Of a stretch of DNA of 64,000 nt, positions 1 to 64,000 are shown piece by piece. Where the stretch lies: sequence record PZ445526.1; one strand, written 5' to 3'. Position numbers and translations under genes: made by a program. This DNA comes from a phage. The notes under the pieces were generated by a model, which worked only from the letters and a program-made list of their open reading frames with translations, had not been told where the DNA came from and did no database searches. How positions within the stretch are numbered: the stretch's first letter is position 1; the number at the start of each line of letters is the position of its first letter.

Positions 1-286
1 AATTCGAGTTAATTTCGCCTTTAGAAGATGCTACCTGCTGCCAAATCTTTGGTGTTTCACCTGGAATATCTTTAACAAACAAGCTCTTAGATTTATACCA
101 TTCAAGTTCGCGCTGAATGTATTCATCATTAAGAGCGCCAAAAATAAACGGTTCATCTGCTACAAATGATGCGCCAATAATTTCAATAGTTTTAACACCA
201 GTTTTATCAACTACGAAATCTTTTTCTTTTAATGCAAGCCCCAAATGAAGACGGATTTCTTCAACTGTCATAGAGTCACTAATCAT
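1..286 (-). CDS. 42: dCMP hydroxymethylase, N-terminal part (gene continues beyond window start)
   Basis: Minus-strand ATG at 284-286; translation MISDSMTVEEIRLHLGLALKEKDFVVDKTGVKTIEIIGASF... matches my recollection of the T4 gp42 N-terminus; partial. Confidence 0.8.
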   Translation of the reverse strand, partial: MISDSMTVEEIRLHLGLALKEKDFVVDKTGVKTIEIIGASFVADEPFIFGALNDEYIQRELEWYKSKSLFVKDIPGETPKIWQQVASSKGEINSN

Positions 287-439
287 TTAAACCTCAGTTG
301 ATACATTCATATTTAACTTGTAACAGTAATAAACCCCAACCTAAAATAATAGTTGGAATCATAAGAGGAACCGTTACACTATAGTATATACTTATTATAA
401 CCATCAAGATTAAAAGCAATGCTGCTATAATTTTGCTTT

Positions 440-691
440 TCATTCCTTCTCTCTGATGATAATTACCTGATTTGGCTGTGCAGACTTTTTAGTTTCACCT
501 GCAATTGACCAAATAAATGTAATAAACCAACCAATAATTGACCAGTTAAACAGTAAAGATGTGAAAAAGATTCCTACTGTCGATTTTGACCCACGCATCA
601 AGGCGATAAACCATGGAAGCATGTATATAATAATAGCCAACACGCCTGAAACTAAAACCATAAAAATTGAACCTGCTACTAAAGTTTCCAT
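440..691 (-). CDS. imm: Imm-like superinfection immunity membrane protein (83 aa)
   Basis: 83-aa ORF with two hydrophobic segments; size and position (between 42 and 43) as for T4 imm. Confidence 0.75.
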   Translation of the reverse strand: METLVAGSIFMVLVSGVLAIIIYMLPWFIALMRGSKSTVGIFFTSLLFNWSIIGWFITFIWSIAGETKKSAQPNQVIIIREKE

Positions 692-698
692 GTTTTCC

Positions 699-1079
699 TC
701 ACTTAGTCAAATTTTTTACACATGAATTATAAGAATTCACTACATACTCCATCGGAGCATTTTTACCGGTACGCCACTGGTAATTATTAGCCCAATTTGC
801 CCAAATTTCAGCGCAGTAGTTTTCAATTTTTTCTTCGCGTGTAATTACATCCGAATTACGATATGCTTGAGCAGATTCATCTGGACGAATAGCTTCGTCA
901 AAATTCGCCTGCATTTGTTCTACTGTCTGTTTTGGAGCTTCTTTATAACACTTTACATTAGGATTATAAAACTTGCTTGAACAGTTTACAATTTTTCCTA
1001 CATCAGACTGATTTACTACCGGTCCTTGAGCTACACAACCAGTAAGACCTAATGCAATAACCAAAATAGCGATTTTCAT
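699..1079 (-). CDS. small lipoprotein (signal peptide + lipobox LTGC), hypothetical
   Basis: ATG at 1077-1079 gives MKIAILVIALGLTGCVAQ...; the longer track ORF (to 1193) reads through the upstream promoter from a non-ATG start. Confidence 0.55.
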   Translation of the reverse strand: MKIAILVIALGLTGCVAQGPVVNQSDVGKIVNCSSKFYNPNVKCYKEAPKQTVEQMQANFDEAIRPDESAQAYRNSDVITREEKIENYCAEIWANWANNYQWRTGKNAPMEYVVNSYNSCVKNLTK

Positions 1080-1116
1080 TTCATTCTCCAAATCCGTATC
1101 AGTAGTTGATAGTTGT

Positions 1117-1146
1117 ATAGTACCATAGAAGAACAGGGATGTAAAC
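1117..1146 (-). promoter_or_regulatory. T4-type early promoter (-35 GTTTAC, 18-bp spacer, -10 TACTAT)
   Basis: Sense strand GTTTACATCCCTGTTCTTCTATGGTACTAT followed by the conserved leader ACAACTATCAACTACTGATACGGATTTGGAGAAT and the ATG at 1079. Confidence 0.6.
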
Positions 1147-1234
1147 AGTTTTGTGAAAAAAATTTTTAGGGAATCCAAAGGGTCCAGAATCATCTCTTTT
1201 TCATAAGTATAGATTTATATTACTTGTATGAAAA

Positions 1235-1252
1235 AGGGACCTGGAGGTCCCT
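1235..1252 (-). terminator. rho-independent terminator hairpin downstream of gene 43
   Basis: Inverted repeat AGGGACCUCCAGGUCCCU followed by a U-run in the minus-sense RNA, just after the gene 43 stop at 1265. Confidence 0.6.
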
Positions 1253-1264
1253 AGATTTATTCTA

Positions 1265-3961
1265 TCAGCCAAACAGGAAGTCTAACGAAGCTTTTTCTTC
1301 ATAGTCCATGCCAGCCGATTCACACATACCCGCAAGCGGTTTAACAAACGATTTTTGGAACAAAGTTGAGTGGTCAATCCAAGATAGCACATCAGAACGA
1401 ATTTCTTTTGGAAGTTCTGTACCCGATGGCCAAGCAATGCACTTGTCACCAAATGGATTTCCTTCACGTAATGGAAGAACCATTACTTTATTTCCATCCA
1501 AAATTGGAGCTACACCCAGACCACTAACAGCTCGACGATAAGTTAGCACACCGCGAATATGGAACGGGCATTTAAATCCTGGCCAACCTTTATCATCATA
1601 TTTCGCTATATCGTTCGCAGTTTTTACTTCAGCAATAACTTTATAGTCAAGTTGACGATATTCTTTCTCGAAGTTCTTGTAATATTCTTGGACAGACTCT
1701 TCACCTTCCTGAAGAATACGACGAATACTTTCTTCGAGAGCTTCTTGGACCGCTTTAGGCGTTGAACTCTGCTGAGTTTCCATACCCATGATTTTTAGAT
1801 GCGGTTCAGCAAATCGCTTATCTTCCATATCATATACGTTCAGAGCATAACGCTTTTTCGCTTTCCAAAATCCACCAACGCCCTTTGAACCAAGTGGAGG
1901 GCAAGAAATAGCTTCACGGTCCATATGCATCAGATGCTCGCGGTTATTCATATAATCACATAACTCACGATATGCAACATCAATCATAGGTTCCATCTTT
2001 TTCTTACCGAACTGATTCATGAATTCAACTAAATCGTTCTGCTCTTTGAATCGGTCAAGACCAACTTTTTCAATAACTTTATCTACACAAACATATACCG
2101 AATCAGTATCACCTGCTGCAATGAAATCTTCGCCATTAGTTCCGCATACTTTATTCAGATATTCATTAATTTTACGAGCAATCCACTGAATACCAACTTG
2201 GCCGAAAATTGTGATAGCAGTAGCATTTCGCAAATCATAGTAACGGAAATGAATATTACCAAGAGCACCATAAAGACTGTTAATAAGAATTTTACGGTTC
2301 AGCTGATTTGTATTAGCAAGTGTAGCCGCTTTTTCACATTCTTCAATCAAACTATTGAGAACAGATTCAGTATAATTCGATAGTTCATTTAAGAAATCAT
2401 CACTGAACTTAACATATCGTTCAACTTCAGGTTTAGTTGAACAAGACCCTGCGCCTTTCATAATAATCTTTTTAATAGCTTCGGCATTCATTTCTTCAGC
2501 GAACATTTTCTTTTTCCAATCTTTACGCTGGAAAAATACTTTAGCGATTTCCTTTGGAATGATACCTTCTTGATGCTTATCATACATCCATCCATTAGGA
2601 GAACAAGAATATTCATCACTCGGTTTAGGAGCTGTTCCTGCGATATATTCATGAATTGGATGAACTTTAAACTGACCACGAATAGTTTCAGGACTAATGT
2701 TAACCTGACGAATAATGCTCGGATACAGAGACGTCAAGTCAAAACTCATAATGTATCGACGTGCAATTGGTTTAGGTTCAAATACAAATGCACCCGGAAA
2801 ACTCTGTTTAACGTGCGAACCTTGTTGAGGAATAACCTTATGTTCACCTTTCAATGAGTTAAAAATAATAGCATCCCAAGTTTTAATAGGACTCATTACA
2901 CCAGAAAAAGGCATTTTAGCGTAATAAGACATACTTAAAACTAGATCGATAAACCCGCGAATTTTATCAATTGCTTGAACTGATTCTACGTCAATGATGT
3001 TATAACTAATGTATCGTTGATGATTAGTCTCACGAAGTTTATTAATAGGACCGTCGTATGGTAATTTACCTTTTTTGGTTTCATGTTGAGCAACTGATTC
3101 CAAAGAGAATGACGGCAAATTAGTAAAAGCAAATTTCTTGTACAAATCTAAATAATCAAGAATAGATACGCCATCAATAGAATAAATTTCTTTGCTGCCG
3201 TACATATTTTGAATTAGTTTAGATTTTACCCGACCGATTGGAGAGAAACGTTTCATACTGCGTTCGCCCAGAATCATTTTAACACGATTCATGATATACG
3301 GAACGTCAAACCCCTCAATATTCCAACCAGTAAAAATAGCAGGTCGTTTCTGTTCCCAGAGATTGATATATTCCATGAGCATATCACGCTCATTATCGAA
3401 TGGCATATAAATTACTCGGTCAAGAATTTCTTGAGGAACTTCATCACCACCTTCACAGTCAAGCTTAGCAGCTAACTTTGCATCCCATTTTGATACTGAA
3501 CCGTACATTGAATTCAAAAGGTCGAAAACATAAAAACGATCGTCAATTGAATCGTAATGAGTGATAGCATCAATTTCATATTCAGCTTTCATTGGGTCAG
3601 GAAATTTATCACCAGTAACCTCAATGTCACAGTTAGCTACACGAACAAATTTTCGGTCATAAACAATTTCTGAACCATATGTATCACTGATATAAGCGAG
3701 TTTAAAATCGTTCATACCGAGAGCTTCGAGACCGATGTCTTCCATTCGCTTCATCCAATCTCGAGCATCTTTCATTGATGGAAATTTTTGAGGAGCGCAG
3801 TTTTTACCATAGATGTCTTTGTATTTTGACTCTTCCTTACAATGCCTAAACATAGTTGGAAGATATTCTACTTCACGAGTACGTTCCTTTCCGTTTTCAT
3901 CAATATAACGTTCAACAATGTTATTTCCGACTGTTTCGATAGAGATATAAAATTCTTTCAT
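1265..3961 (-). CDS. 43: DNA polymerase (family B, with 3'-5' exonuclease)
   Basis: 898-aa ORF; exonuclease motif (ANCDIEVTG), polymerase motifs (SLYPSII, YGDTDS-like DTDSVYV); matches T4 gp43 in length and sequence as I recall it. Confidence 0.97.
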   Translation of the reverse strand: MKEFYISIETVGNNIVERYIDENGKERTREVEYLPTMFRHCKEESKYKDIYGKNCAPQKFPSMKDARDWMKRMEDIGLEALGMNDFKLAYISDTYGSEIVYDRKFVRVANCDIEVTGDKFPDPMKAEYEIDAITHYDSIDDRFYVFDLLNSMYGSVSKWDAKLAAKLDCEGGDEVPQEILDRVIYMPFDNERDMLMEYINLWEQKRPAIFTGWNIEGFDVPYIMNRVKMILGERSMKRFSPIGRVKSKLIQNMYGSKEIYSIDGVSILDYLDLYKKFAFTNLPSFSLESVAQHETKKGKLPYDGPINKLRETNHQRYISYNIIDVESVQAIDKIRGFIDLVLSMSYYAKMPFSGVMSPIKTWDAIIFNSLKGEHKVIPQQGSHVKQSFPGAFVFEPKPIARRYIMSFDLTSLYPSIIRQVNISPETIRGQFKVHPIHEYIAGTAPKPSDEYSCSPNGWMYDKHQEGIIPKEIAKVFFQRKDWKKKMFAEEMNAEAIKKIIMKGAGSCSTKPEVERYVKFSDDFLNELSNYTESVLNSLIEECEKAATLANTNQLNRKILINSLYGALGNIHFRYYDLRNATAITIFGQVGIQWIARKINEYLNKVCGTNGEDFIAAGDTDSVYVCVDKVIEKVGLDRFKEQNDLVEFMNQFGKKKMEPMIDVAYRELCDYMNNREHLMHMDREAISCPPLGSKGVGGFWKAKKRYALNVYDMEDKRFAEPHLKIMGMETQQSSTPKAVQEALEESIRRILQEGEESVQEYYKNFEKEYRQLDYKVIAEVKTANDIAKYDDKGWPGFKCPFHIRGVLTYRRAVSGLGVAPILDGNKVMVLPLREGNPFGDKCIAWPSGTELPKEIRSDVLSWIDHSTLFQKSFVKPLAGMCESAGMDYEEKASLDFLFG

Positions 3962-3998
3962 AGATATTCCTTAGTTTATAGCCCGAGTTATTAGGCTC
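3962..3998 (-). promoter_or_regulatory. gene 43 translational operator (hairpin plus Shine-Dalgarno) for autogenous repression
   Basis: Sense RNA GAGCCUAAUAACUCGGGCUAUAAACUAAGGAAUAUCUAUG directly 5' of the gene 43 ATG; identical to the T4 operator as I recall it. Confidence 0.7.
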
Positions 3999-4019
3999 TT
4001 GATATATTATACTCCAAAT

Positions 4020-4037
4020 AAGGGGCCGAAGCCCCTT
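4020..4037 (-). terminator. UUCG-tetraloop hairpin (terminator or RNA-stability element) upstream of gene 43 leader
   Basis: Minus-sense RNA AAGGGGCUUCGGCCCCUU; GC stem with UUCG loop followed by a U-rich tract. Confidence 0.55.
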
Positions 4038-4039
4038 GC

Positions 4040-4261
4040 TTAAATTAGTACTATTTGTCGGTGAAAAATTGTCATTCCATCTGCATTAATTGACTTAACG
4101 ACTGCGGTAAAGTGTTTTTGTTCTGGATGAATTAATTTTTGAAATTCTACCTGAAATTTTAGTTGAAGGTTTTCTGGTAAATCAAAAAGTGTTTCTGTTG
4201 CAGAAAGATTATATTTTTCTTTAAGAGACGCCATGTATTCTTGTGGAGTTATAGCAGTCAT
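4040..4261 (-). CDS. hypothetical small protein between regA and 43
   Basis: Track ORF 4040..4303; likely ATG start at 4261 (MTAITPQEYMASLK...) overlapping the regA stop; ends just before the hairpin at 4020. Confidence 0.35.
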   Translation of the reverse strand: MTAITPQEYMASLKEKYNLSATETLFDLPENLQLKFQVEFQKLIHPEQKHFTAVVKSINADGMTIFHRQIVLI

Positions 4262-4262
4262 A

Positions 4263-4631
4263 TTAATTACCAATCGTATATTTAGGAACGAGTTTCCATT
4301 CATGTTTTTGTTTAAAAGAGATAACTCGGAAGTTATTAGTTAAATCTTTCATAAAAGTTCTTTGACCGGGAACGATTTCAATCAGTCCCCAATCTTCTAA
4401 CAACCATGCAATCGAATCACGACGAACTTCATCTTCTTCTGTCATTTCAACTTGGCGACCATCCATACGAAGCATTTCTTTAAAATGAACGATATAGTAT
4501 AGTCCTTTTTTCTGAAGAATATGACAGGACTGATACAGAACTTTATCTTTATTATTAGCAATTCCCATACGAGTCAAAGTTTCTTTTACTTTCAGAAAAT
4601 CTTCAGGTTTTTTAAGAGTAATTTCAATCAT
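4263..4631 (-). CDS. regA: RegA translational repressor
   Basis: 122-aa ORF MIEITLKKPEDFLKVKETLTRMGIANN...; size, sequence and position (between 62 and 43) as for T4 RegA. Confidence 0.9.
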   Translation of the reverse strand: MIEITLKKPEDFLKVKETLTRMGIANNKDKVLYQSCHILQKKGLYYIVHFKEMLRMDGRQVEMTEEDEVRRDSIAWLLEDWGLIEIVPGQRTFMKDLTNNFRVISFKQKHEWKLVPKYTIGN

Positions 4632-4632
4632 T

Positions 4633-5196
4633 TTACCATTCCAATGCTAGTTTTTTGAGTTGTTTCTGTTCTTTTACGTTCTTAGTCACTTCTTTTAAAA
4701 AATCATCCGTGACTAAACCTTTTAGTTCTTTTAATACTAAAGGAAGTTTTCCATTTTTAGTAAGAATTGATTTATAGTTAATTGCATCATTTGTATTAAC
4801 TTGATACCGCTTAGCAAGTAACTTAATAATCAATACTTCGGTGGAATCTTCAACCAGTTTTGCCCATTTACCATATCTTTTACCACGAGGAACTGCAGCC
4901 ATCAGATAATTAAAATGAGCTTCATCACTTAAACCTGATCCAATTAAATTCATAGCATATACAGCTGGCATGCACTCTGGAAATTGTGATAATGCATTCT
5001 CAACCATGTATTTTGAATAATCTTTTTGAGCAATAGAGCATTTAGTTTTATTATTAATAGCTCCAATTATTTCAAAAAATTCATTTTCAGCTTTTTCTTT
5101 AAAAGAATCAGCAGCGGATTGGACAGCTGTCCAATCTTTTGAATACCAAGCAACTTGATGCTCGTTTAATTGAATATCATCTTCAAATAAGCTCAT
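4633..5196 (-). CDS. 62: clamp-loader small subunit
   Basis: Start at internal ATG ([18 protein letters not shown]...), 187 aa; overlaps gene 44 stop; T4 gp62-like. Confidence 0.85.
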
Positions 5197-5197
5197 A

Positions 5198-6157
5198 TCA
5201 CTTCCACTGCATTTCACATGCCAATTGAATGAAAAGATATGCTAAATGTAATTCAGTATTAGCTGCAATACCATGATACTGATTATTTTCACCAACAATT
5301 TCATACATACGAATAATACTTTGCGGAGTTACACGTGAATAGATTTCTTCGGCAAGTTTACCCACGAACCACGAATAATCAGCTGCATATTTTGGTGCTA
5401 AAGCTCTGAGTTGTTTAACATCTTTATTTTTGAGAGACTCAAGAACATCATCAATAGCACCACGATCGTTAGTAACCAGTGATAAAATACCAGCATCCAA
5501 AACACCTTTAGATGAATAACTATCGAGTTCGCCAATAGTTTTACGAAAATCAGGAAAATTCTTTTTAACCAAAGCTGCTACAACTTTCATATCAGCTATA
5601 GCAATTCCTTCATGCTTACAGATTTCAGTCAATCGACGAATCATCTGCTTCATCATTTCAATTTTATCTTCATCGGTCGGTTGACCGAATGTAATAACTC
5701 GGCAGCGTGACTGAAGAGGTTTAATAATACCATCAATATTGTTAGCAGTAATAATAATACTACAGTTTGAACTATAAGCTTCCATAAAGGAACGAAGATG
5801 TCGCTGAGACTCTGCTAATCCTGAACGGTCAAATTCATCAATAACGATTACTTTTTGACGACCATCAAATGAAGCTGCACTGGCAAAATTAGTCAAAGGA
5901 CCACGAACGAAATCAATTTTACAGTCTGATCCATTCACAAACATCATATCAGCATTTACATCATGACACAATGCTTTCGCTACAGTTGTTTTACCTGTTC
6001 CTGGAGAAGGAGAATGAAGAATAATATGTGGAATCTTACCTTTACTTGTAATAGATTTAAAGGTTTCTTTATCAAAGGCGGGAAGAATACATTCATCGAT
6101 AGTAGATGGACGATATTTCTGTTCAAGAATGTGTTCTTTTTCATTTACGGTAATCAT
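5198..6157 (-). CDS. 44: clamp-loader ATPase (AAA+)
   Basis: Start at internal ATG ([17 protein letters not shown]...), 319 aa; Walker A SPGTGKTT, Walker [12 protein letters not shown] motif; T4 gp44-like. Confidence 0.92.
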
Positions 6158-6190
6158 AATTTCCTCATTCAAGTTTTAGTGTAAATTATA

Positions 6191-6207
6191 AAGGGCCGAA
6201 GCCCTTT
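6191..6207 (-). terminator. UUCG-tetraloop hairpin between genes 45 and 44
   Basis: Minus-sense AAAGGGCUUCGGCCCUUU followed by a U/A-rich tract, immediately after the gene 45 stop. Confidence 0.55.
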
Positions 6208-6208
6208 A

Positions 6209-6895
6209 TTAAAAATCGTGGGTAGAATCAGCTTCAAGAGCTACTACATAATTCGCATGTTCACCTTCAAATTTAGCAGCACCTTGTTTACCTTTTGCCC
6301 AGAGCAGAAGTTTATAATTTCCTGGTTGCATTTTCATATTTGCCATATTGATAATGAAATTAAATGTATTTTCACCATCATAATCACCAAGAGTCAAAGA
6401 ATATTTAACACGGGTCAGAGCAGAATCTTCTACTTTATTAAAACCGTTAATTACGATTTTACCTTCTTTTACCGTGATAGCAATTGTATCAATTTGCAGA
6501 CCACGAGATACACGCAACAGTTGTTGAAGGTCTTCAGCTTTAATTTCAGTAACAACAGATGCTACCGGGAATGGAATTGGTTTATTAGGAGCAACTACTG
6601 TGCTCGGATCGGCTGCTGGCCAAAAAATTGTTGAGCGGGCATCAGCAATTTTAATATTTCCATCTTCTGACTGGGAAATTTCTGCATCATCATTAACTAG
6701 AGACAGAATACCGAGAAAACCGTTCAAATCGTAAATTGCTACATCAAAATCAATAACGTCAGAAATATTTGCTTCCGCATAAGTTGTACCATTAACTGCG
6801 CGAGTCATAATAAATTGACCGGATTTAAGCATAATACCGGAGTTAATAGTAGCGAAATTTTTAAGCAGAGCAGTAGTATCTTTAGACAGTTTCAT
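6209..6895 (-). CDS. 45: sliding clamp (processivity factor)
   Basis: 228-aa ORF MKLSKDTTALLKNFATINSGIMLKSGQFIMTRAVNGTTY...; T4 gp45-like in size, sequence and position. Confidence 0.92.
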   Translation of the reverse strand: MKLSKDTTALLKNFATINSGIMLKSGQFIMTRAVNGTTYAEANISDVIDFDVAIYDLNGFLGILSLVNDDAEISQSEDGNIKIADARSTIFWPAADPSTVVAPNKPIPFPVASVVTEIKAEDLQQLLRVSRGLQIDTIAITVKEGKIVINGFNKVEDSALTRVKYSLTLGDYDGENTFNFIINMANMKMQPGNYKLLLWAKGKQGAAKFEGEHANYVVALEADSTHDF

Positions 6896-6924
6896 GTAAT
6901 TTCCTTCAATTCAAATGAGATTTA

Positions 6925-6950
6925 ATTTTATAACTAATTTAATAAAGCAA
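6925..6950 (-). promoter_or_regulatory. middle (MotA-dependent) promoter for gene 45
   Basis: Sense TTGCTTTA (MotA box) about 20 bp upstream of a TAAAAT -10, about 30 bp before the gene 45 ATG. Confidence 0.5.
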
Positions 6951-7340
6951 TTAACGATTAAAATCAGCCGCAATTGTTTCCGCAACAATTTGAGCAGCAA
7001 CAATTAAACGTTCATCTGCATTACCGCAATAATCATCTTCAAGGCGTTCACCACATGAAGTCATAATAAATTTAGCACCGGCGTTTAGGGATTCTGCAGT
7101 ATGTTTGCGCATTAGTTCAATCCATTTATTACTTACTTCACGATCGATAGCTTCATAATACGCATGACGAGCAGGTGCAGATTTAATTTTATTCTGAATA
7201 ACTTCCATTGCGTTATCAGAAAGAGACAAAACCCATGCTCGACGAATTTTATTTTGGTTTTGTGGATTTGATTCAGAACGCACGTGTTTTGGCTGAATAT
7301 CTTTTACATCAACAGTATAATTCACAGTAATTTTAGTCAT
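6951..7340 (-). CDS. rpbA: RNA polymerase-binding protein RpbA-like
   Basis: 129-aa ORF in the position of T4 rpbA, between 45 and 46. Confidence 0.65.
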
Positions 7341-7349
7341 AATACACCT

Positions 7350-7538
7350 TTAGTCATAATAATCAGTAACAGTCCAAGCTTCATTTCTATTGGACATTAT
7401 TTTTGTATATTCTGCTTTAAATGCATTCCTAAGCATAGATTCAGTAACTATATGCTCTTCATTAGAAAAATTATTTCTCAGAATATATCGTTTTATTTCA
7501 GGAATGGTTAATAGATGCTGTCCGGTTGAATATTCCAT
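7350..7538 (-). CDS. hypothetical small protein (45.2-like)
   Basis: 62-aa ORF tightly packed between rpbA and 46; a MotA-box-like TGCTTTA plus TATAAT lies just upstream. Confidence 0.5.
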   Translation of the reverse strand: MEYSTGQHLLTIPEIKRYILRNNFSNEEHIVTESMLRNAFKAEYTKIMSNRNEAWTVTDYYD

Positions 7539-7593
7539 GTTTTTCCTCCATAGAGATTATACTCTAATAAATTAAAGCATAATCTCTTATAAA

Positions 7594-9276
7594 TTAAACC
7601 ATTACAGTAAATCGACCAACTTTCTTCATTTGAAGATGCTGACCGTATGCTTGTGGGTCATGGTCTCTATGCGAAATAACAAAAACATTAGTATTTTTTA
7701 AACTATCTAAAATAGTTGAAATAGCTTTTACACCTTCAACGTCGGTCGCTGAATCAAAAACTTCATCAAGAATCAGTGTGTTTATTTTAACACCTGAAAC
7801 TTTTTCAGCAATATCACGCCAAGTAAATAAAAGAGCAATATCAATTCGCGCTTTTTCACCTTGACTAAATGAAGCATAACTAAAATCTTCACGACCACGG
7901 GATTTAATTGTCTCATTAAATTCTTCATCTAATGTAAACACATAATCCGCTTCCATTATTTTAAGATAATGGTTAATCTGCTTATTAAATAATGGAATGT
8001 ACTTTTTAATAATAGCACCTTTAATACCAGAATCTTTGAGCATATCAGTCAAAATTCCTCGGTGGTATTTTTCCATTACTAAATTAGTTTTTGTCTTAAC
8101 AATTTTATCAAGTTCTTCTTGAAGCAGTGCTATTTCATCAGCATGGTCAATAAACTCAGAAGATGCTTTTTCTATAGCTGCTTTAACTTTTTTAGCTTTA
8201 TCTACCGTCGTGATTAGAGATTGCTTTTTATTGCGAATATCATTTGCCAACGACTGTTGGGTTTTAATATTATCTCGGTATTCATCAACAAGAACTTTTA
8301 AATTATCACGATGTGTTGAAAGCTGTTCAAACGAATGCGTACATTCAGAAACTTTATCTTTAATTTTAGAAACAACTTTATCACCGGAACTTAATTGTGA
8401 CAAACAGGTTGGACATAATCCACCTTCGTGATACATATTAATGACTTTATTATACGAGTCAATTTTTGATTTAATTAAAACTGCTTCTTGACCGATTTTA
8501 TTAAATGCATCAGTCGGGTCTTCATCCAAAACAATATTAACTAATCTTTCATTAGCTTCTTCTATTTCCGATTTTAGCGTTCTAGCTTCCTTTGCCAAAT
8601 CGTCATACATATTCTGCAGACGAGTAAGGTTGTCACCAGACAATTTTTTCTGGCGTTCAACGTTATCATTATATATTTTAATTTGTTGGATAATACTATC
8701 TTTTTTAACATCAAGCACTTGGTTCTGCGAATTTAATTCACGTATTAGTGCTTTATTAAGCTTATCCATTTCAGCTAATGTTCCTACCTCGAGCAGGTCT
8801 TCCACAAGCTTTCTTCGCGCAGGGGTCGACAAACCCATGAAAGGGGTATACCCTGCTGTACCAAGGACAACAATCTGCTTGAAACTGGCATATGACATTC
8901 CGATAAGCTGTTCAAATTCTGCTTGGAAATCTTTACTGCTGGCAGATTCATTAAGACGTGTACCGTTAACGGTGATTTCGAAAACGTTTGGTTTTTGTCC
9001 TCTTTTGATATAGTACTTTTTCTCATCATATTCCATCCACAGTTCAACTAAAAGTTCTTTCTTATTTGTGCTGTTTATTAATTGACCTTTCTTTACATCA
9101 CGGAATGGCTTGCCAAAAAGCCCAAATGTGATGGCTTCTAACATAGTAGACTTACCACCGCCATTTCGTCCAGTAATAAGAGTTTTTTGAACCTTATCTA
9201 ATTGAATGTCAATAGGATTTCCACCTACTGACATTATATTTTGATACCTAACTCGGTTTAGTTTAAAATTCTTCAC
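7594..9276 (-). CDS. 46: recombination/repair nuclease subunit, Rad50/SbcC-like ATPase
   Basis: 560-aa ORF; N-terminal Walker A GRNGGGKST, central coiled coil with CxxC hook (CPTC), C-terminal signature/Walker B (LILDEVFD). Confidence 0.92.
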   Translation of the reverse strand: MKNFKLNRVRYQNIMSVGGNPIDIQLDKVQKTLITGRNGGGKSTMLEAITFGLFGKPFRDVKKGQLINSTNKKELLVELWMEYDEKKYYIKRGQKPNVFEITVNGTRLNESASSKDFQAEFEQLIGMSYASFKQIVVLGTAGYTPFMGLSTPARRKLVEDLLEVGTLAEMDKLNKALIRELNSQNQVLDVKKDSIIQQIKIYNDNVERQKKLSGDNLTRLQNMYDDLAKEARTLKSEIEEANERLVNIVLDEDPTDAFNKIGQEAVLIKSKIDSYNKVINMYHEGGLCPTCLSQLSSGDKVVSKIKDKVSECTHSFEQLSTHRDNLKVLVDEYRDNIKTQQSLANDIRNKKQSLITTVDKAKKVKAAIEKASSEFIDHADEIALLQEELDKIVKTKTNLVMEKYHRGILTDMLKDSGIKGAIIKKYIPLFNKQINHYLKIMEADYVFTLDEEFNETIKSRGREDFSYASFSQGEKARIDIALLFTWRDIAEKVSGVKINTLILDEVFDSATDVEGVKAISTILDSLKNTNVFVISHRDHDPQAYGQHLQMKKVGRFTVMV

Positions 9277-9488
9277 AAAAGATTCCTTTTAATGTATCTT
9301 TTAGACCATTCTATCATATCATCATAATCTAAAAAGTATTCATCAAATTCAGCCATGCAAACAACACCTTGTGCTGTTTTTGATGTAATATAAATTATTC
9401 CAACATATCTAGAATCTTCTTCGGTATAATCAATGTTTGCTATGAATTCATCATTAATGTCAAATGTCGAAAACTTCACAGTATGCAT
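9273..9488 (-). CDS. hypothetical small protein (46.1-like)
   Basis: Track ORF 9273..9536; probable ATG start at 9488 (MHTVKFSTFDINDEF...); overlaps the gene 46 start. Confidence 0.45.
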   Translation of the reverse strand: MHTVKFSTFDINDEFIANIDYTEEDSRYVGIIYITSKTAQGVVCMAEFDEYFLDYDDMIEWSKRYIKRNLL

Positions 9489-9723
9489 CCTTAATACAAG
9501 ATACAGCCATATCTCGTAATGATTTAGGTGTGTCATTATCTAAAATGTTGAAGTTAAAAGATACAGCCCAGTCAGTGCAGACCGTGACCTTTTTAATACA
9601 ATTATCTTCAACCTCTAACGGTTCAAACCAATATTCAATAATTTCTTTATGTCCAATATCATCTTTTACTTCGCATTCAAAATGCTGACTCATCATAACA
9701 TTTTTAAATTCATCAAAAGTCAT
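9460..9723 (-). CDS. hypothetical small protein (46.2-like)
   Basis: 87-aa ORF, ATGA-type overlap with the gene 47 stop. Confidence 0.5.
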   Translation of the reverse strand: MTFDEFKNVMMSQHFECEVKDDIGHKEIIEYWFEPLEVEDNCIKKVTVCTDWAVSFNFNILDNDTPKSLRDMAVSCIKDAYCEVFDI

Positions 9724-10739
9724 TGTGTTGCCTCTACATATAACTGATTTGCATATTGAATAAGTGCTTCGCGATCAGAATCAGTGATGTCTGGAATTGC
9801 ATTAATGTATTCTTCCATCAATGTCTGAAGAGATTGAACTTCAACTTCTTCACTGTCATCTGACTCGACAGAGTTATCAATCTTTGACACAACTCGTAAC
9901 GAATGCACAACTTTTTCTAGTTCAGATTCGAACTTCGTCAGATTTTTGTCTACTTCAGTTACTATAACACGTACTGATAGATTTGTAAAATCTTTATAGT
10001 CAATTTTTCCTTTAAATGGATAATGAATTCTACGATGCCAGGTAGTATTGTTTGGAATAAATTCCATTCGTTCTGTTTCTGTATCAAACACCCAGAACCC
10101 ACGAGGGTCATTCTCGTCACCTGCAGTTAGTGTCCATGGTGTCCCAATATATCTGACGTTTGCAGCCTCAGAGATAGTATGGAAGTGACCAGACCACACT
10201 TCTTTATAAGTCTTAAGGAAATCAGGTTCAAGACCGTGAGATTTCATTCCTTTATAAAAATAAAATCCATTCAGTTCCCAGTGACCAACACAAAAAGAAG
10301 CAGATGAAGTTTTGATGTGCTCAAGAATTTCACCAGTATTTTCTTCACACATCCAAGGAATTAAATCAATTAAACATCCGTCAAAATCTACCGTAGTAGG
10401 CTTATCATATACTTTAACATTAGGATATTTAGCCAAAAGCTCAGTAGAGGCATTTGGATGCATTACATTTTTGTAGTGGAGATCGTGATTTCCTACAACA
10501 GTATGTAGGGTAATACCAGCATCATCAAGCATTTGAACTATTTCACGGGCGAACTCCATAGTTTTATGCGTGATTGCTTTTCGCACATCAAAAATATCAC
10601 CGTATTGAATCCATACCGTAATTCCATTTTTCTTAGAATATTCTATCGCTTGCTTAATTCCATCAATTTGAATACCGCGAATCCACTCATCATCAGCTTT
10701 AACGCCTAAATGCCAATCACCTAAATTTAAAATTTTCAT
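9720..10739 (-). CDS. 47: recombination/repair nuclease subunit, Mre11/SbcD-like phosphoesterase
   Basis: 339-aa ORF; calcineurin-like phosphoesterase motifs (GDWH, GDIFD, GNHD); T4 gp47-like. Confidence 0.9.
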   Translation of the reverse strand: MKILNLGDWHLGVKADDEWIRGIQIDGIKQAIEYSKKNGITVWIQYGDIFDVRKAITHKTMEFAREIVQMLDDAGITLHTVVGNHDLHYKNVMHPNASTELLAKYPNVKVYDKPTTVDFDGCLIDLIPWMCEENTGEILEHIKTSSASFCVGHWELNGFYFYKGMKSHGLEPDFLKTYKEVWSGHFHTISEAANVRYIGTPWTLTAGDENDPRGFWVFDTETERMEFIPNNTTWHRRIHYPFKGKIDYKDFTNLSVRVIVTEVDKNLTKFESELEKVVHSLRVVSKIDNSVESDDSEEVEVQSLQTLMEEYINAIPDITDSDREALIQYANQLYVEATQ

Positions 10740-10876
10740 ATATCAAGAACCGTCATTGAAATGCAAAATAAAATTATTGAAATAAATCCATCTAGAGTGC
10801 TAAAGAACCCAATCCAACATGCTCTAGTGAATAGATAAAATGCAAGAAAAAGTATCACATATCCAAGAAATATCAT
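10736..10876 (-). CDS. possible small hydrophobic peptide (46 aa)
   Basis: Minus-strand ATG at 10876 to TGA overlapping the gene 47 ATG; MIFLGYVILFLAFYLFTRACWIGFF...; below the ORF-track threshold. Confidence 0.3.
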   Translation of the reverse strand: MIFLGYVILFLAFYLFTRACWIGFFSTLDGFISIILFCISMTVLDI

Positions 10877-10900
10877 TATATCAAACTCCGTATAAAGCTA

Positions 10901-10917
10901 AAGGGCCGAAGCCCTTT
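10901..10917 (-). terminator. UUCG-tetraloop hairpin at the a-gt stop codon
   Basis: Minus-sense AAAGGGCUUCGGCCCUUU overlapping the a-gt stop, followed by a U-rich tract. Confidence 0.55.
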
Positions 10918-12118
10918 ATTTTGTAATAATGTCAAACTGTTCTTTAAAGCAGAAGCTTGAATCTTGGTGCTGATACAAAAATTCATATGCTTTTTCTCGC
11001 TCACGGTCATAAAGAGCTCGGTCAGATGACAGTTCTTTAATACGCTCGAGTGTTGATTCCATATCATTTTCATCAAACCAAATGATACCGCTATCATGCG
11101 AGGTCAAAGGAGTATTATCAACACGGAATTTTAAATTTTCGCCAGTAGATTTCCAAAATACCGGAATTGTTCCACATGCACCAAGCTCGAGATGAGTATA
11201 TTCTAAAGAACGTTGTAGATATTTTTTGTCCAACTTACTCAGCTGATAACCAAATCCGGATTTACTCATGCGTTCAAGCATTTCGCTATTTACATAACGG
11301 TCAAGAATTTGCGTTGGCAAATTAGGAGCAATTTTAATTTGGTCTACTTGATGAAGACGATAATACTCGTATGGAATTCCTTTTTCTTTAATAGGAATGA
11401 ACGCTGGAGAACGTTCCAGACCTTCCATAATAGTACTTAGTCCTGCAGGTTTAAGATGTTTTTCGTGAAAATCAAACATCTGGTAAAAACCTTTCCATGT
11501 AGTCGTACGACCAATCCAACGGTTGATATTCATGTTAATTTCAGAAACATCTTTCCAGTAGGTTGATCGAACCTTCGCAATATCCATAGGAGGCTGAAAG
11601 TTGTATACGGTCGGTGCTTCTTCAATATCATCAAACAGAGAAACTGTTTCTGGATACCATTCTTTCATCAAAACTTTATTAAAGTCACCATTATCAGAAT
11701 GGCTAAAAATAACATCAGCTCGACGAACAGTTTCTTCTAATCCCAAATTTCGACGCAAAGAAAGAGAAGAATGGTCATGTTGATAAACTACAACACGAAC
11801 CGAAGGTTTAATGTTATCAATAATTTTTTTATAGTTATTAATAGTGTCTTCTTCAACTGAAGTAGCAGGAACTGAATTGATAATTAGAATATCACAATCA
11901 TTTACCAGCTTAAGTGTTTTATCGTATTCTTTTGCCAATAAAACCGGAATTGAAAATGATTTATAATCATGTGCACAGTTACGAGTAAATGATTTATCTT
12001 TAGCATAAACCAAAGTTACTTCATGACCATTTTTAATAAACCAATCACGTTGCTCAAGAGAAAATTTAGTTACACCGCAACCTTCAAGACCTCGAGCCAT
12101 AAAAATACATACTTTCAT
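10916..12118 (-). CDS. a-gt: DNA alpha-glucosyltransferase
   Basis: 400-aa ORF MKVCIFMARGLEGCGVTKFSLEQRDWFIKNGHEVTLVYA...; closely resembles T4 alpha-glucosyltransferase as I recall it, same size and position after gene 47. Confidence 0.85.
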   Translation of the reverse strand: MKVCIFMARGLEGCGVTKFSLEQRDWFIKNGHEVTLVYAKDKSFTRNCAHDYKSFSIPVLLAKEYDKTLKLVNDCDILIINSVPATSVEEDTINNYKKIIDNIKPSVRVVVYQHDHSSLSLRRNLGLEETVRRADVIFSHSDNGDFNKVLMKEWYPETVSLFDDIEEAPTVYNFQPPMDIAKVRSTYWKDVSEINMNINRWIGRTTTWKGFYQMFDFHEKHLKPAGLSTIMEGLERSPAFIPIKEKGIPYEYYRLHQVDQIKIAPNLPTQILDRYVNSEMLERMSKSGFGYQLSKLDKKYLQRSLEYTHLELGACGTIPVFWKSTGENLKFRVDNTPLTSHDSGIIWFDENDMESTLERIKELSSDRALYDREREKAYEFLYQHQDSSFCFKEQFDIITK

Positions 12119-12142
12119 TTAATATCCTCTTTGTTTTGGTTT

Positions 12143-12167
12143 ATTTTACCAAAAATTTATAAAGCAA
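12143..12167 (-). promoter_or_regulatory. candidate middle promoter for a-gt
   Basis: Sense TTGCTTTA about 18 bp upstream of TAAAAT, about 25 bp before the a-gt ATG. Confidence 0.4.
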
Positions 12168-12169
12168 TA

Positions 12170-12187
12170 TAGGAGCCGAAGCTCCTA
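12170..12187 (-). terminator. UUCG-tetraloop hairpin
   Basis: Minus-sense UAGGAGCUUCGGCUCCUA immediately after the stop of the small ORF 12185..12358. Confidence 0.5.
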
Positions 12188-12358
12188 TCCACATAATACG
12201 CCATACAGAGGCTCGTTAGAACTTCTAAATTTTCTGCGCTTATATGTTATAGTTCCTTCTGCTTTAGCTTTATCATGAGACTCTTTAAAGCGTCTCATCA
12301 TTTCCTCTTTAGAGGAACTAATTTTATTATAATCTATTTCAGAAGTCTGGGTGTTCAT
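12185..12358 (-). CDS. possible small protein (57 aa)
   Basis: ATG at 12356-12358 (MNTQTSEIDYNKISSSKEEMMRRFKESHDK...); below the ORF-track threshold; followed by the hairpin. Confidence 0.35.
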   Translation of the reverse strand: MNTQTSEIDYNKISSSKEEMMRRFKESHDKAKAEGTITYKRRKFRSSNEPLYGVLCG

Positions 12359-12361
12359 CTT

Positions 12362-12568
12362 TCATAACTGCCACCATTTTTTAACTTGATAAGAATCAAC
12401 CCACACTTTCATATTAGGGTCTGCTCTTACAATAGGAGGATTAACTTCTTTAATTGAACTATCACGGTATTCTTTTTCAGAAATTTTCACACAAAGATGA
12501 CCATTCAAAGATTCAGTAAATCCTGCATTAATTTTAAGACGCTTGAATTTTACGTGTGTAAGCATCAA
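12362..12568 (-). CDS. hypothetical protein
   Basis: 68-aa track ORF in the operon-like packing between 55 and a-gt. Confidence 0.5.
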   Translation of the reverse strand: MMLTHVKFKRLKINAGFTESLNGHLCVKISEKEYRDSSIKEVNPPIVRADPNMKVWVDSYQVKKWWQL

Positions 12569-12851
12569 TCATATCCTCAATCTGCGATCTAGTAGTCTTC
12601 CAAAGAATACTAATGAGTTCATCGTTATATGGCTGTTTTAGAATATCCCGACTTTTCTTGATAGCATATTCGTATTGAGCAAAATTATTATTTTCAGCTG
12701 CAATCTGAGCGTGCTTATAAAGACGATTCAGTTCGCGTTTGTTTTTAGACAATAACTTATTTGCTTTTCTTTCTGCTTCAAGACGGTTCTTTTCTTCAAT
12801 AGAAGAAATAAGCTTTTCCACTTCATCATTAATTTCGGGTTTATCAGTCAT
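12534..12851 (-). CDS. hypothetical protein, predicted coiled coil
   Basis: 105-aa ORF, charged heptad-like sequence (EVEKLISSIEEKNRLEAERKANKLL...). Confidence 0.55.
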   Translation of the reverse strand: MTDKPEINDEVEKLISSIEEKNRLEAERKANKLLSKNKRELNRLYKHAQIAAENNNFAQYEYAIKKSRDILKQPYNDELISILWKTTRSQIEDMIDAYTRKIQAS

Positions 12852-12852
12852 A

Positions 12853-13071
12853 TTATTTCTCTAATATAAAATAAAAATCATCATCTGTTAAATGATACCG
12901 ATAGTTTAATTCTACACCATTAGATTTAAAAGCGGTATCATACGGATTTTCTGGATCAATATCAATGTCAAGAGCTAAAACTTCCCTGAGATACATTTTA
13001 AGTAAATAGGGAATAGCTTCAACTTCAGGTATTTCTTCCAAGAATCCGGAGAGGTTAATCGTTAGCCTCAT
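12853..13071 (-). CDS. hypothetical protein
   Basis: 72-aa ORF, start overlaps the gene 55 stop region. Confidence 0.5.
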
Positions 13072-13612
13072 ATAAAAAATCCAAACTAGGAGAATCGTCT
13101 ACAACACTTTTCTTTTCAGCCCCCGGTGTTCTATAGGTTGATTCTTCGTAATGCGTCATTTTATCGTAGATGTCTTGAATAAAAGTTTCATCTACTAACG
13201 CAACCATATCGTCGTCACGGCTGTCATAGACATTGTGAACGAAGTAACTATATTTCTTTGCAACTTCCTTACGTTCTTTTTTAATACGTTGGACGAATGC
13301 ATTAAAACAAGCTTGAGTTATATACGCATGTGGATTTTTATATTTCGTTTCATCAAAATTATGAAGCCCCTTAATAGAAGCTTCTATACCATCTGCAATC
13401 ATTTCTTGTTTCCAAGACTGGGTGTATCCTGAAAAGTTGAAACGTTTAGATAAGCCTTCTGCAATAAGCATAATGGCTAATCCGATAGTATCATTCTGAC
13501 GAACTACTTTATTTGGGTCTTTATTATTTGCTAATTCTGTTTTCCAATCAATAATAGCTTGTAAAAGCTCTTTATTGTTTACGTAATTATATTTAGGCTT
13601 AGTTTCTGACAT
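13055..13612 (-). CDS. 55: late-transcription sigma factor
   Basis: Start at internal ATG ([30 protein letters not shown]...), 185 aa; matches T4 gp55 as I recall it. Confidence 0.92.
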
Positions 13613-13690
13613 TTTCACCTCTTAGCTTAATTCATAGATCTATTATATCATAATATTTGAAGATCTATCTTAAAGCATAGAGGATATCAG

Positions 13691-13960
13691 TTATCTAAGT
13701 AAACAGTATGCTTGGAATACTTTTTCCATCATCTTTTTAAATTCATGAATATCTATATAATGACTAGTTAAATCAGCATGATATAAAAAGTCTAAAAACT
13801 TTTCATGTGTATTAACATATTCGCTTTCATTTAATTCAGAAACATGGCTTTCCCAATATCCAACACCAGTCTTATTTGGGAAAAATGAAATTTTCATGTA
13901 TTGGTCAACATAGAAAATGCCATAATTTTCAATAGTAATAGAAATATTAATAAATTTCAT
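13691..13960 (-). CDS. hypothetical protein
   Basis: 89-aa track ORF. Confidence 0.5.
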   Translation of the reverse strand: MKFINISITIENYGIFYVDQYMKISFFPNKTGVGYWESHVSELNESEYVNTHEKFLDFLYHADLTSHYIDIHEFKKMMEKVFQAYCLLR

Positions 13961-14172
13961 ACATTCATCAACTTAGCCGCTCCAAGAGCTGTATCTAGTG
14001 AATCAAATTGATCAACATATTCAATCAATTCGCCGTAATTGGCATATAACCACCATTGGCTAAATTCATACTCAAGGATGAATCCATTTCCTTCAATTTG
14101 AGTTAAACCATTGCCGTTTGTATTTACTTCATATCCGGCAAGACGCAAATCGTTAATAAGAGTTTCGTTCAT
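13957..14172 (-). CDS. hypothetical protein
   Basis: 71-aa track ORF, ATGA-type overlap with the downstream gene. Confidence 0.5.
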   Translation of the reverse strand: MNETLINDLRLAGYEVNTNGNGLTQIEGNGFILEYEFSQWWLYANYGELIEYVDQFDSLDTALGAAKLMNV

Positions 14173-14174
14173 AA

Positions 14175-14501
14175 TTATACCTTAGTAATTTTCAGGTCTG
14201 CAAATTTTTTCTTGCGTTGATTTTTCATGCGACGAATAGTTTTATCGGAAATTTCATGCTTTTGATAAGCTTTAGATTCTACACCAAAAGCTTTAACATC
14301 AAATTCTGACAAGATATATTGAACCATCAATTCGCGGACAGTGTTGCGTCCAATTTTCTGATCATTCTGTTTCATCGTCTGATGAAGCTCTTTTTCCCAT
14401 TTATCCAAAATTTGAGGAGTTACAATATCGCCTTTTTCTAGCAAAGAAACTACTTTATCATATGCGTAAGAATTGATGGCGTTTTTAATTTGAATAGTCA
14501 T
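14175..14501 (-). CDS. hypothetical protein
   Basis: 108-aa track ORF. Confidence 0.55.
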   Translation of the reverse strand: MTIQIKNAINSYAYDKVVSLLEKGDIVTPQILDKWEKELHQTMKQNDQKIGRNTVRELMVQYILSEFDVKAFGVESKAYQKHEISDKTIRRMKNQRKKKFADLKITKV

Positions 14502-14539
14502 ACATTATCCCCAATTACGTTAAAATTTTATTATCCAAA

Positions 14540-14555
14540 AAGGGCCGAAGCCCTT
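14540..14555 (-). terminator. UUCG-tetraloop hairpin
   Basis: Minus-sense AAGGGCUUCGGCCCUU just downstream of the stop of ORF 14554..14754. Confidence 0.5.
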
Positions 14556-14754
14556 AGCTAAACTTTTTTGCACCCTTCCAGCCTTCGTACATCATTGCGA
14601 CTGACAATGACAAAGCTCCTTCACATGCTGCATACTTATTATTCCAGAACCAATTTAGAAAAACTTCATCCTCAATACCATTGTGTTTCATGTTCTGGAA
14701 AAATTTGGCGCGTTCTTCAGCAATTCGCTGCGATAATTTAGATTCAGGATTCAT
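14554..14754 (-). CDS. hypothetical protein
   Basis: 66-aa track ORF. Confidence 0.5.
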   Translation of the reverse strand: MNPESKLSQRIAEERAKFFQNMKHNGIEDEVFLNWFWNNKYAACEGALSLSVAMMYEGWKGAKKFS

Positions 14755-14886
14755 TTAAATTTCCCAATTGCCATTTTCATCAATAAATTTAATCCAGTCA
14801 TTTACTGACCACTTAGTTGTATCGCCTTTTGGAGTAACATTTAAAGTATATAGCCCTTGCTTAAAAAGCATTCGTTTGATATTCAT
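14755..14886 (-). CDS. possible small protein
   Basis: Track ORF 14755..14970 overlaps the next gene; the internal ATG at 14886 (MNIKRMLFKQGLYTL...) fits the packing. Confidence 0.3.
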   Translation of the reverse strand: MNIKRMLFKQGLYTLNVTPKGDTTKWSVNDWIKFIDENGNWEI

Positions 14887-14893
14887 ATTTTCC

Positions 14894-15187
14894 TCAGCTG
14901 TAACGATAACACTCGTTTGATTTACGTTTAGCAACTCGTTGAGAAGTATTATAATCAAAATCATCATCAATGTAAACTGATTTTTTCAACTTTCTTACTT
15001 CACCGCGTAATTGACGATTTAACTCATCTTTAACTTCTGAATCAATACCTTTCATTCTACGCCATTTATCTGAGCGAAAAATGTTTTCAACCATATCTTT
15101 ATGACTTACACCATCAGGAGCTTTACGCTTTCCGAAATAGTCATAATCACGCACTTTTAAGTCTTTACGACGATACGTTTTACCCAT
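14894..15187 (-). CDS. hypothetical basic protein
   Basis: Track ORF 14894..15226; ATG at 15187 (MGKTYRRKDLKVRDYDYFGKRK...) overlaps the stop of the upstream ORF. Confidence 0.5.
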   Translation of the reverse strand: MGKTYRRKDLKVRDYDYFGKRKAPDGVSHKDMVENIFRSDKWRRMKGIDSEVKDELNRQLRGEVRKLKKSVYIDDDFDYNTSQRVAKRKSNECYRYS

Positions 15188-15362
15188 GGAGTTTAATTTC
15201 CTTAGCAACTGAACTAAATGCAGCACGATCGCAAATCATGCGTTTATGTAACTTGAGTATAATATAGCAAACTTCAAAACTATTTACATGAGTAACACGA
15301 ACAGCATTACCATTAATGAGATAATACTGTCCCTTTTTAATTTCTTTATCAACCATAACCAT
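15180..15362 (-). CDS. hypothetical protein
   Basis: 60-aa track ORF preceded by an early promoter (GTTTAC ... TATTAT) at about 15385-15415. Confidence 0.5.
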   Translation of the reverse strand: MVMVDKEIKKGQYYLINGNAVRVTHVNSFEVCYIILKLHKRMICDRAAFSSVAKEIKLHG

Positions 15363-15384
15363 ATCAATTCCTCAAAGGTAATTC

Positions 15385-15415
15385 ATATGTTAATAATACC
15401 ATAGTTTGAACTTGT
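15385..15415 (-). promoter_or_regulatory. T4-type early promoter
   Basis: Sense GTTTACAACAAGTTCAAACTATGGTATTAT upstream of the ATG at 15362; coordinates approximate. Confidence 0.5.
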
Positions 15416-15503
15416 TGTAAACAACTTTGTGAAAAATATTTTAGGGAATGATAAGAAAGGAACGATAGCTTAGAATGGTAATATACAGAATGTGAGAAAG
15501 AAA

Positions 15504-15517
15504 GGCCCAGAGGGCCC
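15504..15517 (-). terminator. terminator hairpin downstream of nrdH
   Basis: GGGCCC-UCU-GGGCC stem-loop followed by a U-rich tract in the minus-sense RNA, right after the nrdH stop. Confidence 0.5.
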
Positions 15518-15520
15518 GTC

Positions 15521-15829
15521 TTAATCTTCTATGATATCTCTATCATATCCAAGTGAAATGAGAGTTTCTTTGAAGTGTTTAATGTTCTTTTGTCTAGAAT
15601 CATTAATGAAAATGACTGGATAACGAATGTTAAGAGATGTGAATCCAGCGCGTTTAGCAAGAGATACAATCAGCGGACGATCATACTCAATCTTACCATT
15701 ATTTGTAAGAACTTTATAGAAAGTAAAAGGAGCATTGAGCTCCTTTAGAAGTTTTGTAACTGATTGACATCCAGGACAACGACCTACTTCATCTGGAATT
15801 CCATAGACTTCAATCTTATTTTGTTTCAC
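15521..15829 (-). CDS. nrdH: glutaredoxin/NrdH-like redoxin
   Basis: 102-aa ORF with CPGC active-site motif in a thioredoxin-fold context; sits next to nrdG/nrdD. Confidence 0.7.
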   Translation of the reverse strand: MKQNKIEVYGIPDEVGRCPGCQSVTKLLKELNAPFTFYKVLTNNGKIEYDRPLIVSLAKRAGFTSLNIRYPVIFINDSRQKNIKHFKETLISLGYDRDIIED

Positions 15830-15831
15830 AA

Positions 15832-16044
15832 CTATTCCTTACTAAGAGCAGCATTCAGCTTGTTAGTAATTTTATCCAGACGCTCACTGAACTCACTTGA
15901 AGATAAGCCCTTTTCTGGAGAAATTAAACTAATCACGAAAAATATAGCAATAAAAGGAATAAGGAAAATAGCTCCAACTGCCATAAACAGAAAGAATGTT
16001 ACAGTTGTAAGAAAATCAGCTAAACCTTTACGAAATTTATACAT
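15832..16044 (-). CDS. small membrane protein
   Basis: 70-aa ORF with a long hydrophobic segment (VTFFLFMAVGAIFLIPFIAIFFVISLI). Confidence 0.5.
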   Translation of the reverse strand: MYKFRKGLADFLTTVTFFLFMAVGAIFLIPFIAIFFVISLISPEKGLSSSEFSERLDKITNKLNAALSKE

Positions 16045-16162
16045 TTACCTTTACCTTTAATTGATTAACCAAGCATTAATAAGCACTAAACTATATTGTG
16101 AATAAAATTCTGGACCAAAATGAAAAATCATATCATTTATAGTATCCATAATATAATTCAAT

Positions 16163-16633
16163 TTAATCATGTTTCCACACCCCATCGGTATTTGACCAAA
16201 GTCGCTGATTATCTGATCCTCGCCACAGCTTTTTAGTCGGAAGATTTTTCTCATACTTCCCATCAATAATAACATCAACATATTTAAGCATTTCTAGTTG
16301 TTTAATATCTTCAAACTTATATCCTGTCCACAACCAAATGCTTTTATTGGGATAAAGATTTTTTACTGTTTGAACAATGCAATGAACAACATCTCGATTG
16401 TCAGGATAGAGAGGGTCTCCTCCAGTTATAGTTAATCCTTCTATATAATCATTATTCAAACATTCAATCAATTGTTCTAGTGTTTCACCAGTGAATGGAA
16501 TACCATTTCTAGCATTCCATGTTGATTTATTATAACACCCTTCGCATTTATGCAAACAACCTGTAACGAAAAGAACGACCCTGCATCCAGGGCCATTCAC
16601 AAAATCACAAGGATAAAATCTATCATAATTCAT
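16163..16633 (-). CDS. nrdG: anaerobic ribonucleotide reductase activating protein (radical SAM)
   Basis: 156-aa ORF; radical SAM cysteine motif CLHKCEGCYN; overlaps the nrdD stop. Confidence 0.9.
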   Translation of the reverse strand: MNYDRFYPCDFVNGPGCRVVLFVTGCLHKCEGCYNKSTWNARNGIPFTGETLEQLIECLNNDYIEGLTITGGDPLYPDNRDVVHCIVQTVKNLYPNKSIWLWTGYKFEDIKQLEMLKYVDVIIDGKYEKNLPTKKLWRGSDNQRLWSNTDGVWKHD

Positions 16634-18447
16634 TGGTGTTTAACCCTATGCATGATTTCTTTATTTTTACCGAGATTAAATCCGCGTTCGTTCGGATTTC
16701 CCAAATAACCACATGTTCTTCTTATTGTGTTCATCTTTTTAGGATCAGTTTCTCCACAAATAGAACAAACAAATCCGTTTTCAGTAGGAGTCATTTCATG
16801 GGTACTTCCACATGTAAAACATTTATCTACTGGCATATTAACACCAAAATAATCTAAATGTTGTGCAGCATAATCCCATACGGCCTCAAGACCCTTTAAG
16901 TTATTTTTCATATCAGGAAGTTCAACATAAGAAATGTGACCACCTGTCGCAATGAAATGATATGGTGCTTCACGAGAAATCTTTTCAAACGGAGTAATAT
17001 TTTCTTCTACTGAAACATGGAAACTGTTAGTGTACCAGCCTTTATCGGTAACATCTTTTACGCTTCCATATTTTTCTGTATCGAGTTTACAGAAGCGATA
17101 ACAAAGGTTTTCAGCAGGAGTCGAATATAAACTAAAAGCAAATCCAGTTCTTTCAGTCCACTGTTTAAGATGAGCATTCATTTTAGTTAAAATTTCCTGT
17201 CCAATATCACGACCGACAAGAATATTCAATTCATGAATACCAATGTATCCTAGGGACACTGAACTTCTACCGTTTTTAAATAACTCAATTACGTCGTCAT
17301 CAGGTTTAAGACGAACCCCGAATGCACCTTCTTGGTAAAGAATAGGAGCAACAGTCGCTTTAACTCCTTTTAAGGAACTAATTCTACACATCAAAGCTTC
17401 AAAACACAAATCCATTCGTTCATTGAATAATTCAACAAATTTATGTTCATTGAACTGTGTTCCAATATAAGAATCTAACGCGATGCGAGGAAGATTCAGT
17501 GTTACAACACCAAGATTATTACGTCCATCAAGAATTTCATTACCAGTCGAATCTTTCCATACGCTCAAGAAACTACGGCAACCCATTGGAGAAACAGGAA
17601 CAGATGAACCAGTGATAGCTTTATTATTCTTAGCTGAAATAATATCAGGATACATCCTTTTGCTTGCGCACTCTAGAGCAAGCTGCTTAATATCATAGTT
17701 CGGATCGTCTTTATAAAGATTAACGCCTTCTTCGACGAACATAACAAGCTTAGGAAAAATAGGAGTTATCCCATCACGACCGAGACCTTTAATACGATTT
17801 TTCAGAATTGCTTTCTGAATCATTCGTTCAGTCCAGTCAGTTCCCGTACCAAATGTAATTGTTACAAAAGGAGTCTGTCCGTTTGAACTAAAGAGAGTAT
17901 TTACTTCATATTCATAAGCTTGGAATGCATCGTATACGTCTTTTTCTGTTTTAGATTGAGCATAATTCAACGCATCAGCGATTTGCCATTTTTCTGCATC
18001 CTCAATATGTTTTGCATAGGTGCGTTTAACATAAGGAGAAAGTACTTTATCTACATTCGCAAAAGTCGTTCCGCCGTATTGGTGAGAAGCAACCTGTGCA
18101 GTAATTTGTGCCATAATTGCAGTAGCAACACCGATTGATTTAGGAGTTTCAATCTGTGCATTACCAAGCTTAAATCCATTCTCAAGCATTCCTTTTAAAT
18201 CTACTAAACAACAATTAGTAAATGGAAGAGCAGGGGAATAATCAATATCGTGGAAATGGATAATTCCGCTTTCATGCGCTTTCATAATAAAAGACGGGAC
18301 CATATTTTTGGCAATGTGTTTAGACACAATACCAGCCATAAGGTCCCGTTGAGTTGGAAAAACACGAGAATCTTTATTAGCATTCTCGTTTAAAAGGTCT
18401 TTATTAGTTTTATGAATCAATCCTTCAATTTCTTTTTCAATTGTCAT
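16630..18447 (-). CDS. nrdD: anaerobic ribonucleoside-triphosphate reductase (glycyl radical enzyme), uninterrupted
   Basis: 605-aa continuous ORF; C-terminal glycyl radical motif RTCGYLGNP and Zn-ribbon cysteines (CFTCGSTHEMTP...CSICG); no intron-sized interruption. Confidence 0.93.
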   Translation of the reverse strand: MTIEKEIEGLIHKTNKDLLNENANKDSRVFPTQRDLMAGIVSKHIAKNMVPSFIMKAHESGIIHFHDIDYSPALPFTNCCLVDLKGMLENGFKLGNAQIETPKSIGVATAIMAQITAQVASHQYGGTTFANVDKVLSPYVKRTYAKHIEDAEKWQIADALNYAQSKTEKDVYDAFQAYEYEVNTLFSSNGQTPFVTITFGTGTDWTERMIQKAILKNRIKGLGRDGITPIFPKLVMFVEEGVNLYKDDPNYDIKQLALECASKRMYPDIISAKNNKAITGSSVPVSPMGCRSFLSVWKDSTGNEILDGRNNLGVVTLNLPRIALDSYIGTQFNEHKFVELFNERMDLCFEALMCRISSLKGVKATVAPILYQEGAFGVRLKPDDDVIELFKNGRSSVSLGYIGIHELNILVGRDIGQEILTKMNAHLKQWTERTGFAFSLYSTPAENLCYRFCKLDTEKYGSVKDVTDKGWYTNSFHVSVEENITPFEKISREAPYHFIATGGHISYVELPDMKNNLKGLEAVWDYAAQHLDYFGVNMPVDKCFTCGSTHEMTPTENGFVCSICGETDPKKMNTIRRTCGYLGNPNERGFNLGKNKEIMHRVKHQ

Positions 18448-18917
18448 TTTAAACTCTTTCTAAGCTGCTTCTTGAATGAAGCTATTAATTGTGTTTTGGT
18501 GTCAGATTCATTATATTCAAATCCTCTTTGAAGCATCTCAGCCATCATTTCCTCTTTTCCTAAACGAGAAAATTCCTTTGATTTATCTCCAACGAAGTTA
18601 GGGTGAATATTATTTTGGGTGTAATCGGATTTTAAATAAGTAAGTAAATTTTCTAACCATTCAAGATAATCAACACCTTGTCCCTTTAAGCCAGAACGAT
18701 TAAATTTATGCTTCATTTGACCTTCTGCGGCATTGCAGAGATTACAAAGCAATCCACGTACCTTTCCTGCTTTTGGTCCATTTAATTCATGGTCATGGTC
18801 GAGGTGATTAGCTTGAACGTCAGGATTTAGTTCTCGTTGGCAAATTAAGCATTTACCGTTTTGTGCATCATAAAATTTCTGTTTTTCTTCTTTATATAAT
18901 TTGCCAGTCAATAACAT
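18444..18917 (-). CDS. 49: endonuclease VII (Holliday junction resolvase)
   Basis: 157-aa ORF MLLTGKLYKEEKQKFYDAQNGKCLICQREL... with Zn-binding cysteines and an HNH-like core; matches T4 gp49. Confidence 0.92.
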   Translation of the reverse strand: MLLTGKLYKEEKQKFYDAQNGKCLICQRELNPDVQANHLDHDHELNGPKAGKVRGLLCNLCNAAEGQMKHKFNRSGLKGQGVDYLEWLENLLTYLKSDYTQNNIHPNFVGDKSKEFSRLGKEEMMAEMLQRGFEYNESDTKTQLIASFKKQLRKSLK

Positions 18918-18958
18918 AATAAACCCTTACCTTAAATAGATAAGGGTATTTATTATTT

Positions 18959-19444
18959 TCAAGTATTGTAAAACATTTGATGCAATCGCTTATATTGCCG
19001 AATCTTTTGGTCAGAAAAAGAAATTTGAGTTTCAAGCCATTCAATGTACTCTGCGGCAGCTTGCATTAAATTTCCTTCATAACCATCGTTATTTTCTTGT
19101 GCAGCTAATTTAGCTAATGCATATGAAATGCGTTCACCTTGAAAAGCGGCTTTAGGTTTATGAATAGCTTGATCAACTCGTTCTACGACTTCTTCAATTT
19201 CGCCATTTTCTACTGATTCAGTATTCCACAAACACCAATACGTAATTGGCTTATCGTAGATGTTAATAATCTTTCCATCAGAAAGTTCAATTTCAATAAT
19301 TCCAGTATCAGGTTCTATATCATCTTCACATTCTTTTGCAAGTTCACGAACTTTAAAGACAGTACCTGCACTAAGTTCCGGCCAGTAATTACATAGCCCT
19401 GTATCAGCACGATTAATTCTAAACCACTTATCTACTGTAATCAT
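18959..19444 (-). CDS. pin: Pin-like protein (possible protease inhibitor)
   Basis: Track ORF 18959..19462; ATG at 19444 (MITVDKWFRINRADTG...) gives 161 aa, the size I recall for T4 Pin; assignment by position and size only. Confidence 0.45.
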   Translation of the reverse strand: MITVDKWFRINRADTGLCNYWPELSAGTVFKVRELAKECEDDIEPDTGIIEIELSDGKIINIYDKPITYWCLWNTESVENGEIEEVVERVDQAIHKPKAAFQGERISYALAKLAAQENNDGYEGNLMQAAAEYIEWLETQISFSDQKIRQYKRLHQMFYNT

Positions 19445-19583
19445 GTCCCATCTCCATATCAATTAAGTCATTTATCGTTGGTTCATTATATACTGTTTCT
19501 TCATCAGTGTAAACCGGTTCTTCCGGCTCTGGCTCTACAGTTTCCCATCTAGCCGCCCACCAAGGTTTTATAGCGTAATCCAT
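19428..19583 (-). CDS. possible small acidic protein (51 aa)
   Basis: ATG at 19581-19583 (MDYAIKPWWAARWETVEPEPEEPVYTDEE...); overlaps both neighbours; below the ORF-track threshold. Confidence 0.3.
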   Translation of the reverse strand: MDYAIKPWWAARWETVEPEPEEPVYTDEETVYNEPTINDLIDMEMGHDYSR

Positions 19584-19888
19584 TCTCGTACTGTCTGAAT
19601 TACTACACGTTCTCGAAGCTCAACCAGTTCAACAGTAGGAACTGCATAATACCAGTCAGAATGGTAAGAACCTGAGCGAGATTCATTTACGGAAACATAT
19701 ACGTGGTGTTTTGAGCTAAAGTAAATTACTCGACGATATTGGCATTTGCCTTGTTGAGTCCATTCTTCGGATTCAATCGGAATAAGATAGTCGGAAAAAT
19801 CGAAATCATAGTTTTCCGAAAATGCATCATGGTCTTCGATGATTTCACTCAGAATTGCATCAACATCTAATTTATTTTCAATAGTCAT
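19568..19888 (-). CDS. hypothetical protein
   Basis: 106-aa track ORF. Confidence 0.5.
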   Translation of the reverse strand: MTIENKLDVDAILSEIIEDHDAFSENYDFDFSDYLIPIESEEWTQQGKCQYRRVIYFSSKHHVYVSVNESRSGSYHSDWYYAVPTVELVELRERVVIQTVREWITL

Positions 19889-19899
19889 TTTTTCACCAA

Positions 19900-20109
19900 T
19901 TAATTTCGCAATTTATTAAGTTCTTCATAATCAATCCAGGATTCTAATCCTGATGGCAAATCAGATTCAATTTCCCAAAGAAGCTCTTCAATTTTCTGAA
20001 GACGATCTAGTTCTTCAGCTGGAATAGTAACCATTGATGGAGTTCTTGATACACTAATATCGTAAATCATATTTACCCCAGTTTGACCATGCAATCGCCG
20101 TATTTCCAC
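19900..20109 (-). CDS. hypothetical protein
   Basis: 69-aa track ORF. Confidence 0.5.
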   Translation of the reverse strand: MEIRRLHGQTGVNMIYDISVSRTPSMVTIPAEELDRLQKIEELLWEIESDLPSGLESWIDYEELNKLRN

Positions 20110-20288
20110 TTAGAAATAGACTTTTCACCATTAGAATAATAAACTTCGAGTTTAGCACGATTATTTTTAATTTGAATAACCTTGGCTGTCATCAAAGTTC
20201 CATACCCATAGTAAACTGCAACTTCATCACCTACATATACCGCGCTTCCGCGGTAATCATGGATATAATCAGTTCCTTCAAGCATCAT
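20073..20288 (-). CDS. hypothetical protein
   Basis: 71-aa track ORF, ATGA-type overlap with the nrdC start region. Confidence 0.5.
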   Translation of the reverse strand: MMLEGTDYIHDYRGSAVYVGDEVAVYYGYGTLMTAKVIQIKNNRAKLEVYYSNGEKSISKWKYGDCMVKLG

Positions 20289-20548
20289 TTAAAGTATTCC
20301 CGCAATTGGTCAAATCCACCAATATGACTTCCATCAGGAGCAAATACCTGAGGCATCGTCAGTCCAATTTGAGTATCACGACCTAGTTTAGTCAGAAGCT
20401 CAGCGATTTTCTCATCATCAAAAACACCTTTTTCCGGCATAATGTTGATAAATTCAAATGGCTGTTTCTTCACGGTCAAAAGACGTTTTGCATTATCGCA
20501 ATACACACATTTATGGATGTTGCTATCATAACCATATACTTTAAACAT
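20285..20548 (-). CDS. nrdC: thioredoxin (glutaredoxin-like)
   Basis: 87-aa ORF MFKVYGYDSNIHKCVYCDNAKRLL... with CVYC active site; matches T4 thioredoxin. Confidence 0.85.
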   Translation of the reverse strand: MFKVYGYDSNIHKCVYCDNAKRLLTVKKQPFEFINIMPEKGVFDDEKIAELLTKLGRDTQIGLTMPQVFAPDGSHIGGFDQLREYFK

Positions 20549-20549
20549 A

Positions 20550-20792
20550 TTATTCCTTAATTCCTAGTACTTGTTTAAAAGTCTCGTCGTAATCAAGACT
20601 TTGGCCCGTTTGTTCTTTATGTTTGTATATAATATCACTTACTTCTGATAGCATATTTTTATATGAACGAGTTAAAGCAGATTTAAGCACGCTGTATCTA
20701 TCAGGAAATTTACCATGTTCATTATAATAAGCTATTGCTAATTCACGGACTGCCTTTTCAGCAGTCTCCATATATTCTTTACGCTTGGTCAT
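20550..20792 (-). CDS. hypothetical protein
   Basis: Track ORF 20550..20933; internal ATG at 20792 ([29 protein letters not shown]...) fits a small overlap with the upstream gene. Confidence 0.45.
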
Positions 20793-21093
20793 TTTCTTCT
20801 CGGTCAAATCGGTGTTTACAATGGCGACATTTATAACGAAGATTATTAGTCTGCCAATGGACCAATTGCACCTGTTCAGTTCCACATTCAGGGCAATTAG
20901 GAACGTTTTTAGAAGCCCTTTCGCGACGTTCAACCATGACCATTACAGAATCCCAATTAATAGGGCTGCTATAATCATCACAACCGTGAATCTTTCCACG
21001 CATTTCCAGATCGTCTTCTTCACCAGCCATAATAATTTTAATTAGACTAGAATTACTTGAAGCTGCAATGTCTTCTAATAGACGCTTTTTCAT
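20779..21093 (-). CDS. zinc-ribbon protein, hypothetical
   Basis: 104-aa ORF with CPECG...C..C four-cysteine cluster ([28 protein letters not shown]). Confidence 0.5.
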
Positions 21094-22016
21094 TTCAATA
21101 CCTCAATAGCATTACGTAAACCATTTGCTTTTGCATTAAGAGCTTTTAACAATTTGGTGTGTTCTGCAATTTGGGCTTCAACTTCAATCAAACGAGCATT
21201 GAGATATTCGCGTTCTTCTTTCATAGTATCATTCCCATGATTGGATTTTGGTGTAGGTTTAAATTCACTAGGGTCCTTTAATTTAATAACAAATTTAGTT
21301 TCAAACAGTGAAAGACCATAATTCGTATTATCATCAAAGGATTTGACTACATCCATATCAGATAATAACACGCGTAAATTATAAGCCAAAGAACTAATAG
21401 TTTCATTGTGTTTATTAGCTTCGCGTGGTTTCATATACGGAAGATTTTTATATATCTCGTGCGGAGCACAAATGATAATTGACAATTCAAATTGCCCATT
21501 CTGGGACGATGGAGTGAATTTAGCCGTAACCCAGTCTTTTACATTCACATTAATAGTACGGTTATCACCATGACAAAACAGTCTACGAGAATGCTTAAAA
21601 AGCATATTCACGTTATTATTGAATTCGTGTGAAAATTCACTAGCAAATTTTTCTTTACTATCTTTAGAAAACCATTCTTCTAAATAAGTTCTTTTCACGT
21701 CGTTAATAATATTAAATGTAACAACACTAGCATTTGATACATTAGTCTCAATGTAGCTTGGATACATAAATTTTTTAACATTATTAACAGCTATCACAGA
21801 AGATAGTAATCGGGAACGTTTGAACCACTCGAGCAAAGAACCAAGAGAATGTGAATACGCATTTTGTGTATCTTTACAAATATGGTTTTCCCATCCAATA
21901 TAGTCTAAAAAATCACGAAGAATATTATTGATTACTGCTCTGTGTCCTATCTGATAATTACGATGTTTAGTAATAAGACTGTCAAAATAATCAATATAAT
22001 GTTTACGAGTTTTCAT
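21090..22016 (-). CDS. hypothetical protein with C-terminal coiled coil (308 aa)
   Basis: Globular N-terminal region plus C-terminal heptad-like tail ([42 protein letters not shown]). Confidence 0.6.
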   Translation of the reverse strand: MKTRKHYIDYFDSLITKHRNYQIGHRAVINNILRDFLDYIGWENHICKDTQNAYSHSLGSLLEWFKRSRLLSSVIAVNNVKKFMYPSYIETNVSNASVVTFNIINDVKRTYLEEWFSKDSKEKFASEFSHEFNNNVNMLFKHSRRLFCHGDNRTINVNVKDWVTAKFTPSSQNGQFELSIIICAPHEIYKNLPYMKPREANKHNETISSLAYNLRVLLSDMDVVKSFDDNTNYGLSLFETKFVIKLKDPSEFKPTPKSNHGNDTMKEEREYLNARLIEVEAQIAEHTKLLKALNAKANGLRNAIEVLK

Positions 22017-22070
22017 GTTCTTCTCACTTGGTTAATGATTTATACTCCGAGCCATCCTTGGCTTTAAATT

Positions 22071-23072
22071 TTACTTAATTAACTGTAAAGCTTGTTCCAG
22101 ACGATCAAGACGATTAACAGATTCTTCCCAAATCCTTTTAGCCTGCTCATATTCTTTCTGCGCTTTATTAGAAATTTCTAGAACTTCTTTATAAGCTTTT
22201 TCTAATGCAATAACTTCTGGACGAATTTCTATCGGTTCAGGTGAATCATCAAGACATTCCATTAGTTCCTCAAGGGTAGTTTCTTCTTTAGGAGTATTCA
22301 CAATTTCATCACATTTTTGTTGGTAAATTTCTTTATCAGTAGGTGAGTACGCGCACTTTACTTCACGAAGACTAATTACAATTTTATATCCTTCCCAACC
22401 GCATATATTCTTAAAAGGATAAGTATGAATATTTTCTACTGTTTCCATACAAAGTAATGCGGTCTCTAATTGACGAGTTATAGTGCTAGCAATTGAGAAA
22501 AATTTATTAATATTCTTTTGGTTAGTTTCTGGTGTAAAAAATCCATAATTCACAAAAATAGATACTTTATTTTTATCAAGTTCATATTCTTTTATGATAA
22601 TCATATCAGAAGCCAAAGGATGAATTTGACGATAATCGCCATAACATAATTTAGAAGCTGATTTTAGAATCTGTCCTTTGAAAAGTCTGAAATTACTAAT
22701 CCAACGACGAGTAAAAATATTCTCAGGGTCTTCTTTATTATTAAGATGATAAGAATTAACATCACCGAACCAATTATATCCTACTACATCTTTGGTTCGT
22801 TTAATTTCTTTCCCAAAATTACCAAGAATATCCCGATTAACCAAATATGAAAGAAGACGAGACTCTTTAAAGGTTTTCTTGATAACATCTTTATCTACAC
22901 GGCTAGAAATTTTACGAATTTCATGAATAAATTTAGTAGAAGAAACAATACTTGCATCAACACTATTGAGCCATTGATTGATAATAGAAAGAACGCTATT
23001 TTGGCCAAACATCGGTATAGCTTTATCATCAATAACGCTATTGAATGATTTGATATATTCGTTACGAGTCAT
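22071..23072 (-). CDS. hypothetical protein with C-terminal coiled coil (333 aa)
   Basis: ATG at 23072 (MTRNEYIKSF...); the track ORF extends into the promoter from a non-ATG start; C-terminal tail KEYEQAKRIWEESVNRLDRLEQALQLIK. Confidence 0.6.
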   Translation of the reverse strand: MTRNEYIKSFNSVIDDKAIPMFGQNSVLSIINQWLNSVDASIVSSTKFIHEIRKISSRVDKDVIKKTFKESRLLSYLVNRDILGNFGKEIKRTKDVVGYNWFGDVNSYHLNNKEDPENIFTRRWISNFRLFKGQILKSASKLCYGDYRQIHPLASDMIIIKEYELDKNKVSIFVNYGFFTPETNQKNINKFFSIASTITRQLETALLCMETVENIHTYPFKNICGWEGYKIVISLREVKCAYSPTDKEIYQQKCDEIVNTPKEETTLEELMECLDDSPEPIEIRPEVIALEKAYKEVLEISNKAQKEYEQAKRIWEESVNRLDRLEQALQLIK

Positions 23073-23129
23073 ATTAATCTCCTCAGTAGAAAGTAAGAAC
23101 ATTATACCACATCCTTGTGGCAAAGTAAA

Positions 23130-24158
23130 CTAGTTCAGTGCATTTAGTGCATTGTTCAGTTTAGAACGTTGCTTTGTCAGATTTTGAACCCTTGACTGAG
23201 CTTGTTTTAACACCTTTTCAGCTTCTAACACTTCATTAGTTGCTTTAACGAGTTCAGCATCTACTGCTTTAAGAGACTTCTCAATCGCATCTGCATGCCA
23301 TTTTTCAACAGGTTTAAGACTCGGATTTTCAATAGGAAGAAAATTCACTTTATTGAATTTCCATGCATCCTTATTACCTGAACTATACATCCAAAATTTA
23401 GGATCGTTTGATAAGTAATTGGATAAATTTAAATTTAAGTTATCTTGTACTTCTTGCTTTTTCTCTTGTGTAACTTCGTCCTTTCTCAAAAAATCATATT
23501 TAAATGAAACAATCATATCAAGTTCATATGATGTTGTATCTAACTTAAATCGTTCAAAACGAGGTAAAATCTTAGATTGAACAGCAGCAACAACATCCAT
23601 ATACTTAAATGCTTCTGTCAACTGTGATTTAAGGCATTCACAAATTGAAAGAGAATTTTTTGTATTAGGTTTAAAGCTAATTCGTGCAGTTCTATTATTT
23701 TCTTTTAACGGTCTTACTTCCATCTGAAGAGTATAACCATCAAATTTCAGGTTCTTTAAGTTAATATCAGAACCTTTTAATCGACTTGCTGTGGACAAAA
23801 TTTGCTTTAATTGTTTACGGAATAGAGCAATAAATCTCCATTCAAGACGATAATGATTTGGATTAAAAAATCCTGTTGATAAATCGACCTTACTTTGACC
23901 AACGCCTTGAACAAATAGAGGATTTTTATAATCAATAGTTTTACAGAAATCGGTGAGCTGTTCACGAGCAGTCATTTGCGTAATATACCCTGCTTTACTA
24001 AAATTACGCACCCATTCACTGCTATTCGTATACTTAAAGTGATGAATAACACGATTAACTTTATCAGGGTCTAAATTATTTTCACACAAAAATGTCATAA
24101 CATCACGAGTATAGCTGGCATTACGAACCATATCTTCAATTTGAGAACGAGTTTTCAT
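23130..24158 (-). CDS. hypothetical protein with C-terminal coiled coil (342 aa)
   Basis: C-terminal tail AELVKATNEVLEAEKVLKQAQSRVQNLTKQRSKLNNALNALN. Confidence 0.6.
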   Translation of the reverse strand: MKTRSQIEDMVRNASYTRDVMTFLCENNLDPDKVNRVIHHFKYTNSSEWVRNFSKAGYITQMTAREQLTDFCKTIDYKNPLFVQGVGQSKVDLSTGFFNPNHYRLEWRFIALFRKQLKQILSTASRLKGSDINLKNLKFDGYTLQMEVRPLKENNRTARISFKPNTKNSLSICECLKSQLTEAFKYMDVVAAVQSKILPRFERFKLDTTSYELDMIVSFKYDFLRKDEVTQEKKQEVQDNLNLNLSNYLSNDPKFWMYSSGNKDAWKFNKVNFLPIENPSLKPVEKWHADAIEKSLKAVDAELVKATNEVLEAEKVLKQAQSRVQNLTKQRSKLNNALNALN

Positions 24159-24166
24159 GGTGTTCC

Positions 24167-25072
24167 TTAAGATTTAAGTAAATCAACAATTTTAATTAAT
24201 TTTTCACGTTCAGATTTAGCTTTACTACTCAATCCGGATAGTCTAAAGATTTCATCGTCATATTGTTGAATAGAAATATTCAGCTCTTCAATTTGCTTAT
24301 TAAAATAATCAATTTGTTCAGAATGTTTTTCGTTACTACGAACTGGTACATGGTTTGTAGGCAATTTAGTTAAACTGGATTCATCCGGGCGATAAATTAA
24401 AATACAACTTGAACCAATCGGACATTTAGCACCAGACACATATTCTAATGTTCCAGCTTCTTTTAAAATTTCAAAAGCTAAACAGAGATGATGACCCATA
24501 TTGGCATAATCTGTAGAGTGAGCTCTGACGTAATAATCATCTCCACGAGTGCTAAATTTAAAGCATTTAAGGTCTTCTGTATTATTAGTTTTAAAAATCA
24601 TTTGTTTATCTAGACCTTTAGCCAATCGAGCGCCTAATGCTAATAATCGTCGTTGATTTTCCCACAAATCCGCAATCATTTGATCGAATGATAATTTCGG
24701 CATTAGTCGGCCATAAAGGTCATATCCTTTATTATAATTGCGAAGGATTTCACTCGCATTAATGCGAGACAACGCTCCAATTTTATTAAGGGCTTTCATG
24801 ATGCGATTAGATAAACTCATTCCAGACCCGTTTGTTCGCTGTAAATGTTTTTCTAATCCAAATCCAATATCAACTTTAAATTTATCTAAAATTTTGGCAT
24901 GAACGTCTCTGTCAATAACATTCAAATCCAAAGTTGGGTTAAATCTATGAAAAAATTTATCTGGCTCTCCACGACGAAATACAGTCCATTCATTCATCAT
25001 TTTTTTATTAACTAAAGATTTAATTACTGCATTGACATTATTAATTACTACTGACATATTTTCCTCACTCAA
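24167..25072 (-). CDS. hypothetical protein with C-terminal coiled coil (301 aa)
   Basis: C-terminal tail QIEELNISIQQYDDEIFRLSGLSSKAKSEREKLIKIVDLLKS. Confidence 0.6.
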   Translation of the reverse strand: MSEENMSVVINNVNAVIKSLVNKKMMNEWTVFRRGEPDKFFHRFNPTLDLNVIDRDVHAKILDKFKVDIGFGLEKHLQRTNGSGMSLSNRIMKALNKIGALSRINASEILRNYNKGYDLYGRLMPKLSFDQMIADLWENQRRLLALGARLAKGLDKQMIFKTNNTEDLKCFKFSTRGDDYYVRAHSTDYANMGHHLCLAFEILKEAGTLEYVSGAKCPIGSSCILIYRPDESSLTKLPTNHVPVRSNEKHSEQIDYFNKQIEELNISIQQYDDEIFRLSGLSSKAKSEREKLIKIVDLLKS

Positions 25073-25466
25073 TTTTACTAATTACGCGGAATAAGATTGA
25101 ACAGACTATATAAGTACCACATATAGATTGAACTAATGCCATTCCAAAGAACCAAACAATATTATCAAACCATGTCTGTTTTACGTCGAAAGGACGTAAA
25201 CTTACAGTAATATTATCACCTTTTTCTATTGAAGAATACATCTCTGGTGAAATATATTCACTAAATCTATAACCGTCTTTGAGTTCATATACAGCAATAA
25301 ACGATAAACTAGACCCCTTTCCTTGAGTTCCTGTAAGGGTATTAACTACAGTAACATCATAATCTTTATAATGCATATAATCATTAATTGCGTAATAACC
25401 ATATGCAATTACTATACATAAACAACATATCAATAAATTCAATCTTTTAATTATCAACTGTTTCAT
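25065..25466 (-). CDS. membrane protein (N- and C-terminal hydrophobic segments flanking a soluble domain)
   Basis: 133-aa ORF: hydrophobic segment LLICCLCIVIAYGYYAI, then a soluble region, then WFFGMALVQSICGTYIVCSILF. Confidence 0.5.
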   Translation of the reverse strand: MKQLIIKRLNLLICCLCIVIAYGYYAINDYMHYKDYDVTVVNTLTGTQGKGSSLSFIAVYELKDGYRFSEYISPEMYSSIEKGDNITVSLRPFDVKQTWFDNIVWFFGMALVQSICGTYIVCSILFRVISKIE

Positions 25467-25521
25467 AATAATCTCAATTAAAAGGGCTTAGAACCATTAT
25501 ACCATCCTTGGTATAAAGCGG

Positions 25522-26049
25522 TTATGCGAGTACCGTCTTTAACCGTTCTTCAAACTTCCGAAGAGTATTTTGGCGTTCAGCTCTTTGCTTTTTGTAAGTT
25601 TCAATACGCTCTGAAATGAGAGTGTATCGTTCATTTACTGATTCTTTCATAAAATCAGGAATTTCACGAGAAGCTTTAATCTCGTCAAATTTATCAATAA
25701 CAGCTTGCTCTTCAGCAATTAAGTTATCATACATCAAAATATCTTTCTTGATGAACTCAATATCTTCTTGAGTTACGCGAGATAATTTAGATGCTTTATC
25801 CTTTTTGTACTGTTCGTTAGTATCACGAGACCAGTGTAATGTACGATTTTTATTCGTATTCTTGTAAATTTCTACAATACCAATCTCATCAATAATAACG
25901 ATCCAATTCCAACGGGATTTGTAAATTTGTCCTCCGTCAACCGTGATTTCACCTCCGATTGAGATGTCATTAAAGAACTTGCTTTGTGCTTCAGATTTAA
26001 ATTTACCATCATTGTAGTTTACCAAGTTGAAAATATCTTTAGCATTCAT
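25522..26049 (-). CDS. hypothetical protein
   Basis: ATG at 26049 (MNAKDIFNLVNYNDGKF...); the track ORF extends through the upstream early promoter. Confidence 0.55.
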   Translation of the reverse strand: MNAKDIFNLVNYNDGKFKSEAQSKFFNDISIGGEITVDGGQIYKSRWNWIVIIDEIGIVEIYKNTNKNRTLHWSRDTNEQYKKDKASKLSRVTQEDIEFIKKDILMYDNLIAEEQAVIDKFDEIKASREIPDFMKESVNERYTLISERIETYKKQRAERQNTLRKFEERLKTVLA

Positions 26050-26077
26050 TTTCTGTTCCTCCGTAGTTGATAGTTGT

Positions 26078-26107
26078 ATAGTACCACAGAGGAACGGTCT
26101 TGTAAAC
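26078..26107 (-). promoter_or_regulatory. T4-type early promoter
   Basis: Sense GTTTACAAGACCGTTCCTCTGTGGTACTAT plus the conserved leader ACAACTATCAACTAC. Confidence 0.6.
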
Positions 26108-26109
26108 AA

Positions 26110-26424
26110 CTAAAAGAAACTTCTTTCACAATTTTTTCCACTAAACCATGCGCTAACCGCTTTCTTAGTCTCAGGAGCAGTGTTATCCATAAACCATTCA
26201 AAAGCAGCCTTTTTATGATTCTGGAGGGCTTCTCGGGCTTTAATCTGCTCACGGTCTATTAACACTAACATATGAGCCTTTCTTGTCACCAGGGGCTTCT
26301 TATGATTTTTTGAATATTCCCAATCATTTGTCCATCGCATCGTTGTTGCGAATTGAAGTACAGCTTCTTTAATCTTAGTTTCGTAAATTTCACGAGCCTT
26401 TGAGTATAACATCATTACCTCCAT
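26110..26424 (-). CDS. hypothetical protein
   Basis: 104-aa track ORF. Confidence 0.5.
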   Translation of the reverse strand: MEVMMLYSKAREIYETKIKEAVLQFATTMRWTNDWEYSKNHKKPLVTRKAHMLVLIDREQIKAREALQNHKKAAFEWFMDNTAPETKKAVSAWFSGKNCERSFF

Positions 26425-26513
26425 TTACTAGTTTAATTCTAGTCATCTTTTTGATGGCAGTCCATATAATCTATTTCTGAACTGCCTTTTTGTCATAGAA
26501 GTCCTCTTATGAA

Positions 26514-27482
26514 TTATTTCAGAAGAGTAACCTCAGCGATTTCTTCCCAACCGTTTTTGTCGGTCATAATAAAGTCAGCAAGATAAAGAGCAGTACGCAG
26601 TGAAACATTGCGTAAACGATTAACATTGACTTTCATCCATGATAATGCTTTATAAGTTTCTTCATCAGAAAGACCGCGCTTTTGCATCATGTCGGTTGAA
26701 AGAATAACATCTTCAACCCTGACCATAATTTCTTCATTAGTGTGAACACCCAAATCCAAATAAACTGAGCGGGACACTAATGCTTGTAAATGTGGAGCAA
26801 GTTTAGTACCACGGTCTAATTCGCGGTCAATGTCAACGTTTGTGATAAAAACAATCGTTCCTTTAAATTCAAACTCACGCTCAATGCCTTTTTCTTCTAA
26901 GTAAGAAGATGCAGTGCTCCAGCAGACTTTACGGGTCTCTCCAGTGTCCAGAGCAGCTTTCAGAAGATTAAGAATGTCCATATCAGAGAAAACATCCACA
27001 TCATCAATCAAAAGGACAGAATTCTCTTCACGATTATTCCAAAGCTGTTCATAAAGACCAATACCAGAGATTTTACCATTAATGCTTTTATATTCAATGT
27101 ATCCAATATCATTTGCTTTATTTAAAGCTTTATCTAAAGAATACGTTTTACCAATACCCGCCGCACCAGAGATAATTAATGAACGAATGTTTCCGTTAAT
27201 AATACCATTCGTCATCATTCCCATAACATTAAATCTTTTATTAATGCGGGTTTTCATATCTTCATATGATTCTTTAACTTCTTCAACTTTTACACCATCA
27301 TATGAAATGTCTGATTTGTAAACCCAAACACCGCGACGTTTACCGTCAATTTCAACAAAAACTTTACCATCTCCTTGTGCATCTACCGGAGCATTATCTG
27401 GGAACCATTCACCTAAGAGCTCAAAAGTTCCAGAGATTTCTTTACCGAAGTAGATACCCTTATTGATAGTTACAGTTTTCAT
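26514..27482 (-). CDS. P-loop NTPase (AAA-like), hypothetical
   Basis: ATG at 27482 (MKTVTINKGIYFG...); Walker A GAAGIGKT and Walker B LLIDDVD after an N-terminal domain of about 120 aa. Confidence 0.6.
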   Translation of the reverse strand: MKTVTINKGIYFGKEISGTFELLGEWFPDNAPVDAQGDGKVFVEIDGKRRGVWVYKSDISYDGVKVEEVKESYEDMKTRINKRFNVMGMMTNGIINGNIRSLIISGAAGIGKTYSLDKALNKANDIGYIEYKSINGKISGIGLYEQLWNNREENSVLLIDDVDVFSDMDILNLLKAALDTGETRKVCWSTASSYLEEKGIEREFEFKGTIVFITNVDIDRELDRGTKLAPHLQALVSRSVYLDLGVHTNEEIMVRVEDVILSTDMMQKRGLSDEETYKALSWMKVNVNRLRNVSLRTALYLADFIMTDKNGWEEIAEVTLLK

Positions 27483-27516
27483 TTTATTCTCCAAATCCGT
27501 ATCAGTTGATAGTTGT

Positions 27517-27546
27517 ATAGTACCATAAAGCTTTATGCTTGTAAAC
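27517..27546 (-). promoter_or_regulatory. T4-type early promoter
   Basis: Sense GTTTACAAGCATAAAGCTTTATGGTACTAT plus conserved leader ACAACTATCAACTGATACGGATTTGGAGAAT before the ATG at 27482. Confidence 0.6.
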
Positions 27547-27574
27547 CGTTTTGTGAAAAAATTTTGAAATAAAA

Positions 27575-27594
27575 AGGGAGCCCGAAGGCTCCCT
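27575..27594 (-). terminator. terminator hairpin (UUCG-type loop) downstream of ORF 27596..28609
   Basis: Minus-sense AGGGAGCCUUCGGGCUCCCU followed by UUUUUAUUU; an early promoter follows directly. Confidence 0.6.
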
Positions 27595-27595
27595 A

Positions 27596-28609
27596 TCATT
27601 TATAATAACTTCGGTGGTTTTCAAGATAGACCTTCTCAAGGAAGTCATCCCAGAAACCCATGTCTACTTTTTGCTGCATACCGTTCTTAGAAGCTTCAGT
27701 AGATGCTGCTTCTACTTGATCGACCACATCTTCCAAAAACTCTTGAACTGTTTTAAATGGATGTTTACCCAACTTCACGTCGAGAATAAATGGAGCATCT
27801 TGGAGTGGATAAACCAAGTCACCAGTTTTGTAAATTTCCAATAGTTGAAGTCCACCACGACAAGCATGGCTCAGAGCTTTCCAGTCAATACCTTCATTGG
27901 CTTCGGCCTTACGAGCACGTTCACCGTATTCAGCATCTAATTTGTTCAGTGACTGCTTAAGCTCAATAAGAGAAAGCGTTGTCTGATATTTACGACCCAA
28001 CACAGTGTAGAACGTTTGTGGGCCTGTTTTCTCATGATTATGGAACACCCATTCACAGAATTCGTTTTCTGGAAGACGATGCTTAATATCTTCAACTTTA
28101 GTACGACGCTGCTTAATGGAACCGTCTTCTTGGTAATCAACCCATTGCTCAGGGATTTGATTAACTACTTTCAATACATCGCGTAATGCAGCCAAACGAG
28201 AACCCTTGACACCGTATTTAGAAGCTTGCTTGCGAACATATCCTAAATAGGATTTCATGTTAGTCGTATAAAAACGAGAACGGTTGTCTTGAATAAACTT
28301 CCACACATCAGGCAAATCAGATTTAACCACTAGTTCAGGTGGAGTGTGAAGCATATCCAATGCTACAGTTTCACCATCTGCTGCTAATTTAAAGAAATAT
28401 TTAAGACTGTATAGTTCATGGTCAATATCATCTTTAGTGTTTTTAGATGATGTGTTGTTAGTGTTTTTACTCATGTGCTCTTTAACATTTCCAATAAGAA
28501 TATCACGAGCAGGAGGAACAAAGATTTCTTTAAAATCTACATCAGATTCTAGAGTAGAAGTTCCATAAAGATGACTACCAAAATAGCTTTTCATTACTGT
28601 TTTCATCAT
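27596..28609 (-). CDS. nucleotidyltransferase-fold protein (Pol-beta-like), hypothetical
   Basis: 337-aa ORF; N-terminal hG[GS]-x10-DxD pattern (FGSHLYGTSTLESDVDF) typical of minimal nucleotidyltransferases; the rest is uncharacterized. Confidence 0.55.
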   Translation of the reverse strand: MMKTVMKSYFGSHLYGTSTLESDVDFKEIFVPPARDILIGNVKEHMSKNTNNTSSKNTKDDIDHELYSLKYFFKLAADGETVALDMLHTPPELVVKSDLPDVWKFIQDNRSRFYTTNMKSYLGYVRKQASKYGVKGSRLAALRDVLKVVNQIPEQWVDYQEDGSIKQRRTKVEDIKHRLPENEFCEWVFHNHEKTGPQTFYTVLGRKYQTTLSLIELKQSLNKLDAEYGERARKAEANEGIDWKALSHACRGGLQLLEIYKTGDLVYPLQDAPFILDVKLGKHPFKTVQEFLEDVVDQVEAASTEASKNGMQQKVDMGFWDDFLEKVYLENHRSYYK

Positions 28610-29067
28610 TCAGCCTTATATTCAATAACAGGACATACTTTAGCTTTACGAGCTTTTAAAAATTCAACGATAACCGATTTCTTGGGTTGAATAGGAGGTA
28701 AACCTTTATACGCCCTATCAATATTTTCTACGTGTAAAGCATAATCCTTTTTCCATTTATAATCTTTATATTTTTCACGCAAATGTGCAGGAATAACAAA
28801 TGAACCGATAATAAGTAAAACAACCAAAAGCGCAAGTATAAATGCTGATGGAAGCAAAGTCCATAAACTACCAAAAATAATCCAACGCTGTAGGCTTTCT
28901 GCACAAATAATTGTTAGCCCTACGAGTATAGCACATCCAAAAATAGAAACGAAAAATGTAGGAATGGCAATAGACCAAAAATATGCGCATAGTGTCTTAG
29001 GTCGTTGCCATTCATCGTTAAACAATTTGAATAATTTATAGTGCCAAGAGTTTTCATTAATAATCAT
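28606..29067 (-). CDS. membrane protein, hypothetical
   Basis: 153-aa ORF with three predicted hydrophobic segments. Confidence 0.55.
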   Translation of the reverse strand: MIINENSWHYKLFKLFNDEWQRPKTLCAYFWSIAIPTFFVSIFGCAILVGLTIICAESLQRWIIFGSLWTLLPSAFILALLVVLLIIGSFVIPAHLREKYKDYKWKKDYALHVENIDRAYKGLPPIQPKKSVIVEFLKARKAKVCPVIEYKAE

Positions 29068-29069
29068 AA

Positions 29070-29591
29070 TTATCCTTTCATTGAAGGCGTAACGGTTGTT
29101 AAATACTTAATCATAGCTTCAGCTTCTGATTTTGATAATGAAATTTCTCCATTGTTTTGACGAATAGAAATAAAATCCGGATGACGGTCACCACCAGCTT
29201 TTAAAACACACATATAAGTATCAACTTCGCCTTCAATATTTGAAATGATTGAAGCAGTTCCACATGAATGCGGTTTTTGATAAATCAATACAGCTTTTCT
29301 TCCGCCATTTGACTGCTCATAGGCTTTTAATACATCAAACAAATCAGTTCTTTTATCAATAGCTAAAATGTTATTTTCATCTTCAATGTTAAATCCTTCG
29401 GATACTTCATAAAGCGTTACCCATAAATCACCAATGTCAATAACAGCATTTACTTTTCCACGGCTTTCAAGGGTATGACAAATTTTCTTGATTTCGTCAT
29501 AACTCATTTTAATAATATCATCTCCTTGAATAAGGAAGATGTCATTTTTAAATTCAACACGAATTAAACCGCTTCCACTTGAAATAAACAT
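29070..29591 (-). CDS. hypothetical protein (paralog of the next gene)
   Basis: 173 aa; shares GFNIE(D/S)E and the C-terminal ...EAxAxIKYLxxVxPxM motif with ORF 29598..30143. Confidence 0.55.
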   Translation of the reverse strand: MFISSGSGLIRVEFKNDIFLIQGDDIIKMSYDEIKKICHTLESRGKVNAVIDIGDLWVTLYEVSEGFNIEDENNILAIDKRTDLFDVLKAYEQSNGGRKAVLIYQKPHSCGTASIISNIEGEVDTYMCVLKAGGDRHPDFISIRQNNGEISLSKSEAEAMIKYLTTVTPSMKG

Positions 29592-29597
29592 ATTTCC

Positions 29598-30143
29598 TCA
29601 CTTTGAAATCATAGTTGGAATAACAGAATCAAGATAAGTCTTTAGCGCAATAGCTTCGTCTTTGGTAAATGTGACAATATGTGCTCGAAAATCATCAATT
29701 TGACGAATAGTTAAGACATCTCCATCTTCATAACATTTTGATACGTTTAAAACAGTTTCATCATTCTGATCGCAAGCGTTAGTAATAATAGCATTGCAAT
29801 TTTTAAGCCATTTTAAACTATGTTTTCTTTCATTAGAATAATAAAAATATTTAATCTTAGTTATAAAATTATCCCAATTATTAATTGATAAGCATATTGA
29901 CTCGCTTTCAATATTAAATCCTGGGCATAAAGAATAAAAATGAATTTTATGCTCATCATTAATGCTTACAATTTTATCAGTATAAGAATTTTCAATTTGG
30001 GTTAAATGAATAATTTCGTTAGGCGTAAAATATAACATATCGTCTTCTTGTGTCAAACGATACATATTATTTACTTTTTCTATAGCCAATTCACCAAAAA
30101 GTGAACTAACTTCTAATACTAATCGTTTCGCCTCGCCCATCAT
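29598..30143 (-). CDS. hypothetical protein (paralog of the previous gene)
   Basis: 181 aa; same shared motifs; tandem duplication. Confidence 0.55.
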   Translation of the reverse strand: MMGEAKRLVLEVSSLFGELAIEKVNNMYRLTQEDDMLYFTPNEIIHLTQIENSYTDKIVSINDEHKIHFYSLCPGFNIESESICLSINNWDNFITKIKYFYYSNERKHSLKWLKNCNAIITNACDQNDETVLNVSKCYEDGDVLTIRQIDDFRAHIVTFTKDEAIALKTYLDSVIPTMISK

Positions 30144-30307
30144 TACATACTCCTCTGAATCATATCAATAATGTTGTTCACCAGATTATAAGTAAACATT
30201 GGGTAATTATATTGAATCATCACATACACAACAAACAAAACTTTCATTCTCTTCTCCTTGGCAGTTGACAAGATTACTATACCATAACCTTGCCAACTTG
30301 TAAACCA

Positions 30308-30481
30308 TTAAATGACGTTTTCGATAAAATTCTGAAGCTTTGTGTGAGCATCAACCATGATTTTCATTTCTTCTTTGGCGAAAGCTATACCTCTTTCCCG
30401 AGAAGAACATTCATAGTCAGAAACTGCATTAGCATATTCTTCAATTAGCTTCATTAAAAACATCTGCTTTTCAGTTTTCAT
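30308..30481 (-). CDS. possible small protein (57 aa)
   Basis: ATG at 30479-30481 (MKTEKQMFLMKLIEEYANAVSDYECSSRERG...); below the ORF-track threshold. Confidence 0.3.
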   Translation of the reverse strand: MKTEKQMFLMKLIEEYANAVSDYECSSRERGIAFAKEEMKIMVDAHTKLQNFIENVI

Positions 30482-30665
30482 TATTCCACCTAATCATTTC
30501 AAGATATTGAACTAACTTAGCTTTAGATTTATCCAAATCCTTTTTAGCTGCTTCTATACCGTCGTATGAATATCCTTCACAATGCTCAACTGCTAATTGA
30601 TATGAATCTATTTCAATATCACGTGCTAATTTAATGATTTTTTCAAACTGTTCACGTGTTAGCAT
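30471..30665 (-). CDS. hypothetical protein
   Basis: 64-aa track ORF. Confidence 0.45.
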   Translation of the reverse strand: MLTREQFEKIIKLARDIEIDSYQLAVEHCEGYSYDGIEAAKKDLDKSKAKLVQYLEMIRWNNEN

Positions 30666-30667
30666 AA

Positions 30668-30850
30668 TTAAACTCTCGTATTATGATCGATAATTTCATC
30701 AAGAAACATATCTAACGCTTCTAAAGCATTATCAACTTTAGCTTCAAATTCTTCAATACCTGATAAGGCAAAGTTAATGCGTTCCTCATCTGCTTTACGA
30801 ATTAAAGCTACCAATTCCTTAATTTTATCCGCTTGTTCGATACTAATCAT
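30668..30850 (-). CDS. hypothetical protein
   Basis: Track ORF 30668..30886; probable ATG at 30850 ([16 protein letters not shown]...). Confidence 0.4.
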   Translation of the reverse strand: MISIEQADKIKELVALIRKADEERINFALSGIEEFEAKVDNALEALDMFLDEIIDHNTRV

Positions 30851-31038
30851 TATTCCACCACATATGAAAGAGAGAATATTGCACACGCCATGTGAGTTGC
30901 AACTTCATCACACATATTATAACGTTTCTTGAGAAGTTCTACAAGTTCTTCACTAGTAACTTCATCCATGTCGACGAAAAAATCACCATTAATGATGACG
31001 TAGATATTTCCTTCTTGATTGAGTGCTTCAATTTTCAT
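30850..31038 (-). CDS. hypothetical protein
   Basis: ATG at 31036-31038 ([21 protein letters not shown]...); the track ORF starts at a non-ATG codon inside the promoter. Confidence 0.45.
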
Positions 31039-31066
31039 GATGTTCTCCTCTTTATCCGATAGTTGT

Positions 31067-31096
31067 ATAGTACCACAGCTCAAACGGAAAGTAAAC
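31067..31096 (-). promoter_or_regulatory. T4-type early promoter
   Basis: Sense GTTTACTTTCCGTTTGAGCTGTGGTACTAT, immediately downstream of the terminator at 31112-31129. Confidence 0.6.
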
Positions 31097-31111
31097 CGGT
31101 AAAATGAAAAA

Positions 31112-31129
31112 AGTCTCCCGAAGGAGACT
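31112..31129 (-). terminator. terminator hairpin (UUCG-type loop)
   Basis: Minus-sense AGUCUCCUUCGGGAGACU followed by UUUUUUCAUUUU. Confidence 0.6.
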
Positions 31130-31133
31130 AATG

Positions 31134-31520
31134 TTATTCGAGGGAAAGAAGATACTTACTCTGGTAAAACATTCCAGTAATATCATCTATCGTGCTTTGG
31201 ATGGCTGGAGGCATTTCTTTATAAATGCTGTTAGATTGGTCTAGTATGTGATCAATCATTTTAATTGTGTCGGTAGGAAGTTTACTGGCATCTGGAATTG
31301 AAGGCGTGTATTTTCTACCAGAATACCCCAAATATTGCTCACCAAATTTATCAATCAAATCTGGCAACTCGGAGAAAATAAAATCGTATGCTTTGTGTCT
31401 AGCATAACTTTTAGTTTCAAAATGCGCAGAATGAAAATAAGCTTGTGCAGCCATTAATAAACCTAAGTATTCATCTGCCTTTGAAGGTTTTCCACTTTGT
31501 GAAAAGTCGCTGAATTTCAT
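31134..31520 (-). CDS. hypothetical protein (rI.-1 position)
   Basis: 128-aa track ORF immediately downstream of rI. Confidence 0.5.
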
Positions 31521-31810
31521 TCAGTCTCCAATTTAATTTTCATAATTCTAGCGTATGATTGTGCCATCTCCGCGCCTCGCTCTATACATTCAAAATCAGA
31601 AGAGCACGGGTCATTTTTATAGGTCGTTCTCATAAAACTATAGAATTGTTCAGACGATTCTACGCTTTTATTTTCAAAAAGCATATAAACGTGCCTAATA
31701 CCAGATTCCATAAATTTATCAAAATGAGGATCGACATTCGCTTCAATCGATGGAGATAAAACAAATGACAATCCTAGCATGGCAAATAGTGCCGTTGCTT
31801 TTAAGGCCAT
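31517..31810 (-). CDS. rI: lysis-inhibition regulator RI (periplasmic antiholin)
   Basis: 97-aa ORF MALKATALFAMLGLSFVLSPSIEANVDPHFDKFMESGIRHVYMLF... with N-terminal signal-anchor; matches T4 RI. Confidence 0.85.
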   Translation of the reverse strand: MALKATALFAMLGLSFVLSPSIEANVDPHFDKFMESGIRHVYMLFENKSVESSEQFYSFMRTTYKNDPCSSDFECIERGAEMAQSYARIMKIKLETE

Positions 31811-31822
31811 AAAGGCCTCCTA

Positions 31823-32035
31823 TCATTTTTGTCCTGTATTTACTTTATGCCGATGCACGGCCTTAACTTTATCAAGGTATTTTTCAAAATTTCGCAATCT
31901 AGTATAGTCTGCCGGAGATTGGTTGAGTGATACTTCTCGACGCAAAGCTGAAATGATATTTCCAACTTCCCTACGAATTTCATCTAATTGAAGCACAGTA
32001 AGATTGCGAAGTTGCTTTTCAGTTAATTGTAGCAT
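31823..32035 (-). CDS. hypothetical protein (rI.1 position)
   Basis: 70-aa track ORF. Confidence 0.5.
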
Positions 32036-32077
32036 ATATACCCCTTTAGTTAGATAAACCTATTTATAACTTTTGCA

Positions 32078-32659
32078 CTAACCGAGCTTTTTAGTTAATT
32101 CATTCCAATGTTTTCTACACAAAGAAACATAAATTTCATCACCAATACAGATTTGATTACCTTCTTTAACTGGTGTTCCATCTTCCATTAATCGAGCTGT
32201 CATAATCGCTTTTTTGCCGCAATGACAAACTGCCTTTAGTTCAATAAGTTTATCTGCAATCGCTAAAAGTTCTTTAGAACCTTCAAATAATTTTCCAGCG
32301 AAATCAGTCCTTAATCCATAAGCCATAACAGGAACATTATATGTATCAACAATTCGACTTAATTGATGCACCTGTTCAGTTTTTAAAAATTGGGCTTCAT
32401 CTACAAATACGCAATGAATATCTTTTTGTGCTTCAGCCCATTTATAGAACTCGAAAATATCCATATCATCTGTGATAATATTCGCTTCCTGCTTAATTCC
32501 AATGCGAGAAACGACTTCACAGACAGAATCGCGAGTATCAATAGCAGGCTTAAGAACTAATACACTCATTCCGCGTTCTTTATAATTATGTGCAGCAGTC
32601 AAAAGAGAAGCAGATTTTCCAGCATTCATTGCTGCATAAGTAAAAATTAAACTCGCCAT
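32078..32659 (-). CDS. tk: thymidine kinase
   Basis: 193-aa ORF; P-loop AAMNAGKS, Zn-binding cysteines (CHCG...C..C); T4 Tk-like. Confidence 0.9.
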   Translation of the reverse strand: MASLIFTYAAMNAGKSASLLTAAHNYKERGMSVLVLKPAIDTRDSVCEVVSRIGIKQEANIITDDMDIFEFYKWAEAQKDIHCVFVDEAQFLKTEQVHQLSRIVDTYNVPVMAYGLRTDFAGKLFEGSKELLAIADKLIELKAVCHCGKKAIMTARLMEDGTPVKEGNQICIGDEIYVSLCRKHWNELTKKLG

Positions 32660-32660
32660 C

Positions 32661-32849
32661 TTAGTCCTTAGTTAAATTTTCTAAATATGTTTCTAAATCA
32701 TTTTCAGCTTTATCGATAGATTTTACTAATTCGTAATATGTTTCGGCATCTCCATAATCAGAAGATAATTCAAAAGACAAATCCTTTTCTAAACTAATAA
32801 TTTCACCAACTAAAAATAATATTTCGTTCTTTTGTTCGCGAGTAATCAT
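32661..32849 (-). CDS. hypothetical small acidic protein
   Basis: 62-aa track ORF. Confidence 0.45.
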   Translation of the reverse strand: MITREQKNEILFLVGEIISLEKDLSFELSSDYGDAETYYELVKSIDKAENDLETYLENLTKD

Positions 32850-33031
32850 AATGAATTTATATAATCAATGAGTTCTTGTTCTTTATTATCAAATTCTTTA
32901 GAAAGTTCTTCGTATTCATTTGCGCTAAAAGGACCGCATTCATTACAAACTTTTTCCAATTCACTATTTTTATCCATAACTTCGTGGATAAGAGAAAAGA
33001 GTTTGTCTTTTTGTTCTTTGCTTAGGCTCAT
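32846..33031 (-). CDS. hypothetical small protein
   Basis: 61-aa track ORF. Confidence 0.45.
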   Translation of the reverse strand: MSLSKEQKDKLFSLIHEVMDKNSELEKVCNECGPFSANEYEELSKEFDNKEQELIDYINSL

Positions 33032-33197
33032 ATATTAATTTCCAGAAGTTTTAAAATAATTCGTTTTTGCTTAAATATTTCCATAGTTAAATGATCAGTA
33101 TCTTTTTGACCAATTCCAATGGCAAAACCTTTATTAGCAGCGAGTTCAATTAAATTATCAAGTTCGCGTAACACTTCGTACTGTAACTCAGAACTAT

Positions 33198-33410
33198 TCA
33201 TTTCGGTTTACCTTCTTTAACGAAATCTGGATAAGGATAAAATCCCGAATAAAATCCTTCACCTTTATGATTGATGCATCCTTTATTAGAACAATAGCAC
33301 CAATAATCAAAATCACAAGCCATTTCATCGTTGCATAAAGCAAAAACAACCGGCCATTTACACTTTTCACAATGAGCATTTTTAAGAATACTAGTTTGGC
33401 TCATAACCAT
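33198..33410 (-). CDS. hypothetical Cys-rich small protein
   Basis: 70-aa ORF with multiple cysteines (CEKCKWP...CNDEMACDFDYWCYCSNKGCINH); possible Zn-binding. Confidence 0.45.
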   Translation of the reverse strand: MVMSQTSILKNAHCEKCKWPVVFALCNDEMACDFDYWCYCSNKGCINHKGEGFYSGFYPYPDFVKEGKPK

Positions 33411-33628
33411 GTCACCTTTAAGCAGTATTCTTCTACATGCTGTTTACGACCTTTCTTATCAATAAAGGTATATTCAACGAATGTTCCAATGTAGTCTTTA
33501 TCGACATCATGTGGACTATTAATTGGACATTTAGTACGGCAAATGCGTTCCCATTGACGAATAATTACTGCCTTATTCTTTGGGTCATATGGATGTGGAT
33601 AATGTATATTCATAATAATGGTTCCCAA
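33401..33628 (-). CDS. hypothetical small protein
   Basis: 75-aa track ORF. Confidence 0.45.
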   Translation of the reverse strand: MGTIIMNIHYPHPYDPKNKAVIIRQWERICRTKCPINSPHDVDKDYIGTFVEYTFIDKKGRKQHVEEYCLKVTWL

Positions 33629-34077
33629 TCAACAATCACAATTTCTAATTTAGAGGAATATGTATCTAAAATCCCCTCAATAATATCCCAGTTCCCTTTA
33701 CCTATGCCTGCACCAATCCTAGGCATATAGATTGTAGGTTTAGTCAGTTTATTTTCACCAAACTCATTTAATTCTAACATACAATTCATTAAAGCGGAAT
33801 ACTCAAAATTTGGCCCTGGTTGAAATTGAGTATAAAGGTTGAAGCAATACGCTTTATGAGTCCTAAAGTATTTTTCATAGACTGAATAAGAACCAAGTTT
33901 AGTTACATCACCCCATTCAGTCTGTAATTTATCAGCTTCCAAAATTTTAGGGAAAGCTTTGGTTAATTGACCTGCGACTCCAGCTTTCATCGCGTGAAAA
34001 CAATTACATCCATGCGCAATATTTTTACCTTCAGCGAAAAGGGCGACAATATCGCCCTTGATATATTTTACAATCAT
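33610..34077 (-). CDS. macro-domain-like protein (candidate ADP-ribose binding/hydrolase)
   Basis: 155 aa; motif pattern resembling macro domains: YIKGDIV..., ...NIAHGCNCFHAMKAGVAGQL..., ...MPRIGAGIGKGNW...; assignment from motifs only. Confidence 0.5.
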   Translation of the reverse strand: MIVKYIKGDIVALFAEGKNIAHGCNCFHAMKAGVAGQLTKAFPKILEADKLQTEWGDVTKLGSYSVYEKYFRTHKAYCFNLYTQFQPGPNFEYSALMNCMLELNEFGENKLTKPTIYMPRIGAGIGKGNWDIIEGILDTYSSKLEIVIVDWEPLL

Positions 34078-34421
34078 CTAGTACTCAATCCTCGATTATA
34101 AGAATCTACCAAACGGTCAACCATTGAATGACAAGCGGCTTTATCTTTCTCCTCCGCAACTGAACATTCTAAAGTATTCCACTTTTTAGCATATCGTTTT
34201 AACAATGTATAGTTTTTGTATCTGCTTGATTTATCCCTTTCTCCGTCTTTATATGCATATATTAATTTCTGTGCAAATTCAGCTTGGCATGCTTTATTTT
34301 TCCCACAATAATCTGCCGCAGTGCGGTTTACATATTCTCTAATTTCAGTATATGATGTATCTGCTGACGCAGAAGCAGAAAATGAAATTAATCCTATACA
34401 TAAAACCAAAATTTTAGTCAT
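34074..34421 (-). CDS. secreted protein, hypothetical
   Basis: 115-aa ORF with N-terminal signal peptide (MTKILVLCIGLISFSASASA) and four cysteines. Confidence 0.5.
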   Translation of the reverse strand: MTKILVLCIGLISFSASASADTSYTEIREYVNRTAADYCGKNKACQAEFAQKLIYAYKDGERDKSSRYKNYTLLKRYAKKWNTLECSVAEEKDKAACHSMVDRLVDSYNRGLSTR

Positions 34422-34959
34422 TTACTATTTCCAAAAGTTTATTATTTTTAAGGTAATTAGCCTTTTCTAGGACTTCAGAAGCATATTTAGAACCTGCTTT
34501 AACATTCCATCCCGAATTATAAGAGGATATTGCTTTTCTTATATCGCCCTTATGTATATTTAACCAATAAGAAAGTTCAATGTACGCCCAGGAAGCTGAA
34601 TTGGATCGTTTATTCAACATTCTTTTTATTTCAGCATCGGTCATATTATAACCAAGTTCCTTAACTCTTGCTCTCATAGTAGGCAAATAATTTTGGAACA
34701 TTCCGTAGGCGTGATGCTTTGGTTTAGATTTTAAATTAACTCCGCCAGAGCTTTCTTGCCATAAAATGGCTGCCATTATATGACCTAATCCGCTCTTGTG
34801 GATGTTTTTGTGTGTTTTATATTTTCCATCCTTAGAAAATTGTTCCCCGAATTGATACGCGTAACGCATGTTATCGAGTTGGACATTACTGAAAGTATGC
34901 TCGGAGCTATGTGCCATCATTGAAATGGCCAATAGACCAGCGAGTAGTGCTTTTCTCAT
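34414..34959 (-). CDS. secreted lytic-transglycosylase-like protein (SLT-like)
   Basis: 181 aa; signal peptide; motifs ILWQESSGG, YGMFQ and SYNSGWN resemble the SLT catalytic-domain E-S, GLMQ and YNxG motifs. Confidence 0.5.
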   Translation of the reverse strand: MRKALLAGLLAISMMAHSSEHTFSNVQLDNMRYAYQFGEQFSKDGKYKTHKNIHKSGLGHIMAAILWQESSGGVNLKSKPKHHAYGMFQNYLPTMRARVKELGYNMTDAEIKRMLNKRSNSASWAYIELSYWLNIHKGDIRKAISSYNSGWNVKAGSKYASEVLEKANYLKNNKLLEIVND

Positions 34960-34966
34960 GCTTACC

Positions 34967-35428
34967 TCATTGAGTTTTAATTACTGCTTTAGAAGCCTTT
35001 CCTGGTAAACGACGACTGTTAATAATTGCCATCCTACATTGAAGTGACGGGTCTTTGAACTTTGCATTAGGTTTACAAACTGTAAATCCAAGCCAAAGAT
35101 TTCCATCTGTGATTTCTAAACGTCCAGGACGATATTCAACCCCATCAATAAAATCCTCGTCAATGTCAGGACGCGGTGGCATACTCAAGAATTCATTAAC
35201 TTCTAAAACATGGTCTTTTATTTTATGGAATAATTCAAAAACATATGTCTCATCAATCTCTCGTTGAATTGCGCGATCAAGAAGATGTTGAGAATATTTT
35301 AGATGAAACGATGAGACTCCTGCTGCTTTTGATGCCTCACGAATCTCATTGTTAATTTGACGAAACTCCGACTCAAAGTGACGACGAAGCTTATTTCGAC
35401 GGATAAAAACTTCTGTATTGATAGTCAT
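34967..35428 (-). CDS. regB: RegB endoribonuclease
   Basis: 153-aa ORF MTINTEVFIRRNKLRRHFESEFRQINNEIREASKAAG...; matches T4 RegB as I recall it. Confidence 0.9.
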   Translation of the reverse strand: MTINTEVFIRRNKLRRHFESEFRQINNEIREASKAAGVSSFHLKYSQHLLDRAIQREIDETYVFELFHKIKDHVLEVNEFLSMPPRPDIDEDFIDGVEYRPGRLEITDGNLWLGFTVCKPNAKFKDPSLQCRMAIINSRRLPGKASKAVIKTQ

Positions 35429-35455
35429 GTTATTCTCCTCTTAACTGATAGAAAA

Positions 35456-35485
35456 ATTATACCACAGTCAAGAGGAAAAGTAAAC
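35456..35485 (-). promoter_or_regulatory. T4-type early promoter upstream of regB
   Basis: Sense GTTTAC, 18 bp, TATAAT, about 28 bp before the regB ATG. Confidence 0.6.
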
Positions 35486-35487
35486 AG

Positions 35488-35808
35488 TTATTCTTTAAAT
35501 CTAATCAATTTATTCATAGACTTTGAAACTTCTGCACGAACCTCATGTAGATTTTTGAGTTGTTCAAGACGCTGCGCATAGTAAGCAATTTCATCTTCTT
35601 CGAGACAGTCCTGCGAATCTTCTTTAAGATAACGTGCATAGTCCTGGAAAGCGTTACGGACTACTTCCTGGAAGTCATCAAGACTTTGAATTTTCTTAGG
35701 AGCAACAGACACACGACGAGGGGCAGTATAATACTCATAACCAAACCCTGCGCTTAATTGAGCCATTAGTATTTTTCCTCTGGTTGGAACACTGCGCGAC
35801 AAGCCCAC
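35488..35808 (-). CDS. hypothetical protein
   Basis: 106-aa track ORF. Confidence 0.5.
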
Positions 35809-36068
35809 ATACTGGCTTCTTTGAGTTTCGTTTTAGCAATAGTTAACTGATCGAGGCTTTCGGCATAATTCTTCGCGAATTCACAATCTTCACAATTATC
35901 TAGTGCTTCCCAGAATTCGTCATATAAAGCATCAAAGATAAGTCCTAAACGAACTTCAGCGTCTTTGATAGCATTCACTTTACCGATTTTCTCTTCAGTA
36001 TGTGGCTTATAACCCTTAATATCTTCAATCATATTTGACTTCCTCACCAGTGCATAAATCGTATTCAA
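35766..36068 (-). CDS. hypothetical protein
   Basis: 100-aa track ORF overlapping its neighbours at both ends. Confidence 0.5.
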
Positions 36069-36246
36069 CTAAACGAATAGGTTCATGAATGCCATATCCC
36101 TGAACAGAAATTTCTGTCGTAGGATAAATTCCATCAATATCACCCATATTCAACGCTTCATTAAATTGCTGTTCGCCTGAATTACTAAACCACTCGGCGA
36201 AAGCATTTAGCACATCTTCAGAACCTTCAATAATTATCTTTGCCAT
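36025..36246 (-). CDS. hypothetical protein
   Basis: 73-aa track ORF. Confidence 0.45.
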   Translation of the reverse strand: MAKIIIEGSEDVLNAFAEWFSNSGEQQFNEALNMGDIDGIYPTTEISVQGYGIHEPIRLVEYDLCTGEEVKYD

Positions 36247-36608
36247 TACAAACTTTCAGTAAAGGTACGAGCGATAACGTCGCGCTGCTGTTCCGGAGTC
36301 AGAGAGTTAAAGCGAACTGCATAACCGGATACACGGATGGTCAGCTGCGGATATTTTTCCGGATGCTTAACTGCATCTTCCAGAGTTTCGCGACGCAGAA
36401 CGTTAACGTTCAGGTGTTGACCACCTTCAATTTTAACTGTAGGTTGTGGCTCAATTTCAATTTCACGGGCATGCAAACCGTAGAAAATTTCTGGGTCTAC
36501 AAAAGAGTCCTCTTTAAAGGTTTTAGAGACAATAATTCGTGCTTGAATACCATCTTCAAAATAAATAGTACCTTTATGTGTGCCTTCAAGAATTTGATAT
36601 GCTTTCAT
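36246..36608 (-). CDS. autonomous glycyl radical cofactor (GrcA/YfiD-like)
   Basis: 120 aa; C-terminal half ([63 protein letters not shown]) matches E. coli YfiD/GrcA including the glycyl-radical motif RVSGYAV; the DNA in this half is visibly GC-richer than flanking phage DNA. Confidence 0.8.
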
Positions 36609-36615
36609 ATAAACC

Positions 36616-36945
36616 TCAATTAGAAAATAAATTTATCCAAGATTGTTCTTTAATTAAAAATGGCTCAGAATCATATGCCATTAAACTTTGCGTAATTAAT
36701 CCTTTAAAAGGTCCATCAATAAATTCCATGGTAAAATATGGAATTTTATTCATTAGCCGTGCATTAGGAGCAGTGCACAAAACTCTGCATCCTTTGAATA
36801 CGCCTTTTTGTAATTTGTATTGCTTGGGATAAAATTCGCTTAAAATGTTATTTTTTGCCAAAATTTCAAAATGATTCACCAATTTATTTTTAATAGTTTT
36901 TGGCGAAAAATAAAGATATTCGAAAAGCTGAGTGTCTGTCATCAT
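36616..36945 (-). CDS. hypothetical protein
   Basis: Track ORF 36616..36996; probable ATG at 36945 ([13 protein letters not shown]...). Confidence 0.45.
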
Positions 36946-37481
36946 TGCATTCCGATTACGAAAAACTGTGGACGAGTAATACCACCAATACAACATTTAA
37001 TATTACAGCAGCAGTGTACAGTGTCAATATGGACACTATAAATCTTATCCATATCAGGAGATTTGACAGGCTCATCAATTATATACAAAATTCGCGAAAG
37101 CGATAAACCTCTGAACTTGCTTCCTTTATTACCAATAAAACTGCGTACAGAATCAGTAAATAAACGAAAACGTATATCATCATTAGAATAACGCGAAAAT
37201 TCCTTTTTGATGTTATTTGCAGAAATTTTAGCGTAAGCTGAAGTATTAGAAAGAACAATAACTGTTCCGCCATCATACAACCAATTAGCAGCGAAGTTAG
37301 TCACAGCAATTGATTTACCAGATTGACGTCCACCATCTAGTCGAAGTGTACAATACTGTTTAAGTAAGTCTTCAAATGGCGGGATATATTCGTTTTTACA
37401 AATTTCTTCTACTCTAGCATCAGAATGGTGTGTAAAAGCATTCATCAGGGATAGATAAGGACCAGTTAAAAATGTTCTCAT
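36942..37481 (-). CDS. P-loop protein, hypothetical
   Basis: Track ORF 36942..37529; probable ATG at 37481 (MRTFLTGPY...); Walker A-like GGRQSGKS and Walker B-like ILYIIDEP. Confidence 0.45.
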   Translation of the reverse strand: MRTFLTGPYLSLMNAFTHHSDARVEEICKNEYIPPFEDLLKQYCTLRLDGGRQSGKSIAVTNFAANWLYDGGTVIVLSNTSAYAKISANNIKKEFSRYSNDDIRFRLFTDSVRSFIGNKGSKFRGLSLSRILYIIDEPVKSPDMDKIYSVHIDTVHCCCNIKCCIGGITRPQFFVIGMQ

Positions 37482-37622
37482 TTTGTTCTCTCTAGGTTTG
37501 GGCCATTCCATGGCGCATGAATTGTCCATTTCTCTATTTACCCATTACCGCACTTGGGCTCGACCTTATTACAGGTTGGCGGGAATCCCTCACAGAATCA
37601 TGAGGTCCAGGTTGTTCCCATG

Positions 37623-38096
37623 TTATTTGAACGATTTAACGTACTGAATAGAACCTTTACTATTCACAAAGGCAATTTTACCATTTTTGTTATACATGGT
37701 AGCAGTACGTTGATAACCGTAAGTTTGTTTACCAGATTGATAACCAACTAATGCGAAATTATCTTCACCCATTTTATTCTGCTTAGCACGAATGCGTTCA
37801 TGACCATGTGCCATAAGAACCTTAGCATCACCAGTTGCAATGGATCGACGAGTTTTTTCATCTTCAACTGTATTAACAAAGTCGTCAAATGAATCAAATT
37901 TAGCATGAGATTTATTATACAGTTTTCCATCTACTGCATAATTATATCCTTGTACATCCATCTCAACTTCTGTACCATCATCCAATACAGCAGTGATTTT
38001 TTGACCTTTTTTAAATTTCAAAAGATCAGTAAAAGATTCAGCAATAATTTGAGAATTAATAGCTGCTTCAGTAATAAATTCTTGATATGTTTTCAT
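37623..38096 (-). CDS. internal-protein-like gene with capsid targeting sequence (157 aa)
   Basis: N-terminus MKTYQEFITEA matches the T4 internal-protein capsid targeting sequence (prohead protease site after I/LxE); the payload is unlike T4 IPII as I recall it. Confidence 0.65.
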   Translation of the reverse strand: MKTYQEFITEAAINSQIIAESFTDLLKFKKGQKITAVLDDGTEVEMDVQGYNYAVDGKLYNKSHAKFDSFDDFVNTVEDEKTRRSIATGDAKVLMAHGHERIRAKQNKMGEDNFALVGYQSGKQTYGYQRTATMYNKNGKIAFVNSKGSIQYVKSFK

Positions 38097-38149
38097 GTGT
38101 TTCCTTTAAATGTAAATATTTTTATTATTCTATCCAAGTAATTGTGAAT

Positions 38150-38178
38150 ATATTATCACAATTCTAGGAGCTGTAAAC
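38150..38178 (-). promoter_or_regulatory. T4-type early promoter
   Basis: Sense GTTTACAGCTCCTAGAATTGTGATAATAT upstream of the ATG at 38096. Confidence 0.5.
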
Positions 38179-38214
38179 TGCTTTTATTTATAAGCGTCCC
38201 AAGTATAAGCTTTA

Positions 38215-38796
38215 TTAAGAATTACCACGGGCTGCATTAGCAACGGCGTAAGCGTACTGAATATTAGCGTCTTTAAACTTACCTTTAGAGGTATCTATTT
38301 CTGCCTTAAAGCCGCCTTTAGTCATAACATCGGCAAATTCTTTACGGAAAGCCATTGCATCAAGACCTTTCCATGATGATTTATGCTTGGCAAATTCAAG
38401 ACCGGCAAAGTTAACAGCCTTAGCTAATTTATTATCAATAACCCATTTACCGGCTTTAGGCACAAACTTCGGACCTTTCTGTTTAGAGAACAGTTTTAAA
38501 TTCCAGCGGCGAAGGTCTGCATCAGCTTTAACAAATTCTGAGTCTAAGTTACTAGCAACAACATCTTCAATATGAGCAAATTTAAGTCCGTCAACTTCAA
38601 TATTTAAATCGGTACGCCAGCGAAGTCCTTCCCAAGCGAAGGCTTTAAAGTCGGAAGCCTTTGTAGCTAAGTACCGTTCAATAGGAGCTGTTTTAGGGTC
38701 AAAGCCGTTTCCCGATCGGTAGGTCCACTCATCTTTATTAATGCCTTTGGCCTTTACTACAGAAGCTTCAGCAATAAATTCTTGATAGGTTTTCAT
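38215..38796 (-). CDS. ipIII: internal protein III-like
   Basis: 193-aa ORF starting MKTYQEFIAEA (capsid targeting sequence); size and position as for T4 IPIII. Confidence 0.75.
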   Translation of the reverse strand: MKTYQEFIAEASVVKAKGINKDEWTYRSGNGFDPKTAPIERYLATKASDFKAFAWEGLRWRTDLNIEVDGLKFAHIEDVVASNLDSEFVKADADLRRWNLKLFSKQKGPKFVPKAGKWVIDNKLAKAVNFAGLEFAKHKSSWKGLDAMAFRKEFADVMTKGGFKAEIDTSKGKFKDANIQYAYAVANAARGNS

Positions 38797-38850
38797 GTGT
38801 TTCCTTTAAATATTTTAATTAGTAATCTATCTATTCAAGTAACTGTGAAT

Positions 38851-38880
38851 ATACTATCACAATTCCAAGAGAAAGTAAAC
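38851..38880 (-). promoter_or_regulatory. T4-type early promoter
   Basis: Sense GTTTAC, 18 bp, TAGTAT upstream of the ipIII ATG. Confidence 0.55.
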
Positions 38881-38884
38881 AACT

Positions 38885-39853
<969 letters not shown>

Positions 39854-39872
<19 letters not shown>

Positions 39873-40342
39873 TCAGTGATAAAGTTATTTAAATTTTGAG
39901 CATATTTCTTTTCATCAAAAATCTTTTGTTGTCTGCGTAAACGCCATGGCATTTCAATGAACATGCGCCATATTCCTGATAATACTGCTGCTGTAAAAAT
40001 ATTAACAAGTATAGTTAAAAGAATCCAATCTCCTATTCTGTCCATTGGATTTTTTATAAAAAAGTAAAATACGAATGATGATATAGGAAGACTAATGATA
40101 TACCACAGAAGAACCTTCTTATCTGTGAACCAATCAGCATTCGTTAACTTAGCACGACCATTTTGAATACACACGAATTTATCATCTGTTACAGTAAATG
40201 GCTTAGCTGCTTGATATCCCATTCTAAACTCCCTAATTAATCGTTTCTTTGTATCTTCGGAACAACCATTCCAGTCAACTCTATCAACTGGAATGCCATC
40301 ATCCCCATCATCTAAATCATACCAGCGAGTTTTTAAAATCAT
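39854..40342 (-). CDS. membrane protein, hypothetical
   Basis: 162-aa ORF with several hydrophobic segments. Confidence 0.5.
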
Positions 40343-40701
40343 CTAATTTTCCTGCAATCACTCACAAACTCTTTCATTGCTTCATTTTCAATATAAGAAA
40401 TGTAGCTATTATATTCTTTTAATTGTATTTTGTAATCCTTTTTTCTTTGCCAATTTATTTTAAAATTATCATAATGAAAATATAAAATGATACCAAAGAA
40501 TGAAAACAATGAAATAATTTTAGTATAACAAAGCTCGCTCCAAACTTCTATTATATCTACTGTACCACTGATTTTTAAAATAAAACAGTCAATTAATAGT
40601 CCAATAAGACTACCTGTAAGAGCTGCAGCCAACGCCACAGCAAAAATTAAAAATGACTCGGAAAACGAATATTTGACTTTATTTAGTTTTGGCTTTTGCA
40701 T
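40339..40701 (-). CDS. membrane protein, hypothetical
   Basis: 120-aa ORF with several hydrophobic segments. Confidence 0.5.
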   Translation of the reverse strand: MQKPKLNKVKYSFSESFLIFAVALAAALTGSLIGLLIDCFILKISGTVDIIEVWSELCYTKIISLFSFFGIILYFHYDNFKINWQRKKDYKIQLKEYNSYISYIENEAMKEFVSDCRKIR

Positions 40702-41096
40702 CGTGATTCCTTAACAAATTTCATAATTTCATTAAATTCATACTCAGCAAGTTTAAGCTGGTGTTCCTTTTTAATCTTTTTGCATTGCACTTTCCAATCA
40801 CGCACGCGTTTACGATAGTGTCTTTCTTGATACCAGTATCCTATCCAATTTACGGGTACTAATAAAAATGGAACTACCAATGGAAGAGTTAGCATTAACA
40901 TAATTATTACGCCAGATTCAATATCAGTCATAACATCTAAAACACCTCCAATAATCAATAGAATTACAAATGATATGAGTATCACAGGACCTATTAATAC
41001 GTCAGTAGGAATTAGCTGGCGCTTTAATTCATACTTCAAAGGTTTACTTGGAAGGTATAGTGATGGCTTTGACATATTCTCTACATTCCTTAACAA
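40683..41096 (-). CDS. membrane protein, hypothetical
   Basis: 137-aa ORF with several hydrophobic segments. Confidence 0.5.
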   Translation of the reverse strand: MLRNVENMSKPSLYLPSKPLKYELKRQLIPTDVLIGPVILISFVILLIIGGVLDVMTDIESGVIIMLMLTLPLVVPFLLVPVNWIGYWYQERHYRKRVRDWKVQCKKIKKEHQLKLAEYEFNEIMKFVKESRCKSQN

Positions 41097-41655
41097 ATTT
41101 TTCTAGTAATAAATCACTTTCAAAATTAGGATTTTCCACTAATTTATCAAAAAGATCATCAACAATATTCAAGATATTTCTTTTACTAAGAATACGTTTA
41201 TTTTCATGCTTCGTTTCAGAATCAACTATAAGAGTAAAGAAATATTTCTTTCCCTGAAATTTTACTGTAGTATCAATATAGAATAAATTTGACTTTTGTA
41301 AGTTACGTTTAAACCATGCGTCACTTAAACTATAAACACCGAGATAATCAAAATCGTCGTTTAAATAACATACTGTCCATTCAGGAGAAATGAAATCAGT
41401 AAATTCAACATCAAAATCACACGTCAATGAATGAATTGATTCAATACTGTTAATAAGTATTCCAGGACGTATTAAAGACTTTTTACCTCTAGAAAATCTT
41501 CCAGAAAGACTTTCATCAGTTTCATATGAAGAACCCCAATAATAATTACGTCCTTCTGCCATACGTTTAAGAGCATTTAATAATTGGTCTGGAACATCAA
41601 CTTGTCTTTGGAATTCTTCAAACATTGAATTGAAATCAATTTGCATTCTTCTCAT
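41044..41655 (-). CDS. hypothetical protein
   Basis: 203-aa track ORF. Confidence 0.5.
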   Translation of the reverse strand: MRRMQIDFNSMFEEFQRQVDVPDQLLNALKRMAEGRNYYWGSSYETDESLSGRFSRGKKSLIRPGILINSIESIHSLTCDFDVEFTDFISPEWTVCYLNDDFDYLGVYSLSDAWFKRNLQKSNLFYIDTTVKFQGKKYFFTLIVDSETKHENKRILSKRNILNIVDDLFDKLVENPNFESDLLLEKFVKECREYVKAITIPSK

Positions 41656-41676
41656 TCCTATTTACTCCAAGTAATA

Positions 41677-41690
41677 GGGGCCGAAGCCCC
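41677..41690 (-). terminator. UUCG-tetraloop hairpin
   Basis: Minus-sense GGGGCUUCGGCCCC with A/U flanks, right after the stop of ORF 41697..42290. Confidence 0.55.
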
Positions 41691-41696
41691 TTATCG

Positions 41697-42290
41697 TTAT
41701 TTCAGAGAATTAATGTATTCCTGAACATCGGCAGAGGTAGTTTCAACCCCAGAAATATTACCATTAAAGGTTTCAACTCGAGCGAGAGTGTCTTCAATAT
41801 CAACCTTAGTCAGTGCTGCAATTTCAACTACATCATCGGCAGTACTAATTCCAAGTGCATTCGCTGCTCGAGTTTCACGGATATATTCCAATTTAACTGC
41901 AAGTTCTTGGCGAGCATCATCCAATTCAACTACTTTCTTGGCGATTTCAATTCGCATTTCAGCATACCCATCAGCTTTAGTAGTTAACTGTTCAGCTGTT
42001 CGACGATATAGCAAGCCGAGTTTAGCATGCATTGTTACATCTTGACCTTCAGAAAGAAGCTTGCGAATTTCACGCTCTTTTGATTCGGCCTGTCGATTCT
42101 TTTCGACAATAAGTTCACGAATACGTTTTTCTTCATTAATAGATTTAACAGAAGCAGTTTTTAGGTCTTTAATTTTATCAAGCAGTTTTGCTGCTGCGGC
42201 AGTATACTGTTCTTCAACAGATAGATTTTTAGCCATAGCAGAACCAAGTTTAGTGCGAATAAACTCAACAATTTTCTTCAGTGTGTTCAT
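41697..42290 (-). CDS. coiled-coil protein, PspA/IM30-like (tentative)
   Basis: 197 aa, predicted largely alpha-helical coiled coil, architecture reminiscent of phage shock protein A; similarity not verified. Confidence 0.45.
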
Positions 42291-42333
42291 AGTATTTCCT
42301 TAGGTTAATTAAGATTTAAAATCCATGAGAGTA

Positions 42334-42510
42334 TTATACTCCGGATAGTTTGTAAACTATTTCAACATCGCCTTTTGCTGCTTTATAACCTTCAGCCCAA
42401 GATACAACCGAGTTTTTATCTGAAGATTCAAATTCTGGCATTGGGCTTTCGCCAATGTTCACGCAGTATGTTTCTTCATTTTCGTCGAACCAAATAATTA
42501 AAGTAGTCAT
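42334..42510 (-). CDS. possible small acidic protein (58 aa)
   Basis: ATG at 42508-42510 (MTTLIIWFDENEETYCVNIGESPMPEF...); below the ORF-track threshold. Confidence 0.3.
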   Translation of the reverse strand: MTTLIIWFDENEETYCVNIGESPMPEFESSDKNSVVSWAEGYKAAKGDVEIVYKLSGV

Positions 42511-42578
42511 TTATTTCTCCGTTTCTGTATTTGTTTTGATAAGTCTATAATAACACCGTCCTTGGTGTTTGTACACAA

Positions 42579-42854
42579 TTATTTCATATTATTGAAATAT
42601 TCTTCTGCAATTTCGTCGTTATCATGGTAAACTTTAGAAGACAGTTTAACATAACCTTCAGCAGTGAACATGTTAATCACAACCTTTACAGTATACCACT
42701 GACCATCTTCATTACCCATTACTGCATAGGTTTCAAACATCGGATGGTCAGGACCGATAACTTTAATATCATTCACTGTACGACCAAAATCTTCTGAAAC
42801 ACATTTCATAAAGAAGTTGAACAGTTCGCCGTAATTATCCATTTTATTCTCCAA
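42579..42854 (-). CDS. hypothetical protein
   Basis: 91-aa ORF with its own early promoter and conserved leader. Confidence 0.5.
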   Translation of the reverse strand: MENKMDNYGELFNFFMKCVSEDFGRTVNDIKVIGPDHPMFETYAVMGNEDGQWYTVKVVINMFTAEGYVKLSSKVYHDNDEIAEEYFNNMK

Positions 42855-42885
42855 GTTGTTTTCTGTATCAGTAGTTGATATTGAT

Positions 42886-42915
42886 ATAGTACCATGGAAG
42901 AACAGGGATGTAAAC
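42886..42915 (-). promoter_or_regulatory. T4-type early promoter
   Basis: Sense GTTTACATCCCTGTTCTTCCATGGTACTAT; near-identical to the promoter at 1117-1146. Confidence 0.6.
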
Positions 42916-43046
42916 AGTTTTGTGAAAAATTTTTTAAAAAGTTTTGGGGAATTCTAGGGCAGGGAGGGGCAATTAAAGGATAGGATAATATATTATAAAG
43001 GATAGAAACTAAATGATGCCTAGAGAGGCCCAGAAAGGTCTAGATG

Positions 43047-43073
43047 CCAAAAAGCCCTATCATTTAGATAGGG
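43047..43073 (-). terminator. rho-independent terminator downstream of ORF 43082..43648
   Basis: Minus-sense CCCUAUCUAAAUGAUAGGG followed by CUUUUUGG. Confidence 0.55.
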
Positions 43074-43081
43074 ATTTAAAA

Positions 43082-43648
43082 TTATTTGCTTAGTTTAGTT
43101 ATTATAGCTTCTGCGGCAGCTTTTAGCTTAGATGCGGTGTTAATACGATTTTTAATTTCAGTATACGCATCGCCAAGAACATCAAGGCTATCAGAATAAA
43201 CACTTACACTATTGCGTTCGCTATTTGAAATAGAACCTTTAGTTTTACGATCAAAATCGGTGTATACGTCTTGAAGATCGCGTGCTGCCTTCTTTGCATC
43301 ATCCAATGCATCAAGAGCTTTATTCAAAGCATTAACGTATTTTTTAGTATCGAACATATTCTTAGAAATTTTAACAGGCGCACGTTCAGGAGTAGCTAAG
43401 GCAGATTTAGGAAGAACCTGTTTGCCAGATGCCAGTTTCTTAGAAATTTTGAAAAACGCTTTATTGAAATTATTTTCTTGACTCATCGTAAAAGAACTAT
43501 TATCAATGTTATACATTTCAATAGCTTTAGCTTTCCACTTAAGAAAATCGCCACGGTCTTTTGGGTCCAAGTGGAAGAATACTTTAGTAAGATCTGCTTC
43601 AGATGGTAATTTTGCTGCTTCGGTTAAAAATTCGGCATAGGTTTTCAT
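43082..43648 (-). CDS. internal-protein-like gene with capsid targeting sequence (188 aa)
   Basis: N-terminus MKTYAEFLTEA (capsid-targeting-like, LxE cleavage context); the payload is not recognized. Confidence 0.6.
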   Translation of the reverse strand: MKTYAEFLTEAAKLPSEADLTKVFFHLDPKDRGDFLKWKAKAIEMYNIDNSSFTMSQENNFNKAFFKISKKLASGKQVLPKSALATPERAPVKISKNMFDTKKYVNALNKALDALDDAKKAARDLQDVYTDFDRKTKGSISNSERNSVSVYSDSLDVLGDAYTEIKNRINTASKLKAAAEAIITKLSK

Positions 43649-43723
43649 TTAAAATCCTTGAAATAATTTATTGGTTATTAATTATTTATTATCCGTAACA
43701 GCATTCTCTGAGTGATTCAAACT

Positions 43724-43749
43724 AAAAAGCCCCAACCTTTCGGTCAGGG
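43724..43749 (-). terminator. GNRA-loop terminator hairpin at the 3' end of the structured RNA region
   Basis: Minus-sense CCCUGACC-GAAA-GGUUGGGG followed by CUUUUUAGUUUG. Confidence 0.55.
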
Positions 43750-44055
43750 CTAAGCCTTGCGGCAACCTTGTCGGGGTTCCACCTGCTAAGGCAAGTGTTT
43801 GTACGAAACGCCGGGACTTGAACCCGGTTATTAAGTAGTTGACGCTACTCAATATTTTTAAAAGGCCATATCTCGACCATATCCGAACGTTCCGTCAAAA
43901 ACGCTACTCGGCTTACGGCAAAGATATTTCCTCGAATCGATAATTCGGTGCGCCGTTTCTGCTGTGATGTAAGGGGATATTAACAAATCGTAAAGATTTA
44001 TTAAGACCAGTCCTTACTCAGGGAACATCAGTCCGACGACTTACCGGTAGCGACC
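43724..44055 (-). ncRNA. candidate stable small RNA(s), possibly homologous to T4 species 1/2 RNAs (rnaC/rnaD)
   Basis: About 330 bp without a convincing ORF, GC-richer than surroundings, with a tRNA-like T-arm (ACCGGGUUCAAGUCCCGGC) and a 3' terminator hairpin, adjacent to the tRNA cluster; boundaries uncertain. Confidence 0.4.
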
Positions 44056-44062
44056 CGGTTTC

Positions 44063-44413
44063 TTAATATTCTTTTAAAGCATCAATCTGTTCACGGCGTT
44101 TACGCCATAAATCAATTGCTTCATACGCGGATTCAGCATTTCGAATTGGTCGGCATTTATGTAAAGACTTGTGATTTTGATATTTTGTAGATAATGGAAT
44201 TTTATCTAAAAGGTCTTTACGTTCAAAGTATTCGTAACCATCTAAACCAAATGAACGATTTTTGAGAAATTGCCAATGACCATATTCGTTTTGGATGTAA
44301 ATATAATCCGCGTGTTGATAAAGCAAATTAGTTTCACGAGATGAGATATGGTTTTCATATTCATTGAAGTAAAATGTTAAATCATGAACTACTAAATAAA
44401 CATTACCTTTCAT
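44063..44413 (-). CDS. hypothetical protein
   Basis: 116-aa ORF with Shine-Dalgarno GAGGAA 7 nt upstream of the ATG; lies between tRNA-Arg and the RNA region. Confidence 0.5.
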   Translation of the reverse strand: MKGNVYLVVHDLTFYFNEYENHISSRETNLLYQHADYIYIQNEYGHWQFLKNRSFGLDGYEYFERKDLLDKIPLSTKYQNHKSLHKCRPIRNAESAYEAIDLWRKRREQIDALKEY

Positions 44414-44431
44414 ATTTTCCTCACTTATAAT

Positions 44432-44507
44432 TGGTCGAGGCAGTAGGGATCGAACCTACGACCCAGGACTTAGAAGGTCCTTGCTCTTCCTTCTGAGCTA
44501 TGCCTCG
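44432..44507 (-). tRNA. tRNA-Arg (UCU)
   Basis: Cloverleaf by hand: acceptor CGAGGCA/UGCCUCG, T-loop GUUCGAUCC, anticodon loop CUUCUAA, encoded CCA. Confidence 0.8.
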
Positions 44508-44511
44508 GATT

Positions 44512-44586
44512 TGGCGGACGTGATAGGATTCGAACCTATAACCAATCGCTTAACAGGCGATCGCTCTGCCATTGAGCTACACATCC
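44512..44586 (-). tRNA. tRNA-Asn (GUU)
   Basis: Acceptor GGAUGUG/CACGUCC (one G-U pair), D-loop with GG, anticodon stem AUCGC/GCGAU, loop CUGUUAA, T-loop UUCGAAU, encoded CCA; not part of the canonical eight T4 tRNAs as I recall them. Confidence 0.65.
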
Positions 44587-44590
44587 AAAT

Positions 44591-44677
44591 TGGTGGGGAG
44601 TGATGGAGTCGAACCACCCGAGTCGCAATGACAATGGATTTACAGTCCACACCGCTACCTCTACGGGATAACTCCCC
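44591..44677 (-). tRNA. tRNA-Tyr (GUA), long variable arm
   Basis: Acceptor GGGGAGU/ACUCCCC, anticodon loop CUGUAAA, 15-nt variable arm with its own stem, T-loop UUCGACU, encoded CCA; not part of the canonical T4 set as I recall it. Confidence 0.65.
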
Positions 44678-44687
44678 CAAATTAATT

Positions 44688-44762
44688 TGGTGGCCCTGGG
44701 TGGAATTGAACCACCATCTGGCGATTATGAGTCGCTTGCTTGAACCTTCCAGCTACAGGGCC
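44688..44762 (-). tRNA. tRNA-Ile (CAU; Met-type anticodon, likely lysidine-modified as in T4)
   Basis: Acceptor GGCCCUG/CAGGGCC, anticodon loop CUCAUAA, T-loop UUCAAUU, encoded CCA. Confidence 0.75.
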
Positions 44763-44763
44763 T

Positions 44764-44840
44764 TGGTGCTGATTGACGGAATCGAACCGCCGACCTTCTC
44801 ATTACAAGTGAGTTGCTCTACCTACTGAGCTAAATCAGCA
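44764..44840 (-). tRNA. tRNA-Thr (UGU)
   Basis: Acceptor UGCUGAU/AUCAGCA, anticodon loop CUUGUAA, T-loop UUCGAUU, encoded CCA. Confidence 0.75.
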
Positions 44841-44844
44841 AAAC

Positions 44845-44934
44845 TGGCGGAGGCGATAGGATTTGAACCTATGAGTCGCCGGAGCGACTGCCGGTTTTCA
44901 AGACCGGTGCATTAAACCACTCTGCCACGCCTCC
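44845..44934 (-). tRNA. tRNA-Ser (UGA), long variable arm
   Basis: Acceptor GGAGGCG/CGCCUCC, anticodon stem CCGGU/ACCGG with loop CUUGAAA, long variable arm, T-loop UUCAAAU, encoded CCA. Confidence 0.8.
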
Positions 44935-44936
44935 AG

Positions 44937-45010
44937 TCTCCGTGGCAGGATTTGAACCTACGACATTCTGCTCCCAAAGCAGACGCTCTACCAAACTGAG
45001 CTACACGGAG
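44937..45010 (-). tRNA. tRNA-Pro (UGG), CCA not encoded
   Basis: Acceptor CUCCGUG/CACGGAG, anticodon loop UUUGGGA, T-loop UUCAAAU; 3' end abuts tRNA-Ser (Pro-Ser dimer arrangement known from T4). Confidence 0.8.
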
Positions 45011-45020
45011 TAAATTAAAT

Positions 45021-45094
<74 letters not shown>

Positions 45095-45099
45095 AAATT

Positions 45100-45186
45100 T
45101 GGTGCGAGAAGTGGGACTCGAACCCACAAGGAAATCATTCCGCAGCATTTTAAGTGCTGTGCCTTTACCAATTTGACCATTCTCGC
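45100..45186 (-). tRNA. tRNA-Leu (UAA), long variable arm
   Basis: Sequence GCGAGAAUGGUCAAAUUGGUAAAGGCACAGCACUUAAAAUGCUGCGG...GGGUUCGAGUCCCACUUCUCGCACCA matches T4 tRNA-Leu as I recall it. Confidence 0.85.
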
Positions 45187-45187
45187 G

Positions 45188-45260
45188 CTGGGAATAAAGG
45201 ACTCGAACCTTTGCATCCTGGAATCAAAATCCAGTGCCTTACCAACTTGGCTAATTCCCA
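45188..45260 (-). tRNA. tRNA-Gln (UUG), CCA not fully encoded
   Basis: Acceptor UGGGAAU/AUUCCCA, anticodon loop UUUUGAU, T-loop UUCGAGU; directly abuts tRNA-Leu (Gln-Leu dimer arrangement). Confidence 0.8.
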
Positions 45261-45357
45261 ATTATTAACAAAGGCTCTCTAACAAGAACCCTTGATGATA
45301 GAGGGTATTAATCAGTGCGGTATGAGTTAATAATAACAAATAATTCTTAAAGCATAT

Positions 45358-45645
45358 TTACCATTTATGATGATACATACTTACGATGCATTCAAGACCC
45401 AAAGGATTCTTGAAAATATCATATTCAAGAGGACCTTTTTCTGTTTCAATAAAGAAATCAAAATTTACTGTATTAAATTTACGGTCTTCCTTTACTAATT
45501 TAACTTGAGAAGATGAACGGTCAATGTAAACCCTTTCAACTTCAAAACATGTTAAAATGCCATAATCATCAATCAAGGCTTTAGCCGCGGATTGATCATA
45601 TTTATATCCATTTTCAATGGATGATACTTTAGCATAAAGAATCAT
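45358..45645 (-). CDS. hypothetical protein
   Basis: 95-aa track ORF downstream of the tRNA array; no capsid targeting sequence. Confidence 0.5.
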   Translation of the reverse strand: MILYAKVSSIENGYKYDQSAAKALIDDYGILTCFEVERVYIDRSSSQVKLVKEDRKFNTVNFDFFIETEKGPLEYDIFKNPLGLECIVSMYHHKW

Positions 45646-45647
45646 TA

Positions 45648-46058
45648 TCAGCCTCTATCAACGATAGTATGAGTATGGGCATTTACGATTTGCCACCAGT
45701 CGAAACGATTGGAACCATAATCTGGTTTATTTTCATTTTCTTTAATGATATCACGCAGCTTATCTTCTGTTTCAGCATACGCAATTAAATCATCATATCC
45801 ACCACAAGGATAATAATTATCACCTGCGAATAAAAGAAAATTTACCTTAGATGGATTTACGTAATAATGGTCTTTAGGATATTTAGTTCCTCTCCAATCA
45901 GTTACTTCAACATAACGGTAAGAAAATCCATTTTTACTTTCAATCCAACTCCACGCTTCAAAAGGAGTATTAAAAACTTTATCAGGTATTAAATTACCTT
46001 CAAAATGAGAAGGATTTGCATAATCCCCGGCATAAACATAATATTCGTTAATACTCAT
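45648..46058 (-). CDS. hypothetical protein
   Basis: 136-aa track ORF rich in Tyr/Trp/Asp. Confidence 0.5.
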   Translation of the reverse strand: MSINEYYVYAGDYANPSHFEGNLIPDKVFNTPFEAWSWIESKNGFSYRYVEVTDWRGTKYPKDHYYVNPSKVNFLLFAGDNYYPCGGYDDLIAYAETEDKLRDIIKENENKPDYGSNRFDWWQIVNAHTHTIVDRG

Positions 46059-46244
46059 TTATTCACCTTTAGAAATTTTATCCATAACGATAGCGATTAA
46101 ACCAATTAAAAATGCTACTACAAGTGAAAACACATTTTCTGCTGTAGTTAATAATCCGCATATAAATCCAGCAAACATTGAAAAACTAAAAGCGGAAGCA
46201 GAAATTGCAATAGCAACATTTCGAATTAATTCACAGCGTTTCAT
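46059..46244 (-). CDS. small membrane protein
   Basis: ATG at 46244 (MKRCELIRNVAIAISASAFSFSMFAGFICGLL...); the track ORF extends into the promoter from a non-ATG start. Confidence 0.45.
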   Translation of the reverse strand: MKRCELIRNVAIAISASAFSFSMFAGFICGLLTTAENVFSLVVAFLIGLIAIVMDKISKGE

Positions 46245-46273
46245 TTTATTCTCCTCAGTAGTTGATAGTGTAA

Positions 46274-46302
46274 TAGTATCACAACTAAAACCGCATGTAA
46301 AC
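46274..46302 (-). promoter_or_regulatory. T4-type early promoter (cassette copy)
   Basis: Sense GTTTACATGCGGTTTTAGTTGTGATACTAT plus leader ACACTATCAACTACTGAGGAGAATAAAATG. Confidence 0.55.
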
Positions 46303-46305
46303 AAT

Positions 46306-46530
46306 TTATTCAACACCAGCGGCTTTCAAAAGTTTCTTAAGATTGGCAACACCTTGAGCAGAAAATGTGACCTTGCCACCTTTTTCACTGATAGAACCAA
46401 CCAATTTAGCAAGTTTATCATTAGGAATTTTTTTAAAATCAGCCAATGTTCCATCAAAGGTTTTTGAAACAAAAGGCAGTTCATCTTCATGTCTTTTAGC
46501 TTCTACAATAAATTTTTGATATGTTTTCAT
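46306..46530 (-). CDS. internal-protein-like gene with capsid targeting sequence (74 aa)
   Basis: ATG at 46530: MKTYQKFIVEAKRHEDELPF...; capsid-targeting-like N-terminus. Confidence 0.55.
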   Translation of the reverse strand: MKTYQKFIVEAKRHEDELPFVSKTFDGTLADFKKIPNDKLAKLVGSISEKGGKVTFSAQGVANLKKLLKAAGVE

Positions 46531-46566
46531 TTTATTCTCCAATTTCACATTTGTTTTGATAGGGTA

Positions 46567-46596
46567 ATAGTATCACTACCCCATCTAAAAGTAAAC
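46567..46596 (-). promoter_or_regulatory. T4-type early promoter (cassette copy)
   Basis: Sense GTTTACTTTTAGATGGGGTAGTGATACTAT plus leader ACCCTATCAAAAC...GGAGAATAAAATG. Confidence 0.55.
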
Positions 46597-46606
46597 AGTT
46601 TATAAA

Positions 46607-46915
46607 CTATTTTATTCCGCGTGATGCAATTGTGTTCTGTCGTTTAACACCAGTTTGTTTAAAGTCATGATTGTCGATTTGATCGGTACGAGCAACTCCG
46701 AATGATGATTTGATCTTAGCTTTAGATCCTTTAGTTATAGAAATAAACATCTCAGAAGCCCCTTTCTTAAAGTCCGAGGCGATTACTTCAACGCCGTTCT
46801 TAGCAAGTGACTTCAGAATTGCCTCCGCGTATTCATCGTCAAGACTTGCCTGAGTATTAATAACGAATGTCTTTGGCGCAGCCGCTTCATTGATAAATTC
46901 TTTAAATGTTTTCAT
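46607..46915 (-). CDS. internal-protein-like gene with capsid targeting sequence (102 aa)
   Basis: N-terminus MKTFKEFINEA; basic, Lys-rich payload. Confidence 0.55.
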   Translation of the reverse strand: MKTFKEFINEAAAPKTFVINTQASLDDEYAEAILKSLAKNGVEVIASDFKKGASEMFISITKGSKAKIKSSFGVARTDQIDNHDFKQTGVKRQNTIASRGIK

Positions 46916-46945
46916 TTTATTTTCCTAATTAATTTTGATAGGGTA

Positions 46946-46975
46946 ATAGTATCACTACCCTATTTAAAAGTAAAC
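46946..46975 (-). promoter_or_regulatory. T4-type early promoter (cassette copy)
   Basis: Sense GTTTACTTTTAAATAGGGTAGTGATACTAT plus leader ACCCTATCAAAATTAATTAGGAAAATAAAATG. Confidence 0.55.
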
Positions 46976-47248
46976 TCATTTTAAATAAATTGCGTATTTT
47001 TTATAACCCGCTGACTCATGACGAAGACCCTTATCATTAGCAAAACGCTCAATGTTGTTAATTTGATTCTGATCAAGTTCAGAGATGTCAAACACGAAAA
47101 AGTTACGTTTGTTACCAACTGTTATATAGTCAGTTAAATCAATATCATATAGGTAATTGATGTCAGCAATCAAAGTCTTGACAGCTTTGCTAATTTTTAC
47201 TTTTTCGTTAAAAGCAGCTTCAGCAATAAATTCTTGATACGTTTTCAT
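46976..47248 (-). CDS. internal-protein-like gene with capsid targeting sequence (90 aa)
   Basis: ATG at 47248: MKTYQEFIAEAAFNEKVKISKAV...; identical first 11 residues to the ipIII-like gene. Confidence 0.55.
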   Translation of the reverse strand: MKTYQEFIAEAAFNEKVKISKAVKTLIADINYLYDIDLTDYITVGNKRNFFVFDISELDQNQINNIERFANDKGLRHESAGYKKYAIYLK

Positions 47249-47276
47249 TTTATTCTCCTCAGTAGTTGATAGGGTA

Positions 47277-47306
47277 ATAGTATCACTACTAAAACCCAGT
47301 GTAAAC
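47277..47306 (-). promoter_or_regulatory. T4-type early promoter (cassette copy)
   Basis: Sense GTTTACACTGGGTTTTAGTAGTGATACTAT plus leader ACCCTATCAACTACTGAGGAGAATAAAATG. Confidence 0.55.
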
Positions 47307-47318
47307 AACTTTGTGAAA

Positions 47319-48015
<697 letters not shown>

Positions 48016-48016
<1 letters not shown>

Positions 48017-48741
48017 TATAGTACCTTTAGTGTATTTTTAATTTTAGAAAAAAGTTCTTCAAGAGAACCATCGTTTGTAATTACTAAATCGCCATCACGA
48101 ATTGGCAATCCAGCTTCTGTAATATGTGTATCATTGGATTTTTGACCAGGACGAACTACATGAATTACTGTAGCACCCATCGCCCTAGCCGCATCCATTT
48201 CATGATCTTGACGGGTATCAGGAACGATATAATAATCATAACCTGAGTTAAATTTATCAAGATAATCTAAAGCAAATAATTTTACCCAGTACATGCGGTC
48301 GAAGTTATTAACAATCAAATCCGTACCTAGGGCTTGCATCAGACGACGGACTGACCATTGATCTTCAATATTATTTATAACGTCAATAATCTTGTTAAAT
48401 GCTACGGAATTAACTGATTCTTGTCCTTCGTCATCAAAAACAAACACACCCTTAATTGGGCTTTTACCATTAAGATAGCAAAATGCTTGTTCCATAATCG
48501 TGATTACTTCTAATTTAGTCAGATTTAAATTAGTCTCACGATCATAGTCAATTCCTTCAAACTCTTTACGAGTTAAGCAAGGATAGTCAGTGTTTGCTGC
48601 AAATACTCCCCATGCATAAGCCAATGCATCCTTAATAGGACCAGCAAGTTGGTATTTAACTGCAGAATAATTGCTCATGATAAAATCAGCAGTAGTATCT
48701 TTTCCACTACGCTTTACACCGCTTAAAAAGATTAGTTTCAT
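48016..48741 (-). CDS. 1: deoxynucleoside monophosphate kinase
   Basis: ATG at 48741 (MKLIFLSGVKRSGKDTTADF...), 241 aa; P-loop GVKRSGKDT; T4 gp1-like. Confidence 0.9.
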
Positions 48742-48790
48742 GTGTTTCTCCTCAAATTTAATTAAGATTATAACACACAAAACTGAAGCA

Positions 48791-49321
48791 TTAAACTTCT
48801 GCTATAATTTTACCATCTTTTTCTACTTGAAAATAGGTGTAAGGAATCGTTGCAGTACATACTAAAGCCGGGTCTGAATCTTCTGTGTAGCTAAATTCTA
48901 CTTCAGATAGGTCAGAAACCCAAGGCTTATAAAAATTTATTGACATCACGATTTCAGTTTTGCTATTATCTAAGATGTAAAGCGTAATGTACTCAGGACC
49001 TGTTTTTTGGGCAGTATTTTCACCTGTAAGATAGTTGCTAGTTCCTAGCATCCATTCATACATTCCTATCCACGACTTAAGTTCTTCATCAACTATAAAT
49101 CTCACAATGAGTGGATCATACTCAAATGTAACACCTGGACGTTGTGCTCGGCCTAGTCCAAACGGCCCAGTCACGGTATCAGTAACAGGTATTCTAATTC
49201 CTGGAATAGGAACTGACTGAGCATTTAAAGTAAAAGCAGATGTAGTATTACTGTGCGGTATTGATACTACAAAGTTAGTTGTATTTGCTTGGTTAAAAAT
49301 TTGTTGCAGAGCTTGCGACAT
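48791..49321 (-). CDS. 3: tail completion / sheath stabilizer protein
   Basis: ATG at 49321 (MSQALQQIFNQANTTNFVVSIPHSN...), 176 aa; T4 gp3-like. Confidence 0.8.
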   Translation of the reverse strand: MSQALQQIFNQANTTNFVVSIPHSNTTSAFTLNAQSVPIPGIRIPVTDTVTGPFGLGRAQRPGVTFEYDPLIVRFIVDEELKSWIGMYEWMLGTSNYLTGENTAQKTGPEYITLYILDNSKTEIVMSINFYKPWVSDLSEVEFSYTEDSDPALVCTATIPYTYFQVEKDGKIIAEV

Positions 49322-49427
49322 ATATTCCTCATAATGCTTTATAACTGTTGGTGGTATAATGGGTCTAAGTCCCTTCCATTCAATTCCATTTAGAACAAAC
49401 AACAGAAAAGAATGGAAGATAATAGAA

Positions 49428-50252
49428 TTAGATATTTGACCAGACTTTGTTTGCAGAGAAACGTTTTCCTTTTGAAACGAACTGCTGAAGTGGCATTAAC
49501 ACAACGTTCGCCCAGTCTTTCGGGGCGATTTCAACAAGGCTACCCATAATATTACCGGGTATATATGCCTTAATCATTTGGTCTGCACCCCTAAATCCTT
49601 TCACTTGACTCCAATCAATTTTTAATTTCGTTTTATTAGTAATAGTAGGTGTATTTGCATATTGCTTTAAAAGCTCTTCTAGAAATTGCTGACGAGCTTT
49701 AGGTGGAATATAGTGCAAGTTTAATCCGTACATTAAATTATGCTTGCCTAAACCAAGGTAAATTATCAAAGGAAATTTATCCCAGTAAGGAAGAGTTTCC
49801 TTGTGTTTAGCATCATAAGCAAAAGCATATATTCGTCCCGGCTGCGGGCGAACAACTTTATGTCCTTTTACTTGCTTAATAGTTTCAGCAAACCACTTTC
49901 TGGTTTTATTATTAATTGCTGCACCTTCATTACGAATTTTATCACGCAATGTTTGTCTGAATGAATTTATCATAAGCAGTTGTCTTTCTTGCTTATTGAG
50001 TTTATTCATTGGTTTTGATTCAAGCTTTTGAATCTTTTCAGCCGTTTTAATTCCTGAAGCATATTTTGACATTGCTGAAGTAAACGTAGAGTATTTGATT
50101 CCTCTTTCTTCAGCAAATTGCTTTCCTGTCATTCCTTTTGCTTTGGCCTTTTTATATTCAAGACCTATCTGAATCCATTTCTTTTCGTTTAATGATTGCT
50201 TAACCTTTGGAACTTGGGGAGTGCTTTCATTAATTATTTGAAAAATAGCCAT
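49428..50252 (-). CDS. 2: DNA end protector protein
   Basis: 274-aa ORF in the gene 2 position, size as T4 gp2; overlaps the gene 4 stop. Confidence 0.8.
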
Positions 50253-50704
50253 TATGCCCCCTTAAAGCCAAGAGCTCGTAATCCATCTTCTGTTAGAATT
50301 CTAAATTTTATTCCACGCTTTTCAGCTAAAGATTGTGCTGCTTTCCATTTGTCGGTATTAACAGAATATGTATAAATTTCATTCATAAATCTTTTCTTCG
50401 CTGCAGTTGTTAGATGTGCTGGTTTAACTGGTGGTTGTGTTTCTTTTTTAGGTTTTATTTCAATAAAAAATTCTTGTCCAGAAGAATCTTTCATCCAAAT
50501 ATCCATGAAGTATCTACGTTTTTTCCCTTCTGCATTACAAAAATAAGGAATTACTGCTGTTTCACTACCCCATGCAATAATTTCTGGATTTTTATCTAAC
50601 CATTCAAAAAAGAATTTTTCCCAATTTGATCTATACGTAATTTTTTTAGGGTCACCTCTATACTTTGATATATTTTTAGGAACCCATTTTCCAGAATATG
50701 CCAT
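50252..50704 (-). CDS. 4: head completion protein
   Basis: 150-aa ORF, size and position as T4 gp4; preceded by a late promoter. Confidence 0.8.
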
Positions 50705-50715
50705 TGGATTCTCCT

Positions 50716-50723
50716 TATAAATA
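50716..50723 (+). promoter_or_regulatory. late promoter (TATAAATA) for gene 53 and the downstream baseplate operon
   Basis: Plus-strand TATAAATA about 29 bp upstream of the gene 53 ATG. Confidence 0.65.
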
Positions 50724-50730
50724 GATAATA

Positions 50731-50738
50731 TATTTATA
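50731..50738 (-). promoter_or_regulatory. late promoter (TATAAATA) for genes 4-2-3, divergent from the gene 53 promoter
   Basis: Plus-strand TATTTATA = minus-sense TATAAATA about 27 bp upstream of the gene 4 ATG. Confidence 0.6.
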
Positions 50739-50751
50739 AACAGGAGGGCCC

Positions 50752-51342
50752 ATGCTCTTTACATTTTTTGATCCGATTGAATATGCGGCCAAAACGGTGA
50801 ATAAAAACGCGCCGACTATTCCTATTACAGATATTTTTAGAAACTATAAAGACTATTTTAAACGCGCTCTTGCGGGATACCGTTTACGTACTTATTATAT
50901 TAAAGGTTCACCACGCCCGGAAGAATTAGCAAATACTATATATGGAAATCCACAGTTGTATTGGGTTTTATTGATGTGTAATGATAATTATGATCCGTAT
51001 TATGGATGGATTACTTCACAAGAAGCTGCTTATCAAGCATCTATACAAAAATACAAAAATGTAGGTGGAGACCAAATAGTATATCATGTGAATGAGAATG
51101 GTGAAAAATTTTATAATTTAATATCATACGATGATAATCCATATGTTTGGTATGACAAAGGTGATAAAGCTAGAAAATATCCTCAATATGAAGGAGCACT
51201 TGCTGCGGTCGATACGTATGAAGCTGCTGTTCTTGAAAATGAAAAACTTCGTCAAATAAAAATAATAGCAAAATCAGACATCAATTCATTTATGAACGAC
51301 CTTATACGTATAATGGAGAAATCTTATGGAAATGATAAGTAA
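50752..51342 (+). CDS. 53: baseplate wedge protein
   Basis: 196-aa ORF in the gene 53 position (divergent from gene 4, upstream of gene 5). Confidence 0.8.
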   Translation: MLFTFFDPIEYAAKTVNKNAPTIPITDIFRNYKDYFKRALAGYRLRTYYIKGSPRPEELANTIYGNPQLYWVLLMCNDNYDPYYGWITSQEAAYQASIQKYKNVGGDQIVYHVNENGEKFYNLISYDDNPYVWYDKGDKARKYPQYEGALAAVDTYEAAVLENEKLRQIKIIAKSDINSFMNDLIRIMEKSYGNDK

Positions 51343-53053
51343 TAACCTTAATTGGTTTGTTGGTGTTGTTGAAGATAGAATGGACCCATTAAAATTAGGT
51401 CGTGTTCGTGTTCGTGTGGTTGGTTTGCATCCACCTCAAAGAGCACAAGGTGATGTAATGGGTATTCCAACTGAAAAATTACCATGGATGTCAGTTATTC
51501 AACCTATAACTTCTGCAGCGATGTCAGGAATTGGAGGTTCTGTTACAGGGCCAGTAGAAGGAACTAGAGTTTATGGTCATTTTTTAGACAAATGGAAAAC
51601 TAACGGAATTGTCCTTGGCACGTATGGTGGAATAGTTCGCGAAAAACCGAATAGACTTGAAGGATTTTCTGACCCAACTGGGCAGTATCCTAGACGTTTA
51701 GGAAATGATACGAACGTATTAAACCAAGGCGGAGAAGTAGGATATGATTCCTCTTCTAACGTTATTCAAGATAGTAACTTAGACACCGCAATAAATCCCG
51801 ATGATAGACCACTATCAGAGATTCCAACCGATGATAATCCAAATATGTCAATGGCTGAAATGCTTCGCCGTGATGAAGGATTAAGACTAAAAGTTTATTG
51901 GGATACCGAAGGATATCCGACAATTGGTATTGGTCATCTTATCATGAAGCAGCCAGTTCGTGATATGGCTCAAATTAATAAAGTTTTATCAAAACAAGTT
52001 GGTCGTGAAATTACTGGAAACCCAGGTTCTATTACAATGGAAGAAGCGACGACTTTATTTGAACGTGATTTGGCTGATATGCAACGGGACATTAAATCAC
52101 ATTCTAAAGTAGGACCGGTCTGGCAAGCTGTCAACCGTTCTCGTCAAATGGCGTTAGAAAATATGGCATTTCAGATGGGTGTTGGTGGTGTAGCTAAATT
52201 TAACACAATGTTAACTGCTATGTTAGCAGGAGATTGGGAAAAAGCATATAAAGCTGGTCGTGATTCATTGTGGTATCAACAAACAAAAGGCCGTGCATCC
52301 CGTGTTACTATGATTATTCTTACGGGAAATTTGGAATCATATGGTGTTGAAGTGAAAACCCCAGCTAGGTCTCTATCAGCAATGGCTGCTACTGTAGCTA
52401 AATCTTCTGACCCTGCTGACCCTCCTATTCCAAATGACTCGAGAATTTTATTCAAAGAACCAGTTTCTTCATATAAAGGTGAATATCCTTATGTGCATAC
52501 AATGGAAACTGAAAGCGGACATATTCAGGAATTTGATGATACCCCTGGGCAAGAACGATATAGATTAGTTCATCCAACTGGAACTTATGAAGAAGTATCA
52601 CCATCAGGAAGAAGAACAAGAAAAACTGTTGATAATTTGTATGATATAACCAATGCTGATGGTAATTTTTTGGTAGCCGGTGATAAAAAGACTAACGTCG
52701 GTGGATCAGAAATTTATTACAACATGGATAATCGTCTTCACCAGATAGATGGAAGCAATACAATATTTGTGCGTGGCGATGAAACTAAGACGGTTGAAGG
52801 TAATGGAACTATCCTAGTCAAAGGTAATGTTACTATTGTAGTTGAAGGCAATGCTGACATTACAGTTAAAGGAGATGCTACCACTTTAGTTGAAGGAAAT
52901 CAAACTAATACAGTAAATGGAAATCTTTCTTGGAAAGTTGCTGGGACAGTTGATTGGGACGTTGGTGGTGATTGGACAGAAAAAATGGCATCTATGAGTT
53001 CTATTTCATCTGGTCAATATACAATTGATGGATCGAGGATTGACATTGGCTAA
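51326..53053 (+). CDS. 5: baseplate hub / tail lysozyme (cell-puncturing device)
   Basis: 575-aa ORF; central lysozyme domain (MAEMLRRDEGLRLKVYWDTEGYPTIGIGHLI, paralogous to e); C-terminal VxGxxxxx beta-helix repeats. Confidence 0.93.
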   Translation: MEMISNNLNWFVGVVEDRMDPLKLGRVRVRVVGLHPPQRAQGDVMGIPTEKLPWMSVIQPITSAAMSGIGGSVTGPVEGTRVYGHFLDKWKTNGIVLGTYGGIVREKPNRLEGFSDPTGQYPRRLGNDTNVLNQGGEVGYDSSSNVIQDSNLDTAINPDDRPLSEIPTDDNPNMSMAEMLRRDEGLRLKVYWDTEGYPTIGIGHLIMKQPVRDMAQINKVLSKQVGREITGNPGSITMEEATTLFERDLADMQRDIKSHSKVGPVWQAVNRSRQMALENMAFQMGVGGVAKFNTMLTAMLAGDWEKAYKAGRDSLWYQQTKGRASRVTMIILTGNLESYGVEVKTPARSLSAMAATVAKSSDPADPPIPNDSRILFKEPVSSYKGEYPYVHTMETESGHIQEFDDTPGQERYRLVHPTGTYEEVSPSGRRTRKTVDNLYDITNADGNFLVAGDKKTNVGGSEIYYNMDNRLHQIDGSNTIFVRGDETKTVEGNGTILVKGNVTIVVEGNADITVKGDATTLVEGNQTNTVNGNLSWKVAGTVDWDVGGDWTEKMASMSSISSGQYTIDGSRIDIG

Positions 53054-53582
53054 TATACTTCCAATGAGCGCTGATTTAGGAGAATCCATGGAAGGTTCTT
53101 CTATCGACGTCACCTTTACCGCTCAATTAGAAACAGGTGAAACGTTAGTATCTATAAATATAACTAGTTACGAAGAAACTCCTGGAGTTTTAGTAGAAGA
53201 AAATCGCTTATATGGAACATATGAATCTGTATTTGGTTTCGGAAATGACGCGTTGAAATATCGTTTAGGCGATGAATTTAAAACTGCTGCTTCATGGGAA
53301 GAACTTCCTACTGATTCTGATACTCAGTTGTATTTGTGGAAAGCTCCTCAAAACCTCCAGAAGACATTCACTTACGAAGTAACATTAATATATGACTACC
53401 AAGAACAAAGTGAATCTGGATGTTCTGGCAGTAATTCTAGGTCATCTTCTGATACTACTGAACCGACAGATCCTCCTGCTCCAGTAAGAAAAACTCTAGT
53501 TAAAAATTATACTAAAACTATAGTTGGAAATTGGAGTCGTTGGGCTAATAAATTGAGAAGCTATGTGTATGAGAGGCCATAA
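53025..53582 (+). CDS. hypothetical protein (5.1 position), start uncertain
   Basis: 185-aa track ORF overlapping the gene 5 end; an internal ATG at 53064 is an alternative start. Confidence 0.55.
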   Translation: MMDRGLTLANILPMSADLGESMEGSSIDVTFTAQLETGETLVSINITSYEETPGVLVEENRLYGTYESVFGFGNDALKYRLGDEFKTAASWEELPTDSDTQLYLWKAPQNLQKTFTYEVTLIYDYQEQSESGCSGSNSRSSSDTTEPTDPPAPVRKTLVKNYTKTIVGNWSRWANKLRSYVYERP

Positions 53583-53876
53583 ATGTCAGGATTAAGTTAT
53601 GATAAGTGTGTTACTGCTGGCCATGAAGCGTGGCCTCCAACAGTTGTGAATGCTACACAAAGTAAAGTATTCACTGGAGGAATTGCTGTTCTCGTAGAAG
53701 GCGATCCAATTACAGAACATACAGAAATTAAAAAGCCGTATGAAACACATGGCGGAGTGACACAACCTAGAACTTCTAAGGTATATGTCACTGGAAAGAA
53801 AGCTGTTCAAATGGCTGATCCAATATCATGCGGTGATACTGTGGCTCAGGCATCATCTAAAGTATTCATTAAATAG
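53583..53876 (+). CDS. 5.4: PAAR-repeat spike-tip protein
   Basis: 97-aa [49 protein letters not shown]...; PAAR-like fold known to cap the gp5 spike in T4. Confidence 0.8.
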
Positions 53877-53884
53877 GATTTAAA

Positions 53885-55867
53885 ATGGCAAATACCCCTG
53901 TAAATTATCAATTAACAAGAACAGCAAATGCTATTCCCGAGATATTCGTCGGGGGTACGTTTGCTGAAATAAAACAAAACCTCATTGAATGGCTTAATGG
54001 CCAAAATGAATTTTTGGATTATGATTTTGAAGGCTCAAGATTAAACGTTCTGTGCGACCTTTTGGCTTATAATACGCTGTACATTCAACAGTTTGGTAAT
54101 GCTGCTGTGTATGAAAGCTTTATGCGTACTGCTAACTTACGAAGTTCAGTTGTTCAAGCTGCACAAGATAACGGATATTTACCTACTTCAAAATCCGCTG
54201 CGCAGACCGAAATTATGTTAACATGCACTGACGCATTGAATAGGAATTACATTACAATTCCTCGCGGAACTCGCTTTTTAGCATATGCAAAAGATACTTC
54301 TGTTAATCCATATAACTTCGTTTCTACCGAAGACGTTATTGCTATTCGTGATAAAAATAACCAATATTTTCCGCGTTTAAAATTGGCTCAGGGACGTATA
54401 GTAAGAACTGAAATCATTTATGATAAATTAACACCTATTATCATTTATGATAAAAATATTGATAGAAACCAGGTTAAATTATACGTTGATGGAGCGGAAT
54501 GGATTAACTGGACGAGAAAGTCAATGGTTCATGCTGGTTCAACATCAACGATTTACTATATGCGTGAAACTATTGATGGAAACACTGAATTCTATTTTGG
54601 TGAAGGTGAAATTTCTGTTAATGCTTCTGAAGGAGCTTTGACCGCTAATTATATCGGAGGTCTTAAACCTACTCAGAACTCTACGATTGTCATTGAGTAC
54701 ATCAGTACTAACGGCGCTGACGCGAACGGAGCAGTCGGATTTTCATACGCAGATACATTAACGAATATAACTGTCATCAATATTAATGAAAATCCAAACG
54801 ATGACCCAGATTTTGTTGGGGCAGATGGTGGCGGTGATCCAGAAGATATTGAGCGTATTCGCGAATTGGGTACTATTAAACGCGAAACTCAGCAACGATG
54901 CGTAACTGCGACTGACTACGATACATTCGTTTCAGAGAGATTTGGTTCTATTATTCAAGCTGTTCAAACTTTCACTGATTCTACTAAACCTGGGTATGCA
55001 TTTATTGCTGCTAAACCTAAATCAGGATTGTATTTAACTACTGTACAACGTGAAGATATTAAAAATTATCTCAAAGACTATAATTTAGCTCCTATTACAC
55101 CTTCAATTATTTCTCCTAATTATCTTTTTATTAAGACTAATTTAAAAGTTACATATGCTTTAAATAAACTGCAAGAATCCGAGCAGTGGCTTGAAGGTCA
55201 AATAATTGATAAAATTGATCGCTATTATACCGAAGATGTAGAAATTTTTAACTCATCTTTCGCTAAATCTAAGATGTTGACATATGTAGATGATGCAGAT
55301 CATTCTGTCATTGGTTCATCAGCGACTATTCAAATGGTTCGTGAAGTACAAAACTTCTATAAAACACCTGAAGCAGGTATTAAATACAATAATCAAATAA
55401 AAGATCGTTCTATGGAATCTAATACGTTTTCATTTAATTCTGGACGAAAGGTTGTAAATCCTGATACTGGTTTAGAAGAAGATGTATTATATGACGTTCG
55501 TATAGTATCAACAGACCGAGATTCTAAAGGAATTGGTAAAGTTATTATTGGTCCATTTGCTTCTGGCGATGTTACAGAAAATGAAAACATTCAGCCGTAT
55601 ACAGGCAACGATTTTAACAAATTAGCAAATTCTGATGGACGTGACAAATACTATGTTATCGGTGAAATAAATTATCCAGCTGATGTGATTTATTGGAATA
55701 TCGCTAAAATTAATTTAACATCTGAAAAATTTGAAGTTCAGACTATTGAATTATATTCTGACCCAACCGATGATGTTATCTTTACTCGCGATGGTTCATT
55801 GATTGTATTTGAAAATGACTTACGTCCACAATACTTAACTATCGATTTGGAGCCTATATCACAATGA
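53885..55867 (+). CDS. 6: baseplate wedge protein
   Basis: 660-aa ORF, size and order as T4 gp6. Confidence 0.9.
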   Translation: MANTPVNYQLTRTANAIPEIFVGGTFAEIKQNLIEWLNGQNEFLDYDFEGSRLNVLCDLLAYNTLYIQQFGNAAVYESFMRTANLRSSVVQAAQDNGYLPTSKSAAQTEIMLTCTDALNRNYITIPRGTRFLAYAKDTSVNPYNFVSTEDVIAIRDKNNQYFPRLKLAQGRIVRTEIIYDKLTPIIIYDKNIDRNQVKLYVDGAEWINWTRKSMVHAGSTSTIYYMRETIDGNTEFYFGEGEISVNASEGALTANYIGGLKPTQNSTIVIEYISTNGADANGAVGFSYADTLTNITVININENPNDDPDFVGADGGGDPEDIERIRELGTIKRETQQRCVTATDYDTFVSERFGSIIQAVQTFTDSTKPGYAFIAAKPKSGLYLTTVQREDIKNYLKDYNLAPITPSIISPNYLFIKTNLKVTYALNKLQESEQWLEGQIIDKIDRYYTEDVEIFNSSFAKSKMLTYVDDADHSVIGSSATIQMVREVQNFYKTPEAGIKYNNQIKDRSMESNTFSFNSGRKVVNPDTGLEEDVLYDVRIVSTDRDSKGIGKVIIGPFASGDVTENENIQPYTGNDFNKLANSDGRDKYYVIGEINYPADVIYWNIAKINLTSEKFEVQTIELYSDPTDDVIFTRDGSLIVFENDLRPQYLTIDLEPISQ

Positions 55868-58800
55868 CAGTAAAAGCACCTTCAGTCACTAGTCTCAGAA
55901 TTTCCAAGTTATCCGCAAATCAGGTGCAAGTACGCTGGGATGACGTTGGTGCTAATTTCTACTATTTTGTAGAAATCGCTGAGACAAAAACAAACTCGGG
56001 GGAAAAACTCCCGAGTAATCAATATAAATGGATTAATTTAGGATATACAGCAAATAATAGTTTCTTTTTTGATGATGCTGATCCATTAACAACATACATT
56101 ATTAGAGTAGCCACAGCTGCGCAAGATTTTGAGCAGTCTGACTGGATTTATACAGAAGAGTTTGAAACTTTTGCTACAAATGCTTATACATTTCAAAACA
56201 TGATTGAAATGCAATTAGCCAATAAATTCATTCAGGAAAAATTTACTCTTAATAATTCTGATTATGTTAATTTTAATAATGACACTATAATGGCTGCATT
56301 GATGAATGAATCGTTCCAATTCAGCCCATCATATGTTGATGTTTCATCAATAAGTAATTTTATTATTGGTGAAAATGAGTATCATGAAATACAAGGTTCT
56401 ATTCAGCAAGTATGTAAGGATATTAACCGTGTTTATTTGATGGAATCAGAAGGGATTCTATATCTTTTTGAGCGTTATCAACCTGTAGTTAAAGTATCTA
56501 ATGATAAAGGACAAACCTGGAAAGCTGTAAAGCTCTTCAATGACCGTGTAGGATATCCTTTATCTAAGACAGTATATTACCAATCTGCGAACACTACATA
56601 CGTTCTAGGATACGACAAGATTTTCTACGGCCGTAAATCTACTGATGTTAGATGGTCAGCTGATGATGTCAGATTTAGTTCGCAGGATATAACATTCGCT
56701 AAACTTGGCGACCAATTACACCTAGGATTTGATGTAGAAATTTTTGCCACTTATGCGACTTTACCAGCGAATGTATATCGCATTGCAGAAGCTATTACTT
56801 GCACCGATGATTACATTTACGTTGTCGCTAGAGACAAAGTTAGATACATAAAAACGAGTAATGCACCTATAGATTCTGATCCATTATCTCCAACATATTC
56901 GGAAAGACTTTTTGAACCTGATACTATGACTATAACCGGAAATCCTAAAGCAGTATGCTATAAAATGGATTCTATCGGTGATAAAGTTTTTGCTCTTATT
57001 ATTGGAGAAGTTGAAACATTAAATGCCAATCCGAGAACTTCAAAAATAATTGATTCTGCTGATAAAGGAATATATGTTTTAAATCATGACGAAAAAACAT
57101 GGAAAAGAGTTTTCGGTAATACCGAAGAAGAAAGAAGACGTATTCAACCCGGATATGCGAATATGTCAACTGACGGTAAATTAGTTTCTCTGTCTTCGAG
57201 TAATTTTAAATTTTTAAGTGATAATGTTGTTAATGACCCTGAAACTGCAGCAAAATATCAGTTAATCGGTGCTGTTAAATATGAATTTCCTCGTGAATGG
57301 TTAGCTGATAAGCATTATCATATGATGGCATTTATAGCGGATGAAACAACTGATTGGGAGACTTTTACTCCTCAACCAATGAAATACTACGCAGAACCAT
57401 TCTTTAACTGGTCTAAAAAATCTAACACACGCTGTTGGATAAACAACTCTGATAGAGCTGTAGTAGTTTATGCTGATTTAAAATACACTAAAGTTATAGA
57501 AAATATTCCGGAAACATCACCAGATAGATTAGTTCATGAATACTGGGATGATGGTGATTGCACTATAGTAATGCCAAATGTTAAATTCACTGGATTTAAA
57601 AAATACGCATCAGGAATGCTTTTCTACAAAGCCTCCGGTGAAATAATTTCTTACTATGATTTTAACTATCGTGTGAGAGATACGGTAGAAATTATTTGGA
57701 AGCCAACTGAAGTATTTTTAAAAGCATTTTTACAAAACCAAGAGCATGAGACTCCTTGGTCACCAGAAGAAGAGCGTGGATTAGCTGACCCCGATTTAAG
57801 ACCATTAATTGGCACAATGATGCCTGATTCTTATTTGTTACAGGATTCGAATTTTGAGGCATTTTGCGAAGCATATATTCAGTATCTTTCCGATGGATAT
57901 GGAACTCAGTATAATAATTTACGAAATTTAATTCGTAACAAATATCCACGAGAAGAGCATGCATGGGAATATTTGTGGTCAGAGATATATAAAAGAAACA
58001 TTTATTTAAACGCTGACAAACGCGATGCTGTTGCAAGATTTTTTGAATCACGTAGCTATGATTTTTATTCTACTAAAGGAATTGAAGCATCATACAAATT
58101 TCTTTTTAAAGTTCTTTATAATGAAGAAGTTGAAATTGAAATTGAATCTGGGGCTGGTACTGAATATGACATAATCGTTCAATCTGATTCTTTGACTGAA
58201 GACTTAGTAGGACAAACGATTTATACGCCAACAGGAAGATGTAATGTTACTTATATAGAAAGAAGCTATTCTAATGGTAAATTGCAATGGACCGTAACTA
58301 TTCATAATCTTTTAGGGCGATTAATTGCTGGTCAAGAAGTTAAAGCAGAAAGACTCCCTAGTTTTGAAGGCGAAATTATTCGTGGGGTTAAAGGAAAGGA
58401 TTTGCTTCAAAACAATATAGACTATATTAATAGAAGTAGATCATACTACGTAATGAAAATTAAATCCAATTTACCTTCTTCTCGCTGGAAATCTGATGTT
58501 ATTCGTTTTGTTCATCCAGTAGGATTTGGATTTATAGCAATTACCCTTTTAACAATGTTTATTAATGTTGGTTTAACTCTTAAACATACAGAGACTATAA
58601 TTAATAAATACAAAAACTATAAATGGGATTCTGGATTGCCTACTGAATATGCTGATAGAATAGCTAAATTAACTCCAACTGGTGAAATTGAGCATGATTC
58701 AGTAACAGGCGAAGCAATTTATGAGCCTGGCCCAATGGCTGGTGTAGAATATCCTCTTCCTGATGACTATAATGCTGAAAATAATAATTCAATATTTCAA

Positions 58801-58962
58801 GGTCAATTGCCGTCTGAACGACGTAAATTAATGAGTCCTTTATTTGATGCATCTGGAACAACATTTGCACAATTTAGGGATTTAGTTAATAAACGTCTAA
58901 AAGATAATATAGGAAATCCAAGAGACCCTGAAAATCCAACACAGGTTAAAATAGATGAATGA
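55864..58962 (+). CDS. 7: baseplate wedge protein
   Basis: 1032-aa ORF, size and order as T4 gp7. Confidence 0.9.
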   Translation: MTVKAPSVTSLRISKLSANQVQVRWDDVGANFYYFVEIAETKTNSGEKLPSNQYKWINLGYTANNSFFFDDADPLTTYIIRVATAAQDFEQSDWIYTEEFETFATNAYTFQNMIEMQLANKFIQEKFTLNNSDYVNFNNDTIMAALMNESFQFSPSYVDVSSISNFIIGENEYHEIQGSIQQVCKDINRVYLMESEGILYLFERYQPVVKVSNDKGQTWKAVKLFNDRVGYPLSKTVYYQSANTTYVLGYDKIFYGRKSTDVRWSADDVRFSSQDITFAKLGDQLHLGFDVEIFATYATLPANVYRIAEAITCTDDYIYVVARDKVRYIKTSNAPIDSDPLSPTYSERLFEPDTMTITGNPKAVCYKMDSIGDKVFALIIGEVETLNANPRTSKIIDSADKGIYVLNHDEKTWKRVFGNTEEERRRIQPGYANMSTDGKLVSLSSSNFKFLSDNVVNDPETAAKYQLIGAVKYEFPREWLADKHYHMMAFIADETTDWETFTPQPMKYYAEPFFNWSKKSNTRCWINNSDRAVVVYADLKYTKVIENIPETSPDRLVHEYWDDGDCTIVMPNVKFTGFKKYASGMLFYKASGEIISYYDFNYRVRDTVEIIWKPTEVFLKAFLQNQEHETPWSPEEERGLADPDLRPLIGTMMPDSYLLQDSNFEAFCEAYIQYLSDGYGTQYNNLRNLIRNKYPREEHAWEYLWSEIYKRNIYLNADKRDAVARFFESRSYDFYSTKGIEASYKFLFKVLYNEEVEIEIESGAGTEYDIIVQSDSLTEDLVGQTIYTPTGRCNVTYIERSYSNGKLQWTVTIHNLLGRLIAGQEVKAERLPSFEGEIIRGVKGKDLLQNNIDYINRSRSYYVMKIKSNLPSSRWKSDVIRFVHPVGFGFIAITLLTMFINVGLTLKHTETIINKYKNYKWDSGLPTEYADRIAKLTPTGEIEHDSVTGEAIYEPGPMAGVEYPLPDDYNAENNNSIFQGQLPSERRKLMSPLFDASGTTFAQFRDLVNKRLKDNIGNPRDPENPTQVKIDE

Positions 58963-59959
58963 TTCAAGTGTTATCTATCGTGCGATAGTTACTTCAAAAT
59001 TTAGAACAGAAAAAATGTTGAATTTTTATAATTCAATTGGAAGTGGTCCGGATAAAAACACTATCTTTATCACATTTGGAAGATCAGAACCGTGGTCATC
59101 AAATGAAAATGAGGTGGGCTTTGCCCCACCTTATCCAACCGATTCTGTATTAGGCGTAACTGACATGTGGACACATATGATGGGAACAGTAAAGGTTCTT
59201 CCATCAATGCTTGATGCTGTTATTCCTCGCAGAGATTGGGGAGATACTAGATATCCGGATCCATACACATTTAGAATTAACGATATTGTAGTGTGTAACT
59301 CAGCTCCTTACAACGCTACTGAATCAGGCGCAGGCTGGTTAGTATATCGTTGTTTAGATGTTCCTGATACCGGAATGTGTTCAATAACATCTTTAACTGA
59401 TAAGGATGAATGCCTCAAATTAGGTGGAAAATGGACTCCTTCTGTTAGGTCAATGACTCCGCCTGAAGGCCGAGGAGATGCTGAAGGAACAATTGAACCT
59501 GGAGACGGATATGTTTGGGAATATTTATTTGAGATTCCGCCCGATGTATCTATAAATAGATGCACGAATGAATATATCGTGGTTCCTTGGCCTGAGGAAT
59601 TAAAAGAAGACCCGACTAGATGGGGATATGAAGATAATCTCACTTGGCAACAAGATGATTTTGGATTAATTTACCGTGTTAAGGCAAATACTATCCGTTT
59701 TAAAGCATATTTAGATTCAGTTTATTTTCCTGAAGCTGCATTGCCAGGAAATAAAGGATTTAGACAAATATCAATAATCACGAATCCTCTTGAAGCTAAA
59801 GCTCATCCAAATGACCCAAACGTTAAAGCTGAAAGGGATTATTATGACCCAGAAGATTTAATGAGGCATTCGGGTGAAATGATTTATATGGAAAATAGGC
59901 CACCTATTATTATGGCAATGGATCAGACAGAAGAAATCAATATTCTGTTTACATTTTAA
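58955..59959 (+). CDS. 8: baseplate wedge protein
   Basis: 334-aa ORF, size and order as T4 gp8. Confidence 0.9.
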   Translation: MNDSSVIYRAIVTSKFRTEKMLNFYNSIGSGPDKNTIFITFGRSEPWSSNENEVGFAPPYPTDSVLGVTDMWTHMMGTVKVLPSMLDAVIPRRDWGDTRYPDPYTFRINDIVVCNSAPYNATESGAGWLVYRCLDVPDTGMCSITSLTDKDECLKLGGKWTPSVRSMTPPEGRGDAEGTIEPGDGYVWEYLFEIPPDVSINRCTNEYIVVPWPEELKEDPTRWGYEDNLTWQQDDFGLIYRVKANTIRFKAYLDSVYFPEAALPGNKGFRQISIITNPLEAKAHPNDPNVKAERDYYDPEDLMRHSGEMIYMENRPPIIMAMDQTEEINILFTF

Positions 59960-59964
59960 ATTAA

Positions 59965-59982
59965 GGGAGCCCATGGGCTCCC
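59965..59982 (+). terminator. rho-independent terminator after gene 8
   Basis: Plus-strand GGGAGCCCAUGGGCUCCC followed by UUUUUC. Confidence 0.6.
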
Positions 59983-59990
59983 TTTTTCTT

Positions 59991-59998
59991 TATAAATA
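59991..59998 (+). promoter_or_regulatory. late promoter (TATAAATA) for gene 9
   Basis: Plus-strand TATAAATA about 25 bp upstream of the gene 9 ATG. Confidence 0.65.
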
Positions 59999-60022
59999 CT
60001 ATAAACTCATAAGGAAACCGCT

Positions 60023-60889
60023 ATGTTCATTCAAGAACCAAAGAAATTGATTGATACCGGCGAAATTGGTAACGCTTCTACTGGTGATATCTTATTCGAC
60101 GGTGGTAATAAAATTAATAGTGATTTTAACGCAATTTATAATGCGTTTGGCGATCAACGCAAAATGGCAGTAGCAAATGGCACTGGAGCAGATGGTCAAA
60201 TTATCCATGCTACTGGATATTATCAAAAACACTCTATTACAGAGTACGCAACTCCAGTGAAAGTTGGCACTAGACATGATATTGATACCTCTACTGTAGG
60301 TGTTAAAGTTATCATTGAAAGAGGCGAACTCGGCGATTGTGTTGAATTCATTAACTCAAATGGATCAATATCAGTTACTAATCCTTTAACAATTCAAGCT
60401 ATTGATTCAATTAAAGGTGTTTCGGGTAATTTAGTAGTAACTAGCCCATATAGTAAAGTTACTTTACGCTGTATTTCATCTGATAATTCTACTTCGGTTT
60501 GGAATTATTCTATTGAAAGTATGTTTGGACAAAAGGAATCACCAGCTGAAGGTACATGGAATATTTCTACATCCGGATCAGTTGACATTCCATTATTTCA
60601 TCGTACTGAATACAATATGGCTAAATTGCTAGTTACGTGCCAATCGGTAGATGGAAGAAAAATTAAAACAGCAGAAATAAATATTCTTGTGGATACTGTT
60701 AATTCAGAGGTCATTTCTTCTGAATATGCTGTCATGCGAGTTGGGAATGAAACCGAAGAAGACGAAATCGCTAATATTGCATTTAGTATTAAAGAAAATT
60801 ATGTAACGGCGACTATAAGTTCTTCAACTGTCGGTATGAGAGCAGCAGTTAAAGTTATCGCTACGCAGAAAATCGGGGTGGCTCAATAA
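60023..60889 (+). CDS. 9: baseplate protein, long tail fibre attachment
   Basis: 288-aa ORF, size and order as T4 gp9. Confidence 0.9.
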   Translation: MFIQEPKKLIDTGEIGNASTGDILFDGGNKINSDFNAIYNAFGDQRKMAVANGTGADGQIIHATGYYQKHSITEYATPVKVGTRHDIDTSTVGVKVIIERGELGDCVEFINSNGSISVTNPLTIQAIDSIKGVSGNLVVTSPYSKVTLRCISSDNSTSVWNYSIESMFGQKESPAEGTWNISTSGSVDIPLFHRTEYNMAKLLVTCQSVDGRKIKTAEINILVDTVNSEVISSEYAVMRVGNETEEDEIANIAFSIKENYVTATISSSTVGMRAAVKVIATQKIGVAQ

Positions 60890-62697
60890 TGAAACAAAAT
60901 ATTAATATCGGTAATGTTGTAGATGATGGTACCGGTGACTACCTGCGTAAAGGTGGTATAAAAATAAATGAAAACTTTGATGAGCTTTATTATGAACTCG
61001 GTGATGGTGATGTTCCATATTCAGCCGGTGCCTGGAAAACTTATAATGCTTCATCAGGACAAACATTAACAGCAGAATGGGGAAAATCATACGCTATTAA
61101 TACATCTTCTGGAAGAGTGACTATAAATCTTCCAAAGGGTACAGTTAATGATTACAACAAGGTAATTAGAGCTAGAGACGTATTTGCTACATGGAACGTC
61201 AACCCAGTTACACTAGTAGCTGCTTCCGGTGATACGATTAAAGGGTCTGCAGTACCAGTTGAAATTAACGTTCAATTCAGCGATTTAGAATTAGTGTATT
61301 GTGCCCCAGGACGTTGGGAATATGTCAAAAATAAACAAATTGACAAAATTACCAGTTCAGACATTAGTAATGTAGCTCGTAAAGAATTTTTAGTCGAAGT
61401 CCAAGGACAAACAGACTTTTTAGATGTTTTCCGTGGAACTAGTTATAATGTAAATAACATCAGAGTAAAACATCGCGGTAACGAATTATATTATGGCGAT
61501 GTATTTAGCGAAAACAGTGATTTTGGCTCTCCAGGTGAAAATGAAGGAGAACTGGTTCCTCTTGATGGATTTAATATTCGATTAAGACAGCCTTGTAATA
61601 TTGGTGACACTGTTCAAATTGAAACATTTATGGATGGTGTATCGCAGTGGAGAAGTTCATATACAAGACGTCAAATTAGATTGTTAGATTCAAAATTAAC
61701 GTCAAAAACTTCTCTAGAAGGAAGTATTTACGTTACTGATTTATCAACAATGAAATCAATTCCATTTTCTGCTTTTGGATTAATTCCAGGAGAACCTATT
61801 AATCCTAACTCTCTTGAGGTTCGTTTTAATGGGATTTTACAGGAATTGGCTGGCACAGTTGGAATGCCATTATTTCATTGTGTTGGTGCCGATTCAGACG
61901 ATGAAGTAGAATGCTCTGTTTTAGGTGGAACTTGGGAACAATCTCATACCGATTATTCAGTTGAAACTGATGAAAACGGCATACCGGAAATTTTACATTT
62001 CGATAGAGTATTTGAGCATGGTGACATTATCAATATCACCTGGTTTAATAATGATTTGGGTACATTATTAACAAAAGATGAGATTATTGATGAAACTGAT
62101 AATCTCTATGTATCGCAAGGACCGGGAGTAGATATTTCTGGTGATGTAAATTTAACAGACTTCGATAAAATTGGTTGGCCAAATGTAGAAGCAGTTCAAT
62201 CTTATCAACGCGAATTTAATGCTGTTTCAAATATCTTTGATACGATTTATCCTATTGGAACTATATATGAAAACGCTGTTAATCCAAACAACCCTGTTAC
62301 ATATATGGGATTCGGCTCATGGAAATTATTTGGGCAAGGAAAAGTTTTAGTTGGATGGAATGAAGATATTTCGGATCCGAATTTTGCTCTAAATAACAAC
62401 GATTTAGATTCTGGTGGAAATCCTTCGCATACTGCAGGTGGAACAGGTGGTTCTACTTCGGTTACATTGGAAAATGCTAATCTTCCTGCAACTGAAACAG
62501 ATGAAGAAGTTCTAATAGTTGATGAAAATGGATCAGTCATTGTTGGTGGGTGTCAATACGATCCAGATGAATCCGGTCCAATTTACACTAAATACCGTGA
62601 AGCTAAAGCATCTACTAACTCTACTCACACTCCGCCAACATCAATAACTAACATTCAACCATATATTACAGTTTATCGTTGGATAAGGATTGCATAA
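60889..62697 (+). CDS. 10: baseplate wedge / short tail fibre attachment protein
   Basis: 602-aa ORF, size and order as T4 gp10. Confidence 0.9.
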
Positions 62698-63356
62698 TGA
62701 GTTTACTTAATAATAAAGCGGGAGTTATTTCCCGCTTAGCCGATTTTCTTGGTTTTAGACCTAAAGCTGGTAATATAGATGTAATGAATCGTCAATCAGT
62801 TGGGTCAGTGACAATTTCTCAATTAGCGAAAGGATTTTATGAACCAAACGTAGAATCAGCTATTAATGACGTTCATAATTTTTCTATAAAAGACGTTGGT
62901 ACAATTATTACTAATAAAACTGGTGTTTCTCCTGAGGGTGTTTCTCAAACTGATTATTGGGCATTTTCTGGAACTGTAACAGACGATTCTCTTCCTCCGG
63001 GTTCTCCTGTTACGGTATTAGTATTTGGTCTTCCAGTTTCAGCAACAACTGGAATGACGGCAATTGAGTTTGTTGCAAAAGTTCGTGTTGCCCTTCAAGA
63101 AGCTATTGCGTCATTTACTGCTATCAACTCATATAAAGACCATCCAACAGATGGTAGTAAATTAGAAGTTACTTATTTAGATAATCAAAAACATGTATTA
63201 AGCACATATTCTACATATGGAATAACTATTTCGCAGGAAATTATTTCTGAGTCTAAACCTGGCTATGGTACATGGAATTTATTAGGCGCACAAACTGTAA
63301 CTTTAGATAATCAGCAGACTCCTACAGTATTTTATCATTTTGAGAGAACAGCATGA
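62697..63356 (+). CDS. 11: baseplate wedge / short tail fibre attachment protein
   Basis: ATG at 62697 ([20 protein letters not shown]...), 219 aa; overlaps the gene 10 stop and gene 12 start. Confidence 0.9.
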
Positions 63357-64000
63357 GTAATAATACATATCAACACGTTTCTAATGAATCTCGTTATGTA
63401 AAATTTGATCCTACCGATACGAATTTTCCACCAGAGATTACTGATGTTCAGGCTGCTATAGCAGCCATTTCTCCTGCTGGCGTAAATGGAGTTCCTGATG
63501 CATCGTCAACAACAAAGGGAATTTTATTTCTTGCCACTGAACAGGAAGTTATAGATGGAACTAATAATACCAAAGCAGTTACACCAGCAACGTTGGCAAC
63601 AAGATTATCATATCCAAACGCAACTGAAACTGTTTACGGATTAACAAGATATTCAACCAATGATGAAGCCATTGCCGGAGTTAATAATGAATCTTCTATA
63701 ACTCCAGCTAAATTTACTGTTGCTCTTAATAATGCGTTTGAAACACGAGTTTCAACTGAATCCTCGAATGGTGTTATTAAAATTTCATCTCTACCGCAAG
63801 CATTAGCTGGTGCAGATGATACTACTGCAATGACTCCATTAAAAACACAGCAGTTAGCTATTAAATTAATTGCGCAAATTGCTCCTTCTGAAACCACAGC
63901 TACTGAATCGGACCAAGGTGTTGTTCAATTAGCAACAGTAGCGCAGGTTCGTCAGGGAACTTTAAGAGAAGGCTATGCAATTTCTCCTTATACGTTTATG
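63353..64000 (+). CDS. 12: short tail fibre protein, N-terminal part (continues beyond window end)
   Basis: ATG at 63353 overlapping the gene 11 stop; open frame to the window end ([43 protein letters not shown]...); partial. Confidence 0.85.

Follow-up and report, generated by a model that had tools for sequence, protein, structure and literature searches.

The two open reading frames (ORFs) analyzed here are orthologues of the T4 genes nrdC.11 and nrdC.10. Our results support a model, to which we would give roughly an even chance, in which they are accessory early genes that lie side by side through a gene order kept by descent, with NrdC.11 refilling cleaved tRNAs and NrdC.10 working as a separate AAA+ ATPase. 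Both ORFs are present on the minus strand of the 64-kb window, by which we mean the whole stretch of phage DNA that was analyzed; the initial annotation had called them co-directional without giving a strand. The ORF at 27596..28609 (337 aa) is 98% identical to T4 NrdC.11, and that at 26514..27482 (322 aa) is 99% identical to T4 NrdC.10. The source genome is a Tequatrovirus with the gene order of T4 at this locus, so that an earlier suspicion of nrdC.10/nrdC.11 identity is borne out by both sequence identity and gene order. The same annotation had implied that the locus was unrecognized, which is not the case. The nucleotidyltransferase (NTase) domain of NrdC.11 was noted in 2006 (PMC1524935), the T4 protein is named as an RlaP in a recent preprint (PMC12776372), and both genes, together with the fold, the family and the refilling hypothesis for NrdC.11, are already known from databases or from that 2025 preprint. 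A literature search on the two genes found no functional study of either one.

By its sequence, NrdC.11 is a "long-type" RlaP-family (PF10127) nucleotidyltransferase of the Pol-beta fold. The ORF product begins MMKTVMKSYFGSHLYGTSTLESDVDF, and translation may in fact begin at the second ATG (28606), which we considered because the T4 annotation gives 336 aa. The active-site motif FGSHLYGTSTLESDVDF (28532..28582, minus strand) carries the hG[GS]-x10-DxD signature that had been recognized from the start, as G11 and S12 followed by D23 and D25, and a third carboxylate, D63, is encoded at 28421-28423 on the minus strand. The Pol-beta catalytic set is therefore complete: an hG[GS] loop, a DxD and a third Asp on the following strand. 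Residues G11, S12, S22, D23, D25 and D63 are invariant in a 94-sequence alignment (A3) of homologues 35–54% identical to NrdC.11, and hhalign pairs D63 with D88, an invariant residue of canonical short RlaPs. Because the NTase motifs are invariant across these 94 homologues, and the Walker motifs of NrdC.10 across 33 of its own, we do not regard either set as a product of chance.

Family membership is also supported by profile searches. The PF10127 RlaP profile matches residues 7-135 of NrdC.11 (profile positions 23-142 of 249) with 41.5 bits against a gathering cut-off of 23 (E = 1.6e-10), in keeping with the Pol-beta-superfamily assignment first proposed, and the protein also falls in phrog_388, labelled "nucleotidyltransferase". 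With hhalign, alignment A3 matched the canonical short RlaPs over the NTase domain with a probability of 93.8% (E = 1.7e-7). Both matches cover the N-terminal ~130 residues only; for the C-terminal two-thirds (~200 residues), neither Pfam nor hhalign detected homology to canonical RlaP. A wider search for homologues yielded 3174 representative clusters. An AF2 model built from a 22-sequence alignment of close relatives was too poor for fold comparison (pLDDT 54.6, and under 50 in the NTase domain), and neither the sequence nor the 94-sequence profile matched an entry in our copy of the PDB, which apparently lacks the PfRlaP crystal structure. That structure comprises an NTase domain, a helical domain at the C-terminus and a last helix that closes over the end.

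The activity that we predict for NrdC.11 is modelled on its characterized relatives. RlaPs from Pseudomonas fluorescens and P. aeruginosa add one or two NMPs to an RNA 3'-OH, preferably with Mn2+ (Carruthers, Fatma, Huang, bioRxiv Dec 2025, PMC12776372). They accept any of the four NTPs with little specificity, stop after one or two additions, and act on RNA rather than on free nucleotides, proteins or DNA; cleaved-tRNA mimics are favored, and the broken-anticodon end of a tRNA mimic is preferred over its acceptor end, although the enzymes extend many other RNAs of the cell too, full-length tRNA and rRNA among them (PMC12776372). The same study places T4 NrdC.11 in cluster 5 of its similarity network and lists it as an RlaP member of unknown function. 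NrdC.11 shares with the Pseudomonas enzymes the PF10127 family and the hG[GS]...DxD...D core, and its cellular relatives also occur beside rtcB. It differs in being long (~335 aa), with only the N-terminal ~130 residues alignable, in that the phage gene is not next to a ligase, and in that its activity is predicted only. By analogy, NrdC.11 most likely extends RNA at the 3'-OH by one or two nucleotides without a template, and catalysis would proceed through a pair of divalent metal ions and the residues D23, D25 and D63.

The genomic surroundings of cellular homologues point toward RNA repair. Full-length homologues (32–53% identity) were found in 80 bacterial or archaeal loci, 15 of which contain RtcB, a Pnkp ligase domain, Hen1, TROVE/Ro60 or a T4-type Pnk within 5 kb, as confirmed with Pfam. 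In one of these loci (L203), rtcB is followed directly by an NrdC.11-like ORF (35% identity to NrdC.11 over the full length, E = 4e-60) and then by a short RlaP. Such tandem pairs, in which the long member is a full-length NrdC.11 homologue (32–41% identity) and a short canonical RlaP lies just downstream, occur in 20 of 70 cellular loci. In contrast, no short RlaP was found within 8 kb in any of 121 phage loci, and in T4's closer relatives it is nrdC.10 that fills the downstream slot. A search for a second, short RlaP across the window also found none; weak matches at 48169-48615 fall in an ORF starting MKLIFLSGVKRSGKD with a P-loop, which we take to be gp1 dNMP kinase, and were rejected as chance matches. 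Having no short RlaP beside it, the long type in phages may depend on another component, or its activity may differ.

T4 itself carries the enzymes with which a refilling activity could cooperate. The T4 polynucleotide kinase PseT (Pnk) and RNA ligase 1 (Rnl1) repair tRNA and so counter the PrrC anticodon nuclease; sealing by this pair needs a 3'-OH and a 5'-phosphate. The end chemistries would fit, as RlaP leaves the 3'-OH that a 5'-phosphate ligase requires, but the roles differ: PseT and Rnl1 heal and seal, whereas an RlaP would supply a missing nucleotide. Davidov and Kaufmann reportedly described excision of the wobble nucleotide by RloC in 2008 and are said to have proposed that it frustrates phage RNA repair. 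In the model that we favor, an RloC-type "excising" anticodon nuclease removes a nucleotide from a cleaved host tRNA, NrdC.11 likely refills it, and PseT and Rnl1 would then reseal a full-length anticodon loop. A role for phage RlaP in restoring nucleotides lost to RloC-type nucleases has been predicted before (PMC7824862). Of the three roles suggested initially, counter-defense acting on tRNA or RNA ends comes closest to this model, in the form of broken tRNA ends and RNA repair rather than CCA addition.

A more specific version of this idea, which we advance tentatively and think has somewhat less than an even chance of being correct, is that phage tRNA repair has a third, so far missing, step performed by T4 NrdC.11, which would restore the wobble nucleotide that RloC-type nucleases excise to defeat Pnk/Rnl1 repair; a bolder addition would be that in T-even phages NrdC.10 has replaced the "short RlaP" partner of cellular RNA-repair operons. 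If true, wobble-nucleotide refilling would represent a further round of the arms race between PrrC and T4, and T4 would carry a complete heal-refill-seal pathway, offering a test of the idea that RloC excision frustrates phage RNA repair. The arrangement of the T4 genome sets some distance between the components. The rnlB, pseT and rnlA genes lie 53–82 kb from nrdC.11 (80 kb or more for the PseT and Rnl1 genes), a genetic link to nrdC.11 has not been reported, and a search for RNA ligase or Pnk genes near NrdC.11 in phages found an Rnl1 homologue within 8 kb in only 2 of 78 viral loci, at 3.5–6.4 kb. The neighbors of nrdC.11 at the present locus are a membrane protein, y05I-like proteins and nrdC.10, and RNA-repair genes are not among them.

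The alternative that survives best, although we consider it unlikely, is that NrdC.11 tails RNA for offense or regulation instead of repair; it would extend the 3' ends of host tRNA or mRNA in the manner of the MenT and AbiEii toxins, or tag transcripts for degradation during host takeover. The measured activity of RlaP, with its indifference to the NTP and its many cellular RNA substrates, fits such a role and is chemically the same as that of tRNA-blocking NTase toxins, and the early region around nrdC.11 encodes many functions of host takeover. MenT and AbiEii also resemble RlaP, and by analogy NrdC.11, in using a Pol-beta fold to add a few nucleotides to RNA 3' ends. However, NrdC.11 matched none of the AbiEii, MenT or MNT families in Pfam and no PADLOC model, and it has no antitoxin context; cellular members of its clade are found in RtcB, Pnkp-Hen1 and Ro60 repair operons rather than in toxin-antitoxin pairs. 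The preference of RlaP for the broken-anticodon end is likewise more easily reconciled with repair.

In NrdC.10, the Walker motifs reported initially are both real and conserved. Walker A (GAAGIGKT, residues 106-113; 27144..27167, minus strand) has G106, A107, G109, G111 and K112 invariant in 33 homologues, as are D160 and D161 of Walker B (LLIDDVD, residues 157-163; 26994..27014, minus strand). The sensor-1 residue N215, the candidate arginine finger R238 and the sensor-2 residues R291/R296 are invariant in the same set, and the sensors and the candidate finger sit where expected in the AF2 secondary structure. The AAA+ core of the protein is combined with a helical lid and preceded by an N-terminal beta domain (residues 1-61), so that the AAA+ set is complete: Walker A and B, sensor 1, a candidate arginine finger, sensor 2, an alpha-beta-alpha core and a lid. 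We place the start at 27482 because the N-termini of homologues and a GGAG Shine-Dalgarno sequence fit there. A longer, 361-aa ORF reaching 27599, present in the mechanical ORF list, was rejected, its extension crossing the promoter and terminator described below.

On these features NrdC.10 is a catalytically complete AAA+ ATPase, but without an assignable clade or partner. No Pfam, NCBIfam or PADLOC family reached threshold, and comparisons with other AAA+ proteins (MoxR-type NorQ and CbbQ, sigma-54 activators, HslU, DnaA/Hda, ORC/Cdc6 and RFC) gave identities of 10–17% and scores that were flat across many clades; unlike NorQ and CbbQ, NrdC.10 has no VWA or other partner. Its homologues have so far been seen in phages only, and the more distant relatives match from about residue 60-80 onward, the N-terminal beta domain being confined to closer, T4-like relatives. 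When the neighbors in 42 viral NrdC.10 loci were clustered, none was conserved outside T4's closer relatives; the small conserved neighbor groups of distant relatives comprise unknowns, a topoisomerase subunit, an adenylosuccinate synthetase and a radical-SAM-like protein, and suggest no shared theme. NrdC.10 is presumably an oligomeric remodeller or loader. It is a true orphan among phage AAA+ ATPases, widespread and catalytically intact.

The signals between the genes indicate independent expression, as had been proposed. An intrinsic terminator (AGGGAGCC-UUCG-GGCUCCCU then UUUUAUUU; 27565..27594, minus strand), found by a terminator scan and RNA folding, begins 2 nt past the nrdC.11 stop codon; its G+C-rich stem of 8 bp is capped by a UUCG loop and followed by a U-run, and its predicted fold (−17.1 kcal/mol, z = −3.64) was not equalled in stability by any of 200 shuffles. 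It is followed by a T4 early-type sigma-70 promoter for nrdC.10 (GTTTACA-N17-TGGTACTATA; 27516..27546, minus strand), which the promoter scan reads as TTTACA/17/TACTAT with an extended TG and which also fits a stringent T4-early pattern, with 5 matches in the window where chance would give 0. By this evidence nrdC.10 is transcribed separately from nrdC.11.

Comparative data argue against an obligatory link between the two genes. Half of the viral NrdC.11 loci (39 of 78) show the same arrangement, with NrdC.10 downstream across gaps of 112–2290 bp that can hold inserted ORFs, and no such case was found below ~51% identity. Conversely, among 42 viral loci with NrdC.10, NrdC.11 was present within 8 kb in only 9. 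The adjacency spans T4-like phages of Escherichia to Acinetobacter, all of them among T4's closer relatives, and on one 183-kb contig (loci L013 and L099) the two genes are ~39 kb apart. Records with NrdC.11 outnumber those with NrdC.10 in Klebsiella phages (286 versus 149), whereas the reverse holds in Vibrio phages (59 versus 121). An NrdC.10 homologue was found near none of 80 cellular RlaPs. Because the phage distributions of the genes are discordant, functional pairing is not supported, and neither is the partnership of nucleotidyltransferase and ATPase implied at the outset; NrdC.10 appears to be an unrelated neighbor of NrdC.11.

We nonetheless considered a two-component system, in which the AAA+ protein would load, unfold or recycle an RNA or RNP substrate for NrdC.11 and might stand in for the short RlaP. 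Its attractions are the co-directional, adjacent arrangement in half of the viral NrdC.11 loci and the partner-like short RlaP that occupies the corresponding slot in cells. We judge it improbable given the strong terminator and separate early promoter, the variable and interrupted gap, the many phages that have one gene only or both far apart, the missing cellular NrdC.10, and the miscellaneous genes that adjoin its distant relatives.

The remaining alternatives are weaker still. The window contains a cluster of 10 tRNA genes, and the ability of RlaP to extend RNA 3'-OH ends could suggest a phage enzyme for adding or repairing CCA on T4 tRNAs that lack it. However, T4 tRNAs without CCA reportedly mature through the host cca enzyme (Deutscher, Foulds and McClain are said to have found this in 1974). 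NrdC.11 has no match to CCA-adding or poly(A) polymerase families, with PF10127 its only Pfam NTase match at E ≤ 1, RlaP discriminates little between NTPs and ends its extension after one or two of them, and a jumbo-phage survey keeps CCA-adding enzymes and RlaP as distinct families (PMC7824862); we regard this role as very unlikely. Least probable of all is that NrdC.11 makes or intercepts nucleotide second messengers (as a CD-NTase- or OAS-like enzyme, or as an anti-CBASS or anti-Thoeris factor), the signalling role raised initially: the Pol-beta fold and the known targeting of nucleotide signalling by phages speak for it, but Pfam and PADLOC gave no CD-NTase, OAS or known defense-system match for either protein, RlaP acts on RNA, and the clade's genomic contexts are those of RNA repair.

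Finally, both genes are non-essential, being dispensable on laboratory E. coli in two genome-wide T4 screens, and nrdC.11 shares its accessory status and its dispensability on K-12 with pseT and the Rnl1 gene. CRISPRi-ART scored nrdC.10 and nrdC.11 as "Not Fit", its label for genes without an effect on fitness (PMC11879866 supplement), and HIDEN-SEQ classed both as "Non-essential". Among the leading host-dependent genes that the HIDEN-SEQ main text gives for clinical isolates, the PseT orthologue is named but nrdC.11 is not. Consistent with the screens, the segment from nrdC.11 to mobD.3 can be deleted in T4 (PMC9825161).

The segment studied is T4-type (Tequatrovirus), and the two ORFs that the initial annotation suspected of being T4 nrdC.10 and nrdC.11 are indeed their orthologues. 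The ORF at 27596..28609 (minus strand, 337 aa) shares 98% identity with T4 NrdC.11, the one at 26514..27482 (minus strand, 322 aa) shares 99% with T4 NrdC.10, and the gene order from nrdC.5 through nrdC.11 around them is the same as in T4. The 2.5 kb around both ORFs has 98.5% identity with Escherichia phage APTC-EC-2A; 729 phage records match this query, 480 of them at no less than 80% coverage.

NrdC.11 belongs to the RlaP family, whose full Pfam name is "RNA repair pathway DNA polymerase beta family". PF10127 is the one Pfam family above threshold (41.5 bits against a cut-off of 23), and the protein also matches PHROG 388, "nucleotidyltransferase". The segment FGSHLYGTSTLESDVDF provides G11-S12 and D23-x-D25. 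Among 94 aligned homologues with just 35–54% identity to the query, no variation occurs at the catalytic residues G11, S12, D23, D25 and D63 (the third acidic residue) or at S22, N57, Y132, K244, H248, R251, P268 and K279. The family match and the invariant glycine, serine and three aspartates thus uphold the nucleotidyltransferase fold first proposed from the sequence motif. With canonical RlaP, the alignment is limited to the N-terminal ~130 residues in both Pfam and hhalign (93.8% probability and E = 1.7e-7 for the NrdC.11 homologues), and D63 lines up with the third aspartate of the canonical proteins; the C-terminal two-thirds is predicted to be specific to a "long" subtype of about 335 aa. 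An exhaustive search returned 3174 representative clusters at E ≤ 0.001, of which 797 reach E ≤ 1e-30; the best 150 of the 3174 are mostly full-length, at about 310–350 aa. An AF2 model built from close relatives was poor (pLDDT 54.6), and sequence and profile searches found no solved relative. We consider it very likely that NrdC.11 is an RlaP-family RNA nucleotidyltransferase. Both genes are already catalogued in T4, and the leading hypothesis for the nucleotidyltransferase is already in the literature. RefSeq annotates T4 NrdC.11 as a nucleotidyltransferase, and a COG3541 nucleotidyltransferase match was published in 2006 (PMC1524935).

The cellular relatives associate this clade with RNA repair. 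Scanning one genome per prokaryotic species, we recovered 80 loci with full-length NrdC.11 homologues (32–53% identity) in Desulfobacterales, Nitrospirota, Alphaproteobacteria, archaea and others. Neighbour clustering with a Pfam check placed an RNA-repair gene at most 5 kb away in 15 of the 80: RtcB, a Pnkp ligase domain, Hen1, a TROVE/Ro60 protein or a T4-type polynucleotide kinase-phosphatase. The NrdC.11 clade therefore itself has the RNA-repair association that defines RlaP. In bacteria and archaea, the long gene is often directly followed by a short, canonical RlaP paralogue, a tandem found at 20 of the 70 cellular loci having enough downstream sequence (L203, L128, L130, L142, L145, L148, L155, L159, L165, L170, L175, L176, L180, L182, L191, L193, L194, L196, L197 and L199) and often within RtcB or Pnkp/Hen1 operons; one tandem short RlaP scores 221.7 bits across the whole PF10127 model. 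At L203 (1770-4895), rtcB (1770-3104) is followed after 5 nt by the long gene (3109-4074; 35% identity to NrdC.11, E = 4e-60, full length) and then by the short one (4083-4895). No short RlaP was found within 8 kb at any of 121 viral loci or in the 64-kb window. This distribution suggests that cells carry a two-nucleotidyltransferase module, which phages reduced to one gene.

RlaP takes its name from an association with RNA ligases, and the family was predicted to replace nucleotides that are lost where RNA breaks (PMC7824862). In a December 2025 preprint, two Pseudomonas RlaPs whose genes lie between rtcB and rtcA extended RNA 3'-OH ends by one or two NMPs from any of the four NTPs or dATP, preferred Mn2+, did not use DNA or protein as substrates, favoured the broken-anticodon end of a cleaved-tRNA mimic, and partly rescued aminoacylation of tRNA without one nucleotide (PMC12776372). 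The same preprint explicitly marks T4 NrdC.11 as an RlaP member in similarity-network cluster 5, "of unknown function" (PMC12776372). We infer a corresponding activity and substrate for NrdC.11, as well as cooperation with T4 polynucleotide kinase (PseT) and RNA ligase 1 (Rnl1): D23, D25 and D63, with two metal ions, would add 1–2 untemplated nucleotides onto RNA 3'-OH ends. In a host with an RloC-type nucleotide-excising anticodon nuclease, NrdC.11 would refill the shortened 5' tRNA half, and PseT and Rnl1 would then reseal the anticodon loop at normal length. Both enzymes are present in T4, and they require a 3'-OH and a 5'-phosphate. We hold this refill role only tentatively, at slightly less than an even chance, and three other readings compete with it, in which NrdC.11 is an offensive RNA-tailing enzyme, performs CCA addition or takes part in nucleotide signalling. 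The initial annotation had raised the last two as well as counter-defence; it was partly right, in that a possible counter-defence role on tRNA stands alongside the fold, the ATPase and independent expression.

Neither gene is required on laboratory E. coli. CRISPRi-ART knock-down scored nrdC.10 at -0.87 and nrdC.11 at 0.19, both "Not Fit" (PMC11879866 supplement). In transposon sequencing, insertions were recovered at 69 of 71 nrdC.10 sites and 65 of 68 nrdC.11 sites, both genes being classed as "Non-essential", and in one conditional comparison of that supplement neither gene changed significantly (10.1101/2025.11.20.689424 supplement). A genome-reduced T4 without the block from nrdC.11 to mobD.3 is viable (PMC9825161). 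Dispensability is compatible with an accessory, host-specific role such as counter-defence, although it does not pinpoint that role.

NrdC.10 is still an orphan, predicted to be an AAA+ ATPase with a complete catalytic set and known to date from phages only. Across 33 homologues with identity down to 55%, the Walker A residues G106, A107, G109, G111 and K112, the Walker B residues D160 and D161, sensor-1 N215, the lid residues R291 and R296, and R238 at the end of helix 4, the AAA+ arginine-finger position, are all invariant. In a confident AF2 model (pLDDT 88.6), residues 1-61 form an N-terminal beta domain of five strands; after it come a linker helix, the alpha-beta-alpha AAA+ core, which carries an insertion between helix 3 and strand 4, and a helical lid. 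These residues and this fold bear out the ATPase proposed from the Walker motifs. Structural neighbours are AAA+ proteins throughout, in a flat ranking (best Foldseek E about 1e-5, TM about 0.4), and the closer ones are all viral and uncharacterised, for example in Aeromonas phage 25 and Roseobacter phage RDJL Phi 1. No Pfam, NCBIfam or PADLOC model reached threshold, and PHROG 1250, which includes the protein, is of "unknown function". Distant relatives keep the ATPase module with the N-terminal domain altered or lost, a variability typical of the substrate-recognition domains of AAA+ proteins. No common theme links the genes around these distant relatives.

A true partnership between NrdC.10 and NrdC.11 is a fourth rival, but the evidence says that the two are not functionally paired, or at least not necessarily. 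NrdC.11 lies within 8 kb at just 9 of 42 viral NrdC.10 loci, the nine closest relatives. Conversely, nrdC.10 lies downstream at 39 of 78 viral NrdC.11 loci, with gaps of 112–2290 bp and inserted ORFs, and at none of the 78 below about 51% identity; in three phages at 82% NrdC.11 identity it is not nearby. On one 183-kb contig (loci L013 and L099), the genes are about 39 kb apart. The balance of records shifts sharply with the host: among Klebsiella phages, 286 have NrdC.11 and 149 NrdC.10; among Vibrio phages, the figures are 59 and 121. No NrdC.10 homologue occurs at any of the 80 cellular RlaP loci. Separate transcription signals also argue against partnership. A terminator hairpin begins 2 nt after the nrdC.11 stop codon (minus strand; 8-bp G+C-rich stem, UUCG loop, U-tract; -17.1 kcal/mol, z = -3.6), a T4 early-type promoter, GTTTACA-N17-TGGTACTATA, lies 3' of it (27516-27546, minus), and a GGAG ribosome-binding site lies ahead of the nrdC.10 ATG. 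The stringent pattern GTTTAC-N14-17-TGGTAYTATA occurs five times in the window, against 0 expected by chance, always on the minus strand (1116-1146, 26077-26107, 27516-27546, 31066-31096 and 42885-42915). These intergenic signals are genuine, and the independent expression anticipated from them holds. Inheritance of gene order within this part of the T4 family best explains why the two genes are neighbours. When translated in frame, the promoters at 26077-26107, 27516-27546 and 31066-31096 encode a recurring "...GTIQLS..." peptide in the spurious or spuriously long ORFs 26514..27599, 25522..26109 and 30850..31083.

Immediately upstream, a predicted 153-aa membrane protein (28606..29067, minus; phrog_944, similar to RB32ORF096c) abuts nrdC.11 in an ATGATGA stop/start overlap, its TGA stop overlapping both candidate nrdC.11 start codons. 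Just upstream of it sit two tandem MobD.1/y05I-like "putative transcription factor" paralogues (29070-29591 and 29598-30143, minus; PF24449 plus PF24448), in contrast to the single mobD.1 at this position in the 40-58 kb stretch of T4; the homing endonuclease gene mobD, upstream of nrdC.11 in T4, is missing here. The nrdC.x block as a whole is functionally dark, except for nrdC.1, an anti-Septu factor according to a recent preprint on HIDEN-SEQ, a genome-wide T4 screen. The orthologues of nrdC.5 (23130-24158, minus) and nrdC.9 (26110-26424, minus) match DUF7235 (417.7 bits) and DUF7203, respectively, and those of nrdC.6, nrdC.7 and nrdC.8 match no Pfam family. Among GenBank records matching 23000-28600 (for example, OK274152 and MH809535), many T4-like genomes call nrdC.1 to nrdC.11 "thioredoxin", including the AAA+ ATPase and the nucleotidyltransferase; this label seems to be a mistake propagated from the nrdC prefix of the gene names. 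Finally, a cluster of 10 tRNA genes (44432-45260, minus; Arg, Asn, Tyr, Met, Thr, Ser, Pro, Gly, Leu and Gln) gives this phage extra tRNA genes relative to T4, which has 8.

What the first reader, a model, noticed from the sequence alone, without database searches (positions are those of the whole stretch)
33610..34077. Macro-domain-like protein in the tk-regB interval
ORF 33610..34077 shows a motif pattern typical of macro domains (YIKGDIV, NIAHGCNCFHAMKAGVAGQL, MPRIGAGIGKGNW). T4-like phages use ADP-ribosylation, and several host defences use ADP-ribosylation or NAD-derived signals, so a phage macro domain could remove ADP-ribose marks or degrade such signals. The call is from motifs only.
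Basis: inference. Interest (0 to 1): 0.5.

Follow-up and report, generated by a model that had tools for sequence, protein, structure and literature searches.

The report
T-even phage tk.4 macrodomain (AdfM)

Summary
The ORF is real: 33610..34077 on the MINUS strand, 155 aa, carrying all three quoted motifs. It lies between tk and regB in a Tequatrovirus (T4-like) genome. It is gene tk.4 and is 151/155 identical to T4 Tk.4.

What I add:
- Tk.4 is not a DarG orthologue. An invariant Gln84 sits where DarG and TARG1 have their catalytic Lys, as in SCO6735, which does cleave thymidine-linked ADP-ribose.
- Its closest tested relative (35% identity) is the phage ADPR-1''-phosphate phosphatase Adpp, so the biochemical substrate is still unproven.
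- tk.4 is swapped as a gene-precise cassette between otherwise near-identical T-even genomes.

Interest is low.

The parts
33610..34077 (-). tk.4 (adfM) coding sequence, 155 aa, a stand-alone macrodomain
34051..34065 (-). YIKGD (residues 5-9), the first beta-strand motif of TARG1-like macrodomains
   Evidence: Translation. G8 is present in 86/89 and D9 in 67/89 homologues. It aligns with YVKGD of TARG1 and YIKGD of BT1257.
33967..34020 (-). IAHGCNCFHAMKAGVAGQ (residues 20-37): the H-x-C-N-C motif with the conserved Asn25, followed by phosphate-binding loop 1. K31/A32 here replace G31/S32 of T4.
   Evidence: Translation. Column counts: H22 86/89, N25 88/89, G33 and A35 89/89. N25 aligns with SCO6735 N27, and H22 with Poa1p H23. 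The K31 variant is shared with T6 and the P0001 cluster.
33814..33840 (-). NLYTQFQPG (residues 80-88): invariant Gln84 at the position of the catalytic Lys of TARG1 (K84) and DarG (K80), and of Gln85 of SCO6735
   Evidence: Q84 is present in 89/89 homologues. Profile alignment and hmmalign. SCO6735 Q85A is inactive (PMC9411070).
33688..33723 (-). PRIGAGIGKGNW (residues 119-130): Gly-rich loop 2 of the ADP-ribose pocket. G126 sits where TARG1 has its catalytic D125.
   Evidence: P119 and G122 are invariant; G124, G128 and W130 are at least 95% conserved. Alignment to TARG1 GCGLDRLQW.
34074..34077 (-). ATGA overlap: stop codon of vs and start codon of tk.4
   Evidence: The + strand reads TCAT.
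33610..33613 (-). ATGA overlap: stop codon of tk.4 and start codon of tk.3
   Evidence: The + strand reads TCAT. The tk.3 start follows the RB14 and T4 annotation.
34074..34421 (-). vs (valyl-tRNA synthetase modifier), the upstream neighbour in the same co-directional gene run. Context only.
33401..33613 (-). tk.3, the downstream neighbour. Context only.
39420..39857 (-). nudE (T4 Nudix ADP-ribose pyrophosphatase), a possible sink for the ADP-ribose that Tk.4 would release. The link is inferred, not shown.
   Evidence: 98.6% identical to T2 NudE by tblastn. The ADPR activity of T4 NudE is cited in PMC9503650.

Best explanation
The ORF is tk.4 (recently renamed adfM) of a T4-like phage. It encodes a 155-residue stand-alone macrodomain of the ALC1/TARG1-like class.

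Expression: it is translated from a long minus-strand run of small genes, coupled by ATGA overlaps to vs upstream and tk.3 downstream.

Pocket: the protein binds the ADP-ribose moiety in a cleft formed by Asn25, loop 1 (M30-G36), Gln84 and loop 2 (P119-W130).

Most likely mechanism: it hydrolyses the bond between C1'' of ADP-ribose and N3 of thymine in single-stranded phage DNA that the host toxin DarT2 has modified. This releases free ADP-ribose and restores a replicable template, so the phage escapes the DarTG2 defence. Catalysis would follow the Gln-dependent, lysine-independent route described for SCO6735, not the Lys-dependent route of DarG and TARG1.

Shown here: the gene, the fold, the pocket residues, and orthology to T4 Tk.4.
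Shown by others: T4 lacking tk.4 becomes DarTG2-sensitive, and the Tk.4 protein is detected in T2-infected cells.
Inferred: that Tk.4 itself removes ADP-ribose from DNA, the role of Gln84, and early expression. The last rests on my general knowledge that this T4 region is early/middle; no tool result here supports it.
For: Identity and orthology:
- 97% identical to T4 Tk.4 at the same position between vs and tk.3.
- T2's Tk.4 has the same sequence as T4's in the alignment, and T2 is DarTG2-resistant like T4.

Genetics:
- In a T4 transposon library, tk.4 was the single significant hit on a DarTG2 host, and a clean knockout was sensitised.
- T4 lacking adfA and adfN stays DarTG2-resistant, which had predicted a further factor.

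Fold:
- AF2 pLDDT 95.8.
- Foldseek probability 1.00 to TARG1, Poa1p, BT1257 and DarG.

Active site:
- Q84 is invariant in 89/89 homologues and N25 is present in 88/89.
- Q84 aligns with SCO6735 Q85, TARG1 K84 and DarG K80.
- SCO6735 cleaves DarT-made thymidine-ADPr, rescues cells from DarT, and loses all activity as Q85A and nearly all as N27S.

Precedent and expression:
- The PhiKZ macrodomain AdfM removes DarT2 marks from DNA in vitro.
- Tk.4 protein was detected in the T2 infection proteome.
Against: - No biochemical assay of Tk.4 has been published. The preprint itself says enzymatic removal only 'seems likely'.
- Tk.4 is a weak DarG relative: 26.6 bits on the PADLOC DarG model against 132.9 for PhiKZ AdfM, and 23.7 bits against an NCBIfam cut-off of 250.
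- It lacks the catalytic Lys of DarG.
- It lacks the extended Lys-bearing loop that SCO6735 uses to hold DNA.
- Its closest functionally tested homologue is an ADPR-1''-phosphate phosphatase.
- The window allele differs from the tested T4 allele inside the phosphate-binding loop (G31K, S32A) and at T29A.
- The genetic evidence comes from a preprint, under special conditions (M9 glucose, 30 C).
Confidence: 0.62

Rival explanations
1. Tk.4 is primarily an ADP-ribose-1''-phosphate phosphatase, Poa1p/Adpp-like. It would convert ADPR-1''-P, made by RES-domain NADase defences (aRES) or by RNA 2'-phosphotransferase reactions, into ADP-ribose. The DarTG2 phenotype would then be a side activity or an indirect effect.
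For: - Vibrio phage AG74 gp177 is 95.5% identical to Gary Adpp, the purified ADPR-1''-P phosphatase that counters aRES.
- AG74 gp177 is 34.8% identical to the window protein, E=1.4e-18. That is closer than any solved structure.
- Tk.4 shares the H-x-C-N-C motif with Poa1p, including the His that was mutated in PDB 6LFS.
- RefSeq and PHROG 335 call the family 'phosphatase'.
- Homologues lie between Adps-like and Namat-like genes in Acinetobacter and Vibrio phages.
Against: - The 64-kb window holds no Adps or Namat homologue. Adpp works only as part of the three-gene NARP1-AP operon, so ADPR made by Tk.4 would not be rebuilt into NAD+.
- T4-syntenic tk.4 genes form their own clade, apart from the NARP1-adjacent genes (rough NJ tree).
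- The only phenotype on record for T4 tk.4 is DarTG2 sensitivity.
- The two activities are not mutually exclusive, because both break a bond at C1'' of the distal ribose.
Confidence: 0.15
2. Tk.4 protects without catalysis. It would bind and inhibit DarT2 directly, or bind ADP-ribosylated DNA, acting as a decoy or stoichiometric inhibitor.
For: - Catalytically dead SCO6735 (Q85A) still inhibits DarT in vitro, more strongly than DarG or TARG1 mutants do.
- tk.4 is replaced as a gene-precise cassette between near-identical T-even genomes: 48-73% DNA identity inside the gene against 92-100% in the flanks. That pattern is expected for a protein-protein arms race.
Against: - The pocket residues are invariant across 89 homologues from very different phages and hosts (Q84, G33, A35, P119, G122; N25 in 88/89). 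This argues for conserved chemistry rather than toxin-specific binding.
- DarG binds DarT mainly through a second, C-terminal domain. Tk.4 lacks it, matching only positions 2-146 of the 329- to 338-position DarG models.
- An enzyme suits a small protein that must repair many sites better than a stoichiometric binder does.
Confidence: 0.1
3. Tk.4 erases or tunes the phage's own ADP-ribosylation of host proteins by Alt, ModA and ModB, or ModB-mediated RNAylation.
For: T-even phages encode three ADP-ribosyltransferases. Macrodomains are the commonest ADP-ribose erasers in phages, found in 41% of myoviruses.
Against: - Alt and the Mod enzymes modify arginine. From my general knowledge, not tested here, TARG1-class macrodomains act on acidic-residue esters and on thymidine, not on Arg N-glycosides.
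- Homologues occur in Felixounavirus, Saclayvirus, Thalassavirus and Pseudomonas phages. I did not check these for Alt/Mod homologues.
- No growth phenotype on a plain K-12 host is reported.
Confidence: 0.05
4. Tk.4 degrades or sequesters a soluble NAD-derived immune signal or by-product, such as cyclic ADPR isomers of Thoeris or O-acetyl-ADP-ribose from sirtuin defences.
For: Comparative-genomic proposals say that phage Macro domains may prefer small ADPr derivatives. Source databases label some homologues O-acetyl-ADP-ribose deacetylase.
Against: No experimental support for this family. The source labels are automated. The T4 screen gave a specific DarTG2 phenotype.
Confidence: 0.05

Closest known systems
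T4 Tk.4 / AdfM (anti-DarT factor Macrodomain; NP_049723; bioRxiv 10.1101/2025.11.20.689424)
   Same: Orthologue: 151/155 identical, same length, same position between vs and tk.3, and the same ATGA-coupled arrangement.
   Different: There are four substitutions: A29 for T, K31 for G, A32 for S and T112 for I. Three of them lie in or next to the phosphate-binding loop. The K31/A32 form is that of phage T6 and of a 122-member cluster. Only the T4 allele has been tested.
Adpp, the NARP1-associated ADPR-1''-phosphate phosphatase of Vibrio phage Gary (bioRxiv 10.64898/2026.01.28.702374)
   Same: Same phage macrodomain family (PHROG 335). It is about 35% identical over almost the full length, and shares the H-x-C-N-C motif and the Gln at the catalytic position.
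   Different: Adpp sits between Adps and Namat and works as part of NAD+ reconstitution. Tk.4 has no such partners in the window. Its known phenotype concerns DNA ADP-ribosylation.
SCO6735 (Streptomyces coelicolor) and BT1257 (Bacteroides thetaiotaomicron), Gln-type ALC1-like macrodomains
   Different: Only about 25-29% identical. Tk.4 has Gly23 where SCO6735 has Val25. It also lacks the 5-6-residue longer mobile loop carrying Lys89 that helps SCO6735 hold DNA. Its motif is HGCNC rather than HVCND.
DarG antitoxin macrodomain (T. aquaticus 5M31/5M3E, M. tuberculosis 5M3I) and PhiKZ gp104 'AdfM' (Cell Rep 2026, PMC13309987)
   Different: - Tk.4 has Gln84 where DarG and PhiKZ AdfM have the catalytic Lys (FPTK).
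- It has no DarT-binding domain and no toxin neighbour.
- DarG HMM scores are 26.6 bits against 132.9 for PhiKZ AdfM.
- Pairwise Tk.4 against PhiKZ AdfM is barely alignable: E=0.019 over 23 residues.
- The shared name AdfM therefore covers two different macrodomain subfamilies.
Human TARG1/OARD1 and yeast Poa1p
   Same: Top Foldseek matches. The YxKGD start is shared. Tk.4 shares H-x-C-N-C with Poa1p. TARG1 also cleaves thymidine-ADPr.
   Different: The TARG1 K84/D125 dyad is replaced by Q84/G126. Poa1p has Ser at the Q84 position. Identity is only about 21-23%.

Membership tests
Macro domain superfamily (Pfam PF01661) | Profile match at or above the curated gathering score | tested here: met
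   24.0 bits against a cut-off of 22, E=3.9e-5, covering profile positions 2-113 of 118.
Macro domain superfamily (Pfam PF01661) | Three-layer alpha/beta/alpha macro fold | tested here: met
Macro domain superfamily (Pfam PF01661) | ADP-ribose pocket: the conserved Asn after strand 2, plus two Gly-rich phosphate-binding loops | tested here: met
   N25 is present in 88/89. G33 and A35 are invariant. P119, G122, G124 and G128 are invariant or nearly so. All align with the corresponding loops of TARG1, DarG and SCO6735. This was tested by alignment only; the model's pocket geometry was not inspected.
ALC1/TARG1-like macrodomain class | Closest structural and profile similarity is to TARG1, DarG, SCO6735/BT1257 and Poa1p rather than to MacroD-like or viral macrodomains | tested here: met
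DarG antitoxin (NCBIfam NF048014 equivalog; PADLOC DarG) | Score at or above the curated equivalog cut-off | tested here: not met
   23.7 bits against a cut-off of 250. PADLOC DarG gives 26.6 bits, against 132.9 for PhiKZ AdfM.
DarG antitoxin (NCBIfam NF048014 equivalog; PADLOC DarG) | Catalytic lysine (K80 of T. aquaticus DarG) | tested here: not met
   Gln84 occupies that column and is invariant in 89/89 homologues.
DarG antitoxin (NCBIfam NF048014 equivalog; PADLOC DarG) | C-terminal DarT-binding domain and an adjacent darT gene | tested here: not met
   The protein is 155 aa and matches only positions 2-146 of the 329- to 338-position models. Its neighbours are vs and tk.3.
TARG1/OARD1 | Lys84/Asp125 catalytic dyad | tested here: not met
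   Q84 and G126 occupy those columns.
SCO6735-type (Gln) subclass of ALC1-like macrodomains | Gln at the catalytic position, held by the conserved Asn (SCO6735 Q85 and N27) | tested here: met
   Q84 and N25 align with Q85 and N27. The functional importance in SCO6735 comes from PMC9411070.
SCO6735-type (Gln) subclass of ALC1-like macrodomains | Val/Ile25, and the extended mobile loop with Lys89 that clamps DNA | tested here: not met
   Gly23 (88/89) replaces Val25. The loop after Q84 is 5-6 residues shorter and has no Lys.
SCO6735-type (Gln) subclass of ALC1-like macrodomains | Hydrolysis of thymidine-linked ADP-ribose on ssDNA | not testable with these tools
   This needs an enzyme assay. Only genetic evidence exists for T4 Tk.4.
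Adpp (NARP1-AP ADPR-1''-phosphate phosphatase) / Poa1p-like | Homology to the validated enzyme | tested here: met
   34.8% identity, E=1.4e-18, to AG74 gp177. AG74 gp177 is 95.5% identical to Gary Adpp. The H-x-C-N-C motif is shared with Poa1p.
Adpp (NARP1-AP ADPR-1''-phosphate phosphatase) / Poa1p-like | Encoded within a NARP1 operon, next to Adps and Namat | tested here: not met
   tblastn with Adps-like and Namat-like proteins of two phages finds nothing in the 64-kb window. The neighbours are vs and tk.3.
Adpp (NARP1-AP ADPR-1''-phosphate phosphatase) / Poa1p-like | ADPR-1''-P phosphatase activity | not testable with these tools
   This needs an enzyme assay.
T4 Tk.4 / AdfM orthologous group | High identity to T4 Tk.4 at the syntenic position | tested here: met
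   151/155 identical. The vs - tk.4 - tk.3 order is as in T4, T2, T6 and RB14.
T4 Tk.4 / AdfM orthologous group | Required for plating on a DarTG2 host | not testable with these tools
   Shown for T4 only. The window allele carries G31K, S32A and T29A.

The most novel reading that the evidence does not exclude
Tk.4 is not a captured DarG. It belongs to a separate, very widespread phage macrodomain family (Gln-type, Poa1p/Adpp-like) whose single active site cleaves any leaving group at C1'' of ADP-ribose.

On this reading the same 155-residue enzyme would both strip DarT2 marks from thymidine in DNA and dephosphorylate ADPR-1''-P made by RES-type NADases. It would use a lysine-independent mechanism. 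The gene-precise allele swapping seen among T-even phages would reflect an ongoing arms race, for example additional direct contacts with DarT2 variants.
Probability: 0.25. Interest if true: 0.5.

Novelty: already known. Interest (0 to 1): 0.2.

Why it matters
It matters little as a discovery. The T4 RefSeq record already notes an 'A1pp phosphatase motif' for tk.4. A 2025 preprint assigns the gene an anti-DarTG2 role under the name adfM.

The residual value is in three clarifications:
- T4 AdfM and PhiKZ AdfM share a name and a target defence, but they are different macrodomain subfamilies with different residues at the catalytic position (Gln against Lys).
- The nearest biochemically tested relative of Tk.4 is a phosphatase for a soluble NAD breakdown product. 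The substrate range of this family, present in about 5% of sequenced phage records, is therefore an open and easily testable question.
- The natural allele series offers ready-made material for testing specificity: the T4/T2 MGSG type, the T6/window MKAG type, an 80-90% type, and a 56% PP01-type cassette.

Tried and rejected
- Promoter and terminator scan of 31000..37500. It found 24 promoter-like sites against 25.5 expected from shuffles. It is uninformative for timing or for a dedicated tk.4 promoter.
- Net charge and pI as a proxy for DNA binding. Tk.4-clade proteins are acidic (median pI 5.5), but so is the proven DNA de-ADP-ribosylase PhiKZ AdfM (pI 5.05). The measure does not discriminate.
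- NJ tree of 83 family members labelled by gene context. T4-syntenic genes form one clade. NARP1-adjacent genes are scattered among the rest, so no sequence signature separating 'Adpp' from 'AdfM' emerged. The tree is rough: BLOSUM62 distances and no support values.
- Motif-level discrimination between Adpp and Tk.4. Both carry H-x-C-N-C and (T/G)Q, so the motifs do not separate them.
- A DarG-orthologue reading was rejected. The DarG models score far below cut-off, the catalytic Lys is absent, and there is no second domain.
- The LeRoux 2022 DarTG paper (PMC9250638) is not held in the library. The Poa1p structure paper was not found either, so the Poa1p residue roles rest only on PDB entry titles.
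- I could not read the coordinates of the AF2 model, so pocket geometry was judged from alignments only.
- Three literature calls failed because a search term was too short, and one script failed on a file name. All were repeated successfully where needed.
Full report
OBSERVATION. The ORF list shows an open reading frame at exactly 33610..34077, on the minus strand, with an ATG start, encoding 155 aa. The finding did not state the strand. Its translation contains the three quoted strings: YIKGD at residues 5-9, NIAHGCNCFHAMKAGVAGQL at 19-38 and MPRIGAGIGKGNW at 118-130. Thymidine kinase lies at 32078..32659 (-) and regB at 34967..35428 (-). The intervening genes are tk.1, tk.2, two small ORFs, tk.3, tk.4, vs and vs.1, all on the minus strand. 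The start codon of the ORF overlaps the stop codon of vs, and its stop codon overlaps the start of tk.3. Both junctions read ATGA on the coding strand. This is the usual arrangement of translationally coupled phage genes.

WHAT GENOME. A 2.5-kb stretch around the ORF is 98% identical to Shigella phage SH7, phages RB14, RB18 and T6, and hundreds of other Tequatrovirus records. In RB14, T6 and T4 the gene at this position is tk.4. The window protein is 151/155 identical to T4 Tk.4 and 99% identical to the T6 and SH7 proteins.

IS IT A MACRODOMAIN? Yes, by four independent lines of evidence.
- Sequence profile. Pfam Macro (PF01661) scores 24.0 bits against a gathering score of 22. PHROG 335, labelled 'phosphatase', matches at E=1.3e-64.
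- Solved structures, single sequence. The protein finds BT1257 (1e-8), Poa1p (3e-5), TARG1 (2e-3) and the DarG macrodomains.
- Solved structures, profile of 89 homologues. This raises the matches to BT1257 3e-21, SCO6735 8e-18, TARG1 2e-17, Poa1p 1e-15 and M. tuberculosis DarG 1e-14.
The protein therefore belongs to the ALC1/TARG1-like class. No solved structure of Tk.4 itself was found.

POCKET RESIDUES. Across 89 homologues the invariant positions are G33, A35, Q84, P119 and G122. Positions conserved in at least 90% include G8, H22, G23, C24, N25, C26, M30, N80, Y82, T83, G88, I121, G124, G128 and W130. These make up three elements:
- the strand-2 Asn motif (HGCNC);
- phosphate-binding loop 1 (M-x-x-G-I/V-A);
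- the NLYTQ motif together with loop 2 (P-x-IGAG-x-x-G-x-W).
The pocket is there.

WHAT IS ALREADY KNOWN.
- Annotation. The T4 RefSeq record annotates tk.4 as 'phosphatase; contains A1pp phosphatase motif'. A1pp is the old name for the macro domain. Other records call the gene 'macro domain containing protein', 'high-affinity ADP-ribose binding module protein' or 'Poa1p-like family protein'.
- A predicted missing factor. A Nature Communications paper showed that T2 and T4 remain DarTG2-resistant without adfA and adfN. It predicted a further anti-DarTG factor (PMC11825919).
- The factor found. A bioRxiv preprint of November 2025 (HIDEN-SEQ, 10.1101/2025.11.20.689424) found that factor. On a DarTG2 host, tk.4 was the only significantly depleted gene in a T4 transposon library. 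A clean knockout was sensitised. The gene was renamed adfM, 'anti-DarT factor Macrodomain'. The authors state that enzymatic removal of ADP-ribose from DNA 'seems likely', and no assay is reported.
- Expression. Tk.4 protein was detected in T2-infected cells (10.64898/2026.06.19.733364).

WHAT KIND OF MACRODOMAIN, AND HOW IT LIKELY WORKS. I aligned TARG1, two DarG macrodomains, PhiKZ gp104, SCO6735 and BT1257 to the family profile.
- The invariant Gln84 falls in the column of the catalytic Lys of TARG1 (K84) and DarG (K80), and of the FPTK lysine of PhiKZ gp104.
- SCO6735 and BT1257 also have Gln in that column.
- TARG1's second catalytic residue, D125, is opposite G126.

For SCO6735 the literature shows the following (PMC9411070):
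- The enzyme efficiently removes DarT-made ADP-ribose from thymidine in ssDNA and protects cells from DarT.
- Q85A abolishes activity, and N27S nearly abolishes it.
- The proposed mechanism uses an ordered water rather than a lysine.

Tk.4 keeps both of those residues (Q84 and N25). It differs in having Gly23 for Val25, and it lacks the longer Lys-bearing mobile loop of SCO6735.

My best explanation is therefore that Tk.4 binds ADP-ribosyl-thymidine in phage ssDNA and hydrolyses the C1''-N3 bond by a Gln-dependent route, undoing DarT2. The free ADP-ribose could then be degraded by the phage NudE, encoded at 39420..39857. That last link is inference only.

IT IS NOT A DarG ORTHOLOGUE, AND THE NAME AdfM IS AMBIGUOUS. 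A Cell Reports paper (PMC13309987) gave the same name, AdfM, to PhiKZ gp104. That protein was shown in vitro to remove DarT2 marks from DNA.
- PhiKZ gp104 is a true DarG-like protein: E=9e-25 to M. tuberculosis DarG, 132.9 bits on the PADLOC DarG model, and a catalytic Lys.
- The window protein scores 26.6 bits on that model. It scores 23.7 bits against the 250-bit cut-off of the NCBIfam DarG equivalog.
- Pairwise, the window protein aligns with PhiKZ gp104 over only 23 residues, E=0.019.
- It has no second domain and no toxin neighbour.

A SERIOUS RIVAL FOR THE BIOCHEMICAL ACTIVITY. tblastn finds homologues in 2,733 of 50,697 phage records. These include Straboviridae, Felixounavirus, Saclayvirus, Thalassavirus and Pseudomonas, Vibrio and Aeromonas phages.
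- In Acinetobacter phage Aci05 and Vibrio phage AG74 the homologue lies next to a ribose-phosphate-pyrophosphokinase-like gene and a nicotinamide-phosphoribosyltransferase-like gene. That is the Adps/Namat pair of the NAD+ reconstitution pathway NARP1.
- A January 2026 preprint (10.64898/2026.01.28.702374) showed that this NARP1-associated macrodomain, Adpp of Vibrio phage Gary, is an ADPR-1''-phosphate phosphatase. It lets NARP1 overcome the RES-domain NADase defence aRES.
- AG74 gp177 is 95.5% identical to Gary Adpp and 34.8% identical to the window protein, E=1.4e-18. It carries the same HxCNC and (T/G)Q motifs.
- It even scores higher on the DarG model (44.2 bits) than Tk.4 does.

Sequence alone therefore cannot tell whether Tk.4 acts on thymidine-ADPr, on ADPR-1''-P, or on both. 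Two observations argue against a primary phosphatase role. The window has no Adps or Namat homologue, and the only phenotype on record is DarTG2 sensitivity. Both reactions break a bond at C1'' of the distal ribose, so dual activity is plausible. I rate it as the most novel reading not excluded.

OTHER RIVALS.
- Non-catalytic inhibition of DarT2 is possible, because dead SCO6735 still inhibits DarT. The invariance of the pocket across very different phages argues for chemistry instead.
- Erasing the phage's own Alt/ModA/ModB marks is unlikely. Those marks are arginine-linked.
- Degradation of cyclic ADPR signals or O-acetyl-ADPR has no support beyond general proposals.

FAMILY STRUCTURE AND ALLELES. 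I examined 79 further loci from viral contigs. All genes lying in the tk-regB synteny form one clade in a rough NJ tree. NARP1-adjacent genes are scattered among the remainder.

Within Tequatrovirus the protein falls into discrete identity bands: 95-99%, 80-90% and about 56%. One contig, L039, is 92-100% identical to the window in vs, vs.1, regB and tk.3 onward, but only 48-73% identical inside tk.4 (window 34055..33590). This is a gene-precise cassette replacement.

Within the T4-type allele the phosphate-binding loop is polymorphic. T4, T2 and RB14 have MGSG. The window, T6, SH7 and a 122-member cluster have MKAG. Lys occurs at this position in 8 of 89 cluster representatives. In SCO6735, BT1257 and DarG a Lys occupies the neighbouring position, in a G-K-G motif. 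I regard the variant as natural and probably functional, but only the T4 allele has been tested.

VERDICT. The gene, its macro-domain nature and its counter-defence role are already known, so interest is low. Three questions remain open: the actual substrate or substrates, the Gln-based mechanism, and the meaning of the allele swapping. All are testable with simple assays.

Noticed in passing
window 33590..34055 (tk.4) compared with L039 6001..6465: tk.4 is replaced as a gene-precise cassette. Contig L039 is 92-100% identical in DNA to the window in vs, vs.1, regB and from tk.3 onward, but only 48-73% identical inside tk.4 (protein 56%). Tequatrovirus Tk.4 proteins fall into discrete bands of 95-99%, 80-90% and about 56% identity.
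   Followed up: partly
window 33982..33990 (codons 30-32 of tk.4): The phosphate-binding loop is polymorphic among near-identical alleles. The window, T6, SH7 and a 122-member cluster have M-K-A-G where T4, T2 and RB14 have M-G-S-G. The window also has A29 where T4, T2, T6, RB14 and the other close cluster representatives aligned have T29. The functional effect is unknown.
   Followed up: partly
L003 904..4474; L004 3132..6162: Tk.4 homologues in Acinetobacter phage Aci05 and Vibrio phage AG74 sit beside PRPP-synthetase-like (Adps) and Nampt-like (Namat) genes. This is the NARP1-AP operon type described for Vibrio phage Gary. RNA ligase genes flank both loci.
   Followed up: yes
window 34074..34421 (vs) and 34414..34959 (vs.1), minus strand: Both proteins begin with N-termini that look like Sec signal peptides (MTKILVLCIGLISFSASASA..., MRKALLAGLLAISMMAHS...). 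This is odd for Vs, which is annotated as a modifier of the cytoplasmic valyl-tRNA synthetase. The HIDEN-SEQ preprint reports vs as the gene most depleted in minimal medium.
   Followed up: no
window 33028..33201 and 33198..33410, minus strand: Two small ORFs lie between tk.2 and tk.3. They are absent from T4 but present in RB14, RB32, T6 and T2 (RB32ORF110c and 111c). The second is Cys-rich (CEKCKW...CNDEMACDFDYWCYCSNKGC), which suggests a small zinc-binding protein.
   Followed up: no
window 34039..34059: A perfect 8-bp GC-rich inverted repeat (AAGGGCGA-TATTG-TCGCCCTT) lies inside tk.4 at codons 7-13, that is +19 to +39 of the mRNA. On the + (antisense) strand it is followed by a T-rich run and scores as terminator-like. 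A T2 RIL-seq study reports host sRNA ArcZ pairing with the tk.4 transcript. I did not test for a link.
   Followed up: no
window 32868..32985 (tk.2): There is a second local drop in identity to L039 (about 62%), within otherwise roughly 95%-identical flanks. This is another small mosaic segment.
   Followed up: no
window 39420..39857, minus strand: nudE (T4 Nudix ADP-ribose pyrophosphatase) lies 5.3 kb upstream on the same strand, next to lysozyme e at 38888..39379. It could dispose of ADP-ribose released by Tk.4.
   Followed up: no
literature (no window coordinates): Two non-orthologous phage macrodomains carry the same name, AdfM. T4 Tk.4 is Gln-type (bioRxiv, Nov 2025) and PhiKZ gp104 is Lys-type and DarG-like (Cell Rep, Apr 2026). 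In addition, a 2026 T2 preprint labels tk.4 'putative thymidine kinase', which is a mis-annotation.
   Followed up: yes
L005 3995..4780 (Felixounavirus TP1 gp093): In Felix-O1-like phages the homologous macrodomain is the N-terminal part of a 261-aa protein. It carries an uncharacterised C-terminal extension of about 100 residues.
   Followed up: no

Follow-up and report, generated by a model that had tools for sequence, protein, structure and literature searches.

The stretch of phage DNA analysed here (64,000 nucleotides of sequence record PZ445526.1; the window) carries between rnaC and e.8 a gene of 188 codons, ORF188, which would most likely be a new, unannotated member of the internal-protein (Ip) class if its product is packaged and trimmed by the gp21 protease. 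On the same two provisos, the rnaC-e.8 slot is best read as a third, previously unnamed Ip locus. As judged from its N-terminus, the ORF188 protein is probably packaged by means of its first ten residues, MKTYAEFLTE, and trimmed by gp21 at Glu10.

The window phage is a Tequatrovirus close to RB14, Shfl2 and vB_EcoM_G4498 (approximately 95% DNA identity over 3.8 kb), and every gene of the ORF188 region is on the minus strand. The order of genes is 57B, three tandem ip genes, tRNA.4, tRNA.3, tRNA.2, ten tRNAs (45260-44432), an ORF of 116 aa, homologues of rnaD and rnaC (~44066-43802), a terminator, ORF188, a second terminator, the e.8 early promoter, e.8, an ORF of 58 aa, e.6 to e.2, nudE and e, beyond which lie ipIII and an Ip4-type gene (Table 1). 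Genes for internal proteins are customarily, rather than by strict definition, found in the ipI locus (57B..tRNA.4) and in the ipII/ipIII locus adjoining e. ORF188, situated directly past the tRNA/rnaD/rnaC block, is outside both, with 2.7 kb separating it from the ipI locus upstream and 4.3 kb from ipIII downstream, in agreement with the first-pass annotation, which had placed it away from these loci. The same annotation had reported an ORF here with a translation opening MKTYAEFLTEAAKL and a product rich in Lys and Asp, and these points were borne out (ATG, AAGGA ribosome-binding site and 188 codons; K 27 and D 16 among 188 residues), with the addition that the gene is on the minus strand, which had been left unstated. 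The dN/dS of ORF188, calculated from four orthologues, was 0.04-0.10, comparable to values for the neighbouring ipIII, e.8 and e.6 and no lower than those of neighbouring accessory genes. Purifying selection thus acts on ORF188, which is a functional gene.

Table 1. Positions of ORF188, its parts and associated features in the window
Feature	Position	Strand	Remarks
ORF188 coding sequence	43082..43648	minus	188 aa, ATG start
Shine-Dalgarno sequence AAGGA of ORF188	43655..43659	minus	6 nt upstream of ATG
ORF188 codons 1-10, MKTYAEFLTE, CTS-like propeptide	43619..43648	minus	motif match and functional positions of PMC9026906
Predicted gp21 site of ORF188, Leu8-Thr9-Glu10/Ala11	43616..43627	minus	L/I-x-E rule (PMC9026906); putative cleavage
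ORF188 N-terminal helical domain, residues 17-73	43430..43600	minus	common to all PHROG 2280 members, including those with another C-terminal domain
ORF188 C-terminal three-helix domain, residues 102-187	43088..43345	minus	model, pLDDT ~80-93
Late-type box AATAAATA before ORF188	43683..43690	minus	7/8 match to T4 late promoter TATAAATA; predicted
Intrinsic terminator after rnaC, AGCCCTGACCGAAAGGTTGGGGCT + T run	43728..43751	minus	upstream cassette boundary
Intrinsic terminator right after ORF188 stop, CCCTATCTAAATGATAGGG + CTTTTT	43055..43073	minus	downstream cassette boundary
Segment missing in T4, 647 bp	43074..43720		alignment to T4
Canonical ipIII, MKTYQEFIAE then A	38215..38796	minus	protein identical to T4 IPIII
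Ip4-type internal protein, MKTYQEFITE then A	37623..38096	minus	context gene
ipI locus, three tandem CTS genes (ATGs 46530, 46915, 47248)	46306..47248	minus	each behind repeated early promoter/leader

The likeness of the ORF188 N-terminus to a capsid-targeting sequence (CTS), which had been claimed from inspection, was confirmed by pattern searches. In the T4 CTS, suppressor and truncation work has assigned residues 4 and 7 to targeting and residues 8 and 10 to processing by gp21, a protease that cuts after L/I-x-E (PMC9026906). The corresponding residues of ORF188 (Tyr4, Phe7, Leu8 and Glu10, followed by Ala11) all fit, and Leu8-Thr9-Glu10 is the sole [LI]-x-E of the whole protein; cleavage there would be expected to expose AAKLPSEADLTK as the new N-terminus. 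Degenerate DNA for M-K-T-[YF]-x-[EK]-F-hydrophobic-x-E was matched six times in the 64-kb window, as opposed to 0.00 times expected from 100 shuffles, and all six matches were starts of minus-strand ORFs. Five belonged to canonical ip genes (ipIII at 38796, Ip4 at 38096 and the ipI locus at 46530, 46915 and 47248) and the sixth was ORF188. On these counts, the resemblance of ORF188 to the CTS is non-random and specific. As a control, the whole T4 genome was assembled and scanned in six frames for the decapeptide motif at ORF starts, where it marked only ipII, ipIII and gene 61.1, an uncharacterised ORF of 54 aa that begins MKTFKEFIKE...; T4 ipI has a variant of the motif, MKTFKEF...ITE/A, in a propeptide of 19 residues. 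Thus, no T4 protein known to remain outside the virion was found to bear the motif in this whole-genome scan, gene 61.1 being the only other bearer and of unknown status.

Homologues of ORF188 are numerous and have consistently been annotated without reference to internal proteins. Near-identical orthologues, with identities of 85-100%, were identified in 165 phage records, almost exclusively of Tequatrovirus, plus RB69, and all are labelled 'hypothetical'; the copy of RB14, for example, appears as 'RB14ncORF136c hypothetical protein', and annotators have never called the gene an Ip. Other orthologues are RB69ORF148c/149c, Shfl2p135 and bas37_0243. Single-sequence searches over 5.8 and 1.8 billion proteins returned near-identical orthologues and one metagenomic relative of 31% identity only. 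A search from this relative, followed by a profile search, extended the family to at least 351 phage records, with members that include JS98 orf135 (Dhakavirus), JS09_035 (Mosigvirus), KMB19 (Karamvirus), Marfa and EcS1. The ORF188 protein matched PHROG 2280 ('unknown function') with E = 1.2e-53 (residues 1-182 on profile positions 1-178), and matches to the same profile were noted for g140 of phage fD1 (4e-60), the JS98 type (1e-58) and the N-terminal domain of type-B proteins (2e-18). Remote kinship of the g140 type, found in 512 records, with ORF188 was evident from the shared PHROG and an hhalign probability of 96%; some records carry both types.

When the locus was compared across T4-like genomes, as the first-pass annotation had proposed, the slot was found empty in T4 and occupied by PHROG 2280 members, with relatives at 20-30% identity, in at least five genera of Tevenvirinae. 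Same-slot homologues came from Dhakavirus, Mosigvirus, Karamvirus, Marfavirus and one metagenomic T4-like contig, and in every genome inspected the family gene lay between the tRNA block and e.8. The common layout is the N-terminal motif, a helical N-terminal domain, a basic linker (long and rich in Pro, Ala and Lys in members outside Tequatrovirus) and one of at least two unrelated C-terminal domains. Overall identity is 20-30%, yet every member starts M-x-x-[YF]-x-[EDQ]-[FI]-[LI]-x-E with Ala, Ser or Thr as the next residue, and many have a second [LI]-x-E/[AS] 5-8 residues further on, similar to the 19-residue two-step propeptide of IPI. Depletion of [LI]-x-E from the mature parts of 17 family members was not evident (17 observed, 20.2 expected). 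N-termini co-varied within a genome only in the small contig L004; in KMB19 they did not, the family member opening with MLNF... against MKTY... in the other ip genes.

Upstream of ORF188, the sequence is entirely different from that before the canonical ip genes. In the window, the latter have strong early promoters (GTTTAC...TAnnnT) and leaders in common, whereas ORF188 is preceded by a terminator and then AATAAATA; a consensus scan of the minus strand between this terminator and the ORF188 ATG (43649-43727) revealed no early promoter. Every cassette examined had NATAAATA approximately 35-45 nt upstream of the ATG and directly after the terminator. The box was AATAAATA in the window, G4498, RB69, SF2-1 and Bas37, TATAAATA in JS98, JS09, KMB19 and the cassettes of g140 type (phiD1 g140 and bas37_0244), CATAAATA in Marfa and GATAAATA in RB14 and L004. 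A candidate MotA-box middle promoter upstream of ORF188 was dropped, as it was not conserved in RB14.

Alignment with T4 placed the boundaries of the cassette in its terminators. T4 70360-70854 aligned to window positions 42579-43073 and T4 70827-71168 to positions 43721-44063, with 43074-43720 as an exact insertion relative to T4 and GGGCTTTTT at each junction; 28 nt of T4, a terminator tail of the GGGCTTTTT type, matched both junctions. In the empty slot of T4, the rnaC terminator (...GGTTGGGGCTTTTT) leads straight into the promoter region of e.8. The slot of fD1 (phiD1) holds the other gene, g140, of 157 residues (MKSYTQFLNE/AVLNE/A), behind a perfect TATAAATA and before a second copy of the rnaC terminator, while SF2-1, TH09 and Bas37 have the ORF188 and g140 types in tandem with a 27-nt copy of the terminator between them. 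With junctions at GGGGCTTTTT, the slot may thus be empty, as in T4, hold one cassette, as in the window and fD1, or hold two in tandem, as in SF2-1 and Bas37. As these alignments indicate, the shuffled unit is the whole cassette of promoter box, ORF and terminator, exchanged through repeated terminator stem-loops, and not the CTS alone. Specific transfer of the cassette into RB69 was not demonstrable, as the whole 2-kb region is approximately 88% identical.

This arrangement invites comparison with the PeSL (promoter-early stem-loop) cassettes of ORFans that shuffle modularly in T4-type phages (Arbiol et al., 2010, PMC2839356; Comeau et al., 2014, PMC4122927). Features in common are an accessory ORF between conserved GC-rich stem-loop terminators in a hyperplastic region, and indel or tandem states between close relatives with junctions in the repeated stem-loop. 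In the ORF188 cassette, by contrast, the element beside the stem-loop is a late-type NATAAATA box and not a sigma-70 early promoter.

The mature product of ORF188, predicted as residues 11-188 (178 residues), would have a mass of 19.8 kDa, a pI of 9.5, a net charge of +9 and no Cys, values close to those of mature IPIII (20.4 kDa, pI 9.65), which is similarly charged and also Cys-free. An AlphaFold model built from an alignment of 18 sequences (mean pLDDT 77) was all-helical, with residues 1-12 disordered (pLDDT below 50), a four-helix N-terminal domain (17-73), a flexible linker and a confident three-helix C-terminal domain (102-187). The description of this payload as unrecognized was upheld: searches of family libraries (Pfam, NCBIfam, PADLOC and PDB sequences) gave nothing above noise, fold searches with the model, including its C-terminal domain, gave no informative match, and between them the sequence libraries and fold searches indicated neither homology nor fold likeness to any known Ip or anti-defence protein.

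The properties shared with T4 internal proteins are a CTS propeptide with an aromatic residue at position 4, Phe at position 7 and an [LI]-x-E/Ala site for gp21, a small, basic, Cys-free mature part, and a patchy presence among T-even phages; nor, among the T4 proteins themselves, is any sequence shared between mature parts. ORF188 differs in that it lies in neither recognised Ip locus, is preceded by a terminator and late-type box rather than a strong early promoter, and belongs to a family of conserved position across genera. Polymorphic Ip genes of T-even phages were reportedly described by Repoila et al. in 1994. Compared with such polymorphic proteins (Ip4 and Ip5 of RB14, Bas37_0260), ORF188 has the same N-terminal identifier and is similarly accessory and variable between close relatives; their genes, however, are in the ipI or ipIII/e loci and swap by way of shared early promoter, leader and CTS DNA, as opposed to the terminator-bounded cassette of ORF188.

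These properties suggest the following course for the ORF188 protein. ORF188 forms an insulated unit that runs from a terminator through NATAAATA box, RBS and ORF to a second terminator, an architecture that was observed and from which transcription would be expected late only. Packaging requires no more of IPIII than its first ten residues (work of L. Black, reviewed in PMC9026906), and foreign proteins have been packaged by means of IPIII residues 1-10 (Mullaney and Black, as reviewed in PMC9026906); because of this sufficiency, a protein made late with such an N-terminus is expected in the core. MKTYAEFLTE, with its match at the functional positions of IPIII, would bring the ORF188 protein into the prohead's scaffolding core of gp22, where gp21 would cut after Glu10 to leave a basic helical protein of 178 residues that stays with the head DNA. 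Ejection of this protein with the DNA, and action at the very start of infection, would be the least secure step. The likeliest action would be inhibition of an early defence, for example a modification-dependent type IV nuclease similar to GmrSD; alternatively, the protein might bind and shield incoming DNA. Ip1, Ip2 and Ip3, for which two loci were named, each inhibit a distinct type IV restriction enzyme of GmrSD type (Silas et al., 2025, PMC12373910), and Bas37_0260, from the ipI locus, counters a type IV system of K-12 (HIDEN-SEQ preprint, 10.1101/2025.11.20.689424). Because these four proteins all inhibit type IV restriction, anti-restriction is the default guess for any new Ip. By analogy with them, an anti-defence role of ORF188 is possible, and we propose it tentatively and with some doubt.

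An unexpected result that bears on this role comes from transposon insertion data for phage Bas37 (KarlGJung, MZ501089), contained in the supplementary tables of 10.1101/2025.11.20.689424 and unmentioned in its text. The orthologue bas37_0243 is identical to ORF188 at 181 of 188 residues and has 48 TA sites, exactly as tabulated. Insertions were recorded at 1 of these 48 sites, with read counts of approximately 0.2 in all conditions and classification as 'Essential', and the gene was intolerant of insertion even in a host without the K-12 type IV systems (10.1101/2025.11.20.689424). Other genes of Bas37 were hit freely: the e.8 orthologue at 23/23 TA sites, the adjoining g140-type paralogue bas37_0244 at 29/34, bas37_0245 at 33/38, bas37_0260 at 15/15 and bas37_0261 at 18/18. 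The same was true of ipI (24/24), ipII (22/23), ipIII (42/46), alt (174/179) and 61.1 (13/13) of T4. Thus, T4 ipI-III are freely disrupted, in contrast with the intolerant ORF188 orthologue of Bas37. Such intolerance is unlike that expected of a dispensable injected anti-restriction protein and lowers our confidence in that reading.

This result also leaves a place for a packaged protein with a structural or assembly function. In such an account, ORF188 would be a prohead-core or DNA-associated protein concerned with core assembly, protease control or DNA condensation, and its loss or truncation would poison head assembly in the native phage. The pattern in Bas37 resembles that of T4 inh (insertions at 1/49 sites) and hoc (10.1101/2025.11.20.689424). 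The inh product, a packaged inhibitor of gp21 that is annotated as a minor head protein, and the ORF188 orthologue thus both have near-zero insertions (1/49 and 1/48) and neither was expected to be essential; the likeness is one of phenotype only and constitutes a lead, not a classification. Also consistent with a structural function are the basic character of the family, the long Pro/Ala/Lys-rich linker outside Tequatrovirus, which resembles DNA-binding tails, the strong purifying selection (dN/dS 0.04-0.10), the conservation of position across genera, unlike the fast-swapping genes of the ipI locus, and the link of IPIII itself to head morphogenesis (PMC9026906). Nevertheless, T4 and most Tequatroviruses form normal heads without the gene. 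The copies of RB69 and G4500 look frameshifted (the former by loss of 1 nt outside any homopolymer) and that of EP01 is truncated. According to the authors of HIDEN-SEQ, known dispensable genes occur among those classed as 'Essential' (10.1101/2025.11.20.689424), and the dN/dS of ORF188 is no lower than that of neighbouring accessory genes. We consider a structural function unlikely.

True essentiality of the ORF188 type is also hard to reconcile with a T4 that lacks the gene and with the RB69 and G4500 copies that appear frameshifted. The Bas37 call may instead reflect a toxic truncated product, a local effect of a transposon situated between two terminators, or a mismatch of stock and reference. 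A general artefact of late genes appears unlikely, as soc, 24.2 and 24.3 of T4 tolerate insertions. The most far-reaching account would make the tRNA/rnaC-to-e.8 interval a third Ip locus, under late promoters and conserved throughout Tevenvirinae, and PHROG 2280 proteins, with their exchangeable C-terminal domain, capsid-targeted and of a functional class distinct from Ip1-3. At least the ORF188 type, as suggested by the Bas37 transposon data, would then be one that its native phage cannot do without or is addicted to. Taken as a whole, this account is in our estimation a long shot. Possible reasons for such dependence are a role in the prohead core or protease pathway, or neutralisation of something that would otherwise be turned against the infection by phage or host.

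Packaging itself, on which both an injected and a structural function depend, was weighed against the view that ORF188 is a late cytoplasmic protein whose likeness to the CTS comes from shared ancestry or from a preference in translation initiation. T4 gene 61.1 lends this view some substance, as it bears the motif (MKTFKEFIKE...) and has never been reported as packaged. Direct evidence from virions concerns a paralogue. Thus, g140 of fD1 was scored as particle-associated by LC-MS/MS of purified virions, in an unspecific data set that assigned 113 of 277 gene products to particles, DenV, NudE, lysozyme and rIIB among them, and this detection, which is weakly consistent with packaging, leaves room for a non-packaged protein. 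The literature yielded no proteome of an ORF188-carrying phage (the paper on fPS-90 is without proteomics) and no paper that mentions ORF188 locus tags. Opposed to a cytoplasmic protein are the retention of the motif exactly at its functional positions across homologues of 20-30% identity, the invariant [LI]-x-E/small site at residues 8-11, the second, tandem cleavage-type site in many members and the sufficiency of IPIII residues 1-10 for packaging of foreign cargo (PMC9026906). In addition, ORF188 resembles other ip genes in its variable presence, being absent from T2, T4, T6 and most Tequatroviruses. A protein that remains outside the head is consequently rather improbable, and packaging by means of the decapeptide is the reading that we retain.

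Concerning the origin of the gene, the first-pass annotation had suggested that the targeting module was recombined onto a further cargo. The idea has a basis in that ip genes are known to shuffle and in that promoter, leader and CTS are repeated DNA within each canonical locus. Nevertheless, distant genera, whose proteins are no more than 20-30% identical, have this N-terminus joined to this cargo family at the corresponding position of the genome. DNA similarity between ORF188 and ip genes is limited to the approximately 30 nt that encode the peptide and the upstream regions differ; the comparison with ipIII, at 62% identity over 66 nt, was no better than that with more divergent canonical ip genes. 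Polymorphism of the locus, moreover, maps to the terminator repeats that flank whole cassettes. Because motif, cargo family and slot are shared by distant genera, the union of signal and cargo, as far as these sequence comparisons indicate, is old, predates the genera and is not a recent module swap. A recent graft of an ip targeting module onto an unrelated cargo gene is rejected as very improbable, because the signal-cargo pair is old and the whole cassette is what moves. What stands of the original description is an internal-protein-like gene outside the recognised loci, with a CTS and with cargo that has no known relative; the recent module graft does not stand. That ORF188 is a spurious ORF or non-coding spacer, for which the annotation 'hypothetical protein' is the sole support, has next to no likelihood in view of its good RBS, the 165 genomes with a full-length ORF of 95-100% identity, the distant full-length homologues, a dN/dS of ~0.05-0.1 and the confident helical model.

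Of all phage proteins, internal proteins arrive in the host first. If the rnaC-e.8 slot is truly a third Ip locus, the catalogue of candidate injected proteins would be widened by a family that is present in hundreds of T4-like phages of the type used in therapy and is annotated throughout as 'hypothetical', and a defined variant of the ten-residue signal would become available for cargo-loading work. The Bas37 result, if an artefact, would reveal a locus-specific blind spot of the transposon method and, if real, would speak against the notion that a CTS always marks a dispensable protein.

The ORF188 family, whose member in the window lies between rnaC and e.8, was represented in the transposon-insertion sequencing data for phage Bas37 (HIDEN-SEQ preprint, 10.1101/2025.11.20.689424). 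In the supplementary tables, insertions were recorded at 1 of 48 TA sites of the orthologue, which was classed as 'Essential'; every neighbour of this gene, as well as every other gene with a capsid-targeting sequence (CTS), was classed as non-essential. The 'Essential' class of this gene is not mentioned in the text of the preprint. Strong conditional depletion was also reported, in one host comparison, for bas37_0239 and bas37_0240 (log2FC -3.6 and -6.5, respectively, both q = 0), and the fD1 orthologues of e.5 and e.6 (g136 and g137) were both scored particle-associated on a list that is itself unspecific. The Bas37 orthologues of e.5 and e.6 may be anti-defence genes.

Coordinates of features in the window and in related loci
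Feature	Sequence	Coordinates	Strand	Remark
e.5	window	41044..41655		orthologue bas37_0239
e.6	window	41697..42290		orthologue bas37_0240
56-aa ORF	window	43682..43852	minus	
42-aa ORF	window	43858..43986	minus	
116-aa ORF	window	44063..44413	minus	RB69ORF150c / bas37_0245 type
tRNA-Met(CAT)	window	44688..44762	minus	ARAGORN
ip gene	window	46306..46548	minus	mechanical ORF list
ip gene	window	46976..47308	minus	mechanical ORF list
ORF188 orthologue	Bas37, MZ501089	141028..141591		corresponds to window 43082..43648
ORF188 copy	RB69, L016	1801..2363		split into ORF149c and ORF148c
g140-type copy	SF2-1, L015	597..1070		split inside A-run
144-aa protein	L004 (Logan SRR28624380 contig)	2092..2526		adjoins family member P0013 (1419..2033)

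The split of the RB69 copy was due to a 1-nt deletion outside any homopolymer. This copy and the SF2-1 copy of the fD1 paralogue (g140) type are either real pseudogenes or else sequencing errors.

The 56-aa and 42-aa ORFs coincide in part with the rnaC terminator and with the RNA genes homologous to rnaC/rnaD (window 43721-44063, aligned to T4 70827-71168). These two ORFs, which carry CDS annotations in vB_EcoM_G4498 (G4498_00138 and G4498_00139), are very probably artefacts. Rfam lacks models of rnaC and rnaD, and searches with it scored tRNAs alone. The 116-aa ORF separates tRNA-Arg from rnaD, which are adjacent in T4, where segB is instead found on the opposite side of tRNA-Arg; this insertion is a further indel of the tRNA region. 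The orthologue of the predicted tRNA-Met is recorded as tRNA-Ile in RB14 and T4, its CAU anticodon being read as Ile once modified.

Both ip genes were begun at upstream GTG/TTG codons in the mechanical ORF list; translation almost certainly begins instead at the MKTY ATGs (46530 and 47248), and GGAGAATAAA precedes each of them. The early promoter/leader of the three ipI-locus genes is a repeat that is nearly identical from gene to gene (repeat families D2 and D3).

Outside ipI-III, the only T4 ORF with a full CTS-like decapeptide was gene 61.1 (NC_000866 18966..19130, minus strand, outside the window; 54 aa, annotated 'hypothetical'), which begins MKTFKEFIKE with D following the predicted gp21 cleavage site. 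Transposons were tolerated in this gene at 13 of 13 sites (HIDEN-SEQ).

The 144-aa protein encoded on the metagenomic contig L004 has precomputed Pfam matches to ART-PolyVal/DUF3990 (ADP-ribosyltransferase-like). Its N-terminus (MITFKQFLNE) and that of the neighbouring P0013 (MITFNEFLNE), each with S after the predicted cleavage site, are of the same unusual variant, and a terminator and CATAAATA box lie upstream of its gene. Together, the ART-like matches, the N-terminus and the terminator/CATAAATA box suggest a small capsid-targeted ART, to which Alt is a possible functional parallel.
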